A stretch of DNA of 64,000 nucleotides, from the NCBI GenBank assembly GCA_963741955.1, contig CAVUKB010000010.1, positions 504,260 to 568,259 on the forward strand. The letters are read 5' to 3'. Positions 1-64,000 of the stretch are shown piece by piece (within the stretch, counting starts at the first letter, position 1; each line of letters starts with the position of its first letter). The stretch is from an uncultured Acidobacteriota bacterium (GTDB lineage: Bacteria > Acidobacteriota > Thermoanaerobaculia > Gp7-AA8). Below the pieces are notes generated by a model, which worked only from the letters and a program-made list of their open reading frames with translations, was not told where the DNA came from and did not search any database. The position numbers were made by a program, and so were the translations under genes.

Positions 1-466
1 CGACCAGTAGCGACTTGAGCTCGTCGCCTCCCCACGCCCCGAAGGTCTGGTTGGACAACCCGTACTGGTGCTCTCGGAAGTAGCCGGAGTAGATGGAGAG
101 AGGAAACATGAGAATCGTGGTGACGAGGAGAAATTGCAGCCAGTAGAAGACGGATTGAAGGGTCTTTCGCCGCGTGATCCGGGTCGCGACATCGCGCAGT
201 CGCGCAGAGAGACCGGTCATGAGAAGGACGAGGTAGACCGCCGCGCCGTAAAGAAAGCTCCAGAGTTGCAGCCACTCGCCGCCCTCGAAATACGCATCGG
301 AGCGCGCCCTCTCGGCGGGAGTGAGCGACGCGAGATAGGCGTCCGTGGCGTGGACCGCGTCGAATTTCGGAGTGCTGGCCGGCGGCTGTGCGGCCGTTGC
401 TCCCGTCGCGATCAGGGTGAGGAGCAGCCACAGTCCCAGCACCAGAGTCGTCGTCGATCTCGGCAT
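1..466 (-). CDS. M48/STE24-family membrane metallopeptidase, N-terminal part (runs off window edge)
   Basis: Manual translation MPRSTTTLVLGLWLLL...SDAYFEGGEWLQLW...YFREHQYGLSNQTFGAW matches the STE24 N-terminal pattern; AGGAGGT RBS upstream of ATG at 466. Not in the ORF track. Confidence 0.8.
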   Translation of the reverse strand, partial: MPRSTTTLVLGLWLLLTLIATGATAAQPPASTPKFDAVHATDAYLASLTPAERARSDAYFEGGEWLQLWSFLYGAAVYLVLLMTGLSARLRDVATRITRRKTLQSVFYWLQFLLVTTILMFPLSIYSGYFREHQYGLSNQTFGAWGGDELKSLLV

Positions 467-631
467 GCGGACCTCCTGAATGTCGTGCCGATCATACCGC
501 GACTGCGAGCCGTCCGGTCTCCCCGGTCGTGGTTACCACCGTCACCGGATCGGATGCATAATTGTTCTGAATCCCGGTTCTCGGCACCCGATCGGACCAG
601 CCATGCACCACGGCAATCGCAGGGGGAATTC

Positions 632-1195
632 ATGAATCAGCAGGTGAAGGTGAAAGCGGTACCGGTCAATGGTCTCGTGGAGTTCGTCGAGCGGGAGCTG
701 ACGCCCCAGCAGATTCAGTCCGTGCTGGCGAAGATGCCGCCCGAAGAGGGACGCTACTTCACCGGACATCTGCTCGCGCACGAACAGGTCCCGCTCGCGG
801 CCGTGAATCGATACACCAGGCTCGCGGCTCAGGAGCGGGGCGAAGCGGTGACGACGTTCGCCGAGCGCGCGGGAAGATTCGGTGCGAAGCAGGGTCTGAA
901 GACCGTCTACAAGTTCATCCTGCTGATGATCTCTCCTGAAGCCGCGCTGAAGAAGGCTCCACTGATGTGGAGCCGGGTCTACGACAGTGGCGAGATGAGC
1001 GTGGAGTCGGAGCAGGGGCACGCATTCATCCACATCAGGAACTTCGCTCCCGACGAAGCGGGATGCGGTCGCATCACCGGATGGTTCGAGACGATCGGCG
1101 AGGCCACCGGTGCGAAGTCGATGACCGTCTCGCACGCGAAGTGCGCGGCCCACGGCGCATCCGAATGCGTCTGGGAATTCACCTGGAAGCCGTGA
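632..1195 (+). CDS. Hypothetical protein, V4R/H-NOX-like small-ligand-binding fold (DUF2378/TIGR02265-like)
   Basis: ATG at 632 after AGGGGG; C-terminal HAKCAAHGASECVWEFTW resembles the V4R C-x4-G-x3-C motif. Confidence 0.55.
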   Translation: MNQQVKVKAVPVNGLVEFVERELTPQQIQSVLAKMPPEEGRYFTGHLLAHEQVPLAAVNRYTRLAAQERGEAVTTFAERAGRFGAKQGLKTVYKFILLMISPEAALKKAPLMWSRVYDSGEMSVESEQGHAFIHIRNFAPDEAGCGRITGWFETIGEATGAKSMTVSHAKCAAHGASECVWEFTWKP

Positions 1196-1346
1196 TTCGT
1201 CACGGTCTGCGCGGCGACGCTCCCGTTACTGCCGACGGAGCGCCGCGGCTCACGCCGCGGCCGGCGGCGGAAGCCGTGCCGCACCAGTTGCGAAATTCCG
1301 AGTCAACGGATCTGCCTTCGCTGCTCCACGTACGTGACGGAGATTC

Positions 1347-2861
1347 TTACTGCGGAGGCGCGGGCGCGCCATGCTCCTTCCGCAATCTGCTGTGACGGAA
1401 GCCGTAGAATACGTAGACCACCATTCCCACCGCGAGCCAGAGGACGAAGCGGAACCAGGAGCTCGGCGGCAGATACCAGATCAGCCCCATGCAGGAGAGA
1501 ACCCCGAGGATCGGGACGAGAAGCGGCCCTCCGGGAACACGGAACGGCCTTCTCCGGTCCGGATCCTTGAAACGCAGCACCGCGATTCCGATGCAGACCA
1601 GGATGAACGCGAAGAGCGTCCCGATATTCGTGAGGTCGACCATTTCGTCGAGTGAGGTGAAGGATGCAGTCACGCCGACGGCGACGCCGGTCACGATGGT
1701 ACTGACGTGCGGCGTTCCGAACTTCGGATGAACTTTGGCGAAGACCTTCGGCAGGAGTCCGTCACGGGACATGGCGAAGAAGATCCGCGGCTGACCGAGC
1801 TGGAACACCAGAAGAACCGCGGTGTGCGCGATCACCGAGCCGAGAGCGACGATCCCCACCATCCAGTTCGGCATTTCGACGAACTTCATCGCGAGCGTGA
1901 GTGGCTCTGCCTGCTGGTTGCCGAGGGTGTGTTTCAGGGCCGGGAAGGGAATCATCCCGGTGAAGACGGCTGCGACGACGATGTAGATCACGGTACAGAT
2001 GATCAGCGATCCGATGATTCCGATCGGCATGTCGCGTTGAGGGTTCTTCGCCTCTTCCGCGGTCGTCGAGATCGCGTCGAAGCCGATGTAGGCGAAGAAG
2101 ACGATCGCCGCGCCGGCCGCGACCCCGGTGAATCCGTTGGGAGCGAAGGGAGTCCAGTTCGCCGGCTTTACGAACTTGAAGCTGACGAACACGAAGAAGC
2201 CGAGAACCATCAGCTTCAGGACGACCATGATCAGGTTGAAGCGTGCCGACTCGCGGATCCCCCAGACCAGGATGATGGTGATGAACGCCACGATGGCGAT
2301 GGCGAGAATGTTGAAAACGATCGGGACGCCGAAGACGTGAGGCGCCGAGGCGATCAGCTCGGGCATCTTCAGCGCGGCGGTGTGGTAGTCGATCGTCAGC
2401 CAGCGCGGGATGTGGATCCCGAGTCCTTCGAGGAGGGTGTTGAAGTAGTTGGCCCAGGAGATGGCGACCGCCACGTTGCCGATCGCGTATTCGAGAATGA
2501 GATCCCAGCCGATGATCCAGGCGATCAGCTCGCCCAGGGTGGCGTACGAGTACGTGTAGGCGGAACCGGCGACCGGAACCATCGACGCGAACTCGGCATA
2601 GCAGAGGGCCGTGAATCCGCAGACGATGGCAGTGATGACGAACGAGACCATCAAAGCCGGACCCGCACCGGGACGGAGATGGTCGCCGGCGGCGGCCGTA
2701 CCGATGGTGGCGAAGATTCCGGCGCCGATGATCGCGCCGATCCCGAGGGCGATCAGATTCACCGGCCCGAGGGCCTTCTTCAGTTCGTGGCCCTTCTCGT
2801 GGGTTTCGGCGACCATTTCGTCGAGCGATTTGGTCTTGAAGAGTTGCGAGAGAAAGGACAT
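1347..2861 (-). CDS. APC-family amino acid permease
   Basis: GIGAIIGAGIF, GSAYTYSY and FFAYIGFDAISTTAEE motifs; many TM segments; start moved to MSFLSQLFK behind GGAGA. Confidence 0.93.
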   Translation of the reverse strand: MSFLSQLFKTKSLDEMVAETHEKGHELKKALGPVNLIALGIGAIIGAGIFATIGTAAAGDHLRPGAGPALMVSFVITAIVCGFTALCYAEFASMVPVAGSAYTYSYATLGELIAWIIGWDLILEYAIGNVAVAISWANYFNTLLEGLGIHIPRWLTIDYHTAALKMPELIASAPHVFGVPIVFNILAIAIVAFITIILVWGIRESARFNLIMVVLKLMVLGFFVFVSFKFVKPANWTPFAPNGFTGVAAGAAIVFFAYIGFDAISTTAEEAKNPQRDMPIGIIGSLIICTVIYIVVAAVFTGMIPFPALKHTLGNQQAEPLTLAMKFVEMPNWMVGIVALGSVIAHTAVLLVFQLGQPRIFFAMSRDGLLPKVFAKVHPKFGTPHVSTIVTGVAVGVTASFTSLDEMVDLTNIGTLFAFILVCIGIAVLRFKDPDRRRPFRVPGGPLLVPILGVLSCMGLIWYLPPSSWFRFVLWLAVGMVVYVFYGFRHSRLRKEHGAPAPPQ

Positions 2862-3003
2862 TCGTTCTCCTCGTTCTTCAGTCGAACCGCCCGAAGTGCT
2901 CAGCCGCTGTTCCGGACTTTCGGACGAGTCCGGCGAGCCTATCGTAAAATCGCGCCGGCTGCATCCCCCGCGCGCAGATCCGGCCACGAAGGAGGACCCG
3001 AAG

Positions 3004-3285
3004 ATGATACCGAAAGCTCCATTGAAACAGCGAGCGGCGGACGTCGCGACCGAGCTGCTCGCGTTCGCCGGCGAGCACCCGGAGGGAGATGCGAACGGCG
3101 AGGGAGGGATTCCGTTGCGAAACATTCCATTCGCGCTTCGAGGGCGTTTCATCGACGTCCGCTCGGCGCTCTTCGAGCGCGGAGTGTACGACCCGATCCT
3201 CGCGCGCTTCGACAGCTTCACGGTCCAGCAGGCGTCGACGAAGAGGGTCGCGGAAGCACTCCGCAATGTTGGGGCGACTCTGTAG
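3004..3285 (+). CDS. Small hypothetical protein (93 aa)
   Basis: AAGGAGG RBS before ATG 3004; MIPKAPLKQR...LFERGVYDPILARFDSFTV has natural composition. Confidence 0.6.
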   Translation: MIPKAPLKQRAADVATELLAFAGEHPEGDANGEGGIPLRNIPFALRGRFIDVRSALFERGVYDPILARFDSFTVQQASTKRVAEALRNVGATL

Positions 3286-3385
3286 CGCGGATCTCTCACG
3301 CCGTTTCTGCGCGGAGGCGGATCGCACTCTCTGCTGTTGTCGTTGCATCAGGACGACTCATCACGTCTTCGCGACGGAGGTGAGT
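3283..3385. repeat. Degenerate, internally deleted copy of the 31660-31844 MITE-like element
   Basis: TAGCGCGGATCTCTCACGCCGTTTCTGC-GCGGAGGCGGAT aligns with TAGCCCGCATTTCTCACATCGTCTCTGCTGCGGAGACGGAT; TTGCATC-AGG...TCGCGACG...GTGAG aligns with the right part. Confidence 0.55.
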
Positions 3386-3550
3386 CCGGCCAGGAGGAAT
3401 GGACGTGTCGGGTTCACATGACGGCGCTCGGAGACGTTGGTGCTTACGGAAAGGGCCACACGCTCTCTCGGGCTCACGCTCTCTGAGAACGGAACCCCGA
3501 GGCTCTCGGATCGGCGCAGCCGTCGATTCCCGCCACCGGCACGCCCGATC

Positions 3551-4753
3551 ATGAACTTCTCGAGACGCACGAACTGGGCGGCCGGGACGAACCGGATCAC
3601 GCTGGCGATCGAGGCGCGGCGACGCGCCGGGTACGAGATTCTCGACCTGACGGAAACGAACCCCACCCGGGTCGGACTCGAATATCCGGACGACGAGCTC
3701 GCATCGATTCTCGGACGCTCCAGCCGCGCGCGCTATGCGCCCGAATCGCTCGGGCTCTCGTCCGCACGGGAGTCGCTCGCAGCGAACATTCGAGCCGCCG
3801 GATTCGAGATCGATCCCGGCCGGATCGTCCTCACCGCGTCCACCAGCGAGGCGTACAGCTTTCTCTTCCGCCTTCTCTGCGATCCCGGCGACTCGGTGCT
3901 CACCGGAGTTCCCTCCTACCCGCTGCTCGACCATCTCACCGCGCTCGACTCGGTGCGGCTCCTCCAGTTCCAGTTCCGCTGGCACGGCCGGTGGGAGCCG
4001 GACCTCCTCTCTCTGGCGGAGACGCTGGAAGAGCGAAGTCGCGCGCTCGTCGCGGTCCATCCGAACAATCCGACCGGAACGTATCTCGATCCGACGGAGC
4101 AGGACGCACTCGCAGCAGTCGCGCGCGAGAAGAAGATGGCGCTCGTCTCGGACGAAGTCTTCTTCGACTTTCCCCTGATGGACGGCGTCTCTCGAGCGCT
4201 CCCGGCATTCCTCCGGGAGGATGTGCTCGCGTTTTCACTCGGCGGGCTCTCCAAGAGTGCGGGCCTGCCGCACTGGAAACTCGGATGGATTCTCGTCGGC
4301 GGGCCGGAGGATCTCCGGCGCCGGGCGCTCGCGGGTCTCGAGCTGATTGCGGACACGTTCCTTTCCGTCTCCACGCCCGTTCAGGCCGCGCTTCCGGAGG
4401 TGTTGCGCGTCGCGCCCTCGATTCGCGACTCCATCACGGCGAGAACGCGCGCGAACCTCGCAGCGCTTCGAGAGGCTCTCGGGTTTTTGCCGGCCGTGGA
4501 GGTGCTGCCGGTGGAGGGAGGGTGGATGGCCGTGGTGCGCATTCCGCGGACGTGCACGGATGAGGAGCTGGTGATCGATCTCCTGGAGCGGAGCGGGGTT
4601 GTAGTCCAGCCCGGCTATCTCTTCGACTTCGCTCGGGACGGGTTTCTGGTGCTCTCGCTCCTCCCGCCGCTCGATCGGTTCCGGGAGGGAGTGGCCCGGC
4701 TTGCTGCATATCTGGCAGGGCGGACGGAAGAAATGGACATTCCCCTGGATTAA
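3551..4753 (+). CDS. PLP-dependent aminotransferase class I/II
   Basis: HPNNPTG, SDEVF and GGLSKSAGLPHWKLGW (PLP lysine) motifs. Confidence 0.9.
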   Translation: MNFSRRTNWAAGTNRITLAIEARRRAGYEILDLTETNPTRVGLEYPDDELASILGRSSRARYAPESLGLSSARESLAANIRAAGFEIDPGRIVLTASTSEAYSFLFRLLCDPGDSVLTGVPSYPLLDHLTALDSVRLLQFQFRWHGRWEPDLLSLAETLEERSRALVAVHPNNPTGTYLDPTEQDALAAVAREKKMALVSDEVFFDFPLMDGVSRALPAFLREDVLAFSLGGLSKSAGLPHWKLGWILVGGPEDLRRRALAGLELIADTFLSVSTPVQAALPEVLRVAPSIRDSITARTRANLAALREALGFLPAVEVLPVEGGWMAVVRIPRTCTDEELVIDLLERSGVVVQPGYLFDFARDGFLVLSLLPPLDRFREGVARLAAYLAGRTEEMDIPLD

Positions 4754-4762
4754 GCTATTGAA

Positions 4763-5773
4763 ATGATCTCGCCCGCCGACACTCTCGGCAGACCGCTTCG
4801 TGATCTGCGGATCTCGGTCACCGATCGCTGCAACTTTCGCTGTGTGTACTGCATGCCGCGGGAGGTGTTCGGGCGCGACTTTCACTTTCTTCCACCCGAA
4901 ATGCTCCTCTCTTTCGAGGAGATCACCCGGTTAGCGCGAATTTTCGTGTCGCTCGGCGTGGTGAAGATCCGCATCACCGGCGGCGAGCCTCTGCTGCGTC
5001 ACGATCTGGAGAGGTTGGTCGCGATGCTCGCCCGCATCGAAGGGCTCCAGGATCTGACCCTCACCACCAACGGCTCGCTGCTGGAACAGAAGGCCGGGGT
5101 GCTCCGAGAGGCCGGGCTGAAACGGGTGACGGTGAGCCTCGACTCGCTCGACGACGACGTCTTCCGGAGGATGAACGACGTCGACTTCGGGGTCGATCGC
5201 GTTCTGCGCGGCATCGACGCGGCGGTCCGGGCGGGCTTCTCGCCGGTCAAGATCAACATGGTTCTTCGTCGCGGATTGAACGACGGCACGGTCGTCGACG
5301 TGGCGCGCTTTTTCCGCGGGCCTGGATTCGTGGTCCGGTTCATCGAGTACATGGACGTCGGAAACACGAACGGCTGGAGGCTCGACGACGTCGTGCCCTC
5401 CGCCGAAGTGCTGGAGCGGATCGCACGGGAGCTGCCGCTCGAACCGATGGAAGGATCGTATCGGGGGGAAGTCGCCGAGCGGTACCGCTACCGGGATGGA
5501 GGAGGCGAGATCGGCTTCATCTCATCGGTCACGCGTCCGTTCTGCGGCGATTGTACCCGGGCCCGCCTTTCGTCGGACGGGATGCTCTACAGCTGTCTTT
5601 TCGCCTCCCAGGGGACGGATCTCCGTTCCCTCCTCAGGGGAGCGGCCGGCGATGCGGAAGTCGCCGACGTGCTGCGACAGATCTGGATCTCGCGAACCGA
5701 TCGATACTCCGAGCTCCGGACTGCAGAGACCAGTGGTCTCCCGAAGGTGGAGATGTCCCGGGTCGGCGGATAA
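4763..5773 (+). CDS. moaA: GTP 3',8-cyclase MoaA
   Basis: [18 protein letters not shown] radical-SAM motif, second cluster FCGDCTRAR...C, C-terminal MSRVGG. Confidence 0.97.
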
Positions 5774-6069
5774 GTCGTGACTCCATGGGGTGCGGCTCAT
5801 CCGATCCGCCGCGAGAATCGTCTCGTGCGCGACGAATACGGAGCCTGTGGCTGCGCGCGAAGCGTCGGTGGCGGTGGTCGAGTCGTCGCGTCGGCCGGGC
5901 TCCGCTTCTGCCACAGAGCTCGTCACGATCGGCTCCGAACACGATTGCCGCGGCGGATCAGAGGATCCGCGCCCCTCGGCGAGGAGTGACGCTACGGATA
6001 CGGACCCCGCCCAGCGGGATTCGCGACGATCGCGTTGAATAGCCCGGTGAGCACATTGCAGACCGCACA

Positions 6070-6648
6070 TCATACCGAGCCGCCGAATTTCGGCGCGAGC
6101 CGTTCCGCCTTTGCCTGAACATCCTGGATGACGGGGAGGTTGGTTGCCGCGAAGTTCCTCACGTCAGCGTCCTGTAACCGGTTGATCCCCTCGTCGAAGC
6201 TGATGGATTCCGTCTGGTGCGTTTTTGCCACGAGCTCCGTGAAGCGGCGGTCGAAGCCATCGCTCCGGAGTGTTTTCACCTCTTCGATCTGCGAGGCGAC
6301 GTCTGCGGCGGGAGTGAGGGGGAGCGGGACGTGCTTCCGCGTGGCGAGCTCCCTCAGCTCGGAATCGAAGCTCTGATACGAGTCGAGCATGGTCCGGGCG
6401 AGCTGACGGACGTCCGGATCCGTCGAGCTCATCAGACCGATTCGCGCGAGATCGATCTGCGCGACACCGAACCGAGCGGCACCGACGAGGAACTGCCGGT
6501 CGAGGGATGACGGCGGCGGCGGGGCTTTCTTCCGTGTGGTGGCAGCAGTTCTTCGCCTCTGTTCGCTCATTGTCGCTCCGCCGTTGCAGGCGACTGCGGA
6601 CGTGAGGAGAATGACCGCGATCAGGAAGAGCGAGAGAGGTCGGGACAT
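6070..6648 (-). CDS. DUF4142-domain lipoprotein
   Basis: Lipobox AVAC; DRQFL..AA....Q..LA; FDRRF; DADVRNFAATNLPVIQ matches the DUF4142 ferritin-like pattern. Confidence 0.75.
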   Translation of the reverse strand: MSRPLSLFLIAVILLTSAVACNGGATMSEQRRRTAATTRKKAPPPPSSLDRQFLVGAARFGVAQIDLARIGLMSSTDPDVRQLARTMLDSYQSFDSELRELATRKHVPLPLTPAADVASQIEEVKTLRSDGFDRRFTELVAKTHQTESISFDEGINRLQDADVRNFAATNLPVIQDVQAKAERLAPKFGGSV

Positions 6649-6808
6649 CGGAGGCGGCGGGTGCAACAGACTTGCCCGCCGGTATCGCGGAGCTCGCACA
6701 CCCTTCGGCAGCGCAGACGTGACGAATCCGGAACAACATGGAGCGGCTCCTCTGTCACCTCCATCCGCGGCGTACAATCAGATCCATCGCAGAAAAGAGG
6801 AGATTTGC

Positions 6809-7333
6809 ATGAAAAAACGCTGGGTTCATGGGATCGTCGCGTCTCTGTTCATCGCTTCGGCCGCGTTCGCCGCCGCTCCGCAGGTGGGGCAGCAGGCTCC
6901 CGACTTCAGTCTGGTGAGCAGCGAAGGGAAACCGACGTCGCTGAAAGACTTCCGCGGGAAATGGGTGGTGCTCTATTTCTACCCGAAGGACTTCACCAGC
7001 GGCTGCACGCTGGAGGCGAAGAGCTTTCAACGCGATCTCGCCGAGTACGAGAAGGCGAACGCAGTGATCGTTGGAGTGAGCGTCGACAGCGCGGAGTCTC
7101 ACAAGAGCTTCTGCGCGAAGGAAGGATTGCGGTTCCACCTCCTCTCCGATCCGGCCGGGAAGGTGTCGACGACGTACGGCTCGGTCATGGAGTACGAGGG
7201 ATCGACCTACTCGGCCCGCAACACGTTCCTGATCGACCCGGAGGGGCGGATCGTGAAGACCTTCATGGGAGTCAAGCCGGCGGGACACAGCGAAGAGGTG
7301 CTCGCTGCGCTGGCGGAGCTCGAAAAGAAGTAG
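6809..7333 (+). CDS. Peroxiredoxin, BCP/PrxQ family, with signal peptide
   Basis: VLYFYPKDFTSGCTLEA motif; N-terminal MKKRW..AAFA signal; GAGGAG RBS. Confidence 0.92.
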   Translation: MKKRWVHGIVASLFIASAAFAAAPQVGQQAPDFSLVSSEGKPTSLKDFRGKWVVLYFYPKDFTSGCTLEAKSFQRDLAEYEKANAVIVGVSVDSAESHKSFCAKEGLRFHLLSDPAGKVSTTYGSVMEYEGSTYSARNTFLIDPEGRIVKTFMGVKPAGHSEEVLAALAELEKK

Positions 7334-7351
7334 CGGGATCGCCGACCGCGG

Positions 7352-7390
7352 GGAAGAAACAGAACGCCCCGGGAGAACCCCGGGGCGTTC
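7352..7390 (-). terminator. Intrinsic terminator between convergent genes
   Basis: 12-bp stem GAACGCCCCGGG/CCCGGGGCGTTC (7362-7390) followed on the minus strand by TGTTTCTTCC. Confidence 0.75.
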
Positions 7391-7412
7391 ACCTGCTTCG
7401 TTCGCTCTGCTG

Positions 7413-8294
7413 CTATTTCGTTTTCACACAGCCGCCGTTCGCGTTCGACCATTCGTACTGGTACGCATACCCACCGGTGCCGATGAACGGCGTCGGCGAC
7501 CAGGCGCACTTGTCGTCCGCTTCGTAGCCCCGGCGGTCGAACCAGGCATTGCCGAGTGCGTCGGTGACCGCTTCGCGGGTCTCGTGGGTGGCGAAATGCT
7601 CCTGGTTCTGCGCGGCAGTGAAGCCGCTGACCTGGCAGCCGCTGCACCCCGGATACGGTTCGATCGAGTACTTCACGTTCTTGCCGGATCCATCGACGTA
7701 ATGGCTGTGGTACGCGCAGTACGCGAGAGAGAACCCGGAGGTCGCGCCGCAGGAAGCCTGGCTTCCGTCGGACGAGAACGACGTCTTCGGGAGGTAGACT
7801 TCGTAGACCGTGTTGTAGTCGACTCCGTGGGCCGCAACGTACCTCTGCACTTCCGACTGAACGGTGGCGTCGGTCACGTTCTGGGGAGGCGTCGAGGTGT
7901 CGAACCAGTCGGCCTGATTCACGAGACTCCCCTGGGCGATGTTGCCGTATCCGGAGACGGGGTCTTCACCGTAGTACTGCGTGATGGTGTTGTACTCGGG
8001 AGTGGTTCCGAACTGGTTCCGGAACGACTGGAGCTCCTGCGCGTACGCGTTGTCGGCCGACCCGGCCTGGTTGAACGTCGGTCCCCAGAAGATCATCACG
8101 ACATTGGCATTCCGGATGACCGTGCCGCCATTGTGGTAGTTCAGGTTCGATCCGCCACCTCCGGAAGGCTTGGCGTAGCCGCGCATGTAGAACTTCTTCG
8201 CATGGGAATTCGAAGTGTTGGTCTCGGGGGCACTCTGGGCGAAGGCGGAAGCGGCGAGAAGAGAAACGAACAGCACCGAAAGAAGCTTTTTCAT
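7413..8294 (-). CDS. Secreted protein resembling the Phi-1/EXORDIUM-like family
   Basis: Signal peptide; LNYHNGG.V....V..IFWG, YCAYHSH and HETREAVTD...WFD..GYEADDKCAW motifs. Confidence 0.6.
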   Translation of the reverse strand: MKKLLSVLFVSLLAASAFAQSAPETNTSNSHAKKFYMRGYAKPSGGGGSNLNYHNGGTVIRNANVVMIFWGPTFNQAGSADNAYAQELQSFRNQFGTTPEYNTITQYYGEDPVSGYGNIAQGSLVNQADWFDTSTPPQNVTDATVQSEVQRYVAAHGVDYNTVYEVYLPKTSFSSDGSQASCGATSGFSLAYCAYHSHYVDGSGKNVKYSIEPYPGCSGCQVSGFTAAQNQEHFATHETREAVTDALGNAWFDRRGYEADDKCAWSPTPFIGTGGYAYQYEWSNANGGCVKTK

Positions 8295-8356
8295 TCTTTG
8301 TCCCTTTCTGTGAACGTCCGTCGAATCCCCTGCGACGTTCTGAGCGGCGCTCCATC

Positions 8357-8401
8357 AGCGAGGGTTGTGCCAGGGGACTTCTGGTGTGTAACTCATTGAA
8401 A
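8357..8401 (-). promoter_or_regulatory. Putative sigma54 (-24/-12) promoter with adjacent IHF-like site
   Basis: Minus strand TGGCACAACCCTCGCT (GG-N10-GC, 8357-8372) preceded by TTTCAATGAGTTA (IHF consensus WATCAAN4TTR, one mismatch). Confidence 0.55.
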
Positions 8402-8574
8402 ATACAGACAGCTATCCGGACGCTGGCTCAGTTTCTGGACCGTCACGAGCCGAAGTGACGGGTCCATCACTGACCATTGTGATCAGAAACTGATCCAGGA
8501 GCTCCAAATAAGAGTGGGCTCCCGAACGGCGGGCGATTACATTCGGGACACCTTCGATCGGAGGAGGGAGAAGG

Positions 8575-8741
8575 CTAGGAGTCTGCGCGGTAGGAACGTC
8601 CGTAGCGAGAAAGCGGAGCAGCGAGGCCAAATTCGTTCGGATTTGAGGTGCGTAGCGGTGGCTACTCGCCGAAAATCCGGACGGATTTGGACCGCTGATC
8701 TGCTTTCGCAGTAGGACAGTTTCTATCGCGCAGACTCCTAG
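8575..8741. mobile_element. MITE-like palindromic element family A, copy 1 (167 bp)
   Basis: TIRs CTAGGAGTCTGCGCG...CGCGCAGACTCCTAG; near-identical copy at 31497-31663. Confidence 0.85.
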
Positions 8742-8745
8742 GGAC

Positions 8746-8776
8746 AAAATGAAAACGCCGGCGTTGCCGTCGGCGT
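8746..8776 (-). terminator. Intrinsic terminator downstream of sdhB
   Basis: Minus strand ACGCCGACG-GCAA-CGCCGGCGT then TTTCATTTT. Confidence 0.7.
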
Positions 8777-8799
8777 GATCTCGAAGCGTTGAGCTAGGC

Positions 8800-9563
<764 letters not shown>

Positions 9564-9564
<1 letters not shown>

Positions 9565-11477
9565 TACTTGTAGCTCCTTTGGGTCAGATGGACGTTCTCG
9601 AATTCGAGAGTCTCCTTGTGGAGGGCGGGGGCGTTCCCCTGACCTTTCCACTCCCAGGCGGCGACGTAGGCGAACTTCTCGTCATCGCGCCTGGCCTCTC
9701 CCTCCGGGGTCTGGTGCTCGACCCGGAAGTGGCCACCGGCGGATTCCTCGCGATGGAGAGCGTCGATGCACATCAGCTCCGCCAGGTCGAAGTAGTCGAT
9801 GACACGGCCGGCCTTCTCGAGGTTCTGGTTGAGCTCTTCACCTCCGCCCACGACCGCGACGTTCTTCCAGAAGTCGTCGCGAAGCTGACGGATCTTTCCA
9901 AGGGCGAGCTCCAGTCCTTCCCTGCTGCGGGCCATGCCGCAGTACTCCCAGGTGATCTGGCCGAGCTCTTTGTGGAACGAGTCGACGGTCCGGTTGCCTT
10001 TGTTCTCCAGCAATCGTCTGGTGATCCTGCGTACGCCCTCCTCGGCTTCCCGGAATTCGTCGTCGCCGGCGGGACGGATCTTGTTGAGCTTCGTCGCGAG
10101 GAAATTCGCGACGGTGTTCGGAACGACGAAGTAGCCGTCCGCGAGTCCCTGCATCAGTGCGGACGCGCCGAGGCGGTTCGCACCGTGATCGGAGAAATTC
10201 GCTTCGCCGATCACGAAGAGTCCCGGGATACTGCTCTGGAGGTTGTAGTCGACCCACAGACCGCCCATGGTGTAGTGCGGCGCGGGATAGATCCGCATCG
10301 GAACCTCGTAGGGATCCTCGTCGGTGATGTCGTGGTACATCTCGAAGAGATTTCCGTAGCGCTCTTCGATCACCGGACGACCGAGTCGTTCGATGGCGTC
10401 GGCGAAGTCGAGATACACGCCGCGGCCGCTCGGGCCGACGCCGCGACCTTCGTCGCAGACTTCCTTCGCGTTCCGGGAAGCGACGTCGCGGGGGACCAGA
10501 TTGCCGAACCCGGGATACTTCCGTTCGAGGTAGTAATCGCGATCCGCCTCGGGGATGTCGTTCGGCTTGCGCGTCTCGCCCTGCTTCTTCGGCACCCAGA
10601 TCCGGCCGTCGTTGCGGAGCGACTCCGACATCAGTGTGAGCTTGGACTGGAAGTCGCCGCTCTGCGGGATGCAGGTCGGGTGGATCTGCGTGTAGCAGGG
10701 GTTGGCGAAGTAAGCGCCGCGCTTGTGAGCTCGCCAGATCGCCGTGGCGTTGCTCTGCTTGGCGTTGGTCGAGAGATAGAAGACGTTGGCGTATCCGCCG
10801 GTGCCGAGGATCACCGCATCGGCCTTGTGGGTCTCGATTCTTCCGGTGATCAGGTTTCGGGTGACGATTCCCCGGGCTTCGCCGTCGACCACCACCAAGT
10901 CGAGCATCTCGGTGCGGGTGAGCATCTCCACGGTTCCTGCGTCGATCTGGCGCTCGAGCGCCTGATACGCGCCGAGGAGCAGCTGCTGTCCGGTCTGGCC
11001 GCGTGCGTAGAACGTGCGCGAGACCTGCACGCCGCCGAAGGAGCGGTTGTCGAGGAGACCGCCGTACTCACGCGCAAAGGGAACGCCCTGAGCCACGCAC
11101 TGGTCGATGATGTTCACGCTGACCTGGGCGAGCCGGTAGACGTTGGCCTCGCGGGAGCGGTAGTCGCCTCCCTTGACCGTGTCGTAGAAGAGCCGCCAGA
11201 TGCTGTCGCCGTCGTTCCGGTAATTCTTCGCCGCGTTGATTCCCCCCTGCGCTGCGATGCTGTGCGCGCGCCGGGGCGAGTCGTGGTAAACGACGCATTT
11301 GACCTTGTAGCCGAGCTCTCCGAGAGTGGCTGCGGCGGAGGCTCCGGCAAGACCGGCTCCGACCACGATGATCTCGAACTTTCGGCGGTTCGACGGGTTG
11401 ACGAGTTTGTAGTCGAATCTGACCTTGTCCCACTTCTCCGGCAGAGGGCCGGCAGGGATATTCGAATTCAGTTCCAT
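9564..11477 (-). CDS. sdhA: Succinate dehydrogenase/fumarate reductase flavoprotein subunit
   Basis: [20 protein letters not shown] (covalent FAD His), HYTMGGL, HGANRLG; start MELNSNIP. Confidence 0.95.
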
Positions 11478-11494
11478 CGAGCCTGACTCCTGAC

Positions 11495-12172
11495 CTATCT
11501 GACCCATCCGGCGAGTACCGAGACCGGAATCGAGATGTTGCCGATCGCGATGATCAGCGCGAAGGCGGTCGCGAAGTAGCGACGCCAGAGATTGAATCGC
11601 GGATTGTTCCAGCCGAGCGACTGGAAGAGGCTCCAGAGGCCGTGGTAGAGGTGAAAGCCGAGCGCGACGTTCGCGATGACGTAGAACGACGCGATCCACC
11701 AGACCGAGAACGAAGCGACCACATTGTGGTACGGATCGCCCTGGATGAAGTTGGGGTTCACCGTTCCGAAGGTCAGGTCCAGCAGGTGCCAGATCACGAA
11801 GAGGACGATGATCACTCCGCCCCATCTCATGGTGCGGGCCGCATAGGTCGCGGCGGGGTAGTCCCGATCCCGGTAGCCGACCGGACGAGCCTTCCAGTTC
11901 ATCAGCGTCAGCTGCGTCGCAGCCTGGATGTGGAACCACGTCGCGACGATCAGCAGCGCCCGGGTGATCCAGAGGACCGCCGAAGTGGGGAATGCCGGCC
12001 CTCCGATGACTCTGAGCCATTCGGCATAGTGGTTGAGTGCTTGCGGTCCGAGATAGATCTTCAGATTGCCGACCATGTGCGCCGTGATCCAGGCAAAGAT
12101 GAAAATGCCCGTCACGGCCATGACGGCCTTCTTACCGATGGCGGACCTGTAGAACTTCAGAAACCAAGGCAT
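11495..12172 (-). CDS. sdhC: Succinate dehydrogenase cytochrome b558 subunit
   Basis: [19 protein letters not shown] and further TM His ligands (WFHI, IWHL, FHLYHG); operon order C-A-B. Confidence 0.9.
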
Positions 12173-12392
12173 CGGCTGTTCACCTTTCGAAAGAACGAGG
12201 TTGTCGATGGGAGGAACCGGCCGCCCGACCGTGTCGTCCGGCGTCAGTCTGAGCTCCATGTCGGGCGTAATGATATCGAGCCGGGACGAACATGGAAAGT
12301 GCGCAAGCGCACGTCCTCTTGTGAGTTGTGGGCAGAGCGTGAAAAGAAGGAGTCGGGGGGTAGATGACAGAGCAGAAAGGAGGAGAGTGGGT

Positions 12393-12941
12393 TCAGGATC
12401 GGCCCAGGAGCCGCTCGATCTTCTCCAATGCCCGCTCCGATCCTCGTTCGCCGAGCCTCTTCGAAGCCTCGTCGAGATCGAACCAGCGGAGCTCCACCGA
12501 CTCGTCCGCCGATGTCCGGATCGATTCGGGTTCGGGAGTGGTGAAGAGAAACCTGACGTCGAAATGGAGATGAGGCGGCTCTCCGCGGCCGGCGGGGATC
12601 GGATGGATGTCGAGATCGAGAATCCGTCCGTCGACCGGGGTGATCGTCTCCAGTCCCGATTCCTCGAGAGCTTCCCGGCGTGCGGCGTCGAGCAGACTCT
12701 CGCCCTCCTCGATGTGACCTCCCAGCTGCAGCCACCGGTCGAGTCTGCGGTGGTGATGAAGCAGAAGGCGCCTCGCATCATCGACGACGAACGCACTCGC
12801 AGTGAAGTGTCCGGGGAAGAAATGCTCCCGCGAGAACGACGAAGGTGCGGTTTCCGCGAGGCGGACCATCGCATCGCGATGCCCGGCTTCGCGGTCGTCG
12901 GCGGGTACGTAACCGCGCAGCTGCCGGATCAGATCGTCCAC
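12393..12941 (-). CDS. NUDIX hydrolase
   Basis: GHFTASAFVV and the Nudix box GGHIEEGESLLDAARREALEESGL; GTG start just after the upstream stop. Confidence 0.88.
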   Translation of the reverse strand: MDDLIRQLRGYVPADDREAGHRDAMVRLAETAPSSFSREHFFPGHFTASAFVVDDARRLLLHHHRRLDRWLQLGGHIEEGESLLDAARREALEESGLETITPVDGRILDLDIHPIPAGRGEPPHLHFDVRFLFTTPEPESIRTSADESVELRWFDLDEASKRLGERGSERALEKIERLLGRS

Positions 12942-12943
12942 GC

Positions 12944-15373
12944 TCAGGAGTTCGTCTTCCAGAAGATGGGGAAACGGGCCGGGGCCGCGTCGTGCATCAG
13001 CGCGTAAACCGCCTCGAAGATACTCTCGCGGTTTGGTTTCGACCAGTAATCTCCATCCGAGCCGTATGCCGGCCGGTGCGGCTTTCCGGTGACGGTTCGC
13101 GGCTCCGAGTCGAGCAGCTCGTATCCGTGCTGCACCTCGAGCACGTTGCGCAGCATGAACGCCGTCGTCCCGCCGGGGACGTCCTCGTCGACGAAGACGA
13201 CGCGGCTGGTCTTCTCCAGCGACTCCGAGATCTTCCCGTGAAGGTCGAACGGAAGGAGCGTCTGCACGTCGATCACTTCCGCGTGAATGCCGCTTCTCGC
13301 GAGGAGATCCGCTGCATCGAGGACGATCCGGCACGACGCGCCATAGGTGACGATCGTGACGTCGCTCCCTTCCCGGAGGATCTCCGGAGCCCCGAGTGGA
13401 ACCGTGAAGTCCCCGATGTTGTTGGGACGTCTCTCCTTCGCACGGTATCCGTTGAGCACTTCGACCAGAATCGCCGGATCGTCTCCGCGGAGGAGAGTGT
13501 TGTACATCCCCGCGGCCTGCTCCATGTTCCGCGGTACGCAGACGTGCATTCCTCGCACGAGATTGAGGATTCCCGCCATCGGAGATCCTGAATGCCAGAT
13601 TCCTTCGAGCCGGTGTCCGCGGGTGCGGATGATCACCGGAGCCTTCTGTCCCCCGCGGGTCCTCCAGCGAACGGTGGCAAGATCGTCGGACATGATCTGG
13701 AGCGCGTAAAGGACGTAGTCGAGGTACTGAATCTCCGCGATCGGACGGAGACCGCGCAGGGCCATTCCGATCGCCTGACCGATGATGGTGCACTCGCGGA
13801 TCCCGGTATCCGAGACCCGTAGCACACCGTATTTCTCCTGCAATCCGGCGCAGCCCTGGTTCACATCGCCGAGGTGCCCGACGTCTTCGCCCATGATGAA
13901 GAGGTTCGGCATCCGCTCGAGGGCGGCGTCGAAGCAGGCGTTGATCACTTCGAAACCGTTGACTACCGGCGAGCCGTCGCTGAACTGCGGTTCGACCGCC
14001 TCGATCTTCAAAGGCGATTCCTCGCTCTCGCTGTAAAGATCCGAATCGTACCGATCCGCGTTCACTCTCTGCTGCCGGTTGCGCCATTCGACGAGCGCGG
14101 ACAGCTCGGGAGTCGAGTCGGTCCTGGCCTCGAAGATCACTTCCGTCGCGGTGCGCATCAGATCGCGTCGCATCGGGGTCTGGATCCGCTCGAGAGCGGA
14201 GCGTACCGCCGCGATCTTCTCCCGGTTCGCACTCGCACTCTCGACTCCGGCAATCATCCCCAGCAGCTCGTTCATCTCGGCCATCACCGGGGCGCGGTAG
14301 CTCTCCCACGCGCTCTTCTGCGCATGGCGGACGTGCTCGCGCTCCTCGGCTTCGATCCGGTCGAGCTCATCCCCCCCGGCGATTCCCCGGAAGATCATCC
14401 ACTCCCGCATCTGCCGGATGCAGTCGTACTCCTCTTCCCATTCCAGCCGCTCGCGCGACTTGTAGCGCTCGTGGCTTCCGGACGTGGAATGCCCCTGCGG
14501 CTGGGTGAGCTCGACCACGTGAAGGATCGCAGGAACGTGCTCCATCCGGACGATGGCGGCGGCGTTGATGTACGTCTCGCAGAGCGACGGATAGTCCCAG
14601 CCACGGACGGTGTAGAGGTCGAATCCCTGACGCGATTCCGATCGCCGCTGAAATCCGCTGAGCACTTCGGAGAGATTTCCTTTCGCGATCTGGAATTCGT
14701 TCGGAACGGAGATCCCGTAGTTGTCGTCCCAGATCGACAGAATCACCGGCGCACCGAGGACTCCGATCGCGTTGACCGACTCCCAGAACATCCCCTCGGC
14801 GCAGCTCGCGTTGCCGATCGTGCCGAAGGCGACCTCGTCGCCGTTGTGTGAGAAGCGGGTGAACGAGCGAAGCTCTTCGATCTCGCGGTAGAGCCGCGAA
14901 GCGTAGCCGAGGCCGACGAGGCGAGGCATCTGCGAGCCGGTGGGGGAGAGGTCGGGCGAGGAGACCGGCATCCCGGTCAGGTCGCGCCAGGAGCCGTCGG
15001 GCTCCAGGGTGCGGCTGGCGAAATGGCAGTTCATCGAACGACCGCCCGACGCGGGATCGCACGCGATGTCGGGATTCGCATAGAGCTGGGCGAAGAACTC
15101 TTCGACCGTGGTCATTCCGGCCGCGAGCATGAAGGTCTGATCGCGGTAGTAGCCGGAGCGGAGATCTCCCTTCCGGAACGCCCGGGCCATCGCCAGCTGC
15201 GCGACCTCTTTTCCATCGCCGAAGATTCCGAACTTCGCCTTCCCGGTCAGGACTTCTTTCCGTCCGATCAGACTCGCCTGGCGGCTGCGGTATCCGATGC
15301 GGAAATCGTGAACGATGCTCTCTCTGCTGAACTCGACGCTGGCCGGTTCGGTGGTCTGCTTTTCGGTCTGCAT
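12944..15373 (-). CDS. 2-oxoacid dehydrogenase E1, alpha/beta fusion (TPP-dependent)
   Basis: SGYYRDQT, GNASCAEG...WDDNYGIS TPP motif, GHSTSGSHERY, GEDVG, DTGIRE and AEIQYLDY. Confidence 0.9.
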   Translation of the reverse strand: MQTEKQTTEPASVEFSRESIVHDFRIGYRSRQASLIGRKEVLTGKAKFGIFGDGKEVAQLAMARAFRKGDLRSGYYRDQTFMLAAGMTTVEEFFAQLYANPDIACDPASGGRSMNCHFASRTLEPDGSWRDLTGMPVSSPDLSPTGSQMPRLVGLGYASRLYREIEELRSFTRFSHNGDEVAFGTIGNASCAEGMFWESVNAIGVLGAPVILSIWDDNYGISVPNEFQIAKGNLSEVLSGFQRRSESRQGFDLYTVRGWDYPSLCETYINAAAIVRMEHVPAILHVVELTQPQGHSTSGSHERYKSRERLEWEEEYDCIRQMREWMIFRGIAGGDELDRIEAEEREHVRHAQKSAWESYRAPVMAEMNELLGMIAGVESASANREKIAAVRSALERIQTPMRRDLMRTATEVIFEARTDSTPELSALVEWRNRQQRVNADRYDSDLYSESEESPLKIEAVEPQFSDGSPVVNGFEVINACFDAALERMPNLFIMGEDVGHLGDVNQGCAGLQEKYGVLRVSDTGIRECTIIGQAIGMALRGLRPIAEIQYLDYVLYALQIMSDDLATVRWRTRGGQKAPVIIRTRGHRLEGIWHSGSPMAGILNLVRGMHVCVPRNMEQAAGMYNTLLRGDDPAILVEVLNGYRAKERRPNNIGDFTVPLGAPEILREGSDVTIVTYGASCRIVLDAADLLARSGIHAEVIDVQTLLPFDLHGKISESLEKTSRVVFVDEDVPGGTTAFMLRNVLEVQHGYELLDSEPRTVTGKPHRPAYGSDGDYWSKPNRESIFEAVYALMHDAAPARFPIFWKTNS

Positions 15374-15596
15374 TGCTTCTCCGACGATGATCTGCAGGTT
15401 CTCCCGGATCCCGATCCGCAGCAGGGGGGCGCTGTTCGTGCGGGTTGCTGCCGCTCTGACAGCGCACCCGTCCTGCGAGCGGCAGAGCCGCCTGCCGGCG
15501 AGCCCGGGGATGAAGATTTATACCATGATCGGCAGATTCGGCGGTGCGGCGGCCTGATCCAAGGAAGCGCCGGCCGCGACTCGGATTCGTTTCGAC

Positions 15597-16280
15597 TCAG
15601 ACTTTGCGGCGGCGGACGGAAGTGGAAGACGTTTTCCGGGAGGCTGGCCGGCTCCGCTTCGGCTTGTCCACGCGGAGCATTCCGTTCCGGAGCATGTCCG
15701 CGATCTCCCGGATCACCGACTCGCTGTCTTTCCCGAAATGGTCTTTCACGCCGAAGAGAATCTCGACCGAGAAGTAGTTGAGATAGAAGCGGGTGGCGAG
15801 CATGAGAGCCGAGACCGGCGAGATGCCGGAGCGGAGCTTCTTTTCGATCTTCTGGCGCCGCCCGTCCTGAGCGAGGAAGGCCTCGTAACGCTTCCACATT
15901 TCGGAGTAGAACTTCCGGATGTGGCTTCCGTCGAACTCCACGACGTCGACATAGATCAGCGCGACGTACTTCCTGTAACGCGACACGCTCTCGCGGGAGG
16001 CGAAACCGACGATCTCGAGGTTGTCCGGGAACTCGCCCCTGGCCAGGGCGGCGTTGAGCGGAAAATCGGGTTGCGCGATCGCGCTCCAGTATTCGTCGAG
16101 GAGCTCTCGGAAGATGGTCTCCTTGTCCGGGAAGTGGTGGTACACGTTTCCCGTGGAGACTGCGGCGGCCTCGGCGATCTCCCTCACGCTGGTCGCTCGG
16201 TATCCCTGATGGGAGAAGAGAATCAGTGCTGAGTCGAGGATCTGACGGCGGCTCCGTTCGGAGCGTTCTTCCTGAAGCAT
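15597..16280 (-). CDS. TetR/AcrR family transcriptional regulator
   Basis: N-terminal HTH LFSHQGYRATSVREIAEAAAVSTGNVYHHFPDK. Confidence 0.92.
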   Translation of the reverse strand: MLQEERSERSRRQILDSALILFSHQGYRATSVREIAEAAAVSTGNVYHHFPDKETIFRELLDEYWSAIAQPDFPLNAALARGEFPDNLEIVGFASRESVSRYRKYVALIYVDVVEFDGSHIRKFYSEMWKRYEAFLAQDGRRQKIEKKLRSGISPVSALMLATRFYLNYFSVEILFGVKDHFGKDSESVIREIADMLRNGMLRVDKPKRSRPASRKTSSTSVRRRKV

Positions 16281-16430
16281 AAAAACCGACCAGGTGTCAG
16301 GTTAACTGCCGGGTCGGAGCCGGTCAAGGAAAGGTTTCGGTTCGAGAGTCGACGATCTCCGGTGGAGGGTCAGACGTTCAAAGCGACGGCGGAGACCGCT
16401 AGAAGAGACGTGCGCGAGTGCAATCCCGGA

Positions 16431-16706
16431 TCAGAAGATCAGATGCGCCCCGACGAAGACGATCATGGCCAGGAACAGCAGCGGAATCATCACCGCAGCG
16501 ATCGTCAACAGAATCGGGATGACCACCGACGCGACGACGGTCAGCACCACGAGAACGATGAGCCACTTGAGAAGAACGAAGACGAGGCTGATCGGGAAGA
16601 AGATGATCTTCATCGTCGCGCCGATCAGCGACGCGATCAGGACGAGACCGAAGAGGACCACTCCGGCCACTGCCATGGCGACGAGAACTCCGAAAAGCTC
16701 CAGCAT
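16431..16706 (-). CDS. Small hydrophobic membrane protein
   Basis: GAGGAGG RBS; 91 aa, almost entirely hydrophobic. Confidence 0.7.
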   Translation of the reverse strand: MLELFGVLVAMAVAGVVLFGLVLIASLIGATMKIIFFPISLVFVLLKWLIVLVVLTVVASVVIPILLTIAAVMIPLLFLAMIVFVGAHLIF

Positions 16707-16763
16707 CTCGACCTCCTCGTCAGGAGATACGGAAGGACGGCTGGTTTGTTTCGTCCGCCGCGG

Positions 16764-16994
16764 CTACCAGGGAGGGGTCTCGTCCGCGATCCGGGCGATC
16801 TCTTCGGGGGTGAGCTCCGGCTCGAGATCGACCGCCGGGCCGGAGCTCTCGCCGCTGTGCTCTTCGCGGCCGCTGCCGCTGTAGCCGAGAACTTCGGAAC
16901 CGTCGGCCCAGAGAATCTTCTGCATCTCGTTCTCCACCGCTCCCTTTTCGTCGCCGGCGCGCTCGATGACGGGCGCTTCCAGTAATGTGGCCAT
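16764..16994 (-). CDS. Small acidic hypothetical protein
   Basis: AGGAGG RBS before MATLLEAP...ETPPW. Confidence 0.55.
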   Translation of the reverse strand: MATLLEAPVIERAGDEKGAVENEMQKILWADGSEVLGYSGSGREEHSGESSGPAVDLEPELTPEEIARIADETPPW

Positions 16995-17158
16995 CACGTT
17001 CCTCCTGAGCCAATCTGTGTCAGCAGTGGCGGAGCGTACAAGTCCCGGGATCACGGTTGGATGTGACGGGAGGTTCGGGGGTCGAGGATTCGCAGGAAGG
17101 ATCCGGGGTCGTTCCGAGTCGTCGCAGGACGTCAGAACCGGCCTGAACGTCCTCGAAA

Positions 17159-17207
17159 TTGTGGGTTGTGGAACCTCTGAGACTGTCTCGATCCCACAAC
17201 CCACAAC
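17159..17207. repeat. Inverted heptamer hairpin (terminator-like) downstream of the OmpW gene
   Basis: TTGTGGGTTGTGG ... CCACAACCCACAA. Confidence 0.6.
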
Positions 17208-17213
17208 CAGCGC

Positions 17214-17873
17214 TCAGAACTGGAACGAAAGCCCCGCCGCCACCATCAGCGGATTGATGTCGACCTTGGTGGTCTGCCCCGGCCCTGATGCGAATTCCGC
17301 CTTCGCTGAAGAGCGGACCGGAACGTATTTGACGTCACCGAGAATCGCGAGATGCGGAGAGAGGTCGAAACTCAGCCCGGCATTGGCGACGAATCCGCCG
17401 TCGTCCTGAAAGTCGATCTTCCGCAGCGTGACGTTGTTCAGATCACTGATGTTGTCGACGTTGTCGAACAGCACGTACGCCACTCCGGCGCCGAGGTATG
17501 GATCGACGCGGCCGTTCGGGTTGAAGTGGTACTGCAGAGTTCCGGTGATCGGAATCATCTGCAGACTCCCTCCGGTGAATGCGGGGACGGCCGGGTTGTT
17601 CGATGTGAACGCAACGTCGGGATTCACCACCGACACCGCGAACTCGGTCGAGATCCGGTCTGCCCAGAACACGTTGATCGCTGCGCCGTACCCGACTTTC
17701 GAATTGAAGTTCAGGTTGGCGTTGTCGATGGCATTCGGCCCCTGGAACGTGTGATCTCCACTCAGATCGACCCAGTTCGCGAATGCGCTGACGTCGACCG
17801 AGCGGCTCTGTGCAAAGATCGGAACTGCCACGAATGCGGCGATGACGAACATACTGACGATGGTTTTCTTCAT
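17214..17873 (-). CDS. OmpW-family outer membrane beta-barrel protein
   Basis: Signal peptide, IPITGTLQYHF, PYLGAGVAY, DVKYV, INP.MV..GLSFQF terminal Phe. Confidence 0.88.
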   Translation of the reverse strand: MKKTIVSMFVIAAFVAVPIFAQSRSVDVSAFANWVDLSGDHTFQGPNAIDNANLNFNSKVGYGAAINVFWADRISTEFAVSVVNPDVAFTSNNPAVPAFTGGSLQMIPITGTLQYHFNPNGRVDPYLGAGVAYVLFDNVDNISDLNNVTLRKIDFQDDGGFVANAGLSFDLSPHLAILGDVKYVPVRSSAKAEFASGPGQTTKVDINPLMVAAGLSFQF

Positions 17874-18059
17874 AAGTCCTCCCAAAGTTATTCGGATCGG
17901 GAGGAAAGCAAGATCGCGGCCCGACTGATCGTTGGGTCCGCGTATCTTTTTTGAGTTGTTCCGGCCGAGGTCGCGGGCCGGGAGTTTGCGCGGCAGAAAT
18001 GTCGAGCGCTCGAGGGCATCGCGGTGACGTTCCCGCCCGCAATCCGCAGCCCAACAGCC

Positions 18060-19004
18060 TCAAGGCTGGCGCCCGGGACGTGCGTTCTCCGCTCCGGCGA
18101 TGGCCATCCGCGCCGCTCCGTCGACCGGCATCTCGCGCGGCGGGGCGAGCCACATGTTCGGACAGGCCTCGCGAATGGTGCGCTCCATCGGGTCGATGAG
18201 AAACGCGCCGGCGTGGAACGCCCCTCCGACGTAGGCCACCGCACAGGTGTGGCTCTTCATCTCCAGCTGACCCGCTACTGCGACCACCGCTTGCCCCAGC
18301 TCGTCTCCGGCTTCGCGCAGGATCTGTACCGCGACGTCGTCTCCCTTGTTCGCCGCCTCGATGATCAGCCGGGTGTACGCCGCGATGTCGTATGCGCGCG
18401 TGGTCGGCGCATACACGAAGAGGGGGAGATCGCGCGGCTCGCAGAGGTCGTGATGTGCGCAGACGAGATCGGTGATGATGGTCTGCGGTCCGCGCCCGTC
18501 GAATGCTCGCACCACCGCGGAGAGTCCTTCGCGCGCGATGGAGTAACCGCTTCCTTCGTCTCCGATGGTCGGTCCCCATCCGCCAGCTCTCGCTTCGTCT
18601 CCTCGGTCGTTGCGACCGAACGCGACCGATCCGGTGCCGGAGATGATCACGATTCCTTCGCCGAGACCGATCCCCGCGGTCAGTGCGATGCGTGCGTCGC
18701 TGGCGACGGTGAAATTTCCGCGGGGAAAGAACGAGCCGAGCGCGCCGACCAGGCGCTTCCTGTGCTCCGGATGATCGGCTCCGGCGATCCCGCAGTAGGT
18801 GAAGGCCACCTGCTCGAAGTCCGCGTCCGCCGCCCGCACCGCCTGGAGGATGGCCTTTTCGAGCTCGATCCGCGCGGAGTCGAGACCGACGCGGAGGAAA
18901 TTCGAAGGACCTGCTTCGCCGCGCCCCAGCGGATGCATCGATTCGTCGACGACGATCGAGCTGGTTTTCGAACCGCCGCCGTCGACTCCGATGTACAGAC
19001 TCAT
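18060..19004 (-). CDS. BadF/BadG/BcrA/BcrD-type ATPase, N-acetylglucosamine/MurNAc kinase-like
   Basis: IGVDGGGSKT, ISGTGSVA and RAGGWGPTIGDEGSGY motifs. Confidence 0.88.
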   Translation of the reverse strand: MSLYIGVDGGGSKTSSIVVDESMHPLGRGEAGPSNFLRVGLDSARIELEKAILQAVRAADADFEQVAFTYCGIAGADHPEHRKRLVGALGSFFPRGNFTVASDARIALTAGIGLGEGIVIISGTGSVAFGRNDRGDEARAGGWGPTIGDEGSGYSIAREGLSAVVRAFDGRGPQTIITDLVCAHHDLCEPRDLPLFVYAPTTRAYDIAAYTRLIIEAANKGDDVAVQILREAGDELGQAVVAVAGQLEMKSHTCAVAYVGGAFHAGAFLIDPMERTIREACPNMWLAPPREMPVDGAARMAIAGAENARPGRQP

Positions 19005-19022
19005 CACTCTCCTCACCCGTGA

Positions 19023-19038
19023 CGGTATCGCTGTTGCA
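19023..19038 (+). promoter_or_regulatory. Putative sigma54 promoter of the 19114 lipoprotein gene
   Basis: CGGTATCGCTGTTGCA, GG-N10-GC with canonical TTGCA -12 element. Confidence 0.45.
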
Positions 19039-19113
19039 CAGTATGAGCCCGCCGGCGTGCACCGGACATCCGAACTCTCTGCGCGAGCCGGCAGAAAGAC
19101 AGGAGGACGATTC

Positions 19114-19599
19114 ATGATACCGAAAGTAGTGAAGAGTATGGGAATCCTGGTCGGTCTCGTCGCCCTCGCGACGGTGGGATGCAAGTCATCCGGCACCGCG
19201 GTGACCCAGCGGGGTCAGGTGATGAAGATCTCGATCGATGGCCCATCCTCGATGGCCGAAGGAGAGACATCCGACATCCGGGTGAACGTAGCGAATTACG
19301 GCGTGAACAAACTCTCCAACGTGGTGTATCAGGTGGAAGTTCCGCCGCGGCTGGTGGTGCTGGAAGAGAATCACGGTGCAGGGATGAACCTGACTGCAGC
19401 GATCACCCCGGACGGCTCGAAACTGTACGCGTACCGGATCGGAGGCCTCAATCCGGGAGAGAAGTCGGAAGCGCGTTTCAAAGTTCGCGCATCGTTCGGC
19501 TCGTTCGACACGAGCGGTGACATCAAAGTCACCGCCTGGCAGGAGGACCTTCCGAACAACAAGCTGATCGAAACGCACGCCATCAAACTCAAGAGTTGA
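19114..19599 (+). CDS. Lipoprotein with Ig-like (DUF11-like) domain
   Basis: AGGAGG RBS, lipobox TVGC, GP...GE....RVNVANYG....NV and IGGLNPGEK motifs. Confidence 0.65.
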   Translation: MIPKVVKSMGILVGLVALATVGCKSSGTAVTQRGQVMKISIDGPSSMAEGETSDIRVNVANYGVNKLSNVVYQVEVPPRLVVLEENHGAGMNLTAAITPDGSKLYAYRIGGLNPGEKSEARFKVRASFGSFDTSGDIKVTAWQEDLPNNKLIETHAIKLKS

Positions 19600-19609
19600 C
19601 CCTTATTTT

Positions 19610-19731
19610 GAGCGGTGAGCGGTGAGCGGTGAGCGCAGAATGTTCTCGAGCCTGGTGTAGAAACAGAAGAGTCTTACGCTCGTCGCTCGTCGCTCGTCGC
19701 TCGTCGCTCGTCGCTCGTCGCTCGTCGCTCG
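19610..19731. repeat. Inverted pair of heptamer tandem arrays: (GAGCGGT)x3.7 and (CGCTCGT)x7.9
   Basis: Directly visible at 19610-19635 and 19677-19731; the arms are complementary with G-U pairs. Confidence 0.9.
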
Positions 19732-19764
19732 CCTCCCGCCTCTCCCTCCCGTACAATTCCCGGC

Positions 19765-20517
19765 ATGGAATTGAAGCAGGAACAGAACAAGATCAAGATC
19801 CCCGGGAAACCTCGCGAGACGATGGAGGACCGGCATCTCCTCGACCGTCCCACTCTAGCCGCAACCCTGCAGAGCGACTCGTGGCGTGTGCTGCGGATCA
19901 CCAGCGAGTTCGTGACGGGATTCGACCAGCTCTCGGATATCTATCCTGCAGTCTCGATCTTCGGCTCGGCGCGGACGCTCCCCGACAACCCCTACTACGA
20001 GAGGTGCGTCGCCACCGCAGAATGCCTCGGCCGTGCCGGCTTCGCCATCATCAGCGGCGGAGGACCGGGGATGATGGAAGCGGCGAACCGCGGCGCGCGC
20101 CAGGCGGGCGCACTCTCAGTCGGCTGCAACATCGAGCTGCCGTTCGAGCAGCAGGTGAATCCGTACGTCGACAAAGCACTGACGTTCCGCTATTTCTTCG
20201 TCCGCAAGACGATGTTCGTGAAGTACTCCGAGGCGTTCATCGCGTTTCCGGGGGGCTTCGGAACTCTCGACGAGCTGTTCGACGCGCTCACATTGATCCA
20301 GACCCAGAAGATCTCGGATTTTCCGGTGATCCTCTTCGGCGTCGATTACTGGAGTGGATTGATCGGGTGGCTTCGCGACACGGTGCTCGCTGCAGGAAAC
20401 ATCGTCAGCCAGGACGTCGACAGCATTCACGTTGTGGACGACCCGGACGAGGTGGCGAATATCGTCTCCGATTACCACCGGCAGGCACTGGCGAACAACG
20501 GGAAGAGCTCACGCTGA
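19765..20517 (+). CDS. LOG family (TIGR00730) nucleotide phosphoribohydrolase
   Basis: SIFGSART, SGGGPGMMEAAN, FFVRK and FPGGFGTLDE motifs. Confidence 0.92.
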   Translation: MELKQEQNKIKIPGKPRETMEDRHLLDRPTLAATLQSDSWRVLRITSEFVTGFDQLSDIYPAVSIFGSARTLPDNPYYERCVATAECLGRAGFAIISGGGPGMMEAANRGARQAGALSVGCNIELPFEQQVNPYVDKALTFRYFFVRKTMFVKYSEAFIAFPGGFGTLDELFDALTLIQTQKISDFPVILFGVDYWSGLIGWLRDTVLAAGNIVSQDVDSIHVVDDPDEVANIVSDYHRQALANNGKSSR

Positions 20518-22995
20518 GCCGGGCTCACCGCCCCTCGCATTTTCCAGACGCCTGCGGAGCGGGAACGCGATGGTCGCCAGCACCGCCGCAGCCGCGAAGA
20601 ATGGCGCGGGAACGATTCCCCCCGTGAGCGCTGCGAGGGAGAGCGCGATCACGTTGAAGATGATCGCCAGCCGGATCCGCTTCCGGATCGAGCCGATCAT
20701 CGCACGGGCGGTCTCGCAGATCTCGGCGAGGATTCCCGGCTCTTCGCCGGTGATGATCATGTCCGCGTCGAGATTCGATGCCGCCGGGCCGAATGCGATC
20801 CCGAGATCGGTCGCAGCGAGAAACTGAAGATCTCGAGGATCGGCGCTGACGCCGGCAACCGGCGACTCGCGCCGGAGAGACGTCGCGATCTCGATCCGTC
20901 GTCCGGACGATGCGGCGGCGGTGAAGGCGGCGATCCCTGCTGCGGATGCAATCGCACCCGCAGTCGCCACGTCTTCACCGGAGAGAATACGCGGTTCGAA
21001 TCCGAGGGCTTCGATCCGGTGCATCGCGGCGGGAGCCGCGGGACGGGCGGCGTCCGACACGACGATCAGCCCCGACAGCTGCTGCTCGATGGCGATGCCG
21101 ATCGTGTTCTTCCCCGCTGCCGTGAAGCCGGCGAGCTCTTCGGAGATTCCGCTGACGTCGATCCCCTCGGCGGCGAGAAATTCAATCCGGCCGACCCGCA
21201 CCGTCCGTCCGTCGACCACCGAACGCACTCCTTTTCCTTCGCTGCCGTGGTAATCCCGGCGCTCGGCACCCGCCGCGACCGCGTTCCCTCGTGACGCGAT
21301 CGCTCGCGCGACCGGATGATCGGCATTCTCTGCCGCAGCGGAAGCGACGCGGAGAAGCTCGCTCTGGCTGATGCCGCCGAGAAGCACGTACTCGGTGACG
21401 CGAGGATTCCCTCCCGTGATCACGCCACGCGGGCGCAGCAGGAGAGCCTGGACGCGACCGAGCACGTCGTAGCAGCTCGCGCTGCGCGCGTACACTCCGA
21501 TCTCCGTCCCACGGCGGAGTGCCGCGTCGTGAAATGCTGCCGAAACGAGTGAGACTGCACGCGGCGCCACCGCGACGAGGACCGCGGCGAACGCGGCGAT
21601 GGCATACGACCACGGATGCGCCGGTGTGAGGATCGCCCATCCGGCAAGTGCAGCCGGCGCCAGCAGCGCCGTTGCCACCATCAACGCACGCGACGCCTTC
21701 ATCTCCGCCGGGCCGACGGGGCGTGAGAGCACCGCCGCCATTCGTTTGTGCATCGTCTCGTTCGCCGCCGCCGTAACGCGTACTCGCAGTGTTCCTTCGA
21801 CGATCCGGCAACCGGAGAAGAGCGGGTCACCGGTCGACTTCGAGACGGCGTTCGGCTCGCCGGCCGTCATCTCTTCGACACGCGCTTCCCCCTCCACCAC
21901 CGTCCCGTCGATCCACGCCTGGTCACCTTTGCGCAGCTCGACGACGTCGTCCGTCGAGATCTCCGCAGCGGGAACCTCGACGACACGATCTCCTTTCACC
22001 AGGCGCGTCTCGCCGCCGTCGAGCTTCGCGAACCGATTGCTCCAGGAAGCTGCGCGCTGCCGCGCCGTCGTGTCGGCCCTCACTGCAATCAGCCACACCA
22101 GTACCAGCCACGAAGCGGTGACATAGTGCAGCCCGGTCACGACTCCCGCGTCTGGCGCGAGGAGCGAAACGAAGGTTTGGGCCATCGAGGCCAGCAGCAG
22201 AGTCGCAACCGACACGGTGTACAGCAATCCGGCGGAGATCCGCCCTCTCCGCAGTGACGCCCATCCTACGATCGCAGCGTCCTTCATCAGCCATCCGAGG
22301 AGGAGAGCGATCGCGATCAGGGCGCCGCCCGCGACTCCCGCGCGAAGAAGTCCGAGCGAAGGCCAGGACGAGAGTGCCGCCGTTCGGATCCAGGCGTATG
22401 CGGCTCCGGAATCGCCGAATGTCGCGAGCGACACTTCGAGCAGAGTCGCACCGCCGGCTGCGAGGAACGCGAGGATGATCGCGCCCCACCCGATTCCGCT
22501 CCGGACTTTCTGTTCTTTGTCGACTGCGGCGTAGCCCGATCTCCGGATTGCGGCGTGAATCGCCTGGATGTCGGTCTGAACCGGATCGTACTCGACGAGG
22601 ATCTCGTCGCGGAGAAGGTCGATCTCGACCGCGCTGACACCGTGGAGCGATTCGATCGACCGCCGGATGGAAAGAGCGTCGGGAGCGTCGAAGGAGACGC
22701 CGCGGAGGTGAAGGCGAGTCCTTGATCGGCCGGGATCGAATCCGGCCGATTCGATCAGCGGCAGGAGTGACGGGAGGGCTTTTTCATCGTCCAGAGAAAG
22801 GGTCGCCTGCTGCTGGAAGAGGCTGACCCGGATGGACCGGACTCCCGGTTCGCTCCCCAGTCTCGTCTCGAGCCGGCGCGCGCAGCACTGGCAATCGAGG
22901 CCTGGAAGCGAGAGGGTGAGCGTGACGGCCTTGGCTCCGGAGTCGTTCGCTCGAGGATCAGTCTGCCTGTGCATGTCAGCGCTGGTGCTTCGCAT
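20509..22995 (-). CDS. P1B-type (heavy-metal) ATPase homologue with degenerate catalytic motifs
   Basis: Two HMA domains, TM, A, P and N domains are collinear with CopA-type ATPases, but DKTGT=RPRGV, CPC=APR, TGE=AGE and GDGIND=SADPRD. Confidence 0.8.
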   Translation of the reverse strand: MRSTSADMHRQTDPRANDSGAKAVTLTLSLPGLDCQCCARRLETRLGSEPGVRSIRVSLFQQQATLSLDDEKALPSLLPLIESAGFDPGRSRTRLHLRGVSFDAPDALSIRRSIESLHGVSAVEIDLLRDEILVEYDPVQTDIQAIHAAIRRSGYAAVDKEQKVRSGIGWGAIILAFLAAGGATLLEVSLATFGDSGAAYAWIRTAALSSWPSLGLLRAGVAGGALIAIALLLGWLMKDAAIVGWASLRRGRISAGLLYTVSVATLLLASMAQTFVSLLAPDAGVVTGLHYVTASWLVLVWLIAVRADTTARQRAASWSNRFAKLDGGETRLVKGDRVVEVPAAEISTDDVVELRKGDQAWIDGTVVEGEARVEEMTAGEPNAVSKSTGDPLFSGCRIVEGTLRVRVTAAANETMHKRMAAVLSRPVGPAEMKASRALMVATALLAPAALAGWAILTPAHPWSYAIAAFAAVLVAVAPRAVSLVSAAFHDAALRRGTEIGVYARSASCYDVLGRVQALLLRPRGVITGGNPRVTEYVLLGGISQSELLRVASAAAENADHPVARAIASRGNAVAAGAERRDYHGSEGKGVRSVVDGRTVRVGRIEFLAAEGIDVSGISEELAGFTAAGKNTIGIAIEQQLSGLIVVSDAARPAAPAAMHRIEALGFEPRILSGEDVATAGAIASAAGIAAFTAAASSGRRIEIATSLRRESPVAGVSADPRDLQFLAATDLGIAFGPAASNLDADMIITGEEPGILAEICETARAMIGSIRKRIRLAIIFNVIALSLAALTGGIVPAPFFAAAAVLATIAFPLRRRLENARGGEPGSA

Positions 22996-23087
22996 TCAAC
23001 CACGACCTGATGTTATTTGTGGCATTTGTCTAGCACCGTTTTCTCCAGAGCACGAAGTCGTGTGCCCGGCCGTGGAGGGAGGATTAA

Positions 23088-23300
23088 ATGCGAATAGAAG
23101 AGACAAATCAAATTCTGAAAGATGCGAAGCAGCGGGGACATTCCGTCCACGAGCAGAAGGGAACGGGAGCGCGGTTTTCCGAGGCGCTCCACAACCGTGG
23201 CGTGCAATCGGCTCTGACGGTGGCAGGTGTCGCTGCGGTGGTCGGACTCGGAAGCTGGTTGGCGCGATCGCGACGACCGCGACCCTGGTACGAGATCTGA
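23088..23300 (+). CDS. Small protein with a C-terminal TM anchor
   Basis: GGAGGA RBS; possible sigma54 element TGGCATTTGTCTAGCA at 23020-23035. Confidence 0.6.
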   Translation: MRIEETNQILKDAKQRGHSVHEQKGTGARFSEALHNRGVQSALTVAGVAAVVGLGSWLARSRRPRPWYEI

Positions 23301-23334
23301 CGGACGGCGAAGGACCACTCGCGGCCTCGGCGTG

Positions 23335-24645
23335 TCATGGCTCTCCGCTCCTCCTGGTGACCAGAACCCACCTCACTCTGTACCGCTCACCTTCGAGGAC
23401 TTCGAGGGTCAGATCGCCGAGGTCGACCCGATCCCCGGGGGAGACCTCGCGTCCCAGTGTGGCCGCGACATATCCACCGATCGTTTCTTCGGGAGGCTCG
23501 CCGACGTCGATCTTGAGCCGGTCCGCCAGATCTTCGATCAGGTAGTCGCCGCGGATCCGGTAGCGGCCCTCGCCGAGACGCTCGACCTCGAGCCTCTCAC
23601 GATCGAATTCGTCCTGAATCTGCCCGAAGAGCTCTTCGGTGATGTTCTCCATCGAAACGATGCCGGATGCACCGCCATACTCGTCGAGGATCACCGCGAG
23701 ATGGGTCCGGTGGTCGAGGAACTGGTGGAGGAGGTTCTCGACCGTGGTGTTCTCCGGAACGAAGAGCGCCTCCCTCTTGAGGTCCATCAGCGTGCGACCC
23801 GGACCTTTGAGCTGGGCAAGAAAGAGGTCCTTCACGTGGATGATCCCGACGACGTGATCGAGGTCGCCGTTGCAGAGTGGATAGCGGGTATGTCCGGTTT
23901 TGAGAATGGTGTCGAGATTCTCTTCGATGCTTCGGGTGACCGAGAGTATCACCACGTCCGTCCGCGGAACCATGATCTGACGCGCCGTCCGTCGCGAGAA
24001 CTGGAAGACGCCTTCAATGATCTCGAGGTTCGGCTCGGAGAGGATTCCCGCCTGTTCCGAATGGGCCAGGATCAGGCGCAGCTCTTCCTGCGAATGAGCC
24101 ACTTCGGCCTCACTTGCCGGGCGGATCCCGATCGTTCGGAGGACGAGATTGGAGAAACTGTTCAGGACGAAGATCGCGGGATACATCACGACGTAGAAGG
24201 CGTGGAGTGGGTGAGCGATCCAGAGGGCGGAGCTCACTGGTTTCTGGATTGCGAGGGACTTCGGTGCGAGCTCGCCGAACACGATATGGAGCACGGTGAT
24301 GATCAGGAACGCGACTGACGCTGCGATGGAGTGAGCGACCGGGACGGCGAACGCTCCGAGCCGGACGAACCACGGCACGAGGAGGGAGGCGAACGCCGGT
24401 TCACCGATCCAGCCGAGAGCCAGGGATGCGAGCGTGATTCCGAGCTGGGTGGCCGAGAGATAGACATCCAGACGGCGGGTCAGGCGGAGTGCCATCTTCG
24501 CACGGGGGTCGTTCTTCGCCGCGAGCTCTGTGAGCTGCGTCGGCCGAACCTTCACGATCGCGAATTCGGCGGCGACGAAATAACCGTTGGCCAGGACGAA
24601 GAAAAAGGCCAGGACGAGATACCAGGCGCTCATTGGAGAGGCCAT
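23335..24645 (-). CDS. HlyC/CorC (CNNM-CBS-CorC) family transporter
   Basis: NGYFVAAEFAIV, QLGITLASLALGWIGEP, GELAPK, tandem CBS domains, DEYGG. Confidence 0.93.
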   Translation of the reverse strand: MASPMSAWYLVLAFFFVLANGYFVAAEFAIVKVRPTQLTELAAKNDPRAKMALRLTRRLDVYLSATQLGITLASLALGWIGEPAFASLLVPWFVRLGAFAVPVAHSIAASVAFLIITVLHIVFGELAPKSLAIQKPVSSALWIAHPLHAFYVVMYPAIFVLNSFSNLVLRTIGIRPASEAEVAHSQEELRLILAHSEQAGILSEPNLEIIEGVFQFSRRTARQIMVPRTDVVILSVTRSIEENLDTILKTGHTRYPLCNGDLDHVVGIIHVKDLFLAQLKGPGRTLMDLKREALFVPENTTVENLLHQFLDHRTHLAVILDEYGGASGIVSMENITEELFGQIQDEFDRERLEVERLGEGRYRIRGDYLIEDLADRLKIDVGEPPEETIGGYVAATLGREVSPGDRVDLGDLTLEVLEGERYRVRWVLVTRRSGEP

Positions 24646-24679
24646 TGTAACGGGTTGCGCGGGTTTGGAGGTTCAGGCC

Positions 24680-25954
24680 TCAGCTGACCTGACTCCCCCT
24701 GATCTCATCCAGCGTTCGCCAGAACCGCGGATACGATTTCGACACTACCTGATCGTGGTCGATGGTCACGTTACCGCGCGCGAGGCCGGAGATCGCGAAC
24801 GCCATGGCGATTCGATGATCTTCGTGCGGGTCGATGGTGGCGGGGTCGTCGTTCCATCCCGGCTCGATCCGGAGGGAATCGGCTCCTTCGACGACGGTCA
24901 CGCCGAGCTTCCGAAGCTCGGACGCGATCACGGCGATCCGGTCCGATTCCTTGATCCGCAGATTCGCGATATTCACGATCTCGACCGGAGAGGAGGCGAG
25001 AGGGGCAATCGCCGCGAGGGTCGGAACGACATCCGGGATGTCGCCGAGGTCGAATCGTCCGCCCTTCAGCGGCGACTTCGATTGCACGGTGACGACGGTT
25101 CCTTCGCGGCTGACCGCGACGCCCATGCTCTGGAGGAGGTCGAGAAACCGCCGGTCGCCCTGCGCGGAATCGGCGCGGAGGCCGGACACACGTACGGTCC
25201 CACCGGTCGCGATCGCGGCTGCGAACCAGTACGAAGCCGACGAGTAGTCGCCTTCGACTTCGTAGTGGTTGCACTGAAGGCGGGAAGGTTCGACACGGTA
25301 ATGGTCGGAAGCGATCTCTCGCACCGTCGCACCGAAATCGCGGAGGATGCGCGCGGTGATCTCGAGATACGGGCGGGAAACGAGAGAGCGGAGGCGGAGA
25401 TCGAGCCCGTCCGGCAGAGCGGCACCCGCCATCATCAGCGCGGAAGCGAACTGGCTCGAGAGCCCTGCGTCGAGGACGACCTCGAAACCACCACGCATCT
25501 TCCTTCCGCGGATTCGTAGCGGCGGGAACCCTTCCTCACCCGCGTACTCCAGCTCCGTTCCGATCGAGACGAGAGCGTCCACGAGCCCTCCGATCGGCCG
25601 CTGGAGCATCCGCGACTCACCAGTGATCAGATATCGCCCGGGAGTGAACGCGAGAAACCCGGTCAGAAATCTCATCGCGGTACCGGCGTTCCCGACGAAG
25701 ATCTCGACCTCGTTGGCAGACATGCTGATGCGTTCTCCGATCGTGATCGCGTCGCGAAACGATCCGGAGACCTCGAAACCGGCTTTCCGGATCGCCTCGA
25801 GCATGTAGCGCGGATCGTCGCCATCGAGCGGATGCACCACGGTGGTCGGCCCCTCCGTCATCGCCGCCAGGAGCAGTGCCCGGGCGGTGACCGATTTCGA
25901 CGGCGGAGCGGCGACGTCAGCATCGAGTGGAGAAGTGCGTTCGATCTTTTTCAT
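24680..25954 (-). CDS. aroA: 3-phosphoshikimate 1-carboxyvinyltransferase
   Basis: PPSKS, GNAGTAMRF, SSQFAS, LRIKESDR, DHRIAMAF and KSYP motifs. Confidence 0.96.
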   Translation of the reverse strand: MKKIERTSPLDADVAAPPSKSVTARALLLAAMTEGPTTVVHPLDGDDPRYMLEAIRKAGFEVSGSFRDAITIGERISMSANEVEIFVGNAGTAMRFLTGFLAFTPGRYLITGESRMLQRPIGGLVDALVSIGTELEYAGEEGFPPLRIRGRKMRGGFEVVLDAGLSSQFASALMMAGAALPDGLDLRLRSLVSRPYLEITARILRDFGATVREIASDHYRVEPSRLQCNHYEVEGDYSSASYWFAAAIATGGTVRVSGLRADSAQGDRRFLDLLQSMGVAVSREGTVVTVQSKSPLKGGRFDLGDIPDVVPTLAAIAPLASSPVEIVNIANLRIKESDRIAVIASELRKLGVTVVEGADSLRIEPGWNDDPATIDPHEDHRIAMAFAISGLARGNVTIDHDQVVSKSYPRFWRTLDEIRGSQVS

Positions 25955-26718
25955 GGAAGCTCGAGTGTGAGACCGTCCCAGGCGAGACCAAAGCCGTCCG
26001 GGAGCGTGGCGTCGACGGTCTGATGGTCGACGTCGTGTGCGATGTGGATGAGCCAGGTCTGGCGTGCGTTCACCACTCGCGCCTGTTCGACGGCTTCCGG
26101 AATGGTGAAGTGCGTCGGGTGGTGCGGACGGACCCGAAGTCCGTCAATGGCGAGCGTATCAATCCCGTCGAGAAGCGCGAGCGACGAATCAGGAATCCCG
26201 TTGGTGTCGGTGATGTAGGCGAAGGAACCGATCCGGTACCCGAGGATGGTCCAGTCGCCGTGACGCACCGGGATCGGAACGACCTCGATCCCTTCATGTG
26301 CGAACGGCTGCTCCACCTCGTTCAGGATGAGCTTCGGTTTTCCTCCTCCTTCCTGCGCCCGTTCATCCCAGATGTACGAGAATGCGCGACGGATGGCTTT
26401 GGCCGTCAGTGGACTGGCGTACGCGGTCATCGGTTTGCGATGGAAGAAGTTGAAAGGCCGGATGTCGTCCAGCCCCATGATGTGGTCGGAATGGGAGTGG
26501 GTAAAGAGGATGAAATCGAGGTGCGGAATCGGATCGCGGAGGAGCTGGATGCGGAGATCCGGAGTGGTGTCGATGAGGATGTGCCGGCCGCCGATCTCGA
26601 TCTTCAGCGATTGGCGGAGGCGCTGATTCTTCGGGTCTTTCGACGTGCAGACGTCGCAGTGGCAGCCGACCACCGGCACGCCCGTCGAGGTTCCGGTACC
26701 GAGAAAAGTGACTTTCAT
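25951..26718 (-). CDS. MBL-fold metallo-hydrolase (PhnP-like)
   Basis: LGTGTSTGVP..GC.C..C and THSHSDH motifs. Confidence 0.92.
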   Translation of the reverse strand: MKVTFLGTGTSTGVPVVGCHCDVCTSKDPKNQRLRQSLKIEIGGRHILIDTTPDLRIQLLRDPIPHLDFILFTHSHSDHIMGLDDIRPFNFFHRKPMTAYASPLTAKAIRRAFSYIWDERAQEGGGKPKLILNEVEQPFAHEGIEVVPIPVRHGDWTILGYRIGSFAYITDTNGIPDSSLALLDGIDTLAIDGLRVRPHHPTHFTIPEAVEQARVVNARQTWLIHIAHDVDHQTVDATLPDGFGLAWDGLTLELP

Positions 26719-26724
26719 TCCTGA

Positions 26725-27450
26725 TCAGACGATGTAGTAGGAGTATTCGCCGCTCTCCGGCGAGATGACCATTGCTTCACCCTGCTCGAACCACGCCGGG
26801 AGCACTTCGACCGTAGCGTTCCCCGCGGGGAGTGTCAACTTGCGGTGGAAGTGACCGAAGACGACGACATCGACGTTCTCTTTCTCCTGGCGTGCACATC
26901 CATATGCCTCCATCAGCTCGACGGGAAGGCGTCGCTTGTGCTTGAAGTTCGTCTTCGAGAGCTTCTGTTCGACCGAGTCGACGAAACGACGAGCGAGAGG
27001 CTTCGGTACCAGGCGAACCGCGAAACGCATGAACGCGTTCTTGGACACCGCGCGCCAGAAACGATACGGCCAGTCGCGGTCGTTGATCATGTCGCCGTGG
27101 ACGATGAGAAACCGCTTTCCGCCCGCTTCGATCACTCTGCGAACGACGACCTCCGAGACCTGCGGCTCGGCTTCAGATCCTTTCACGAAGAAGTCGCGGT
27201 TCCCCTCGACGTAGTAGATCTCGATTCCGCGGTCGCGAAGCTCGCCGAGCTTGCGGAAAAAATTGCGAACGGGCGTGGTGTAGAACTTCGGATCTCCGAT
27301 GAAATAGTGAAACACGTCGCCGTTGAGGTAGAGCGCCTTCGGGGCAAGCGCCGCGAGACGCTCCAGCCACTCCACGATCTCGCGCTCGTCTCCCTCGGCC
27401 AGACCGATGTGCGAGTCGCCGATCACGAAGATCCATCCGGCGGGAGGCAT
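26725..27450 (-). CDS. lpxH: UDP-2,3-diacylglucosamine diphosphatase (LpxH-like)
   Basis: DSHIG, NGDVF, EGNRDF, HGD and FGHFH metallophosphoesterase motifs. Confidence 0.78.
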   Translation of the reverse strand: MPPAGWIFVIGDSHIGLAEGDEREIVEWLERLAALAPKALYLNGDVFHYFIGDPKFYTTPVRNFFRKLGELRDRGIEIYYVEGNRDFFVKGSEAEPQVSEVVVRRVIEAGGKRFLIVHGDMINDRDWPYRFWRAVSKNAFMRFAVRLVPKPLARRFVDSVEQKLSKTNFKHKRRLPVELMEAYGCARQEKENVDVVVFGHFHRKLTLPAGNATVEVLPAWFEQGEAMVISPESGEYSYYIV

Positions 27451-27956
27451 CACTGAGTCAGCTCCTCCAGCGCGCGTTGGAATTCGCGCAGTGCGTCGTG
27501 TCCGTAGAGACAGAAGACGACCCGTTCGAGATGGTGAGCGCGAGGGCGGAACGTCAGCGTCGTATCGAGCATGATCCGAGCGCATCGGGAGATCGGATAT
27601 CCGAAGATCCCGGTGGAGATCGCGGGAAATGCGACCGAGGAGAGCTGGAGCTCCTCCGCTTTTTCCAGCGAGGAAAGAGTTGCGCGCCGGAGCTTGTCGT
27701 CTTCGTCGCCTTCCCCCATCCGAGGACCGACGGCGTGGATCACGAACCTGGCCGGGAGATGTCCGGCGGAAGTGACCGCTGCTCCCCCGACCGGCACGAA
27801 TCCGATGCGGTCGCTCTCCTGCTGGATCGCCGGGCCCCCTTTCCGGGAGATCGCTCCGGCGACGCCTCCACCGTGCTGAAGTTGCGAGTTCGCGGGGTTG
27901 ACGATCGCGTCGACGTGGAGGGTGGTGATGTCGCCCTCCATGAGCTCGATCTTCAT
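27450..27956 (-). CDS. Macro domain protein (YmdB-like ADP-ribose hydrolase)
   Basis: [27 protein letters not shown] and [13 protein letters not shown] motifs. Confidence 0.93.
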
Positions 27957-27958
27957 GC

Positions 27959-28999
27959 TCAGAGGCTCACTTTCAGGTTCGCCCGTGGGTTCTCCGGGTA
28001 GCATTGATCGATCCGATCCACCGCATCGGCGGCATCGGCGTTCAACGATTTCGGGATGGCGATCTGAACCCGGTAGTAATGATCGCCGCGCGCGCCCTTC
28101 CCCTTCTTCACGCCCTTGCCCGAGAGGCGGAATGTCTGTCCGCCCTGCGTTCCCGCGGGGATCTTTGCCCGGACCGGACCGTGGATGGTCGGGACCTCGA
28201 TCTCCGCCCCGTGCACGGCTTCGCCGATGGTGATGGGAAGCTCGACGTGAATGTCGTCGCCCCGCCGCTCGAAGAAGGGATGCGGTCGGACGTGGATCAG
28301 CACGATCAGGTCGCCGGGAGGCGCACCGGCACTTCCGGCCGAACCCTTCCCTCGAAGGCGGATTCGCTGGCCATCGCGAACGCCTTCAGGGATTTTAGCT
28401 CTCACTGTTTCGCGGTGCGCCACCACCCCCGATCCGTGGCAGGTGGGGCAGACCTTACTGTTCACATTTCCGAGTCCCTCGCACGTGGGGCACTCCTTCT
28501 GGCGCTGGATTGCGAGCTGGACCGTGGTTCCGTGGACGGCGTCACGAAAGTCGATCGTGGTCGACGCTTCGATGTCGGTTCCGGCGCGGGGAGCATTCTC
28601 GAACGGCTGCCTTCCGCCGAACAGATCGGAGAAGAGATCCGTGAAATCGGCCGTGCTCGCGGTCCGGCGTCCTCCGCGGCGTCCGCCGCCTCCGGTGAAT
28701 TGCGAGAAGTCGAAGTTGAAACCGTACGGCCCCTGTCCGGCGCCCTGGCCGCCGAACGGACCTCCGGGGCCGAAGTGGAAGGCCTCCCGACCCATCCGGT
28801 CGTACTGCTCGCGTTTTTCCTTGTCGCCGAGGATCGCGTAAGCCTCGCTGATCTCCTTGAAACTGGCTTCTGCTTCCTTATTGTCGGGATTCACGTCGGG
28901 GTGGTACTTGCGGGCGAGCTTTCGATAGGCTTTCTTGATCTCATCCTCGGATGCGTCTTTTTTCACTCCGAGGATGTCGTAGTAGCTTCGATCAGCCAT
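27959..28999 (-). CDS. DnaJ-family co-chaperone with a reduced zinc finger
   Basis: J domain with HPD, G/F-rich linker, only two CxxCxGxG repeats, C-terminal substrate domain. Confidence 0.9.
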
Positions 29000-29211
29000 G
29001 GCGCAGATTAGAACACAATTTTCGGGCCGAATATTGACGAGAAGGGCGGGTGAGCCCATGTCTTGCATAACGGCTACAGGGTTGGTGGAGTCATCGGCCC
29101 GTCGCTCTCGATGCACGATTCCGGCCCGCTCGGGTCAGGTCTTCATCTTTTTCTCGTGCAGACCGGCCAATGCGCTTACGATGGAAATCCGATTGAAATT
29201 CGACGAGACGG

Positions 29212-30504
29212 GTGGACGCAATGCAGGGAGCACTGGCGCGTAGAAATGTTCTGACCATGATCCTCGCCGGAGGCATGGGTGAGAGGCTCTATCCCCTCAC
29301 CCGGGACCGCGCCAAGCCCGCCGTCCCGTTCGGAGGGCGATACCGGATCATCGATTTCGTTCTGAACAACTTCATCAACTCCGGCTTTTTCAAGATCAAA
29401 GTGCTCACCCAGTTCAAATCGAACTCGCTCATCGAGCACGTCACGCGCACCTGGCGTCTGCCGTCCGAGATCGGACAGTACGTCGAAGTCGTTCCCGCTC
29501 AGATGAGAAAAGGGCCGTTCTGGTTCCGCGGAACGGCCGACGCGGTGTACCAGAACCTCGAGCTGATCTTCGACGAGAATCCGGAGTACGTGTGTGTCTT
29601 CGGCGGCGATCACATCTACAAGATGGACGTGAACCAGATGCTCGAGTTTCACGTCGACATGAACGCGGACCTGACCATCGCTACCGTACCGGTCCACATT
29701 TCACAGGCGCACCATTTCGGGATCGTGGAGATCGACGAACGCTTCCGGGTCACCGGGTTCGTCGAAAAACCGAAGCATGGCGCGAAGACGATTCCCGGCC
29801 GGCCGGACACGGTCCTCGCATCGATGGGGAATTACATCTTCACATCCAAGGTGATGACCGACGTTCTGGAGCGCAATGCACTGCGCGACGCCGCGCACGA
29901 TTTCGGGAAGGAGATCATTCCGCAGATGTACGACGGGATGGATGTCTACGCCTACGACTTCGGGACCAACATGGTTCCCGGCGAGACGCCGGAGTCGCAT
30001 GCCTACTGGCGCGATGTCGGGACCGTCGAGTCGTACTTCGAGGCGTCGATGGATCTGATTGCGGTGACGCCGCCCTTCAGCCTCTACAACTCGCGATGGC
30101 CGTTCAAGACGGCACCGCTGAATCTTCCTCCCGCGAAATTCGTTTTCGCGGACGCCGAGCAGAGACGGATCGGCATCGCTACCGATTCGCTGGTCTCGTC
30201 CGGGGCGATCATTTCGGGAGGAAGCATCAACCGCACCATCGTCTTTCCCCGCGTACGCATCAATTCCTTCGCGGACGTCGACGAATCGATCCTGATGGAC
30301 GGAGTCGACGTCGGACGGCACTCCCGCATCCGGCGGGCGATCGTCGACAAGGGCGTTCACATCCCGCCGCACAGCGTGATCGGCTACGATCTCGAGCTCG
30401 ACCGGCAGCGGTTCACGGTGACCGACAGCGACATCGTCGTGGTTGCGAAAGGGACGGTGATCCAGCCTGAGACCGTCATGGCGGGCGCCGACCCCTCGAA
30501 CTGA
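29212..30504 (+). CDS. glgC: Glucose-1-phosphate adenylyltransferase
   Basis: LAGGMGERLYPLT..RAKPAVPFGG, GTADAV, GDHIYKMD, FVEKP and SMGNYIF; exact start uncertain (ATG 29221 possible). Confidence 0.96.
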   Translation: MDAMQGALARRNVLTMILAGGMGERLYPLTRDRAKPAVPFGGRYRIIDFVLNNFINSGFFKIKVLTQFKSNSLIEHVTRTWRLPSEIGQYVEVVPAQMRKGPFWFRGTADAVYQNLELIFDENPEYVCVFGGDHIYKMDVNQMLEFHVDMNADLTIATVPVHISQAHHFGIVEIDERFRVTGFVEKPKHGAKTIPGRPDTVLASMGNYIFTSKVMTDVLERNALRDAAHDFGKEIIPQMYDGMDVYAYDFGTNMVPGETPESHAYWRDVGTVESYFEASMDLIAVTPPFSLYNSRWPFKTAPLNLPPAKFVFADAEQRRIGIATDSLVSSGAIISGGSINRTIVFPRVRINSFADVDESILMDGVDVGRHSRIRRAIVDKGVHIPPHSVIGYDLELDRQRFTVTDSDIVVVAKGTVIQPETVMAGADPSN

Positions 30505-30585
30505 TAGAATGCGGCGCCGCTGCGCGCGCCGGCCGAGCCGACCTGCCGCACGAACGCGGACTCTCCAGACGAAGGACGTACTCCG

Positions 30586-31368
30586 ATGAGCACCAGAATG
30601 CGACACGACGGCCGCGCGGCCGACCAGCTCCGCCCCGTAATCGTGCGGCCCGATTTCATCAGACACGCTGAGGGCTCGGTTCTGATCGAAGTGGGCGACA
30701 CTCGCGTGGTCTGCACCGCGTCGCTCGAGGAGCGGGTCCCTCCCTTCCTCCAGAAGAGCGGGAAAGGATGGGTCACCGCGGAGTACGGAATGCTACCGCG
30801 CTCGACCTCGGAGCGTTCCGCGCGTGAGGCCGCACGTGGGAAGCAGGGCGGCCGGACGATGGAAATTCAGCGCCTGATCGGCCGGGCACTGCGTGCGGCC
30901 GTCGACACCCAGCTGATGGGTGAGCGGACGATCTGGGTCGACTGCGACGTCATCCAGGCGGACGGCGGAACACGGACCGCCTCCATCACCGGCGGGTTCG
31001 TCGCCCTGACCCTCGCTCTCGCGAAGCTCTACCTCGAGAAGCGCATCGTGAGCTGGCCGGTCCGGGAATGGGTCGCGGCAGTGTCGGTGGGAATGGTCGA
31101 TGGAGTCCCGTCACTCGATCTCGACTACATCGAGGATTCCGGTGCCGAGGTCGACATGAACGTCGTCGCGACCGACAAGATGAGGTTCGTCGAGATCCAG
31201 GGAACCGCAGAGGGAAAGAGTTTCAGCGAGGACGAGATGAATGCCATGACCGCTCTCGCGAAGAGCGGCATCTCGCAGCTGATCGAGAAGCAGCGGGAGA
31301 TCCTCGGGCCGGTGATCCAGAAGGTCGACGCACTGGCGCTCGAGCGGCTCAACAAGAAATTCCGCTAG
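30586..31368 (+). CDS. rph: Ribonuclease PH
   Basis: [39 protein letters not shown] and EIQGTAE motifs. Confidence 0.97.
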
Positions 31369-31496
31369 CCCGCAGGAAAGAGTCCTCGAGCGGCGCCGCT
31401 TCCGTCGTGCCGCTCGATGTGCCCGGTTCGGAAGAAACGGGAGAGTCGCCGGAAGGCAAACGGTGGGTTCCTGCGATTGCCTGATGCCCTTCGCGA

Positions 31497-31663
31497 CTAG
31501 GAGTCTGCGCGATAGGAACGTCCGTAGCGAGAAAGCGAAGCAGCGAGGCCAAATTCGATCGGATTTGAGGTGCGTAGCGGTGGCTACTCGCCGAGAATCC
31601 GGACGAATTTGGACCGCTGATCCGCTTTCGCAGTAGGACAGTTTCTACCGCGCAGACTCCTAG
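31497..31663. mobile_element. MITE-like palindromic element family A, copy 2 (167 bp)
   Basis: Same TIRs and core as 8575-8741 with a few substitutions. Confidence 0.85.
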
Positions 31664-31844
31664 CCCGCATTTCTCACATCGTCTCTGCTGCGGAGACGGA
31701 TGGCGGCCTGTCTGCTGCGTTGCGCCCGGCTTCGGCTCCTCGACGTAGTCACCACTATGCCTTCGTCGCCGAAGCGAGGCGCGCCTTGCATCCAGGCCAC
31801 TCTCCGCCTCCTCGCGACGAGATGGTGTGAGAAATGCGGGCTAG
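31660..31844. mobile_element. MITE-like palindromic element family B (185 bp), sharing a CTAG with family A copy 2
   Basis: TIRs CTAGCCCGCATTTCTCACA...TGTGAGAAATGCGGGCTAG; internal inverted symmetry. Confidence 0.8.
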
Positions 31845-31863
31845 ATTTCGCGAACAATCCCGG

Positions 31864-32610
31864 TTACTCGATCATCCCGTTCAGCGGACTCGACGCAGTG
31901 GCGTAGAGCTTCTTCTCGATCCGGCCGGCCCGGTACGCGAGACGCCCCGCCTGGATTGCGTAATTCATCGCGCGCGACATCGCGATCGGGTCCTTCGCTC
32001 CTGCGATTCCGGTGTTCATCAGCACCGCATCTGCACCGAGCTCCATCGCCAGGGCCGCGTCCGACGCCGTTCCGACGCCGGCGTCGACGATCACCGGGAC
32101 CTTCGAGAACTCACGGATGATCCGAATGTTGGTCGGATTGCGAATTCCCAGACCCGATCCGATCGGTGCAGCGAGAGGCATCACCGCGGCACAGCCGAGG
32201 TCCTCGAGTTTCCGGCAGGTGATCGGGTCGTCGCTGGTGTACGGAAGAACCGTGAAGCCCTCTTTCAGCAGGGTCTCGGCGGCCTCGAGGAGCGCGACGT
32301 TGTCCGGAAAGAGCGTCTTCGGGTCGCCGATCACTTCGAGCTTCACCCAATCGGAGAGGCCGACCTCCCGTGCGAGACGCGCGTAGCGCACCGCCTCGGC
32401 AGCGGTGTAGCAGCCGGCGGTATTCGGAAGGACGAGGTACTTCTTCGGGTCGATGTAGTCGAACAGGCGCGGCTGGTTCGGATCGGCCACTGACGTGCGA
32501 CGTACCGCGACCGTCACGATCTCTGCACCGGAGATCTCGATCGCCTCCGCCATCTGTTCCATGGTGGCGTACTTGCCGGTGCCGACGAGGAGACGCGAGC
32601 GAAACGTCTT
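31864..32610 (-). CDS. thiG: Thiazole synthase, 5' end cut at the sequence junction
   Basis: [43 protein letters not shown] and DAGVG motifs; first few codons missing. Confidence 0.93.
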
Positions 32611-33169
32611 TGACCACCTCGACCCCGATCACCAGCTGTGCTGCGCGCACGCGCTGCGCGAACTGCAAGCCGTTACCGACACCGCCCCGACCGGGCACTG
32701 GTGCTGGGCCACCCAAGCCGCCGACGCCCTCGCCGCGATCCAGAAGCTGATCGCCGACGCCCGCGCCGCGACCGCCGACGTCGACCCCGCCGCGCTGGCC
32801 GCGCAGATCCAGCACTACCGCTGCGCCGCACAGATCGGCGCCAACCAGAACGCCGCCCGCACCGACAAGCTGATGAAGAAACACCACGCGCTGGCCCGCC
32901 GGCTGCTCGACCGCCAAGACCTGACTACCTGCGCTTCACCAAAGACTGGCGAATACCGCCGGACAACAACGGCTCCGAACGCGACATCCGGATGATCAAA
33001 CTCCGGCAGAAGGTATCCGGCTGCCTACGCACCCTCACCGGCGCGAAGCAATTCTGCGCGATCCGCAGCTACCTATCCACCGCCGCCAAACACGGCCATA
33101 CCTCATTCGACGCACTCGTCACGCTCGCCGAAGGTCAAGCGTGGATGCCGGCATGACCTGACCAGTTAC
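32611..33169 (+). mobile_element. IS66-family transposase, C-terminal fragment with right end (frameshift near 32920)
   Basis: HQLCCAHALREL and PPDNNGSERDIRMIKLRQKVSGCLRT; terminal CCTGACCAGTTAC (revcomp GTAAC...). Confidence 0.85.
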
Positions 33170-33204
33170 TTCCGACTATCGACGAAGGCGAAATACGACG
33201 ACCC

Positions 33205-33750
33205 TGTGGGGCTCAATAACCTCGTCTCGGTCTTCTCGGAGCGTTCGGCATGATCATTTGGTGTTGTTGTCGATGGTGTATGCCGTTGTGCGGGCGGTGC
33301 TTGGCCTGGTCGCCGTTCGGGGTCGTAGTCGTGCGGTCAAGGATGTCGAACTGCTGGTGTTGCGGCATGAGGTAGCGGTGTTGCCTCGCCAGATCAGTCG
33401 TCCGCGATTGGAGCCGACAGATCGAGTGCTGCTGGCGGCACTGTCGCGGCTGCTGCCTCGGCAGTCGTGGTCGAGCCGGATCGTCAGCCCGGCAACATTG
33501 GTGGGTTGGCATGGCGAACTGGTCGCGCGGCGGTGGACGTATCCGAGAGTTCACGCCTCGGCAGGTGGTCGACGCCCGATCGCAGTTGTGATCCGGACGT
33601 TGGTCGCGGCTTGCGCGAGAGAATCCGACGTGGGGTCATCGCCGGATCCATGGCGAGCCGATCGGGCTCGGTTACCGTGTCGCGCCCTCGACGGTATGGA
33701 ACATCCTGCGCCGGGCCGGTCTTGACCCAGCGCCTCGACGAACGGGATCT
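33205..33750 (+). mobile_element. Truncated actinobacterial integrase-core (DDE) element, first copy
   Basis: Left end TGTGGGGCTCAATAACCTC; KDVELLVLRHEVAVL, DRVLLAALSRLL and RENPTWGHRRI-like motifs; frameshifted. Confidence 0.75.
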
Positions 33751-34927
33751 TGTGGGGCTCAAGAACCTCGGTGTGGGCGTCTTGGCGGGGGTCGGCGTGA
33801 TCATTCGAGTGTTCTTGTCCGTCGTGTGCTTGGCCCTGCGGACGCTGCTTGGCCTTCTGCTGATACGACGCCGCGACCGGATGGTGAACGACGTCGAGCT
33901 GCTAGTGCTGCGGCAGGAGGTAGCGGTGCTGCGTCGCCAAGTCACTCGTCCGCGGTTGGAGCCGAAAGATCGGTTGGTGTTGGCGGCGCTGGCTCGTCTG
34001 CTCCCGCGGCAGCTGCGGAGGACCCGGATTGTCGCGCCGGCGACACCGCTGCGGTGGCATCGCGGACTCGTTGCTCGCGCTGGACGTACCCGAGGAGAAC
34101 AGCTGCGGTCGGCGGTCGACCACGCACCTGCGACGTTATCCGGGGCCTGGTGGTTCGGCTTGCACGGGAGAACCCGACCTGGGGTCACCGCCGCATCCAC
34201 GGCGAGCTGGTCGGGCTCGGCTACCGGGTGGCCCGTGCGACGGTGTGGAACATCCTCCATGAGGCAGGGCTGGATCCGGCGCCGCGACGGTCAGGGCCGA
34301 CATGGCGGGAGTTTTGCCGCGCGCAAGCCCAGACGATGCTGGCGTGCGACTTCTTCACCGTCGACTCTGTGCTGCTGCCGAATCTACGTGTTCGTGGTGC
34401 TCGAGGTCGGCTCGCGCCGCGTCCACATCCTCGGGGTCACCAGGCATCCGACGGGTGACTGGTGACCTAGCAGGCACGCAACTTCCTCATGTCGCTGGGG
34501 GAGCGGACCGACGCCTTCCGGTTCCTGATCCGCGACCGCGATACCAGGTTTACTGCCAGCTTCGACGCGGTGTTCGCCGGCGCACGCATCGCGGTCCTGC
34601 GCAGCCCACCGCGAGCTGCGAAGGCGAACGCCTCCGCCGAACGGTGGGTCAGCCCCATCCGCCGCGACTGCCTGGACCGGATGCTGATCTTCCACCAGCT
34701 ACAGCTTCTGCGTGTGCTGGCCCAATACGAGACGCACGACACCAGCCATCGACCGCACCGAGCCCCACTAGTGGCCGCTGATCGCCGCCGCCGTCGGCGT
34801 TTCTGATCGAGGCGGCAGCACCGCGGTTCGGCGAACCGAGGTGCTCGGCGGCCTGAGCAACGAATACCGCCACGCCGCATGACCCCGGTCGCCCACATTG
34901 ACAGCACTGAGGTTCTTGAGCCCCACA
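33751..34927 (+). mobile_element. Integrase-core (DDE) IS-like element with both TIRs; transposase frameshifted with an internal stop
   Basis: TGTGGGGCTCAAGAACCTC ... GAGGTTCTTGAGCCCCACA; LACDFFTVD, FLIRDRD and NASAERWV motifs. Confidence 0.82.
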
Positions 34928-34943
34928 AGCCCATTTCGCCGGC

Positions 34944-35415
34944 CTAGGCACGCAGCGGAACCTGGCTGCCTTCTGGTGGCGTGCCGTAGGAGGCCCAGAG
35001 GCTGTTCAGCGACATCTGGTAGTAGAGGGAGTGCAGTCCGAGAATGAAGGCAAGGATCAGTCCGATCCACGGGTTGCATTGATCCAGTGATGATCCCGCA
35101 GCGGCTTGTGCCCGCCGGATCTGCGTCGCCTGTCTTCCACGCTGAGACGTATGGCGGAACCAGGATGATGGCTCCGGGAAAGAGGGCGAGAACTGCGACG
35201 CCAGGAGAGACCTCGATGCGCTGGTCGATGTCCCGGACCTCCCTGTTGATCTTGTACCACCACACAAGGTGATAGATGCCAAGTGTGATAAGCGGCCATA
35301 CGAGCCATACCAGGAAGGGATTGCGGTGTTTACCGATCAAGCCCACTCCACCAGAGCCCGGCGGAGTGGGTGGCCCTCCCGGCGGTGTCGGCGGATAAGC
35401 CGGTGGCGTCGACAT
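34944..35415 (-). pseudogene. DUF4234-like membrane protein, copy 1 (frameshifted)
   Basis: RNPFLVWLVWPLITLGIYHLVWWYKINRE then a frame change after WKTGD to ...YYQMSLNSLW. Confidence 0.7.
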
Positions 35416-35547
35416 CTATCGTTTCCCCCATGCCTGAGTGAACCGTCCCGGATTTCGCGCCGTCTTTGTTGGCGGCACCGGACGGTGAGCCGGTCTGTTG
35501 AGCGTAGTAGGCCTGCTCGACACACCACACCCGAGGAGTTCGAGAGC

Positions 35548-36016
35548 CTAGGCACGCAGCGGAACCTAGCTGCCTTCTGGTGGCGTGCCGTAGGAGGCCC
35601 AGAGGCTGTTCAGCGACATCTGGTAGTAGAGGGAGTGCAGTCAGAGAATGAAGGCCAGGATCAGTCCGATCCACGGGTTGCATTGATCCGGTGATCCCGC
35701 AGCGGCTTGAGCCCGCCGGATGCGATCGCCTGTCTTCCACGCTGAGATGTAGGGCGGAACCAGGATGATGGCTCCGGGAAAGAAGGGCAAGAACTGCGAC
35801 GCCAGGAGAGACCTCGATGCGCTGGTCGAAGTCCCGGACCTCCCTGTTGATCTTGTACCACCACACAAGGTGATAGATGCCAAGTGTGATGAGCGGCCAT
35901 ACGAGCCATACCAGGAAGGGATTGCGGTGTTTACCGATCAAGCCCACTCCACCAGAGCCCGGCGGAGTGGGTGGCCCTCCCGGCGGTGTCGGTGGATGAG
36001 CCGGTGGCGTCGACAT
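35548..36016 (-). pseudogene. DUF4234-like membrane protein, copy 2 (frameshifted at different sites)
   Basis: Same N-terminus; frame change near LAL/FPGA and again near AFIL. Confidence 0.7.
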
Positions 36017-36039
36017 CTATCGTTTCCCCCATGCCTGAG

Positions 36040-36330
36040 TGAACCGCCCGGATTTCGCGCCGTCTTCTTGTTGGCGGCACCGGACGGTGAGCCGGTCTGT
36101 TGAGCGTAGTAGGCCTGTTCGAACTCCTCGGGTGTGGTGTGTCGAGCAGGCTGTGCAGTCGCTGGTTGTCCAACCAGTCGACGTAGTTCGTCCGGGCTTC
36201 GACGTCGGCGAGGCTGCGCAGCGGGTCGGTGCGAAACGTGATCGGGGAGCGACGGCCTCGCTCTTGAACGGTCCGATTAGCGACTCGGCGACGGCGTTGT
36301 CCCATGTCGTCGACTACTCCTGATCGCGAT
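36040..36330 (-). mobile_element. IS3-family remnant (right end plus OrfB C-terminus)
   Basis: TGAACCGCCCGG end (IS6110-like; also at 35439) and translation DVEART.NYVDW..NQRLHS. Confidence 0.65.
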
Positions 36331-36484
36331 GGTGAGCCCCGCTCTGTTGGGGTGACGCATCCGTTGCATCCGTGACGCGTCGCCGCCGTGGTCGGCTTCG
36401 GTCCTGTTGTTCGGGTACCGCTCGGTCGTGTCACGAAGGCCCGGCGAACCGACATTCCGCGCGGCCCGCTTACGCTGCCACGCC

Positions 36485-38008
36485 ATGGAGTCATTCCCTG
36501 CGACGGTCACGTTGGATGTGCATATCGGTGCTCGGTCACCTGCATGGTGGGATGAGACGGAAGCCCAGGGGGCCGCCGCCATGGGTGATCATGCGCCGCT
36601 GGGCTTGGCGGACCCGCGCAATCGCCCCGCGATAACGCTCGAACCGATCAATTGGGACGAGCTTGGTTTCACGCCGCGCTGGCTGGGTGACGACTCAAGC
36701 GAGGCGGTCACAGCGATCGAACCCAGCATCTTCGCCGGTCACGGGGCGCAGGAGTGGGAGCGTTTCGTGGAAGCCTCGCAGCGTCGACGCGAACTGGCGC
36801 TGGCCATATCGACCGTTGGCAGTCCACACGAGCCCGAAATCCAGTCTGGCTTGGCCAGCGGCGCTGCCAGCGTGCAGCTGCCGGGCACACGGTTGAGCAG
36901 CATCGGCGGTCATCGAGTCTCCCTGGCCTCACGGCCTGAGGCGGCCGAAGACTTGGGCCCCGCAGATCGCGATCTCGCGCTGCGACTGGCGGACACGCGC
37001 CCCACCGATCTGCCGTGGTGGCGGTTGACGCTGTCCGGAGCAACGTTGGAGGCTGCCTTCCAGCAGTCCGAAGTCGTGCCTGCGCAGGGCACGTTGACAC
37101 CGCTGCTCCGTGGCCGCGCCGGCGAGGTCGTGGCAGCAATCTGGACGTCAGACGACGGCACGATCCGTCACTACGTGCTGCCGTACCTGCCGAAGTACGA
37201 GCCGGTGCTGGATTGGCTCGCGCGGCGAGGCTTGCCTGTGTTCAATCCAGCGGCGGCGCGACGCACGCGCACGTCACTGGCCACCGAACCTAAGCTGCAG
37301 ACACCTGCGGAAACAACCGCCCGCGCGCGACTCGCCGAGCTGGAGACCGACTACCAGCGGCAGCGCGCGATAATCGAGGCTGAGTTGACCGCTGCTGTGA
37401 GCGCCGCCGACGAGGTACGCGACCCACTGCTGTACGGCAAGGACAAAGTGCTCGAGGACGCGGTCTCACGTGTGCTGAGGGACGCCGGCATGGAAGCGCG
37501 CAGTGTCGACGAGATGCTTTCCGCGACGGTCAACGCGGATCTGTTCGCCACATGGGCAGGCAATTCCGTGCTCGTCGAGGTCAAGGGAACGTCGGGTAAC
37601 GCCCCGGAGAATCTGGCTGAGCCCGCGCGCCGGCACCTCACTACGTGGCCCCAGCTGCGCCCGGACCTAACAGTCCGCGGCGTGGTGTTGATCGTGAATC
37701 ACCAGGCGCGTACCCAACCGCTCGACCGGACACCTGCGCCGTTCAACCGCCGCGAGTTCGTTGAGTCGCTTACCTTCCCGGTGCTCAGCACGAGGCAGCT
37801 GTACGACTGGTGGCGCCGCGGCGAACACGCCGAGATCCGATCCGCGTTGTTCGGCGACGCGGCACGGTCGACTGCCAATCAAGTGCCGCGGCCTGATGCC
37901 CAGCAGCGCGCGGACGGCGCTGGTCGCTCTGCGCCGGGCGACCGTGCGCCCGCCCGGCGCAAGGGCCTGCTGCGCCGGCTATTCGCTCGACGTGATGTCG
38001 CCAGGTAA
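36485..38008 (+). CDS. Hypothetical protein with coiled coil and C-terminal PD-(D/E)XK nuclease-like domain
   Basis: Intact ORF of about 507 aa; LEDAV...NADLF...VLVEVKG catalytic-type motif after a heptad-rich helix. Confidence 0.6.
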   Translation: MESFPATVTLDVHIGARSPAWWDETEAQGAAAMGDHAPLGLADPRNRPAITLEPINWDELGFTPRWLGDDSSEAVTAIEPSIFAGHGAQEWERFVEASQRRRELALAISTVGSPHEPEIQSGLASGAASVQLPGTRLSSIGGHRVSLASRPEAAEDLGPADRDLALRLADTRPTDLPWWRLTLSGATLEAAFQQSEVVPAQGTLTPLLRGRAGEVVAAIWTSDDGTIRHYVLPYLPKYEPVLDWLARRGLPVFNPAAARRTRTSLATEPKLQTPAETTARARLAELETDYQRQRAIIEAELTAAVSAADEVRDPLLYGKDKVLEDAVSRVLRDAGMEARSVDEMLSATVNADLFATWAGNSVLVEVKGTSGNAPENLAEPARRHLTTWPQLRPDLTVRGVVLIVNHQARTQPLDRTPAPFNRREFVESLTFPVLSTRQLYDWWRRGEHAEIRSALFGDAARSTANQVPRPDAQQRADGAGRSAPGDRAPARRKGLLRRLFARRDVAR

Positions 38009-38329
38009 GAGATCGGGGGCAGCCAGCCGCCGCTGCCGTCATACCAACGGCGAGGCACACAACCGCGGCCCTCGCGCCAGGCACCACCCACGTCCGCCAT
38101 TTCGGCGGTTCCGCGGGCCTGGTGCACCGTGGGTGTAAACCGGCGCCGGCCGAACGCGGGTGGCGGGTTACCTCGCGGTTGATGACCGGCTCCGGCACCA
38201 GGACAGCGCTGGCTTGGTGCCACAGCGCGCGCCGGGCTCACTTACGTGCGAACACGTCGTCCGCGGTCGGCCGGGTGCTATGCCTCCGCGAAGGCGACCT
38301 CCCGGCCCAACGCCCCGAGACAGCACCAC

Positions 38330-38711
38330 CTGCGGTAACTCAGGCGGGTCGCTGCTCAACACCGCCCTGCTGACCACCGCGACCATCGATCATCTGGGCG
38401 GGCAGCATCCGCCGGGGCGTTTCGAGGTGCGACGGTTGCGGCCGAAGATCGTGCTGTCCACCAGCCCAGAGCAGCACGGCTTCGTCGACAACGACTGGAT
38501 CGGTCACACCATCACGATCGGCGACCAAGTCCGCCTGCGGGTCACCAGACCCGCGGTGCGTGATGACCACCCTGCCGCGAGCAGACCTGCCAATAGACGC
38601 TGGCATCCTGCGCACCGCCGCCCAGCACAACCAGGTCAATCTCGGGGTCTACGCCGACGTCCTCGCCGGCGGACCATCCGCCGCAGTGACCCGGTCACCC
38701 TCGCCGGGTAA
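38330..38711 (+). pseudogene. MOSC-domain protein remnant (frameshifted)
   Basis: LLTTATIDHL, RRLRPKIVL, GFVDNDWIG, CVMTTL and NLGVYADVLAGG pieces in different frames. Confidence 0.65.
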
Positions 38712-39107
38712 GGCCGCAAGTCCTAGGAACCGTGACGAGGTCGTAGCGTAATCCGCAGATTCACCGGGGCCGACGAATGTCGGGAGGGAGTTGACGCTCG
38801 GGCACTGGGCCCTAATAGTGGTGCGCTCCCGCGTCCCGGTCTGGCGCGACTTGGGTGCATGAGCGGTGCCTGGTCGAGTGACGACGCTGTCGGAGACGTC
38901 CGGCCGAATGTCAACGGCTTGCCTCGACGGCTGATCCGGATAACCTGAATCGGGCTTGCTGTGGCGGCTGCCGACTTACCGACTCGCAACCCATCGACAG
39001 ATCGGCATCGAGAGATCGCCCGACTGGTGGGCAGCGGTCCCCGCGCAGCGCCAGTCAGCAGGAGGGTGTTATGCGGTCTACGCGGATGGTTGAGCTGGCA
39101 CTAGGGG

Positions 39108-40685
39108 CAATGCCATTCAATTACGCGGCTGTGATTTCGACGGTGGCTGGCCCGGGGTAGAGGATTTCTCGATGTTCCGGGCGTTTGATCGGGCGGTAGC
39201 AGGGGCCGTAGCGTTTGATGACGCGGGGGTAGGCGCGGTGTCGGCGTGGTCGGAGCGGGAATCGGAGGATCTCCTCGATGACGCGGCGGTGCCGGTCATT
39301 GGTCTGGTGAGGGGGGAAAGTCCGCGGAGCCATCGGCTTCGCGGCGGATGACCCGCAGAGATCGGATGAACGATAACCGGTCGGGGTCAATGTCGGCGTC
39401 GTGCGCGGCTTCGGTCATGAGGGTTCGGATGGCGTAGTGGGCGAGGAGTATTCCCCAGATTTCTTGGCGCACCATCTGCGGCGACTTCGACCGCAGCACT
39501 CGGGAATGTGCGATCTGGTGTGTCTCGATCTCATCCAGCGCGATCTCGAATTCCCAGCGTTGGTGGTACGCGGCGGCCAGGTCGGGTGCCAGCGCATCTT
39601 CCCAGTCGGTGATCGTCGTGATCAGCCGGTAGGGATCGCCGCTGTCACGGTCGGTGATCTGGTACTCGATGACGCGGACGAGGATCGCCTGGTTTGTCGC
39701 AGCCCGCCACCGTGCTTCGTTCAGCGTGGCTGGTGTGCTGATGCCTTTGCCGGTGATCGCCGACAGGTAGGAGTCGTCGGGCAGCTGCTGCAGGACTGGC
39801 AACTTCAGGGTCGAGCTCACTCGGAACAGCAGGTCCGCCCCGGTCTGCTTGGCCTGGGCGAAGAAGTGGTAGCTGAAGAAGCCGCGGTCGAACATGACCA
39901 GCATGCCCTGCTCCAGGTCGGCCAGCACGCCGGTCGCCAGGTCCCGTTCCCCGGTGCGGATCGGGCCGAGTTCGGCGGCGACCACGGCGTGCGTGCCGCA
40001 CTCGCCCAGGCCGACAACGCGGACTTGCGGGAACGCGCCGCCCTGCCCGGTGCGGGACCCCGGACGGCCGAACGCCGCCTCGTTGTCGGGGGTGTCCGGC
40101 ACGTCGAGGGTGACCCCGTCGATCGCCATCAGCCGCCAGCGCCCCAGCCACGCGCCGATCGTCGCCGGGGTAGCCAACGGCACCGCGGCCTGCTCGAACA
40201 GCCGACGCAGCGGCGCCTCGCCGAGGCGTTGCCGGGCCTGGCACAGCGCCGACGGGGTGGGCACCCGCCAGGCCCGCTCCCACGCGGAGACGAACCGCAG
40301 GCCGCCAACCATTCTGCGCATGACCTCCTCATAGGCCTCGCCGAAGAACAACGCCAACGCGATCACGTAATAGACCACGAGCCGAGCCGGTAACAATCGG
40401 GCACGCTTTTCCTTGCTCCGAGTTTCGGCGATCACTTCATCGACCAGGTCCCGGCGATACACGCGAGAAACGACGCCGAGGCAAAGGTAATCTGACAACT
40501 GGCCCGGCCGCGACCTATTCGCCTGCCCTTCAGACATGCTCGGAAACTAGCGTCACCTCCCACCGGAACACCGCAAGAGAGCGTGCGTGTCAAATGCACG
40601 GAGACAAACGAAAATGAGGCACCCCATCAAATCACAACCGCCTCAATTTCGAATTCAGCGCCGATTCCCTAATTGAACGGCATTG
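39108..40685 (-). mobile_element. IS4-family insertion sequence, 1578 bp, 10-bp TSD GCACTAGGGG
   Basis: TIRs CAATGCCATTCAATTA / TAATTGAACGGCATTG; TSD at 39098-39107 and 40686-40695. Confidence 0.93.
39121..40537 (-). CDS. IS4-family transposase (one extra C in a C-run near 39312 shifts off the C-terminal tail)
   Basis: AIDG, FDRGF and YHQRWEFE (DDE, YREK-like); tail RPRRHRAYPRVIKR in the next frame. Confidence 0.88.
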
Positions 40686-41900
40686 GCACTAGGGGCGATC
40701 GGAATTTGTGCGGCCGTTGCGTGTAGCTCGTCGAAAGGCTCGTCGTCGGCGGGCTCGACCGCATCGGCTGTGACGACCGGAAGCTCGACCGCATCAGCTG
40801 TGACCAGCGGGGTTTCGACCGGGTCGGGGCAGAGCGGCGGCAGTTATCAGCTGGACCCGGCGGTCACCTCGTTGCGGATTAACGCGGATGTGGCAAGCAT
40901 CGACCTGACCGCACAGGATGACGTGCGAGCGATTTCGGTGCGGGAGCGGCTGCACGGTGAGGCCACCACGACGAAGGAGGTTTCCGGTTCGTCGGCCACA
41001 CTGACCGCCAAGTGCCCGGCGGGGATCAACTTCGGTGCCGAATGCTCGGTGACCTACACGGTGACCATGCCGGCGCGGATCGCGCTGACTATCGATGGCG
41101 CTGCGGGCGACGTGACGGTGACCGGCCCGCTGATCAGCGCAACGATCTCCACGAATGCCGGACGGGTCGAGGGCACCGCGCTGGGCGCCGGCACGTACCA
41201 GGTCAGGACAAATGCCGGCAAGGTCAACTTGACCTTCGCCAAGCCACCGGACTCGGTGAAGGTGAAAACCGACATCGGACAGGTCACGCTGACCGTCCCG
41301 GGCAGCACCAAGTATGCGGTCACCGCTGACACGACCGTCGGCTCACAGGACGTGCAGGTCGACAGGGATCCGTCCTCGCCGCACCGCATCGACGTGTCCA
41401 CCAGCGTCGGCAGCATCACCATCAACAAGGGCTGATCGCATCGGTCGACACCATTACTCTGGCGTCCCGCACGAGGATGGTAACGACGGTGTACGTCAAC
41501 GGCCACGGTGAGCCGTTCGGGCACTACAAGCACTCGCGGCCCTTGGGCAACGTCCGATGACCCTTGGTGGCCAGCGGCGGACGTTGCGGCGACGCTCGGT
41601 GGTAAGTCAGAGGCAACAGAATCATCCATCTACGCGGGTTCTACCGCGGCGACGGTGCCAGCAAGCCCGAACCTAACGACGGCTACGGGCCCACCTGTTC
41701 ACCTTGCACGTCTGCGGCCTCGGGTATTGAAAAACGCATCGTCATGAGGCTCCCCGGCTGGCGGCAACGAACGAATGCCGCCGGCGTGGGCGCTGTCAAG
41801 CTCCCTGGGTCGGACCGCCGGGTTCGAGTAACACCCCCTTAGGTCTCGCTGGAGTGGAGCTAAGTGGACCTTGTGACCGCTTACGCGAAACGGCCGGCGG

Positions 41901-42215
41901 ATGTTGCAGCGTGCGAACGCGGCGCTCGGCACGAGCTGGACGTTGCACGATCTTCGCCACACGGCGGCGCAGCGGATGATCGACGATCCGCTGCTGTCGC
42001 TGACCGACGTGCAATGGGTACTCGGCCACGCGCATCTGAGCTCGACACAGATCTACCTGCGACCGCGTGAGGACGAGATTGTCGCCCGCGTACTGGAGCA
42101 TCAGCAAACCCGTCGCGACGTCCCGCCGCCCAGCCCGTCGTTGCACTACGGCACGTATCGACCCGAGGTCCTGGCCGCTCTGCTGGGCAGCGCGGGAGCT
42201 GAGTTGAATGGTTGA
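41901..42215 (+). pseudogene. Tyrosine recombinase C-terminal fragment
   Basis: LHDLRHT...LGHAHLSSTQIY catalytic H-R-H-Y motifs; N-terminus absent. Confidence 0.8.
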
Positions 42216-43452
42216 GCCGATGACCTCCGCCCTGGTGGCTGCGATGGCGCCCGACGCGGCGGGTGCGTGGTGCTCGTCCCTCGAAACTGCACGACGGCGC
42301 GGTCGTGACCCGCGTTCCCGCCCTGCCGACACCGTTCCTCGCGCGGCCGGACCGGTGGACCGGCTACCGACCGCAGCCGCGAGCAGCTGCTCGACGCGTT
42401 GGCCAGCATCGAGACTCGCCACGACGCGAAGGAACGCGCACGGCGCCAGCTCGCCCTCAGGCTGCTGCTGGATTGGCTCGGCGGCTTCGACGGCGACAGC
42501 TGGCAACAGCGGTGGATGGCCAGCGGCGCCGACGTCGCCGGCCGGAGCTGGTCTGGCCTGGTGCAGTTCCGGGGCGTCAGCAAGGCCTACCGCACCACGC
42601 AGATGACCGGCGCGATCGCGAGGTTGATCTTGCTGGACGCTATTAGGCCCACCTACTCCTGGTTGTATGCCGCCTTCGCGGGCACCTTGTATGAACGGTT
42701 CCGGGAGCTCCGTGACCCGGACGGGTTTCGCGGCACTGGACGTCGTGTGCACGCAGACAACGCCACGGTTCACCCCGACCGATCGACGCACGGCCTACGT
42801 GCAGCTGTCCCGGATTCTGATCCACACCGGCGGCCAGCTGGCCGACATCACCCTCGATGACTGTGTCGAGGCATCGCGAGCGCAGGTGCGAGTACTCGCA
42901 CAAGAACCACACCCACTGGTACCCGCTGCTACGCCAGGCGGGATACTGCCGGAGTCGACGCCGCCGACCATGCTGTCCGCGACTCGACGCGGACAGTTGA
43001 GCATCGCTGAGCTCGTCGACGCCCAGCACATCCAGTGTCGCCCGGTGCGGGACCTGTTCGTCGACTATCTGCACGAACGGGCACCCGGCTTGGACTACAG
43101 CTGGCTGGTCGCGCTGGTGAGCAAGATCGTGCGCCTATTCTGGCGAGACCTGGAGATCCACGAACCGGGCATCGACTCGCTGCACCTATCCGACGACGTG
43201 GCCCGCCGATGGAAACAACGACTCAGCGAAGTTCGCCACGGACGGCAACGCATCGGACAGCCTCGGCAAGACCTTGCCGCGAACCTGATGGCGGTGCGCG
43301 CGTTCTACGCCGACCTGACCCACTGGCGCTGGAAGACCCAGCCCGTTGGGCGGTCTGGGTAGCGCCGAGCCCAGTGACCTCGCGTGATCTCGCGGGGATG
43401 GGCAAGCAGCGTCAGCATGCCGTTGCGCGCACGCACCAGCGCACCCGCGAAC
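42208..43452 (+). pseudogene. Second large integrase-type gene of a tandem recombinase (Tn554/RIT-like) module, N-terminal part, frameshifted and truncated
   Basis: LLLDWL..FDGDSWQQRW..SGAD, CRPVRDLFVDYL.ER.P.LDY and FWRDLE.H.PGIDSLHL motifs; start overlaps the preceding gene. Confidence 0.65.
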
Positions 43453-44039
43453 TCCGCTCGGCCACCCACCGGCAGCAGGCCAGCTTGCTACCCGGTTCCA
43501 GGGCACGCTGGGCGACCATCGCGAAAACCACCCGCTCGGCCAGGCCGGCGTCCAGCTTGCGGCCGGTCGCAGCCTTGCGCAGCGCCGCGCCGATGCCCAG
43601 CCGTGCCCACAGCGCATCCAGCGTCCACGCCCCGCCCAGCCGCCGGGAGTCGAGGACCTCCACGTCGGCTCCCGCCGCGGCAGCCACCGCGTCGGCCGGG
43701 TCGAGGAAGCGGGAGATCGAGGACACCAGCCTGGCCAGCGCCCGATCCACCGTCTCCGCTCGCCCAAAGTTGTGGATCACCGTCGCCGTCGACACGCCGG
43801 TCTCGGGGTGGCGGGTGTTGTGCGCCAACTGCAGGTACCGCACCACACTGCCGTCCCGGTTCGTGCGCCGCGTCTCCCGCAGATACATGCCCGTGAATCC
43901 GCTCTCACCGCCACTGTCGAGCGACACGCCCAAAGTCGTGTGCCTACAAGTTCTCACGTGATCAGGACTCGACACCCCAGCAAACTGGGGCTTCAGCTCG
44001 GATCAAGCCCGAATATGCCTACGAACTGCGGAAGTCAGG
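43453..44039 (-). mobile_element. IS1634-family left end with transposase N-terminal fragment (ATG 43888)
   Basis: MYLRETRRTNRDGSVVRYLQLAHN, LDALWARLGI, ERVVFAMVAQRALEPGSK; end CCTGACTTCCGCAG. Confidence 0.8.
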
Positions 44040-44152
44040 TTCAGGGTCAGCGCCTTGCGCAGCCCGTTGTAGCCGTTGAGCGCTTCGTAGTTGTGGATCT
44101 TCCAGGGCTGGTCGGTGTCGAACCGTTTCGTCAGCACGGGGGACAGGGGCAT
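44040..44152 (-). pseudogene. NuoF-like N-terminus interrupted by IS1634
   Basis: Manual translation MPLSPVLTKRFDTDQPWKIHNYEALNGYNGLRKAL resembles the actinobacterial NuoF start; CAGGAG RBS. Confidence 0.6.
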
Positions 44153-44153
44153 C

Positions 44154-44507
44154 TCAGGTCGCTCCTGTTGATGGAGTGGGCAGCTTGGCCACAGTGAGCA
44201 GCACTGCGGCGTCCTCGACCGCTTCCAGACTGTGCCTATTGTCGGGGACTATGAGAAGGTCACCGATTGCTCCGTCCCAGGTGGTCTCACCCGCGACCAG
44301 CCGGACTCGGCCGTGCAGGATGTGGACGGTCGCTTCGCCGGGGTTCTTGTGCTCGTCGAGGCGTTGCCCGGCGGCGAGTGCGATCAGCGTCTGCCGGAGG
44401 ACATGTTCGTGTCCGCCGTACACGGTGTGGGCGCTGCGGCCGCTGGGGGCGGCGCGGGTCAGGTCGAGTTGGTGTCGGGCCAGTGCGGTGAGCGAGGACT
44501 TCTCCAT
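44154..44507 (-). CDS. Cupin domain protein
   Basis: LRQTLIAL.AG..LDEH.NPGEATVHIL.G...GDLLIVP..RHSLEA. Confidence 0.85.
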   Translation of the reverse strand: MEKSSLTALARHQLDLTRAAPSGRSAHTVYGGHEHVLRQTLIALAAGQRLDEHKNPGEATVHILHGRVRLVAGETTWDGAIGDLLIVPDNRHSLEAVEDAAVLLTVAKLPTPSTGAT

Positions 44508-44561
44508 CGGTGGTGCCTTCCGTAGTGCTGCCGCGTGATCTCGTTGATCCGAATTGGATGG

Positions 44562-46454
44562 TCAGATGGATTGGCGGTAGCCGAAGAATTCGTGATCTTC
44601 GTTGTAGCCGCCGTAGCCGCCACCGATCTCGGCGTAATGCGCGACGAACTCGATTCCCTTGACCCACTTGACCTGTTTGAACCCGAGCTGGGTCTCGTTG
44701 CGCAGCCGTAGTGGGGCGCCGTGCCCGAAGGACAGAGGCTCATCGTTCATGTCGTAGGCGAGCATCGTGAGGTGGTAGGCCATCTGTTCGATGGGGTGGG
44801 CGTCGTAGTAGATGCCGCCGTCCGGGCCGTCGCCGAGGGAGTAGAACACCACCCACTTCGCATCGTCGGTCGGCTGCACGAGGTCGATGAGGGTTTGCAT
44901 GGACACCCCGCCCCACTTGGCGATGCCCGACCAGCCTTGGATGCAGAAGTGTTGGGTGATCTGCTCGTGGTGCGGCATCGCCCGTAGATCGGCGAGGCCG
45001 AGCTCCACGGGGTGGGCGACGAGGCCGTTGATCCGCAGCCGGTAGTCGATGAAGGAGCCGTCTTGTAGGGCGGTGTAGGCGGCGGAATCGGGGTAGACGC
45101 CGTTGTGCCAGAAGTACGGTGAGATGTCATCCTCGGTGTACTGGCCCGGTTTCGCGTCCAGATGCTCAAAAAGCCGCTGCACGGGGCCGATGAGGGCGAA
45201 CCCGACCCGCTGCACGACGCGGGGGTGCCGAAAGGTGAACGGGGTAGCCGCGACCCAGCCGACGACGACGATCACCATCGACGCGGCGAAAGCCCAGAAC
45301 CCCGCCCAGCTCGAATCCGTGCGTCCGGCATACATGTGGTTCAGGTTGTGCAGCAGCCCGGTGGTGAACACCAGCGCGACGTGCACGACGATGAAGAACA
45401 GGAACCACACCAGGACCAGGAAATGCAGCGACCGGGCGGTTTGGATGCTCAGCACGGAGCTGATCCGCCGGAACCGGGTGGATAGTGCCGGCGACATACC
45501 GAGCCCCGTGATGAACGCCAGCGGGGCTGCGATGAACAAGGTAATGAAGTAGGCCAGCAGCTGCAGGCTGTTGTAGGCACCACCGGTGGTCTCGGCCGGC
45601 CAGGTCAACGACAGGTACTGGATCAGGGTTGAGACGGCGTTGGGGAACACCGACCAGCTGGTGGGCACGACGCGTCGCCATTCGCCGGTGGTGAAGATCA
45701 GGACGTAGAACACGATCCCGTTGAGCAGCCACAGCGTGTCGACGCCCAGGTGCCACCAGCGAGCGAGCCCGATGGAGTGCCGGATACCGGGCAGCCCGAC
45801 CTGGCCGGGCAGGCTAATCGAGTCCTTCTTCGCCGTCCACAACGGATCGGGCGGTACTGGCTTCTGAATGCGGAACCAGTCCCTGCCGGGGGTGCTGTGG
45901 CGCGTCCAGTACAGGCGTGGGTGGTCGGTGAGGATCTGCAGGCCCGAACGGATGATGAAGATCAGCAGGAACAGATTGAAGAAATGCTGCACCCCGACCC
46001 AGATCGGCAACGCGGCAGTGTGTGGGCCCCGGGAAGAGGCGATGGTGCCCGGGTGCTCGGCGATGAACCGCTGGACCGAACCTGTATTGCGCAGACCCTT
46101 GGCCGTCGCGACCGCGACGATCAGGAGCACAAATCCGATCGGCAGCAACCACAGCAGGTTGAACCACCGGGACCGACCAACGCGAACCCGCGGAGCGATG
46201 CCATGAGCCATCGGCACCGAACCCGCCCACGTGCTCGGATCGACGATGTCCTCACCCGAAGACAACTGACTTCGGTAACTCGTCTCGGCATCGGACGCAG
46301 TATGTCCATCGCTCGGTGACGGACGTTGTTCAGGTGGCCGCCCGGCGGCAACGCTCGGCAAGGTCGGGTCGCTTGGACCGCTCAACGCAGGATCCTTCGA
46401 GCCGGTCCGCAGAGCGTGCGGAGCGACGGGCCATCGTGCGCGGTGACGTACCAC
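44562..46454 (-). CDS. Cytochrome b-like domain fused to a sulfite-oxidase-family molybdopterin oxidoreductase domain (start uncertain)
   Basis: TM region with QHFFN, RWWHL, YNSLQLLAY and RSLHF..VHV; C-terminal HFCIQGWS and HGAPLRLR..QLGFKQVKWV. Confidence 0.85.
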   Translation of the reverse strand: MVRHRARWPVAPHALRTGSKDPALSGPSDPTLPSVAAGRPPEQRPSPSDGHTASDAETSYRSQLSSGEDIVDPSTWAGSVPMAHGIAPRVRVGRSRWFNLLWLLPIGFVLLIVAVATAKGLRNTGSVQRFIAEHPGTIASSRGPHTAALPIWVGVQHFFNLFLLIFIIRSGLQILTDHPRLYWTRHSTPGRDWFRIQKPVPPDPLWTAKKDSISLPGQVGLPGIRHSIGLARWWHLGVDTLWLLNGIVFYVLIFTTGEWRRVVPTSWSVFPNAVSTLIQYLSLTWPAETTGGAYNSLQLLAYFITLFIAAPLAFITGLGMSPALSTRFRRISSVLSIQTARSLHFLVLVWFLFFIVVHVALVFTTGLLHNLNHMYAGRTDSSWAGFWAFAASMVIVVVGWVAATPFTFRHPRVVQRVGFALIGPVQRLFEHLDAKPGQYTEDDISPYFWHNGVYPDSAAYTALQDGSFIDYRLRINGLVAHPVELGLADLRAMPHHEQITQHFCIQGWSGIAKWGGVSMQTLIDLVQPTDDAKWVVFYSLGDGPDGGIYYDAHPIEQMAYHLTMLAYDMNDEPLSFGHGAPLRLRNETQLGFKQVKWVKGIEFVAHYAEIGGGYGGYNEDHEFFGYRQSI

Positions 46455-46599
46455 TGGGCGGTGAGCAAATACTCACGAACTTGCTGCCCTGCGGCGACAA
46501 GGACGTTCCCGGACCGGCGGGGTCTCAGCACGACTAACCAGACTCTGCCGGCCGACCTTTGTCAAGGCGCCGACTCGCGATGGGACGGCGCGCCTGTCA

Positions 46600-47055
46600 G
46601 CGGTCCAGCTGGTGCATATAAGAATTCGGCCATCACGCCACTGGTGTAACTCGGTATGCGCTGGTCGTGGACTGGTTAAGCGCCCCGTGGCGAGTGGTGT
46701 CCGGGGTAGTGGGCCCGCTGCTGCGGGCCATCGTGCGGCACGTCCCACGGCTCGAGCGGCGCTGCTGATCGCCGCGGTGGCGGTCGTGCAGCTAGTCCAG
46801 CACCACGCCTGGCTGTCCCTGGCCACCTTGGTCGGGCTGTTCGTCGTCGCCGTCGTTCAGCCGATGTGCGATGCCGCGGTCAGCCGGGCCAGCGAACGCG
46901 CCGCCGACCGCCACACCGTCAGCCACGGCAGCGGCTACGATCTCGCCCGGGTGCTGCGCGCCTTCCCGTCGTCCACGCCGACGGGTCGGTGGCGGTCCAG
47001 CCATCCCGACCCGGCCCGACGAACGGCCGATCTCACCACTGCGCCAAGGTCGTGA
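46600..47055 (+). pseudogene. M48-family peptidase remnant
   Basis: CAT-ATAA-GAATTCGGCCAT gives HEFGH split by 4 extra bases; downstream SRASERAADR...SHP..R. Confidence 0.5.
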
Positions 47056-47873
47056 CCACGAGGACGTGGCCTGGTAGAGCGGTGTAGCGAGGATGCCGCA
47101 GCGAGCTGGGCGACCGCTGACCTGATCGTCTGTCGGCGGCCATCGGAGTCGGAGTCTGCCCGGTGGCGGCCATCAAGTCGCGATCGCAGCTGTCACGGAG
47201 AGCAAGCGGTCGCCGGGTTCCTGCCGCCTTGGAAATTGCCGACCGATCGCCGAATCCGGAACGATCTCGGCATCGGATCACTGCCGGACATGCTGCGCGA
47301 TATGTGCGGACGGACTCGGCAAACCCGCTTGACCCAGCGGCTGCGGCCCTCGAAGTGAGGCGTCAGCTGGGGCGGCGCAGGTGGTGCAGAGCCCGGGGGG
47401 CATTGGGCCGTACGCGGCTTTCTTGGGCGTGCTCGAGTTCCGCGACGCCGTCGACATCGACGCCACTTTGGGGCCCAGGTAGTTCGGGGCCAGGGAGACA
47501 CCGGCGACGTTGAGTCAGCAGCCGTGCACAGCAGCTCACGCCGAAGATCGCACCGAATGAGTCGCTACCTACCGGCACGCGTCGCGTCTGAACTCATCTT
47601 GTCGACGCGTGCGCCTGAAGGATCATGGCCGGCGCGCCGATGAGATAAACCCGGACGCCTGAGCTTGGTACTGCGCCGCCCAACGCCGACCGCCGCCGCG
47701 CCGCGCGAGAACCTCCTGCTCGTTGTTCGCGCCTGGCCGGTGGCGCACCTCCTCCGCTGCACACTGCAGGTGGCTGAGGTTGACGCCGACACCCGCCGAC
47801 ACCGAAAAGACACCTCCGGGTGATGCCTGCGATGGGATGATTCCCGGATTGGTAGCACGTGAGGAGGCCGATC

Positions 47874-49682
47874 ATGAATGGTCATCGTGTCCGGGCCGCT
47901 GCCGTGGCGGGCCTAATGCTGAGCGCGCTCGTCGCGGTCCCGGCCGGCGCCGCTACCGCGCCCGGATCTAGCCCGTCGAACTGCACCTCGGGCGCGCACA
48001 CGCTGTCGCATTTCGGCGACCATGTGTACCCGGAGACCGGAAATGGCGGCTACACCAGCCTGCACACCGATATCCACATGGTCTACGACGCGCCGTCGAA
48101 CCAGTTCCTGTCGGGCAACAATATCGAGCTGACAGTGCGCGCGACGCAGTGCCTGACCGACTTCAGCCTCGACTTCGAGCGGACCAGCGTGGACCCGGTC
48201 GACGGACCGGACATGACCGTCAACTCGATCGTCGTCAACGGGCGGCCGGCGTCCTACAAGTTCGTGCAACCGACATATCCGGGCGACCCGAACGGCCAGG
48301 ACGACCCGGACCCGCGCGCCCACCAGGCCAGCCAGGTCAGCCCGGTCGGCGGGCCTAACAACAACCCGCTGCCACCCGCCTGCACCCCGCAGGTGACCGG
48401 CAACGACGTCAACGCGCAGAACGGCGAGCCGTGCCCGGCGAACAAGCTGGTGATCACGCCGTTCCAGCGCATCCCGGCCAGCGCGGTCTTCAAGGTCACG
48501 GTGTTCTACACCGGCCGCCCGGGCGTGCACACCGACGGCGACGGGTCGACCGAGGGATGGTTCCGCAACGACGTGCCTCCGGGCGACGGCGGCTTCGTCA
48601 CCACCGAACCGGTCGGCACCGAGGACTGGATGCCGCTGAACAACCATCCGAGCGCGAAGCCGACCTACGACTTCTACGACACCGTCAACGCCGGGAAGAC
48701 CGCGGTCGCCAACGGCATCCTCCGCTCCACCACGAACAACCCGCCCGACGCGCCGTTCCCCGGCGGATCGACCACCTATCACTGGCAGTCGCCCGCCCCC
48801 ATCGCGAACTACCTGGTCGAGAACAGCGTCGGCAACTACGACCTGACCTTCCGCGACGCCGACGACGGCATCCGCTACTACGAGGCGCAGGCCGGCGCCA
48901 TCGAACCCGCGCAGAAGCAGGCCAACCTCGCGATCATGGACCAGCAGCAGGACATCACCGATTTCCAGAGCCAGTTCAACGGCCCGTTCCCGTTCACGTC
49001 CAACGGCGTCCTCGTCGGCATCCCGCAGGCCGGGTTCGAGGAGGAGATGCAGACGATGATCACCTTCCAGGGCGGCCGGATCGGGCTGCGGACGTTCCAC
49101 CACGAGAACATGCACCAGTGGTGGGGCGACAGCGTCAGCGAGGGCAACTACAACCTGACCTTCTTCAAGGAGGGCATGGCACGCTTCGGCGAGTACCTGT
49201 TCAACGCCCGCAACGCCGCGATCGCAGCGGGCGGTATGGGCACGCCGGCCGGCGACGCGGCGTTCGACGCGAGCCTGGTGAACCAGTTCAACGCGAACTA
49301 CGCGAACACCGGCAGCATGTGGATCAGTGCGCCGTCGGACCCGACGCCGGCCCGGCTGTTCACGTCTGCCACCACCTACAACCGGCCGGCTACCGCGTAC
49401 ATCGCGCTGCGGCAGATCCTCGGAAAGGACAACTTCACCGCCGCCCTGCAGCAGATCCAACGCGACTACCGCCACTCGAGCATCACCGAGGCCCAACTGG
49501 AGGCCGAGTTCCACGCCTTCATGCCGAACCACAGCGCCGCGTGCAGCGCCCGCCTCGACGAGTTCTTCACCCAGTGGTTCGACACCGTGTACGCGCCCGG
49601 CGGCGGGGCTAACCGCCCGCAGCTCACCGGTCCCGGCCTTGCCGGTCCGGGCTTCTACAACTCGGACGGCACCTGCGGCTAA
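47874..49682 (+). CDS. Secreted M1-family aminopeptidase
   Basis: Signal peptide; YP..GNGGY, WMP.NNHP..K.TY, HENMHQWWGD plus downstream FKEG zinc motif; GAGGAGG RBS. Confidence 0.85.
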   Translation: MNGHRVRAAAVAGLMLSALVAVPAGAATAPGSSPSNCTSGAHTLSHFGDHVYPETGNGGYTSLHTDIHMVYDAPSNQFLSGNNIELTVRATQCLTDFSLDFERTSVDPVDGPDMTVNSIVVNGRPASYKFVQPTYPGDPNGQDDPDPRAHQASQVSPVGGPNNNPLPPACTPQVTGNDVNAQNGEPCPANKLVITPFQRIPASAVFKVTVFYTGRPGVHTDGDGSTEGWFRNDVPPGDGGFVTTEPVGTEDWMPLNNHPSAKPTYDFYDTVNAGKTAVANGILRSTTNNPPDAPFPGGSTTYHWQSPAPIANYLVENSVGNYDLTFRDADDGIRYYEAQAGAIEPAQKQANLAIMDQQQDITDFQSQFNGPFPFTSNGVLVGIPQAGFEEEMQTMITFQGGRIGLRTFHHENMHQWWGDSVSEGNYNLTFFKEGMARFGEYLFNARNAAIAAGGMGTPAGDAAFDASLVNQFNANYANTGSMWISAPSDPTPARLFTSATTYNRPATAYIALRQILGKDNFTAALQQIQRDYRHSSITEAQLEAEFHAFMPNHSAACSARLDEFFTQWFDTVYAPGGGANRPQLTGPGLAGPGFYNSDGTCG

Positions 49683-49758
49683 GCGCACCTCGCCGAGGCG
49701 TCGCGCAGGTGGTTGACTGCCGCACGGCCGACGCCTCGGCGCCCGCGCTTGTTCGTCG

Positions 49759-49910
49759 CTAGCGCGCCACAGTGAGGTGACGACGGTCGAGACTGGCGAT
49801 CTCGGTCAGTGCGAGGCGCTCGCACACGGCGATCACTGTGGCGTCGGTGGTGCCCAACGGCAGATCCCGGTAGGTGTGCACCAGGTCGGCGGCGCGCCGG
49901 TAGTCCTCGC
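49759..49910 (-). pseudogene. VapC/PIN toxin C-terminal fragment
   Basis: Manual translation DYRRAADLVHTYRDLPLGTTDATVIAVCERLALTEIASLDRRH. Confidence 0.7.
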
Positions 49911-50856
49911 GGGTGACCCGCCGTCACAGCCGCGTCTTCTGCAGCGCCGAGCGCTGCAACTGAGGCGTGACTGCAAGGTTTTGACTGGCGGTGGACACGC
50001 GATTGTTCGTTAACCTTGTAGCGCCGCAGGCGGCTGGGAGCGTCCGCATGAGCTGTTCTGCGAGGGTGATCGCGGTTCGGGCTGTGATCGACTACGCGCG
50101 AGGTCTCAGGCGCGGGTGCGGGCCTTTGAGCTGGTGGCCGTTCGGGCAGTGCGAAGACCGGCCAACTTCCTGACAGCCCCGGTTGTCTGGATGAGCCGGA
50201 CGCGGCTGTCGTGAACGCGACGAACGCACGTTCGACCTGCCGTTAGCTGGGCGGGCCTCGGGCGTCGGCGCGAGGGCTCAAGAGGCGTCACTTATTGCCG
50301 GGTGGTGAACACCGCGGCGCCGGTGAGGTCGCCCATCATTGCCGAGCCGCATAATCAACCCGGTTGGCAGTGCTTTCGCGGAACGCAAGGCGGACCTTCG
50401 GGTGGCTGTGCCGCGCGAAAGATGAGCGCGGGGGGTGGCGAGGAACCAACTTCACCCGCGCCCCGTTCGTGCCACCGCCCGGCGCAGAAACTGGGCGTGT
50501 CGGTGACCCAGCTGCAGAGTGCCGACTACGCAACCGGCAGGGCCTTGCCGGACGGGCCGGTGCCGTCGGTGGCGGCAGCTTCGGCCTGCAGATCGTCCGG
50601 GAACTCGCGACCATCCGCCGGGTGGACGTGTCGATGGCCGAGCAGCCGGCGATGCGGTCGCTCCGGCTCGGCATGAGCCCGATGCCGTGTGTGCCACCAG
50701 CACAGATCCCGGTCGAGCTGAACAGCTCGGGTCACGGCCGACCGGTGGGTGCAGGCGTGCAGAGAGTTCGTCATCGGCGTCAGCCGGCGCCTACTCAAGC
50801 AAGCTGGCGTCACGTTCCGCTGCTGGGCTGGGATGGCCCAGCAGCGGCGTGCAGGG

Positions 50857-51606
50857 TCAGATCTCGCGGGAGCGGTCGAGTGCGGCGGTTGCGCTGACGA
50901 GTGCGGCGGTGTAGGCGAGTAGCACGGCTGCGGCTGCGACCGGCAGGAGTTGGCTGGCTTGGGTGTGGCTGCTGGTTACCTCGCGGATTGCGCCGCTGGG
51001 CAGCCAGTTGGTCAGGTGTGGTTGGTTGGTGACGACCGGCAGGATGCCTTCGATGATGAAGGCCCACACCAGCGTGACGCCGACCGCGGCCGCGGTGTTA
51101 CGCAGGAGCGCCCCGATCGCGACGCCGAGAATGCCTTGCAGGGCGATCACTGCGGGCAGGATGAGGGCCAGCCTGGGTATGCCGTGTGCCAGCGGCTCGA
51201 CCGCGACGTGGTGCCGGGCGAGGACGATCGCTCCGACGCCGGTGCCGACGACGTCTATGGCGAAGCCGACGACGAGCCCGACGGCGGCGAGGGTGATGAG
51301 CTTGGCGGCGAGCAGCCGGGTCGTGCGGGGCTCTTCGAGCCGGGCGGGAAAGATCGTGCGGTGCCGGTATTCCCCGGCGGCGGCGAGCAGCCCGACCAGC
51401 AGCACTGCCGCACCGGTGAGCTGCGCGGGAGCGTGTAGGAAGTCGGCCAGGCTCGACGGTGCGAGCGTCGGTTCGCCGCGGTGGCCGGCCACTGCGCCGT
51501 TGAAGATCGGCAGCGCGGCGGCGAACAGGGCCAGGACGCCGACGCACACGGCGAGCATGCGGGTGGTGCGTAGCTTGAGCAGCTCCGCGGCGATGAGGGA
51601 TCTCAT
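50857..51606 (-). CDS. ABC-2 type transporter permease
   Basis: AELLKLRT.R, GEYRHRTI and GALLRNTAAA motifs; about six TM segments. Confidence 0.88.
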   Translation of the reverse strand: MRSLIAAELLKLRTTRMLAVCVGVLALFAAALPIFNGAVAGHRGEPTLAPSSLADFLHAPAQLTGAAVLLVGLLAAAGEYRHRTIFPARLEEPRTTRLLAAKLITLAAVGLVVGFAIDVVGTGVGAIVLARHHVAVEPLAHGIPRLALILPAVIALQGILGVAIGALLRNTAAAVGVTLVWAFIIEGILPVVTNQPHLTNWLPSGAIREVTSSHTQASQLLPVAAAAVLLAYTAALVSATAALDRSREI

Positions 51607-52341
51607 GATGTCTCCTTGATGCGGTTGTCGGTGAGCGACCGGGTGAGTTCGAGATAGACCTGCTCGAGTGAGGCGCCGTTGGCTCTGGCGATGAGGTCGG
51701 CGACCGGCTGGTGGGTGATCAGGCGCCCCTGAGCGATGATCACGACGTCGTCGATGGTCTGGGCGAGTTCGGCGAGCAGGTGGCTGGACACGAACACGGT
51801 GCGCCCCTGAGAGGCGAGCGATTTGATCAGGCCGCGCAGCCAGTGCACGCCTTCGGGGTCGAGTCCGTTGGCGGGCTCGTCGAGCACGAGTGTGTCGGGG
51901 TCGCCGAGCAGCGCGGCGGCGAGTGCGAGTCGCTGCCGCATGCCGGTGGAGTAGCCGCCGGTGCGGCGTCGCGCCGCGGTCGTCAGGCCGACGAGGGCCA
52001 GGACATGATCGACGTGAGCCTCTGGGATGTCAGCGGCCCGGGCGATGACGCGTAGTGCGCTCCTGCCGGTGCGACGGGGATGGAAGACGTTCGGATCGAG
52101 CATCGCCCCGATTGATCGCAGCGGGTGACGCAGCTCGGCGTAGGGACGGCCGTCGATGGTCGCGGCGCCCGAGCATGGTTGGGTGAGCCCGAGCAGCATC
52201 CGAATGGTGGTGGTCTTGCCCGCGCCGTTGGCGCCGACGAAGCCGCGTGATGTGCCCGGGGGTGGGTGAGAAGGTCAAGCGGTCCGCGGCAGCCACCCGT
52301 CCGTAGCGCTTGCTCAGGTTGTGGAACTCGATTCGGGCCAC
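51603..52341 (-). CDS. ABC transporter ATP-binding protein (apparent frameshift near 52245)
   Basis: Walker A GANGAGKTT, signature YSTGMRQRL, LDEPANGLD and SSH. Confidence 0.85.
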
Positions 52342-52485
52342 GATGGCTCCCTGTTCCGGTTGGCCGCGTCCCTCGCGGCTCGGCCTCGAAACTAGGGACG
52401 TAGGCTCGGCCGGACGTCGGCCGTGAGAGCGCACTTGCGCCTACGTCGCGGGGACGCCGGAGTACATCTTGGGAGGTACGTGGGC

Positions 52486-53148
52486 TCAGCCGCCGGGGAT
52501 CGCCAATCCCGCCTCGTATGCGGCGACGACGAGCTGGGCGCGATCGCGCAGGCCGAGCTTGGTCAGGATGCGGCTGACGTGGGTCTTCGCCGTCGCGTGG
52601 CTGATGACGAGCCGCTGCGCGAGTTCCGCGTTCGACAATCCGGCCGCGACTAGCTGGAGTACCTCGGTCTCCCGCTGGGTCAGCGACGCGAGCAACTCCC
52701 GACGCGGCCGACCAGCCGGGCGCCGCGCGAATTCGCGCACCAGCCGAGAGGTGACCCTGGGCGCGAGCAGCGCCTCCCCGGCCGCGACGACACGGACGGC
52801 GTGCACCAGCTCGTCCGGTGTCGCGTCCTTGAGTAGGAACCCGCTCGCTCCGGCGGACAGCGCGGCGTAGACGTGCTCGTCGAGGTCGAAGGTGGTCAGG
52901 ATCAGGACCTTCACGTTCTCGGTGCCCGGTCCACCGACGATGCGCCGGGTCGCCTCGATCCCGTCCAGCACCGGCATGCGGACGTCCATGACCAGCACGT
53001 CAGGACGTTCCTGGCGGGCCAGGGCGACGGCCTGCTCGCCGTTCGCGGCTTCGCCGACGATGTCGAGGTCGCCGACCAGGCCGAGGTGCACGCGCAGCCC
53101 GTCGCGCAGCAGCGGCTGGTCGTCGCAGATGCCGACCCGGATCGTCAT
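52486..53148 (-). CDS. NarL/LuxR-family response regulator
   Basis: ICDDQ, MDVRMP, LTTFD, GFLLKD and LTQRE.EVL HTH. Confidence 0.92.
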   Translation of the reverse strand: MTIRVGICDDQPLLRDGLRVHLGLVGDLDIVGEAANGEQAVALARQERPDVLVMDVRMPVLDGIEATRRIVGGPGTENVKVLILTTFDLDEHVYAALSAGASGFLLKDATPDELVHAVRVVAAGEALLAPRVTSRLVREFARRPAGRPRRELLASLTQRETEVLQLVAAGLSNAELAQRLVISHATAKTHVSRILTKLGLRDRAQLVVAAYEAGLAIPGG

Positions 53149-54045
53149 GGCATGCCCGTTGGGCGCAAGGGAAGTGTGGGCATCGACGCGCCAGCCGTCC
53201 GCGGTGGGGCCGATGCGGGATTGCCCGCCGGCTGCGGCGACTCTGGCGCGGATGCCGGCGAGGCCGAGGCCGCTGCCTTCTGCCTCGCGCTGTGCCCGGG
53301 TGCCTCCCGATGAGTCGACCACCACCCGCAATATGGTCTCGGCGGAGGTCACCCGCACCGTGACGATCGCGCCCGGGGCGTGCTTGACCGCGTTGGTGAG
53401 GGCCTCCTGGACGACGCGGTAGGCACACAGCTGCACTTCCGGCGGCACGTGTCCGGTCCCTGGCGGCAGGTCGGCGGTCACGGCAACGCCACCTGCGCGG
53501 ACGTTGCCGACGAGCGTGGCGATCTCTGCCAGGCCAGGCGGCGGGGTTTCAACCTCCGAGACAGTGCCGGAGCCATCCCGCAGCAGCCCCAACAGCTGAC
53601 GCATCTCCCGCATCGCCGTGCGGCTGGTCGACTCCACGGCCGTCAGCGCGGCACGGGCGGCCCGCTCGTCGCCGGCGTCGAGGGCCACCCGCGCGGTGCT
53701 GGATTGCACCGCGACCGCGCCCAGCCCGTGACCGACGAGGTCGTGCATATCGCCCGCGATGCGCAGCCGCTCCTCGGCGACCGCGTGCCCGCGGGCCGCC
53801 TCGACCCGACCGCGCTCGCTGCGAACGAGTACCGCCGCCAGCACCACGATGATCGTGACCAGCGACAGCAGCGCCGACGGCTCGGACCTCGACCGGACCA
53901 GGTCACCGACCACGATGAACGCACAGGTCACCCCCGCCGCGGTCAGCGCGGCGAGCGTCGCCCGGCGGCGCTCGGGCACAAACGTCGCGAGTGACCAGAT
54001 GACCACCCACCGGCGAACGGCGGAACCACGCCGACCGCAACGACA
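53145..54045 (-). CDS. HisKA_3 sensor histidine kinase, 5'-truncated; one extra C falsely fuses it to the regulator
   Basis: ERLRIAGDMHDLVGH, YRVVQEALTNAVKHA and GSGLGLAGIRARV motifs. Confidence 0.8.
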
Positions 54046-54049
54046 TACC

Positions 54050-54625
54050 CGCCGCTGGTCGGGATGCGACCGCGCCCGGCTGGTAGTTGGAACGTTGGGC
54101 GGCTAGGTCTTTGAGGTACGTCATGGCTTGCAGCGTTTCGAGGGTGTTCTGCCAGGCGGCGCGGGCGCTGGTCGACCAGGCGGGCATGTTGAGGACCGGT
54201 AGTTCTGTTGGTGTGCTGTGTGCGGCGAGGCGCTGCGCGCCGGGTCCGATGGCCAGCAGCGCCGCGAGCCCGGTGTTGCTGGTGGTGAGCCGGTGCAGGA
54301 TCTCGGTGTGCAGTGCGCGCACCGCGGGGTGGTCGACCAGGGTGGTGCGCTGCGCGGCGGTGAGGTCGCTGATGTCGACCGGGACGGTACGCAGGATGAG
54401 GTAGCTGCCGGTCAGCCCGGCGGCGGTGAGGAAAGCCTGAAGCCGTTGGCCTGCTTCGCCGCACAGGGCGCGTGCGGTGAACAGGTCATCGGGTGCGTCG
54501 GGGTCGGCGAGCGCGACGATGGTCAGTGAGGTGAACCGGCCGCGGTAGATCGCACCGGTGCCGAAGGAGGCGTCGGAGGTGACGCCGAGGCTGGTGAAGT
54601 TCGGCCATCCCAGGCCAGGTTCGCC
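54050..54625 (-). pseudogene. Fragment of a uracil-DNA-glycosylase-like protein
   Basis: GAIYRGRF...DP...RALCGEAGQRLQAFL.A.GL..SY resembles UDG-superfamily motifs; both ends are missing. Confidence 0.45.
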
Positions 54626-54637
54626 GCCGAGGAGCAG

Positions 54638-54763
54638 GACGAGATCCTGGTGTTGTACCAGGGCCGGGTGCTCACCCTCGGTCGGCCCCACGACGTGCTT
54701 TCCGACGAGCGGGGGATCGGGGCCTACCTTGGACACCGGTACGCGCACCGGGCGGAGGGGTGA
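54638..54763 (+). pseudogene. LivG-like ABC ATPase C-terminal fragment
   Basis: DEILVLYQGRVLTLGRPHDVLSDER...AYLG directly upstream of the livF-like gene. Confidence 0.6.
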
Positions 54764-54770
54764 GGCCGTC

Positions 54771-55463
54771 GTGCTGACGATCACGGGCTTGGGCGCCGGA
54801 TACGGGCGGGTGCAGGTGCTCTGGGAGGTCGAGCTGGCCGTGGAGCGCAACCAGATCGTGGCGCTGGTCGGCCCGAACGGGGCGGGGAAGACGACCCTGT
54901 TGCGGGCGCTGTCGGGGATGGTTCCGATCCGGGCCGGCTCGGCCCGCTTCCAGGGCCACGATCTGGTCGGCCGGTCGGTGCAGGAGACGGTCGAGCTGGG
55001 CATCGCCCACGTCCCCGAGGGCCGCCGGCTGTTCGCCGGGCTGACCGTCCGGGACAACCTGCTGCTGGGCGGCTGGCGGCGGCACAACCGCGACCTCGAC
55101 AGAGTGATCGAACTGTTCCCGCTGCTCGGGGAGCGACTGGCGCAGATCGCGGGCAGCTTGCCCGGCGGGGAGCAGCAGATGTGCGCGATTGGGCGCGGGC
55201 TGATGAGCAGACCCGCCCTGCTCATGATCGACGAGCCGTCGCTTGGCCTGGCGCCGAACCTGGTCGACGAGATCCTGGGCCGACTGCCGGACATCGCGGC
55301 TACCGGCACCGCCGTGCTGCTGGTCGAGCAGGACGTCGACGCTGCCCTGGCCGTCGCCGAACGAGGCTATGTGCTCGAGACGGGACGGGTGGTGATCAGC
55401 GGGCTGTCGGGTGGACTGCTTGCCAACCCGCGGATCCAGGAGGCCTATCTGGGGGTCGGCTGA
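54771..55463 (+). CDS. Branched-chain amino acid ABC transporter ATP-binding protein (LivF-like)
   Basis: GPNGAGKTT, HVPEGRRLF, GGEQQM, DEPSLGLAP, LVEQ and EAYLG. Confidence 0.9.
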   Translation: MLTITGLGAGYGRVQVLWEVELAVERNQIVALVGPNGAGKTTLLRALSGMVPIRAGSARFQGHDLVGRSVQETVELGIAHVPEGRRLFAGLTVRDNLLLGGWRRHNRDLDRVIELFPLLGERLAQIAGSLPGGEQQMCAIGRGLMSRPALLMIDEPSLGLAPNLVDEILGRLPDIAATGTAVLLVEQDVDAALAVAERGYVLETGRVVISGLSGGLLANPRIQEAYLGVG

Positions 55464-55539
55464 CGCCGCGGATCGGCGCCGACTCGGCCCGCACGGGCGG
55501 TGCACGCGATAGAGACGGCCAGGAACGGAGGTACCGGTC

Positions 55540-56028
55540 GTGGAAACCTCAGCAGTCCTCGCCAGCGCCCGGGATCGAGTAGTCGACGAAGCGGCTGCCG
55601 CGCTCGAGCGACACCATCAGGCAAACGCATCCAGCCCAGACGAGCGCCGCCGCTACTTGCGGGGTCTTTTCGAGCTCGTCGTCCAGTGCGCGCACGAGGG
55701 CCATGCCGGGCCGATCATCGCGTCGTCCGAGCAGATCGCGGCGGACCGCTTTGTGGCCGGCTTCGACATTTCAGAGATCCAGGGAACGTTCAACGCCCTG
55801 GAGGAGGTGCTCTGGAGCCACATAGCCAGCACATTCGCCGGCGACCAGCGGATCGAGGCGCTCAGGCTCGTGAACAGCATCCTCGGGGCAGGGAAAGACG
55901 CGCTGGCTCGAACCTACGTGGCCCAGGCCAGCCGGAGGGGCAGTCCGGCGGGCGAGCGGCCCCCCATCTCGGTGGCAGGTGGCGGGGCGGCCACTGCAGG
56001 TGCCCCGGCTGGCGCCCATGCCGCCTGA
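55540..56028 (+). CDS. Helical protein, RsbRD-N/globin-like sensor fold candidate
   Basis: GGAGG RBS with GTG start; IA.DRF.AGF.ISEIQ..FNALEE.LW pattern. Confidence 0.5.
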   Translation: METSAVLASARDRVVDEAAAALERHHQANASSPDERRRYLRGLFELVVQCAHEGHAGPIIASSEQIAADRFVAGFDISEIQGTFNALEEVLWSHIASTFAGDQRIEALRLVNSILGAGKDALARTYVAQASRRGSPAGERPPISVAGGGAATAGAPAGAHAA

Positions 56029-56810
56029 CGGTCGCCGCCGTCAGGACGGAGGTCCTCGGACAAGTTGGCGTCATCACCCTGGACGACCAGCTCAGGCGCA
56101 ACGCCTTCAGCGCCCAGACGGCCAACGGCGTCGTCACCGCGCTCGATAGCCTGCGAGCCGAGGGCGTGCGCGCCGTTGTGCTGCGCGCTGCGGCGGGACT
56201 GCGCGTCTGGTCGGCCGGCTATGACATCGACGAGCTTCCCCGCGGCCGGCGCGACCCGCTCGGCTACGACGATCCTCTCGAACAACTGATCCGCGCCATC
56301 CGCATCTTCCCGGCTCCGGTCGTCGCCATGGTCCACGGCTCGGTGTGGGGCGGGGCGGTCGACCTAGTTCTCAGCTGCGATCTGGTGATCGCCGACGAGA
56401 CGGCGACGTTCGCCGTCACTCCGGCAAACCTGGGACTGCCGTACAACACTGCGGGGCTGCTCCACTTCCTCGGACGGCTGCCCATCAATCTCATCAAGGA
56501 GATGTTCTTCACCGCCGCGCCCCTCGACGCCCAGAAGGCCGAGAAATGGCTCTTGGTCAACCACCTGGTGGGGTCTGCGGACCTCGAAGGGTTCACCCTC
56601 GATCTGGCCGCGACGATGGCATCGAAATCGCCCATGGCCATAGTGGTCATCAAGGAGCAGCTCAATCTACTTACCGACTACCAACCCATCGCGGCACACG
56701 TGTACGAACGCATCCAGGGGCTGCGACGGCAGGCCTACGACAGCAGCGACTATCTCGAGGGTCTCAGGGCTTTCGCAGAGAAACGTCCGCCGATCTTCCG
56801 GGGCACCTGA
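56018..56810 (+). CDS. scpB: Methylmalonyl-CoA decarboxylase (crotonase fold); apparent 1-bp frameshift just after ATG
   Basis: SAGYDIDELP.GRRDPLGYDDPL, GSVWGGA, TPANLGLPYN and ERIQGLRR.AYDS.DY.EG closely recall E. coli ScpB/YgfG. Confidence 0.8.
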
Positions 56811-56919
56811 CGCCACTAACCCAGGGCGGCACGCATCCGCGCCGTTGGGGGCCGCGCAACCGTGGCTCGCCCGGCTGCTCGACTTGCTGCGCGGGCTTGG
56901 CGATCTGGCTGGATCGCCC

Positions 56920-57208
56920 ATCGCACGCTCGGCCGGACTGCTCGCCGCCGGAGAGGCACCGGTCGCCCCTCGAGCCGACCTACTCGTTGCCGTTCCCGGT
57001 CGTCGACACCGCGAGCGCCCGGCGGCTGGCGGTGCGCCTGGAAACCGACGCGGCCGCAGCCTGGCGCTACCTGATCGCGGTCAGCGCACCCGGCGAGGCG
57101 GCCCGCCAGGCCGCCGCGCCGGCCCTCACCGCGAGCGCGCTGCGGGCCATGCGGTGGCGGCGCCTGCTGACCCCGCAGACGCCGACGGTTCCGTTCCCTG
57201 GGCTCTGA
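56920..57208 (+). pseudogene. DUF4439 ferritin-like protein, C-terminal fragment
   Basis: PTYSLPFPV.D.ASARRLAVRLE.D.A.AWR...W...TVPFPG. Confidence 0.6.
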
Positions 57209-57216
57209 GTCCGCCC

Positions 57217-57903
57217 TCATGGCCAGCCGGCGATGACCTCGACCAAGTCGGCGAGCCGCTGGATGACGGCGTCGGGCTCGCCCTCGGCGGCGCCGCGCTG
57301 CCAGTGCGGGATGTCGCTGTGTGGTAGCAGCACGGCGCGCATCCCGACCGCCTTCGCCCCGTGGATGTCGTCGAACGGCCGGTCGCCGACGAATACCGCT
57401 TCCGCCGGATCGTCGACATCGACCGCGTCCAGCGCGGCGCGGAAGGCCTGCGGGTGTGGCTTGGTCCACTCGATCTCGCAGGTGTAGACGGCGCCGTCGA
57501 TCAGTGCCAGCACTTCGTCGCGCGCGAAGATCCGGTCATGGTGTTCGCGGGTCCACAGCGTGTTGGACAGCACGCCGATGCGGAGCCCCCACTCGCGCAG
57601 CTGGGCGAAGAGGGCCGGCACGTCGGGATCGGTGTAGGTGTGTGGCGTCCACCAGTCGTGATAGGCGTCCCGCAGCCCGGCCGGCGTCTCGATGCCCGCG
57701 GCAGCGAATACCTCCGCCAGGGTGGCACTGCGGTGCTCGTCGCGCGAACGCACCCACATCGCCTCCTCGGCCTCGCCGAGCCGGGCGGCGAGCTGCGGGT
57801 CGCCGGTGGCCGCGAGCCAGGCGTCGCGCGGGTCGACGGTGTGCCAGGGCGTGAGCGTGCCGCCCCAGTCGAAGATCACCGCCCGCACCGTCACGGTTAG
57901 CAC
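57217..57903 (-). CDS. HAD-family hydrolase
   Basis: VIFDWGGTL, LSNT, KPHP and VGDRPFDDI.GA motifs. Confidence 0.9.
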   Translation of the reverse strand: MLTVTVRAVIFDWGGTLTPWHTVDPRDAWLAATGDPQLAARLGEAEEAMWVRSRDEHRSATLAEVFAAAGIETPAGLRDAYHDWWTPHTYTDPDVPALFAQLREWGLRIGVLSNTLWTREHHDRIFARDEVLALIDGAVYTCEIEWTKPHPQAFRAALDAVDVDDPAEAVFVGDRPFDDIHGAKAVGMRAVLLPHSDIPHWQRGAAEGEPDAVIQRLADLVEVIAGWP

Positions 57904-58129
57904 GGTACGGTGGCGGGCGCCGACGTCTTGCGCATTTTCGGCCGGGCACCCGGCCCGGTCCCTCCGCGGTCAGTTACGCGTCGCGTGGTCGTCCGCACCC
58001 GTCCACTCGGCACCCAAGTGGACCACGCGGCGGACGGGACGCCCGGCCGTATCAGGCCCGCGCGGTACCGCCTCCGACTGCCCAGGTAGGGGTGCCGACC
58101 CCACTGGGAACGGGTGGCCCACCCACCGA

Positions 58130-58313
58130 CAACCCGCCACGCCACGACGAGGTTCTCGCCCGCGGCATGACCGCGTGGATCCACCTCTTCGGCGCGCTCA
58201 ACTTCGAGATGTTCAGCCGGCTCGACGGCGTCATCGACGACCGGGACGCCTTCTTCGATCACCAGATGCGCGTCGTGGCCCGCATGCTCGGTATCACCGA
58301 AGCGCGCCGCTGA
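58130..58313 (+). pseudogene. TetR C-terminal (WHG-like) domain fragment
   Basis: LARGMTAWIHLFGALNFEMF...FFDHQM; no HTH upstream. Confidence 0.55.
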
Positions 58314-58519
58314 GCTGCGCGACGCAGCGGGGGCGCGCGATCCGGCATCGCCGTTCAGGCAGGCGGTTCGCCGCCAGGCGGCCGCGCCTCGCGTGCCGCC
58401 GAGACGACCCGCGCCAGCTGCCGCAGCGTGGCCGCGACAAAGGCGTGATCCACGACAGCGGCGTGGCCCCGGCACGATCGGCCCATCTGCGCACATGTCG
58501 AGCAGGACGCCCGCGACGG

Positions 58520-59293
58520 TCGCGGCCGCGACAGCTGCATGGTGAGCGGCTACGACCTCGGCCGCTCGACGGCACGTTCAAGACCGGGGGCGTACGGACG
58601 CACCGGACGAGTCAAGTTCGGCACCGAGTCGAACGGCGGCTTCAAGAACATCGCGATCTCGAACATCATCTTCGAGTACTGCCGGGGCCTCGCCCTGGAG
58701 ACCGTCGACGGCGGGCTGCTCGAGGACGTCACCATCAGCAACCTCACGATGCGCAACGTCGAGACACCGCTGTTCCTCCGGCTCGGCGCCCGCGTGCGCG
58801 GCCCGGCCGGCCTCGAGATCGGCACGCTGCGCCGGGTGAGCATCAGCAACGTCACGGTGCACGACGCCGACCCGCGCTACCCGTCGACGATCGCGGGCAT
58901 CCCTGGGCGCAACATCGAGGACGTCCGGATCAGCGACGTGCGGCAGTACCTGGTCGGCGGCCTGTCCCCCGGCGACGCGGTGCAGGATCCGCCCGAACTC
59001 GAAGACGCGTACCCCGAGAACTACATGTTCGGCACGCTGCCCGCGTACGGCTTCTTCATCCGGCACTCGCCGGGATCGAACTCGACAACGTGGCCGTGCG
59101 GTACGAGCAGACCGACACCCGGCCCGCGTTCGTGCTGCGCGACGTGAGCGACGCGGACTTCCACCACGTCCGGGCGGACAAGACGGCCGGCGTATCGACC
59201 TTCGTGCTCGACGACGTCGACGATTTCACCGTCGCCGACAGCCGCCCGGTCGCTGACACGCACCACGACCACGTCGACCACGACGAGCTGTAG
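58520..59293 (+). pseudogene. Glycoside hydrolase family 28-like protein, C-terminal fragment (frameshifted)
   Basis: TGRVKFGTESNGGFKNI.ISN..FEYCRGLALETVDGG and YPE..MFG.LPAYGF.IRH. Confidence 0.75.
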
Positions 59294-59337
59294 AAGAAGG
59301 GGCTGAACCGCGCTACCAAGCTACGGTGGACGCCACC

Positions 59338-59745
59338 ATGACGTTCACCGCCGAGCCTCGCGTCGACACGTACATCGACGCCCTGCCCGATTGGCAGCAG
59401 GCAATCTGCCGCGAAGTCCACGAACTCGTCCATGCCGCCGACCCGGAAGTCATCGAGACCATCAAGCGCACCAGGCAGCCGTACTTCGTGTTGCCAGGCA
59501 ACATCTGCGCGCTGCTGGCCGCGAAGGACCACGTCAACGTGTTCCTCTACGACGGCGCCATGGTCCCGGATCCGGAGGGAATCATCACGGCCGGCCACGA
59601 CAACAAGACCGCCCGCACTGTAGCCATCCGCAAGGGCGAGACCATCAACGCAGCCGCGCTGACCGCTATGTTCCAGCAGATCATCGCCAACAACCGTGCC
59701 GGCGGCTGGCGCAAGTTGAAGCGCGAACGCGAGGATCATCGATGA
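59338..59745 (+). CDS. DUF1801 domain protein
   Basis: VDTYIDALP.WQ...C..V..LVH.ADP.V.ETIK...PYF. Confidence 0.8.
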   Translation: MTFTAEPRVDTYIDALPDWQQAICREVHELVHAADPEVIETIKRTRQPYFVLPGNICALLAAKDHVNVFLYDGAMVPDPEGIITAGHDNKTARTVAIRKGETINAAALTAMFQQIIANNRAGGWRKLKREREDHR

Positions 59746-59779
59746 CCGAGCAACGCCGCACGCGGGCGGGAGTAACCAG

Positions 59780-60052
59780 ATGAGCGCATTCGACCGCTTC
59801 AAGAGCAAGGCCGAGGAGCTGGCGAAGAAGGCAAAGCCGAAGGCCGAAGAACTCCGCGAGAAGGCCAAGCCGCTGGCCCAGACGTTCATGGAGAAGGCAG
59901 AGCGCGCAGGCGAGTCGCTGAAGAACAAGGCCGAGGACGTCGCCGAGGGATTCCGCCAGGGCACCGAGAAGGCGTCGCGACCGGCGGACGGGAAGCCGGC
60001 TGGCGAGCCCGAGAAGTCCGCGGACCCAGGCGAGGGCAAACCCGAGGCCTGA
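59780..60052 (+). CDS. Small Lys/Glu-rich amphipathic protein (general-stress/LEA-like)
   Basis: GGGAG RBS; repeated KAEEL..KAKP units. Confidence 0.65.
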   Translation: MSAFDRFKSKAEELAKKAKPKAEELREKAKPLAQTFMEKAERAGESLKNKAEDVAEGFRQGTEKASRPADGKPAGEPEKSADPGEGKPEA

Positions 60053-60068
60053 AGCCCGAAACCCGCCC

Positions 60069-60947
60069 ATGCAAGCTCAAGCCGCGAGCCAGACTGCCGT
60101 GCTGGTCTGCCAAGGCCGTGCCGCCGCGCACGAACGCGTCGCGCCCGATCGGTTCGCCGACCCGACGGCGATGGCGCTGCTCCGCGAGCACGAGCGCGTT
60201 CCGGTCGAGCAGGTGCGCGCCGGCACGGCGCCGAAGGCTTGGGGTGAGCGCGTCCCGTTCGAGATGGTGCGAGCCTGCGCCGAGATCATGGTGCCGCGCA
60301 CGATCGCCATCGACGACGCGGTGCGCGAGCGGCACGCTCCCCAACTGGTGATCCTGGGCGCCGGCCTGGACGGACGTGCCTGGCGCATGACCGAGCTCGC
60401 CGACGTCGACGTGTTCGAGGTCGACCATCCGGCCTCGCAGCAGGACAAGCGCGACCGGCTCGGCGACCTGGCTCCGCCCGCATTGGCCCGGACGTTGCGG
60501 TACGTACCCGTCGATTTCACGCACGATCGGCTCGATGCCGCGCTGGACGCGGCAGGGCAGCAGCCCGCGACACCGACCACCTGGGTCTGGGAGGGCGTCG
60601 TCCCGTACCTCACCAGGGCCGATGTCGACGACACAGCCGCTGTCATCAGCGCCCGCTCCGCGCCAGGCAGCCGCCTCGTCGTCAATTACCAGTCGCCGGC
60701 GATGTCCGCGGCCGGGGGCCGGCTGGTCGCCCGGGCGATCACCGCGCTGGCCGGCCGATCCAGCCCGTGGGCGCGCGAGCCGCGCCGCTCATCCTGGACG
60801 CCGGCGGCTATGCGCGAACTGCTGACCGACGGCCTCGCCGTCGTCCGCGACGACGACCTGCTCACCCTCGCCGAGCAGCTGCCCGTCCCGGTCAAGCAGC
60901 GCCGCTCGCTGCGCACCGGAAGGGTGGCAATCGCCGACAGGGCTTGA
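60069..60947 (+). CDS. SAM-dependent methyltransferase (LCM/TIGR00027-like)
   Basis: RT..IDD, QLVILGAGLDGRAWR, FEVDHP, VPVDF and WEGVVPYL motifs. Confidence 0.9.
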   Translation: MQAQAASQTAVLVCQGRAAAHERVAPDRFADPTAMALLREHERVPVEQVRAGTAPKAWGERVPFEMVRACAEIMVPRTIAIDDAVRERHAPQLVILGAGLDGRAWRMTELADVDVFEVDHPASQQDKRDRLGDLAPPALARTLRYVPVDFTHDRLDAALDAAGQQPATPTTWVWEGVVPYLTRADVDDTAAVISARSAPGSRLVVNYQSPAMSAAGGRLVARAITALAGRSSPWAREPRRSSWTPAAMRELLTDGLAVVRDDDLLTLAEQLPVPVKQRRSLRTGRVAIADRA

Positions 60948-60976
60948 CAGATCCTAGGTTGTGAGTGAACACTCAC
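60944..60976 (+). promoter_or_regulatory. Promoter -35 plus palindromic TetR operator
   Basis: TTGACA at 60944-60949; GTGAGTG-AA-CACTCAC at 60961-60976 just before the TetR ATG; related site AAGTAACCACTCAC near 61578-61591 before the MFS gene. Confidence 0.65.
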
Positions 60977-60980
60977 TACC

Positions 60981-61538
60981 ATGACAACGACGGCACCCCG
61001 GCAGACGGCGGACGAGCGACGCATGGCGGTTCTCAACGCCGCGACGCACGAGTTCGCGGTACGCGGCCTGCACGGTGCCTCGACCGAGAACATCGCGCGA
61101 GCCGCCGGCATCTCACAGCCTTACCTGTTCCGACTCTTCGGCTCGAAGAAGGAGCTCTACCTCGCCGCCTCCAAGCGTTGCGCCGACGAGCTGCACGAGG
61201 TCTTCGTGCGCGCCGCGGAGGGCAAATCAGGTGTCGAGGCGCTGCAAGCGATGGGCAATACCTACACCGAAGTAATGCAGGACCGTGACCGCTTGATGCT
61301 GATGCTCAAGTCGTGGACGTCCTGCGACGACCCCGACATCGCCCGCCACACGCGTAGTGCCTGGCGCAATCTGGTCGACCTCGCCGAGCAAGCGTCGGGC
61401 GAGCCCGCGGACGTCGTCAGCCGGTTCTTCGCCGACGGCATGCTCATCACGATCTTCATGTCGCTCAACCTGGTCGAGGACCCTGAGCCATGGGCCACCC
61501 GGCTGCTCAACGCGTGCAAGGACGACATGACCGGCTAG
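60981..61538 (+). CDS. TetR/AcrR family regulator
   Basis: EFAVRGLHGASTENIARAAGISQPYLFRLFGSKKEL HTH. Confidence 0.92.
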   Translation: MTTTAPRQTADERRMAVLNAATHEFAVRGLHGASTENIARAAGISQPYLFRLFGSKKELYLAASKRCADELHEVFVRAAEGKSGVEALQAMGNTYTEVMQDRDRLMLMLKSWTSCDDPDIARHTRSAWRNLVDLAEQASGEPADVVSRFFADGMLITIFMSLNLVEDPEPWATRLLNACKDDMTG

Positions 61539-61621
61539 CGGCCCCCGTCCCGGATATTTTTTTTGTCCAAGTTTTGGAAGTAACCACTCACTTTCACAGC
61601 TACAACTTGAAGGAGAAGACG

Positions 61622-63043
61622 ATGAAGAACCGCACCCTGTGGACCTTCGTGATCACCTCGGTCGCGCTGTTCATGGTCACCCTCGACAACCTGGTCGTCA
61701 CGACCGCGATCCCGGTGATCCGCAAGGATCTAGGCGCGTCGCTGGAGAGCCTGGAATGGACGGTCAACGCGTACACGCTGACGTTCGCCGTGCTCCTGCT
61801 GACCGGCGCGGCACTCGGCGATCGCTTCGGTCGACGGCGCATGTTCTCGCTCGGCGTCGGCATCTTCACCGCCGGCTCGGTCGCCGCGGCACTCGCGCCG
61901 TCGATCGGGATGCTGAACCTCGCGCGTGCCGTGCAAGGACTCGGCGGCGCGATCGTCCTGCCGCTGACCCTGACGATCCTCAGCGCCGCCGTTCCCGCGA
62001 ACAAGCGCGGACTGGCGCTTGGCGCGTGGGGCGGCATCAGCGGGCTGGCGGTCGCGCTCGGCCCGGTCGTGGGCGGCGCCATCGTGCAGGGCATCTCCTG
62101 GCAGTGGATCTTCTGGCTGAACGTCCCGATCGGTGTCGCGCTCGTCCCGCTCGCGATGTCCCGGCTGACGGAGAGCTACGGCCCGGCCGGCAAGCTCGAC
62201 CTCGGTGGACTCGGCCTGTCCAGCGCCGGCCTGTTCGGCATCGTGTGGGGCTTGGTCCGTGGCAACGCGCAGGGCTGGGCGAGCACGGAGATCCTGGGCG
62301 CGCTGAGCATCGGCGTCGTACTGCTGGCAGCGTTCGTGGCCTGGGAACTGCGGGCCGAGAACCCGATGCTGCCGATGGCGTTCTTCCGCAACCGCACGTT
62401 CACCCTCGCGAACACCGCGTCGCTGTTCATGTTCTTCGGGATGTTCGGCTCGATCTTCCTGCTGTCGCAGTTCTTCCAGACGGTGCAGGGCTACTCGCCG
62501 CTGGGCTCGGGCCTGCGCATCCTGCCGTGGACGATCGCGCCCATGTTCGTCGCCCCGATCGCGGGCGCCCTGTCGGACAAGATCGGCGGCAAGACGCTCA
62601 TCGGTGTCGGGCTCTCGCTGCAGGCCCTCGGGCTGGGCTGGCTGGGCCTCATCTCGACACCGACGGCGCCTTACTCGGCATTCATCGGCCCGTTCATCCT
62701 GGCCGGTGTCGGGATGGGCATGTTCTTCGCCCCGGTCGCGAACGTGGTTCTCTCCGCCGTGCGACCCGCGGAAGAAGGCCAGGCCTCCGGCGCGAACAAC
62801 GCGATCCGCGAACTCGGCGGGGTGTTCGGAGTCGCCGTGCTGGCATCCGTGTTCGCCCGCCTCGGCGGCTACCAGAGTGGTGACGCCTTCGTGGACGGCA
62901 TGAACCCGGCGATCCTGGTCGGCGCCGCTGTCGTGGCACTGGGTGCAGTGGCTGCGTTCGCGATCCCGCGCCGCCGGGCCGCGAAGGTGCCGCACCCGGT
63001 CGTGGCCGAGCAGGTGCCGGAGCTCGCGACTGCCACCGCCTAG
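61622..63043 (+). CDS. DHA2 (EmrB/QacA) MFS efflux transporter
   Basis: FMVTLDNLVV, WTVNAY.L, LGDRFGRRR, RAVQGLGGA and WQWIFWLNVPIG; AAGGAG RBS. Confidence 0.93.
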   Translation: MKNRTLWTFVITSVALFMVTLDNLVVTTAIPVIRKDLGASLESLEWTVNAYTLTFAVLLLTGAALGDRFGRRRMFSLGVGIFTAGSVAAALAPSIGMLNLARAVQGLGGAIVLPLTLTILSAAVPANKRGLALGAWGGISGLAVALGPVVGGAIVQGISWQWIFWLNVPIGVALVPLAMSRLTESYGPAGKLDLGGLGLSSAGLFGIVWGLVRGNAQGWASTEILGALSIGVVLLAAFVAWELRAENPMLPMAFFRNRTFTLANTASLFMFFGMFGSIFLLSQFFQTVQGYSPLGSGLRILPWTIAPMFVAPIAGALSDKIGGKTLIGVGLSLQALGLGWLGLISTPTAPYSAFIGPFILAGVGMGMFFAPVANVVLSAVRPAEEGQASGANNAIRELGGVFGVAVLASVFARLGGYQSGDAFVDGMNPAILVGAAVVALGAVAAFAIPRRRAAKVPHPVVAEQVPELATATA

Positions 63044-63059
63044 CCCCACACCTCAGCAA

Positions 63060-63105
63060 TCGGGCCTGTCGCCGTCGCTTCCACAGGACGGCCGGCAGGC
63101 CCGAG
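63060..63105 (+). terminator. Hairpin downstream of the MFS gene
   Basis: TCGGGCCTG..GCCGTC ... GACGGC..CAGGCCCGA stem; no U-tract, as is common in Actinobacteria. Confidence 0.5.
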
Positions 63106-63137
63106 TGCTGCGCGCCGCGTGCCGCGGCGTTACACCA

Positions 63138-64000
63138 GGCTGACTGCATTTCTGCTTGAGTGCAGTAGTCTCGGTGGATGGGATCGGCAGGGGCTGCCCG
63201 TCCTCGGGGTGGGGTCGATTACCCGCGCACCTATCAGGAGTTTCGGGACTGGTTCAGCGAGGACCGGGCGTGCCTGGAGTACCTCGGGCGGCTGCGCTGG
63301 CCGGACGGGTTCACCTGTCCGCGCTGTGGCGGTCGGGACGCGTGGCGCACGGCGTCGCGGTTGTGGATGTGCGCCGCGTGCGGGGTGAAAACCTCGGCGA
63401 CCGCGGGCACGATCTTCCATCGTTCGCACAGCCCGATCTCGACGTGGTTCGCCGCGGTGTGGTTCGTGACCTCGCAGAGGAACGGGGTCTCCGCGCAGGG
63501 TTTGCAGCGAGTGCTCGGGTTCGGATCGGATGAGACGGCATGGGCCTGGCTGCACAAGCTTCGCCGGGCCATGGTGCGCCCGGACCGCGAACGCCTGGCC
63601 GGGATCGTGGAGGTCGATGAGAGCTTCATCGGCGGGCAAACACCAGGCCGCAAGGGCGGTTCGACGCTCAAGGCGCCGGTGATGATCGCGGTGGAACGCA
63701 CCGGCAAACGCGCCCTGGGCCGGGTCCGCCTCGCCGTGGCCCAGGCGCCGAACACCAACGAGCTCGTCGAGTTCGCCTGCACCGTCATCGAACCGGGCTC
63801 GACGATACGCACCGACGGCGCCCGCATCTTCCGCAAGCTGGGGACCATGGGCTACGCCCACGCCTACGTCACCGTCTACAACTCAGCCGACCCCGCCCAC
63901 AAGCTGCTGCCCGGCGTGCACATGGTCTCCTCGCTGCTCAAACGCTGGATCGCCGGCACCCACCACCAGCGCGTCAGCGACAAGCATCTGCCCTACTACC
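63138..64000 (+). mobile_element. IS1595-family element; transposase from ATG 63178 runs off the window
   Basis: Manual translation DYPRTYQEF..WF....ACLEYL..LRWPDGFTCPRC zinc ribbon, TAGTIFH, VEVDES and TDG DDE motifs. Confidence 0.88.

Follow-up and report, generated by a model that had tools for sequence, protein, structure and literature searches.

Locus and catalytic motifs

The window, which is the whole stretch of 64,000 nucleotides analysed here (genome G000), contains an uninterrupted ORF with zero internal stops, whose start in the protein collection is Met8. The product is a CopA homologue (E 7e-51 against A. fulgidus CopA, 3j09), and Pfam matches comprised E1-E2_ATPase, two HMA stretches and Hydrolase. 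By homology, the P1B layout of eight helices plus P and N domains is retained. A promoter and terminator scan found nothing. Positions of the gene, its domains and its neighbours are given in Table 1.

Table 1. Positions of the pseudo-pump gene, its parts and associated genes
Feature	Position	Strand	Remarks
Pseudo-P1B-ATPase gene	20509..22995	minus	828-aa ORF; 821 aa from Met8
Metal-binding domain 1 (MBD1), HMA fold, ~residues 24-88	22732..22926	minus	CxxC C35/C38 at 22893-22882
Metal-binding domain 2, HMA fold without CxxC, ~residues 90-158	22522..22728	minus	
Membrane helices MA, MB, M1, M2, ~residues 168-312	22060..22494	minus	Clade-specific Trp296 in M2 (11/12)
Actuator domain, ~residues 322-424	21724..22032	minus	AGE at 21864-21856
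Helices M3-M4	21520..21702	minus	APR for CPC at 21567-21559
RPRGV in place of DKTGT phosphorylation motif	21421..21435	minus	No Asp; alignment to A. fulgidus CopA
N domain	21052..21402	minus	HP and GxG present here but not throughout the clade; conserved in the clade: VLLxG (537-541), R569, EE (619-620), GK (628-629)
P-domain second half with SGE, R700, SADPRD	20701..21051	minus	Fold predicted retained
Helices M5-M6	20542..20688	minus	FN for YN, MxxS missing
LOG/SLOG-family gene	19765..20517	plus	Convergent, 3' end overlaps that of pseudo-pump; synteny anchor
Small divergent ORF, 70 aa	23088..23300	plus	Context only; non-carrier genomes have it too
CNNM/CorC-type CBS membrane protein	23335..24645	minus	Upstream synteny anchor
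CopZ-like gene of G000 (the window's genome)	contig C1:166395-166616		Outside window

The initial annotation had described a full-length but catalytically dead P1B-ATPase homologue. This description held: the phosphorylation motif is replaced, CPC, YN, MxxS and GDGxND are gone, and in the P domain TGD became SGE, the Lys became R700 and GDGIND became SADPRD. The change of TGE to AGE, also listed among the replaced sites, was seen but is mild, as Gly-Glu is preserved and A. fulgidus CopA itself has SGE. Retention of an N-terminal HMA domain with DCQCC, which is an intact CxxC, of a second, Cys-less HMA domain, and of HP and GxG (EGKG) in the N domain was likewise found. The predicted P+N fold, superposed as had been suggested, matches the ATP-binding domain of CopA (2b8e) with TM 0.89 by target and rmsd 2.4.

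Divergence from working pumps is large. Among canonical P1B proteins, 115 columns are at least 95% invariant; the window protein retains 51 of them and canonical sequences at least 105, the columns having been defined on the same 74 canonical sequences used for this comparison. D[KR]TGT was present in 164 of 165 P1B ORFs from unrelated loci, and the remaining one had DKTAT. In established P-type chemistry, the E1P/E2P cycle is impossible without the phosphorylated Asp; therefore, the protein cannot pump.

As far as can be seen, there is no sign that an assembly slip caused the motif changes. One contig, possibly from the source sample, spans 20303-23178 with 0 differences, and short contigs from a second run match the gene exactly, one of them across the APR codons.

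Orthologues and selection

Syntenic orthologues were identified in at least 12 of 124 family genomes, representing 10 genera of one Thermoanaerobaculia branch. The number of carriers is a lower bound because the family search, which scored 8 candidates per genome, missed G025. In a quick tree (IQ-TREE), the orthologues grouped as a single clade, separate from the family's working CopA (SH-aLRT 99, mixture model); neither tree supports a recent duplicate of the family's copA. A class-wide search of 401 genomes, with 2 candidates scored per genome, gave no clade-level score outside the family, and an intact copA at the pseudo-pump site was found in none of 60 family loci or two sister-family loci. 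A search of a set of 5.8 billion proteins recovered nothing beyond the query's own entries and canonical pumps; it missed orthologues that the collection contains and is thus uninformative on range.

Catalytic and transport motifs are missing in all 12 orthologues. None has Asp at the phosphorylation column, TGD, Lys and GDGxND are lost unevenly, and the actuator is deleted in 10, being present only in the window protein and in the G001 orthologue. These losses argue against a still-active ATPase with altered chemistry, which we consider extremely improbable even though G001 has an Asp one column off the site (LLDSALH). A nucleotide sensor acting via the retained N domain would agree with HP and EGKG in the window protein and with the fold match to 2b8e. 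However, HP was found in 6 of the 12 orthologues, most have GxG deleted or altered, and none has the SEHP glutamate in the alignment used. Since the ATP-binding HP and GxG are not common to the orthologues, ATP sensing is very unlikely.

Transport by another route was also considered. If the membrane domain had been freed of ATP coupling, copper or another solute might leak across it, and the protein would act as a passive or secondary carrier. The full set of eight helices is retained, actuator loss could unlock the gate, and CopZ could supply the copper. Against this stands the loss of CPC, YN and MxxS without a common replacement: the CPC position reads APR, PIP, SPS, LPS, VPA, SSS, AIS, APG or APA and the M5 position YH, YQ, YG, WH, FN or FT, and no common membrane ligand set was found across orthologues. 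A carrier is therefore unlikely.

Other features persisted while the catalytic motifs decayed. CxxC is present in 10 of the 12 orthologues, invariant in the 10 aligned N-termini and missing in G022 and G025, and the residues W296, L538, R569 and E620 are conserved specifically in this clade. Purifying selection maintains the gene across lineages. In two within-genus orthologue pairs, from lineages other than that of the window and at dS 0.95 and 1.83, dN/dS was 0.178 (CI 0.15-0.22) and 0.158 (0.11-0.20). It was 0.11-0.20 in each of five regions along the whole gene, compared with 0.05-0.20 for neighbour genes, and the membrane and P/N parts are under selection as strong as that acting on the metal-binding domains.

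These data bear on whether the gene could be a slowly decaying, nearly neutral remnant without current function. Tree branches are very long, identity between genera is 19-39%, the gene is missing from most of the family and has suffered domain deletions, and the selection estimates come from pairs that do not cover the window's own lineage. In contrast, dN/dS of 0.16-0.18 at such divergence and 10 unbroken single ORFs (~670-830 codons) among the 12 orthologues speak against decay. The G022 orthologue is cut by contig ends, and that of G024 is frameshifted in an assembly with CNNM and copA likewise broken. In addition, the G009 gene survived deletion of the adjacent CNNM, of which only the joined ends are left upstream (read by eye). 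The remnant reading is already largely refuted and in our estimate quite unlikely, and the original suggestion of a maintained rather than decaying gene is upheld by the shared motif losses, open frames and low dN/dS.

Copper chaperone and candidate partners

A CopZ-like gene was detected in 9 of 9 checkable carriers with an N-terminal CxxC and in none of the 20 other loci read, which comprise also the two CxxC-less carriers, G022 and G025. In a copZ-profile search of 127 genomes, the best nine matches were those of the nine carriers, each adjoining the same MBL-hydrolase gene. This co-occurrence is mostly explained by shared ancestry. Once phylogeny is taken into account, the copZ-CxxC link comes down to 2 independent contrasts, which agree in direction (sign test p 0.5), and a Fisher test was set aside because kin are not independent. 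The CxxC-bearing helix of MBD1 carries a net basic charge in 9 of 9 cases. CopZ has a net acidic charge in 8 of 9, the exception being the CopZ of G000 itself, which is net basic (+4). In G000, PF00403 matched only the pseudo-pump (twice) and CopZ. The pseudo-pump as a replacement for a missing CopZ was rejected, as carriers possess free CopZ. Pairing between a fold-matched chaperone and a pump domain is described in the accessible text of PMC7558416.

A canonical copA, which the initial annotation had proposed to look for, was found intact in a csoR-copA pair elsewhere in G000. Simple patterns revealed no CsoR- or CueR-like box upstream of the pseudo-pump gene or copZ, nor upstream of copA.

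Judging from sequence, there is about an even chance that this CopA-derived membrane protein is kept by selection as a membrane-anchored copper relay or sensor exchanging Cu(I) with its dedicated CopZ-like chaperone. CopZ would load or unload MBD1, the eight helices would anchor the protein in the membrane, and the P/N body with its clade-specific residues could form a docking surface through which a partner receives copper or a copper signal. The likeliest partner would be active CopA, which in G000 lacks an HMA-fold domain with which CopZ could pair. The hand-off to CopA is weakened as a step by three incomplete carriers, G026 and G113 (85% complete each) and G030 (82%), in which canonical CopA was not found. 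In G022 and G025 the gene persists in the absence of both CxxC and copZ, suggesting that part of its value may be copper-independent. Selection on the membrane and P/N parts exceeds the needs of a simple tether.

The last two points touch on another explanation, in which the protein is a copper-independent scaffold or regulatory subunit of another membrane protein, either an active CopA in a heteromer like PH1/PH5 or CNNM/CorC, and CxxC and copZ are co-inherited passengers. Uniform selection along the protein, the clade-specific W296, L538, R569 and E620, the two CxxC-less carriers and the precedent of petunia PH1, as far as the accessible text of PMC5903981 goes, are consistent with it. The gene also abuts or overlaps CNNM in G010, G022, G024, G026 and G113. 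However, CNNM is present in 114 of 124 family genomes, most of which lack the pseudo-pump gene, and was not found in carriers G009, G111 and G112; its distribution led us to reject it as an obligate partner. The carriers without detected CopA count against a CopA heteromer, and retention of CxxC in 10 of 12 orthologues during catalytic decay counts against passenger status. We regard such a subunit as possible but doubtful. The small divergent ORF was rejected as a partner because it is family-wide.

A role as metal relay, sensor or scaffold is favoured by the retention of CxxC and the co-occurrence of CopZ, whereas two of the roles initially proposed, ATP sensor and passive carrier, are disfavoured because HP and GxG are not shared and no membrane ligand set is common to the orthologues.

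Relation to known systems

P-type ATPases are defined by their phosphorylated aspartate. A selected, stand-alone bacterial pseudo-pump family represents a second, non-catalytic use of the P1B scaffold, and a copper relay or sensor role, if true, would count among the rare uses of this pump family other than pumping. Orthologues with and without actuator, CxxC and CopZ constitute a natural deletion series, which bears on the long-argued question of whether metal-binding domains and chaperones have roles beyond feeding transport. Existing annotations call the orthologues HAD hydrolase, cation transporter or hypothetical protein, so that the class is easily missed or counted as copper resistance.

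Similar proteins may exist elsewhere. A Bacillota genome encodes an independent actuator-less P1B-like protein, and Atlas clusters from Bacillota, Bacteroidota and Actinomycetota hint at further actuator-less pseudo-P1B proteins. Close relatives of the partly degenerate P0313 and P0226 were sought by locus searches, which retrieved nothing but canonical pumps (identity at most 49%). Tentatively, the family could be a new class of bacterial copper-signalling or -routing device, in which a pump body stripped of catalysis and actuator, with its own CopZ, would respond to the Cu(I) load of the cytoplasm by changing a membrane partner. The family might then exemplify an overlooked class of actuator-less pseudo-P1B proteins that has arisen repeatedly.

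Our literature search, in which coverage of subscription papers was limited and which took in main texts only, revealed no publication describing a bacterial pseudo-P1B family; the non-pumping P-type examples it found are eukaryotic fusions or subunits. The best sequence and fold matches are P1B-1 Cu(I)-ATPases (CopA, ATP7B, rice HMA4), which share domain order, the eight-helix membrane part, two HMA domains and the P/N fold. HMA4 also has a CxxC domain followed by a CxxC-less domain beside the membrane (PMC10973460, accessible text). Unlike these pumps, the present proteins lack the DKTGT Asp, CPC, YN, MxxS and GDGxND, 10 of 12 have lost the actuator, and bit scores of the window protein fall below the NCBIfam curated cut-offs (TIGR01525, 202.5 vs 346.25; TIGR01511, 152.4 vs 397).

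The degenerate P4-ATPase module of alveolate P4GC (Plasmodium GC-beta, Cryptosporidium) likewise has a P-type fold with DKTGT altered or missing, and a supporting role is suggested for it in the available part of PMC13466520. However, P4GC is eukaryotic and flippase-derived, and its cyclase fusion gives an output, whereas the bacterial P1B protein stands alone with no output domain. Petunia PH1 (P3B), thought to be non-transporting, partners an active pump in the PH1/PH5 complex; the loss named in the consulted portion of PMC5903981 is that of the cation-binding Asp only, whereas here phosphorylation, transport and often the actuator are gone, and the partner is only a candidate. In its proposed working mode, the protein resembles CupA of Streptococcus pneumoniae and PacL proteins of Mycobacterium tuberculosis, membrane-anchored metal chaperones or scaffolds for P1B pumps. 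As portrayed in the sections available of PMC7558416 and PMC13460109, CupA and the PacL proteins are small, have a single helix and contain cupredoxin or DUF1490 parts, whereas here a whole dead pump carries the HMA domain on an eight-helix body encoded far from copA.

A degenerate P1B gene and its orthologs

The pseudo-pump, a degenerate CopA-like P1B gene (table), could be aligned with CopA of A. fulgidus (E 7e-51), and the alignment bore out the motif replacements listed in the initial annotation. The DKTGT position reads RPRGV (coordinates verified), CPC is APR, YN is FN and MxxS is missing; in the P domain, TGD, the Lys and GDGIND are replaced by SGE, Arg and SADPRD. HP and GxG are still present. 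The protein retained 51 of 115 near-invariant CopA columns, against at least 105 in 74 canonical sequences. D[KR]TGT occurred in all but one of 165 P1B ORFs from unrelated loci, and the exception retains the Asp. A contig at depth 10, which may represent the source sample, spans the gene without mismatch.

In an AlphaFold model (mean pLDDT 72, pTM 0.61) the P and N domains are well formed, and two HMA domains and eight long membrane helices are present. The pLDDT falls below 50 in the actuator; that just 2 of the 12 rows in the alignment include this domain probably explains the low value. Top Foldseek matches of the model were ATP7B and CopA. The pseudo-pump is descended from P1B-1 pumps.

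Features and their coordinates
Feature	Location	Strand	Remark
Pseudo-P1B-ATPase ORF, 828 aa	window 22995..20509	minus	ORF reading
Small ORF, conserved N-terminus MRIxETNxIL	window 23088-23300	+	downstream of CNNM
CopZ-like gene, 74 aa	G000 (window's genome) contig C1:166395-166616 (L368:2396-2617)	+	upstream of MBL-fold hydrolase
Actuator-less P1B-like ORF, 565 aa	L408:4060-5754, G451 contig C5	-	DSKGV at phosphorylation site, SCPC retained

Weak matches in related genomes were P1B-like ORFs just as degenerate and at the same site, flanked by aroA and CNNM (a CNNM/CorC-type CBS membrane protein gene) on one side and by LOG, DUF11-like lipoprotein, NagK-like kinase and OmpW-like genes (the last label assigned from sequence) on the other. 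Orthologs were found in at least 12 of the 124 genomes sampling this Thermoanaerobaculia family (the carriers), representing 10 genera; their NCBI names are Thermoanaerobaculia or Acidobacteriota. Four unpublished genomes (G042, G076, G116 and G117) contribute to search counts alone and support none of the conclusions. Among 60 further CNNM loci, one had the pseudo-pump, 50 bridged the site without it and nine ended or were rearranged before it. A neighboring-gene tree, from which G112 was left out for gaps, placed 11 carriers inside one 15-genome branch (SH-aLRT 100). Profile searches of its four non-carriers (G005, G006, G081 and G082) gave canonical-level matches only, and two sister-family genomes had no P1B gene near the lipoprotein gene. 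The 12 proteins formed one clade with long branches (FastTree 1.0, SH-aLRT 99), separate from the family's working CopA. Only G000 and G001 retain the actuator; they are not sisters, so this domain was probably lost more than once.

Many genomes of the family have the small ORF, whether or not they carry the pseudo-pump; it had no Pfam match. Short heptamer-like tandem repeats, intergenic and frequent in the family, were seen in the window (19674-19720) and in relatives (L405, L371).

Conservation and loss across the clade

The initial annotation had named shared motif losses and dN/dS below 1 as marks of a maintained gene, and we observed both. None of the 12 proteins has the catalytic Asp, either CPC cysteine, the second Thr of DKTGT, the Asn of GDGxND or the Glu of SEHP. 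Structural Gly and Pro residues and the CxxC motif of the first HMA domain (MBD1; C35/C38) are retained, and new clade-specific residues are present: W296 (11/12), L538 (12/12), R569 (11/12) and E620 (12/12). Although identity between genera is 19-39%, the ORF is unbroken in 10 of 12. Nei-Gojobori counting with Jukes-Cantor correction gave dN/dS of 0.178 for the within-genus pair G026/G113 (dS 0.95; bootstrap 0.15-0.22) and 0.158 for G111/G112 (dS 1.83, near saturation; 0.11-0.20), the window's own lineage being without a close relative. Five regions per pair ranged from 0.11 to 0.20; neighboring genes gave 0.05 (CNNM), 0.11 (aroA) and 0.20 (lipoprotein). In G009 the pseudo-pump is intact while CNNM, read by eye, is cut down to its joined ends, an internal deletion (L022, about 4750-4890) leaving its first and last codons directly upstream of the pseudo-pump. 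We are highly confident that this P1B family is genuine, under selection and catalytically dead.

Aspartyl-phosphate formation is the established P-type chemistry of pumping; lacking a phosphorylatable Asp, the pseudo-pump cannot form this intermediate and cannot pump. Two of the roles originally suggested for it are disfavored across the clade. HP is present in only 6 of 12 orthologs and GxG is altered or deleted in most, arguing against ATP sensing as a common role. No replacement ligand set for CPC, YN or MxxS is common to the clade, which makes a passive carrier unlikely.

CopZ and a possible role in copper handling

The window's genome (99% complete) contains the canonical copA whose presence had been in question, intact in CPC, DKTGT, YN and MxxS and preceded by csoR, as well as four further intact P-type ATPases. 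The N-terminus of this CopA has YHS-like and CPMHP repeats (as read in sequence) and no HMA domain; the only three PF00403 matches in the genome are the two pseudo-pump domains and the CopZ-like gene. Downstream of copA, several copies of a longer repeat appear as repeated peptides in open frames (contig C5, about 277250-278600).

The CopZ-like gene immediately precedes the MBL-fold hydrolase gene, which 112 of 124 genomes possess. With a profile built from six copZ copies, nine carriers (three of them outside the profile) ranked top among 127 genomes, each copy adjoining that hydrolase. Read directly, copZ was at this site in 9/9 CxxC carriers and 0/20 others (G022, G025, 15 family non-carriers and three outgroups; G005 by only 138 bases); the site was not found in G113. 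This co-occurrence points to a link, suggestive but not proven: the pattern amounts to one shared gain and a nested double loss in G022, and the two independent contrasts are both concordant (p 0.5). The genes are 29-45 kb apart on the same contig in G010, G024 and G111, and thus do not form one operon. The MBD1 helix is basic in 9/9 and CopZ acidic in 8/9, the window's genome being the exception. In several carriers a TAnnnT-like hexamer lies a few bases ahead of the copZ start, which suggests a leaderless transcript. In G037, a long run of heptamer-like repeats is found upstream of the MBL gene.

A tie of the pseudo-pump to CopZ and copper is likely. In this reading, MBD1 would exchange Cu(I) with CopZ, and a partner would bind to the membrane part and the P/N body; the simplest candidate is the active CopA, which has no HMA domain of its own. 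CopA motifs are intact in G000, G009, G010, G022, G025 and G111 and partly so in G112; canonical CopA was not found in carriers G026, G113 and G030 (82-85% complete). The incomplete G113 genome had no PF00122 match anywhere. The chance of a relay or sensor mechanism is about even. Of the 12 orthologs, 10 have CxxC, G022 reads SRSG and G025 is without the first domain. Because the pseudo-pump persists in these two despite the missing CxxC, and selection acts evenly over the whole length of the protein, a copper-independent scaffold is the main rival. CNNM as an obligate partner was rejected: 114 of the 124 genomes have this gene, and searches did not find it in three of the carriers.

Comparison with other degenerate pumps and known systems

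The Atlas has similar-looking clusters (527-655 aa) that lack the actuator family PF00122; they come from Bacillota and Bacteroidota. Another cluster, from Actinomycetota, is Hydrolase-only. All of these are leads only. In the phylum to which a Bacillus-type genome belongs (61 genomes), we read 13 chosen loci. One, in G451, has a degenerate ORF without actuator (table); the other 12 have DKTGT. This ORF, independent of the pseudo-pump clade, looks CadA/ZntA-derived. Also outside the clade, P0313 (head of an 11-member Nitrospinota cluster), P0226 and P0271 are partly degenerate CopA-like proteins with EKTG, TSGT and KAGT at the DKTGT site. In non-carriers G019 and G125 (L374, L382), a signal-peptide-like N-terminus is followed by a fusion of an HMA domain and a thioredoxin-like domain with WCGPC.

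No bacterial pseudo-P1B family was found in the literature searched, whose coverage was incomplete, and a keyword look at passages of one review (PMC10654040) gave no comparable class. A degenerate DKTGT has been described in the P4GC modules of alveolates (PMC13466520). The pseudo-pump reaches neither the NCBIfam cut-offs nor the defining motifs of its P1B-1 ancestors. Its pairing of a CxxC domain with a CxxC-less one resembles that of HMA4 (PMC10973460). Its proposed working is like that of petunia PH1 (PMC5903981) or of the membrane-anchored chaperones and scaffolds CupA and PacL (PMC7558416, PMC13460109), although it is a member of none of their families.
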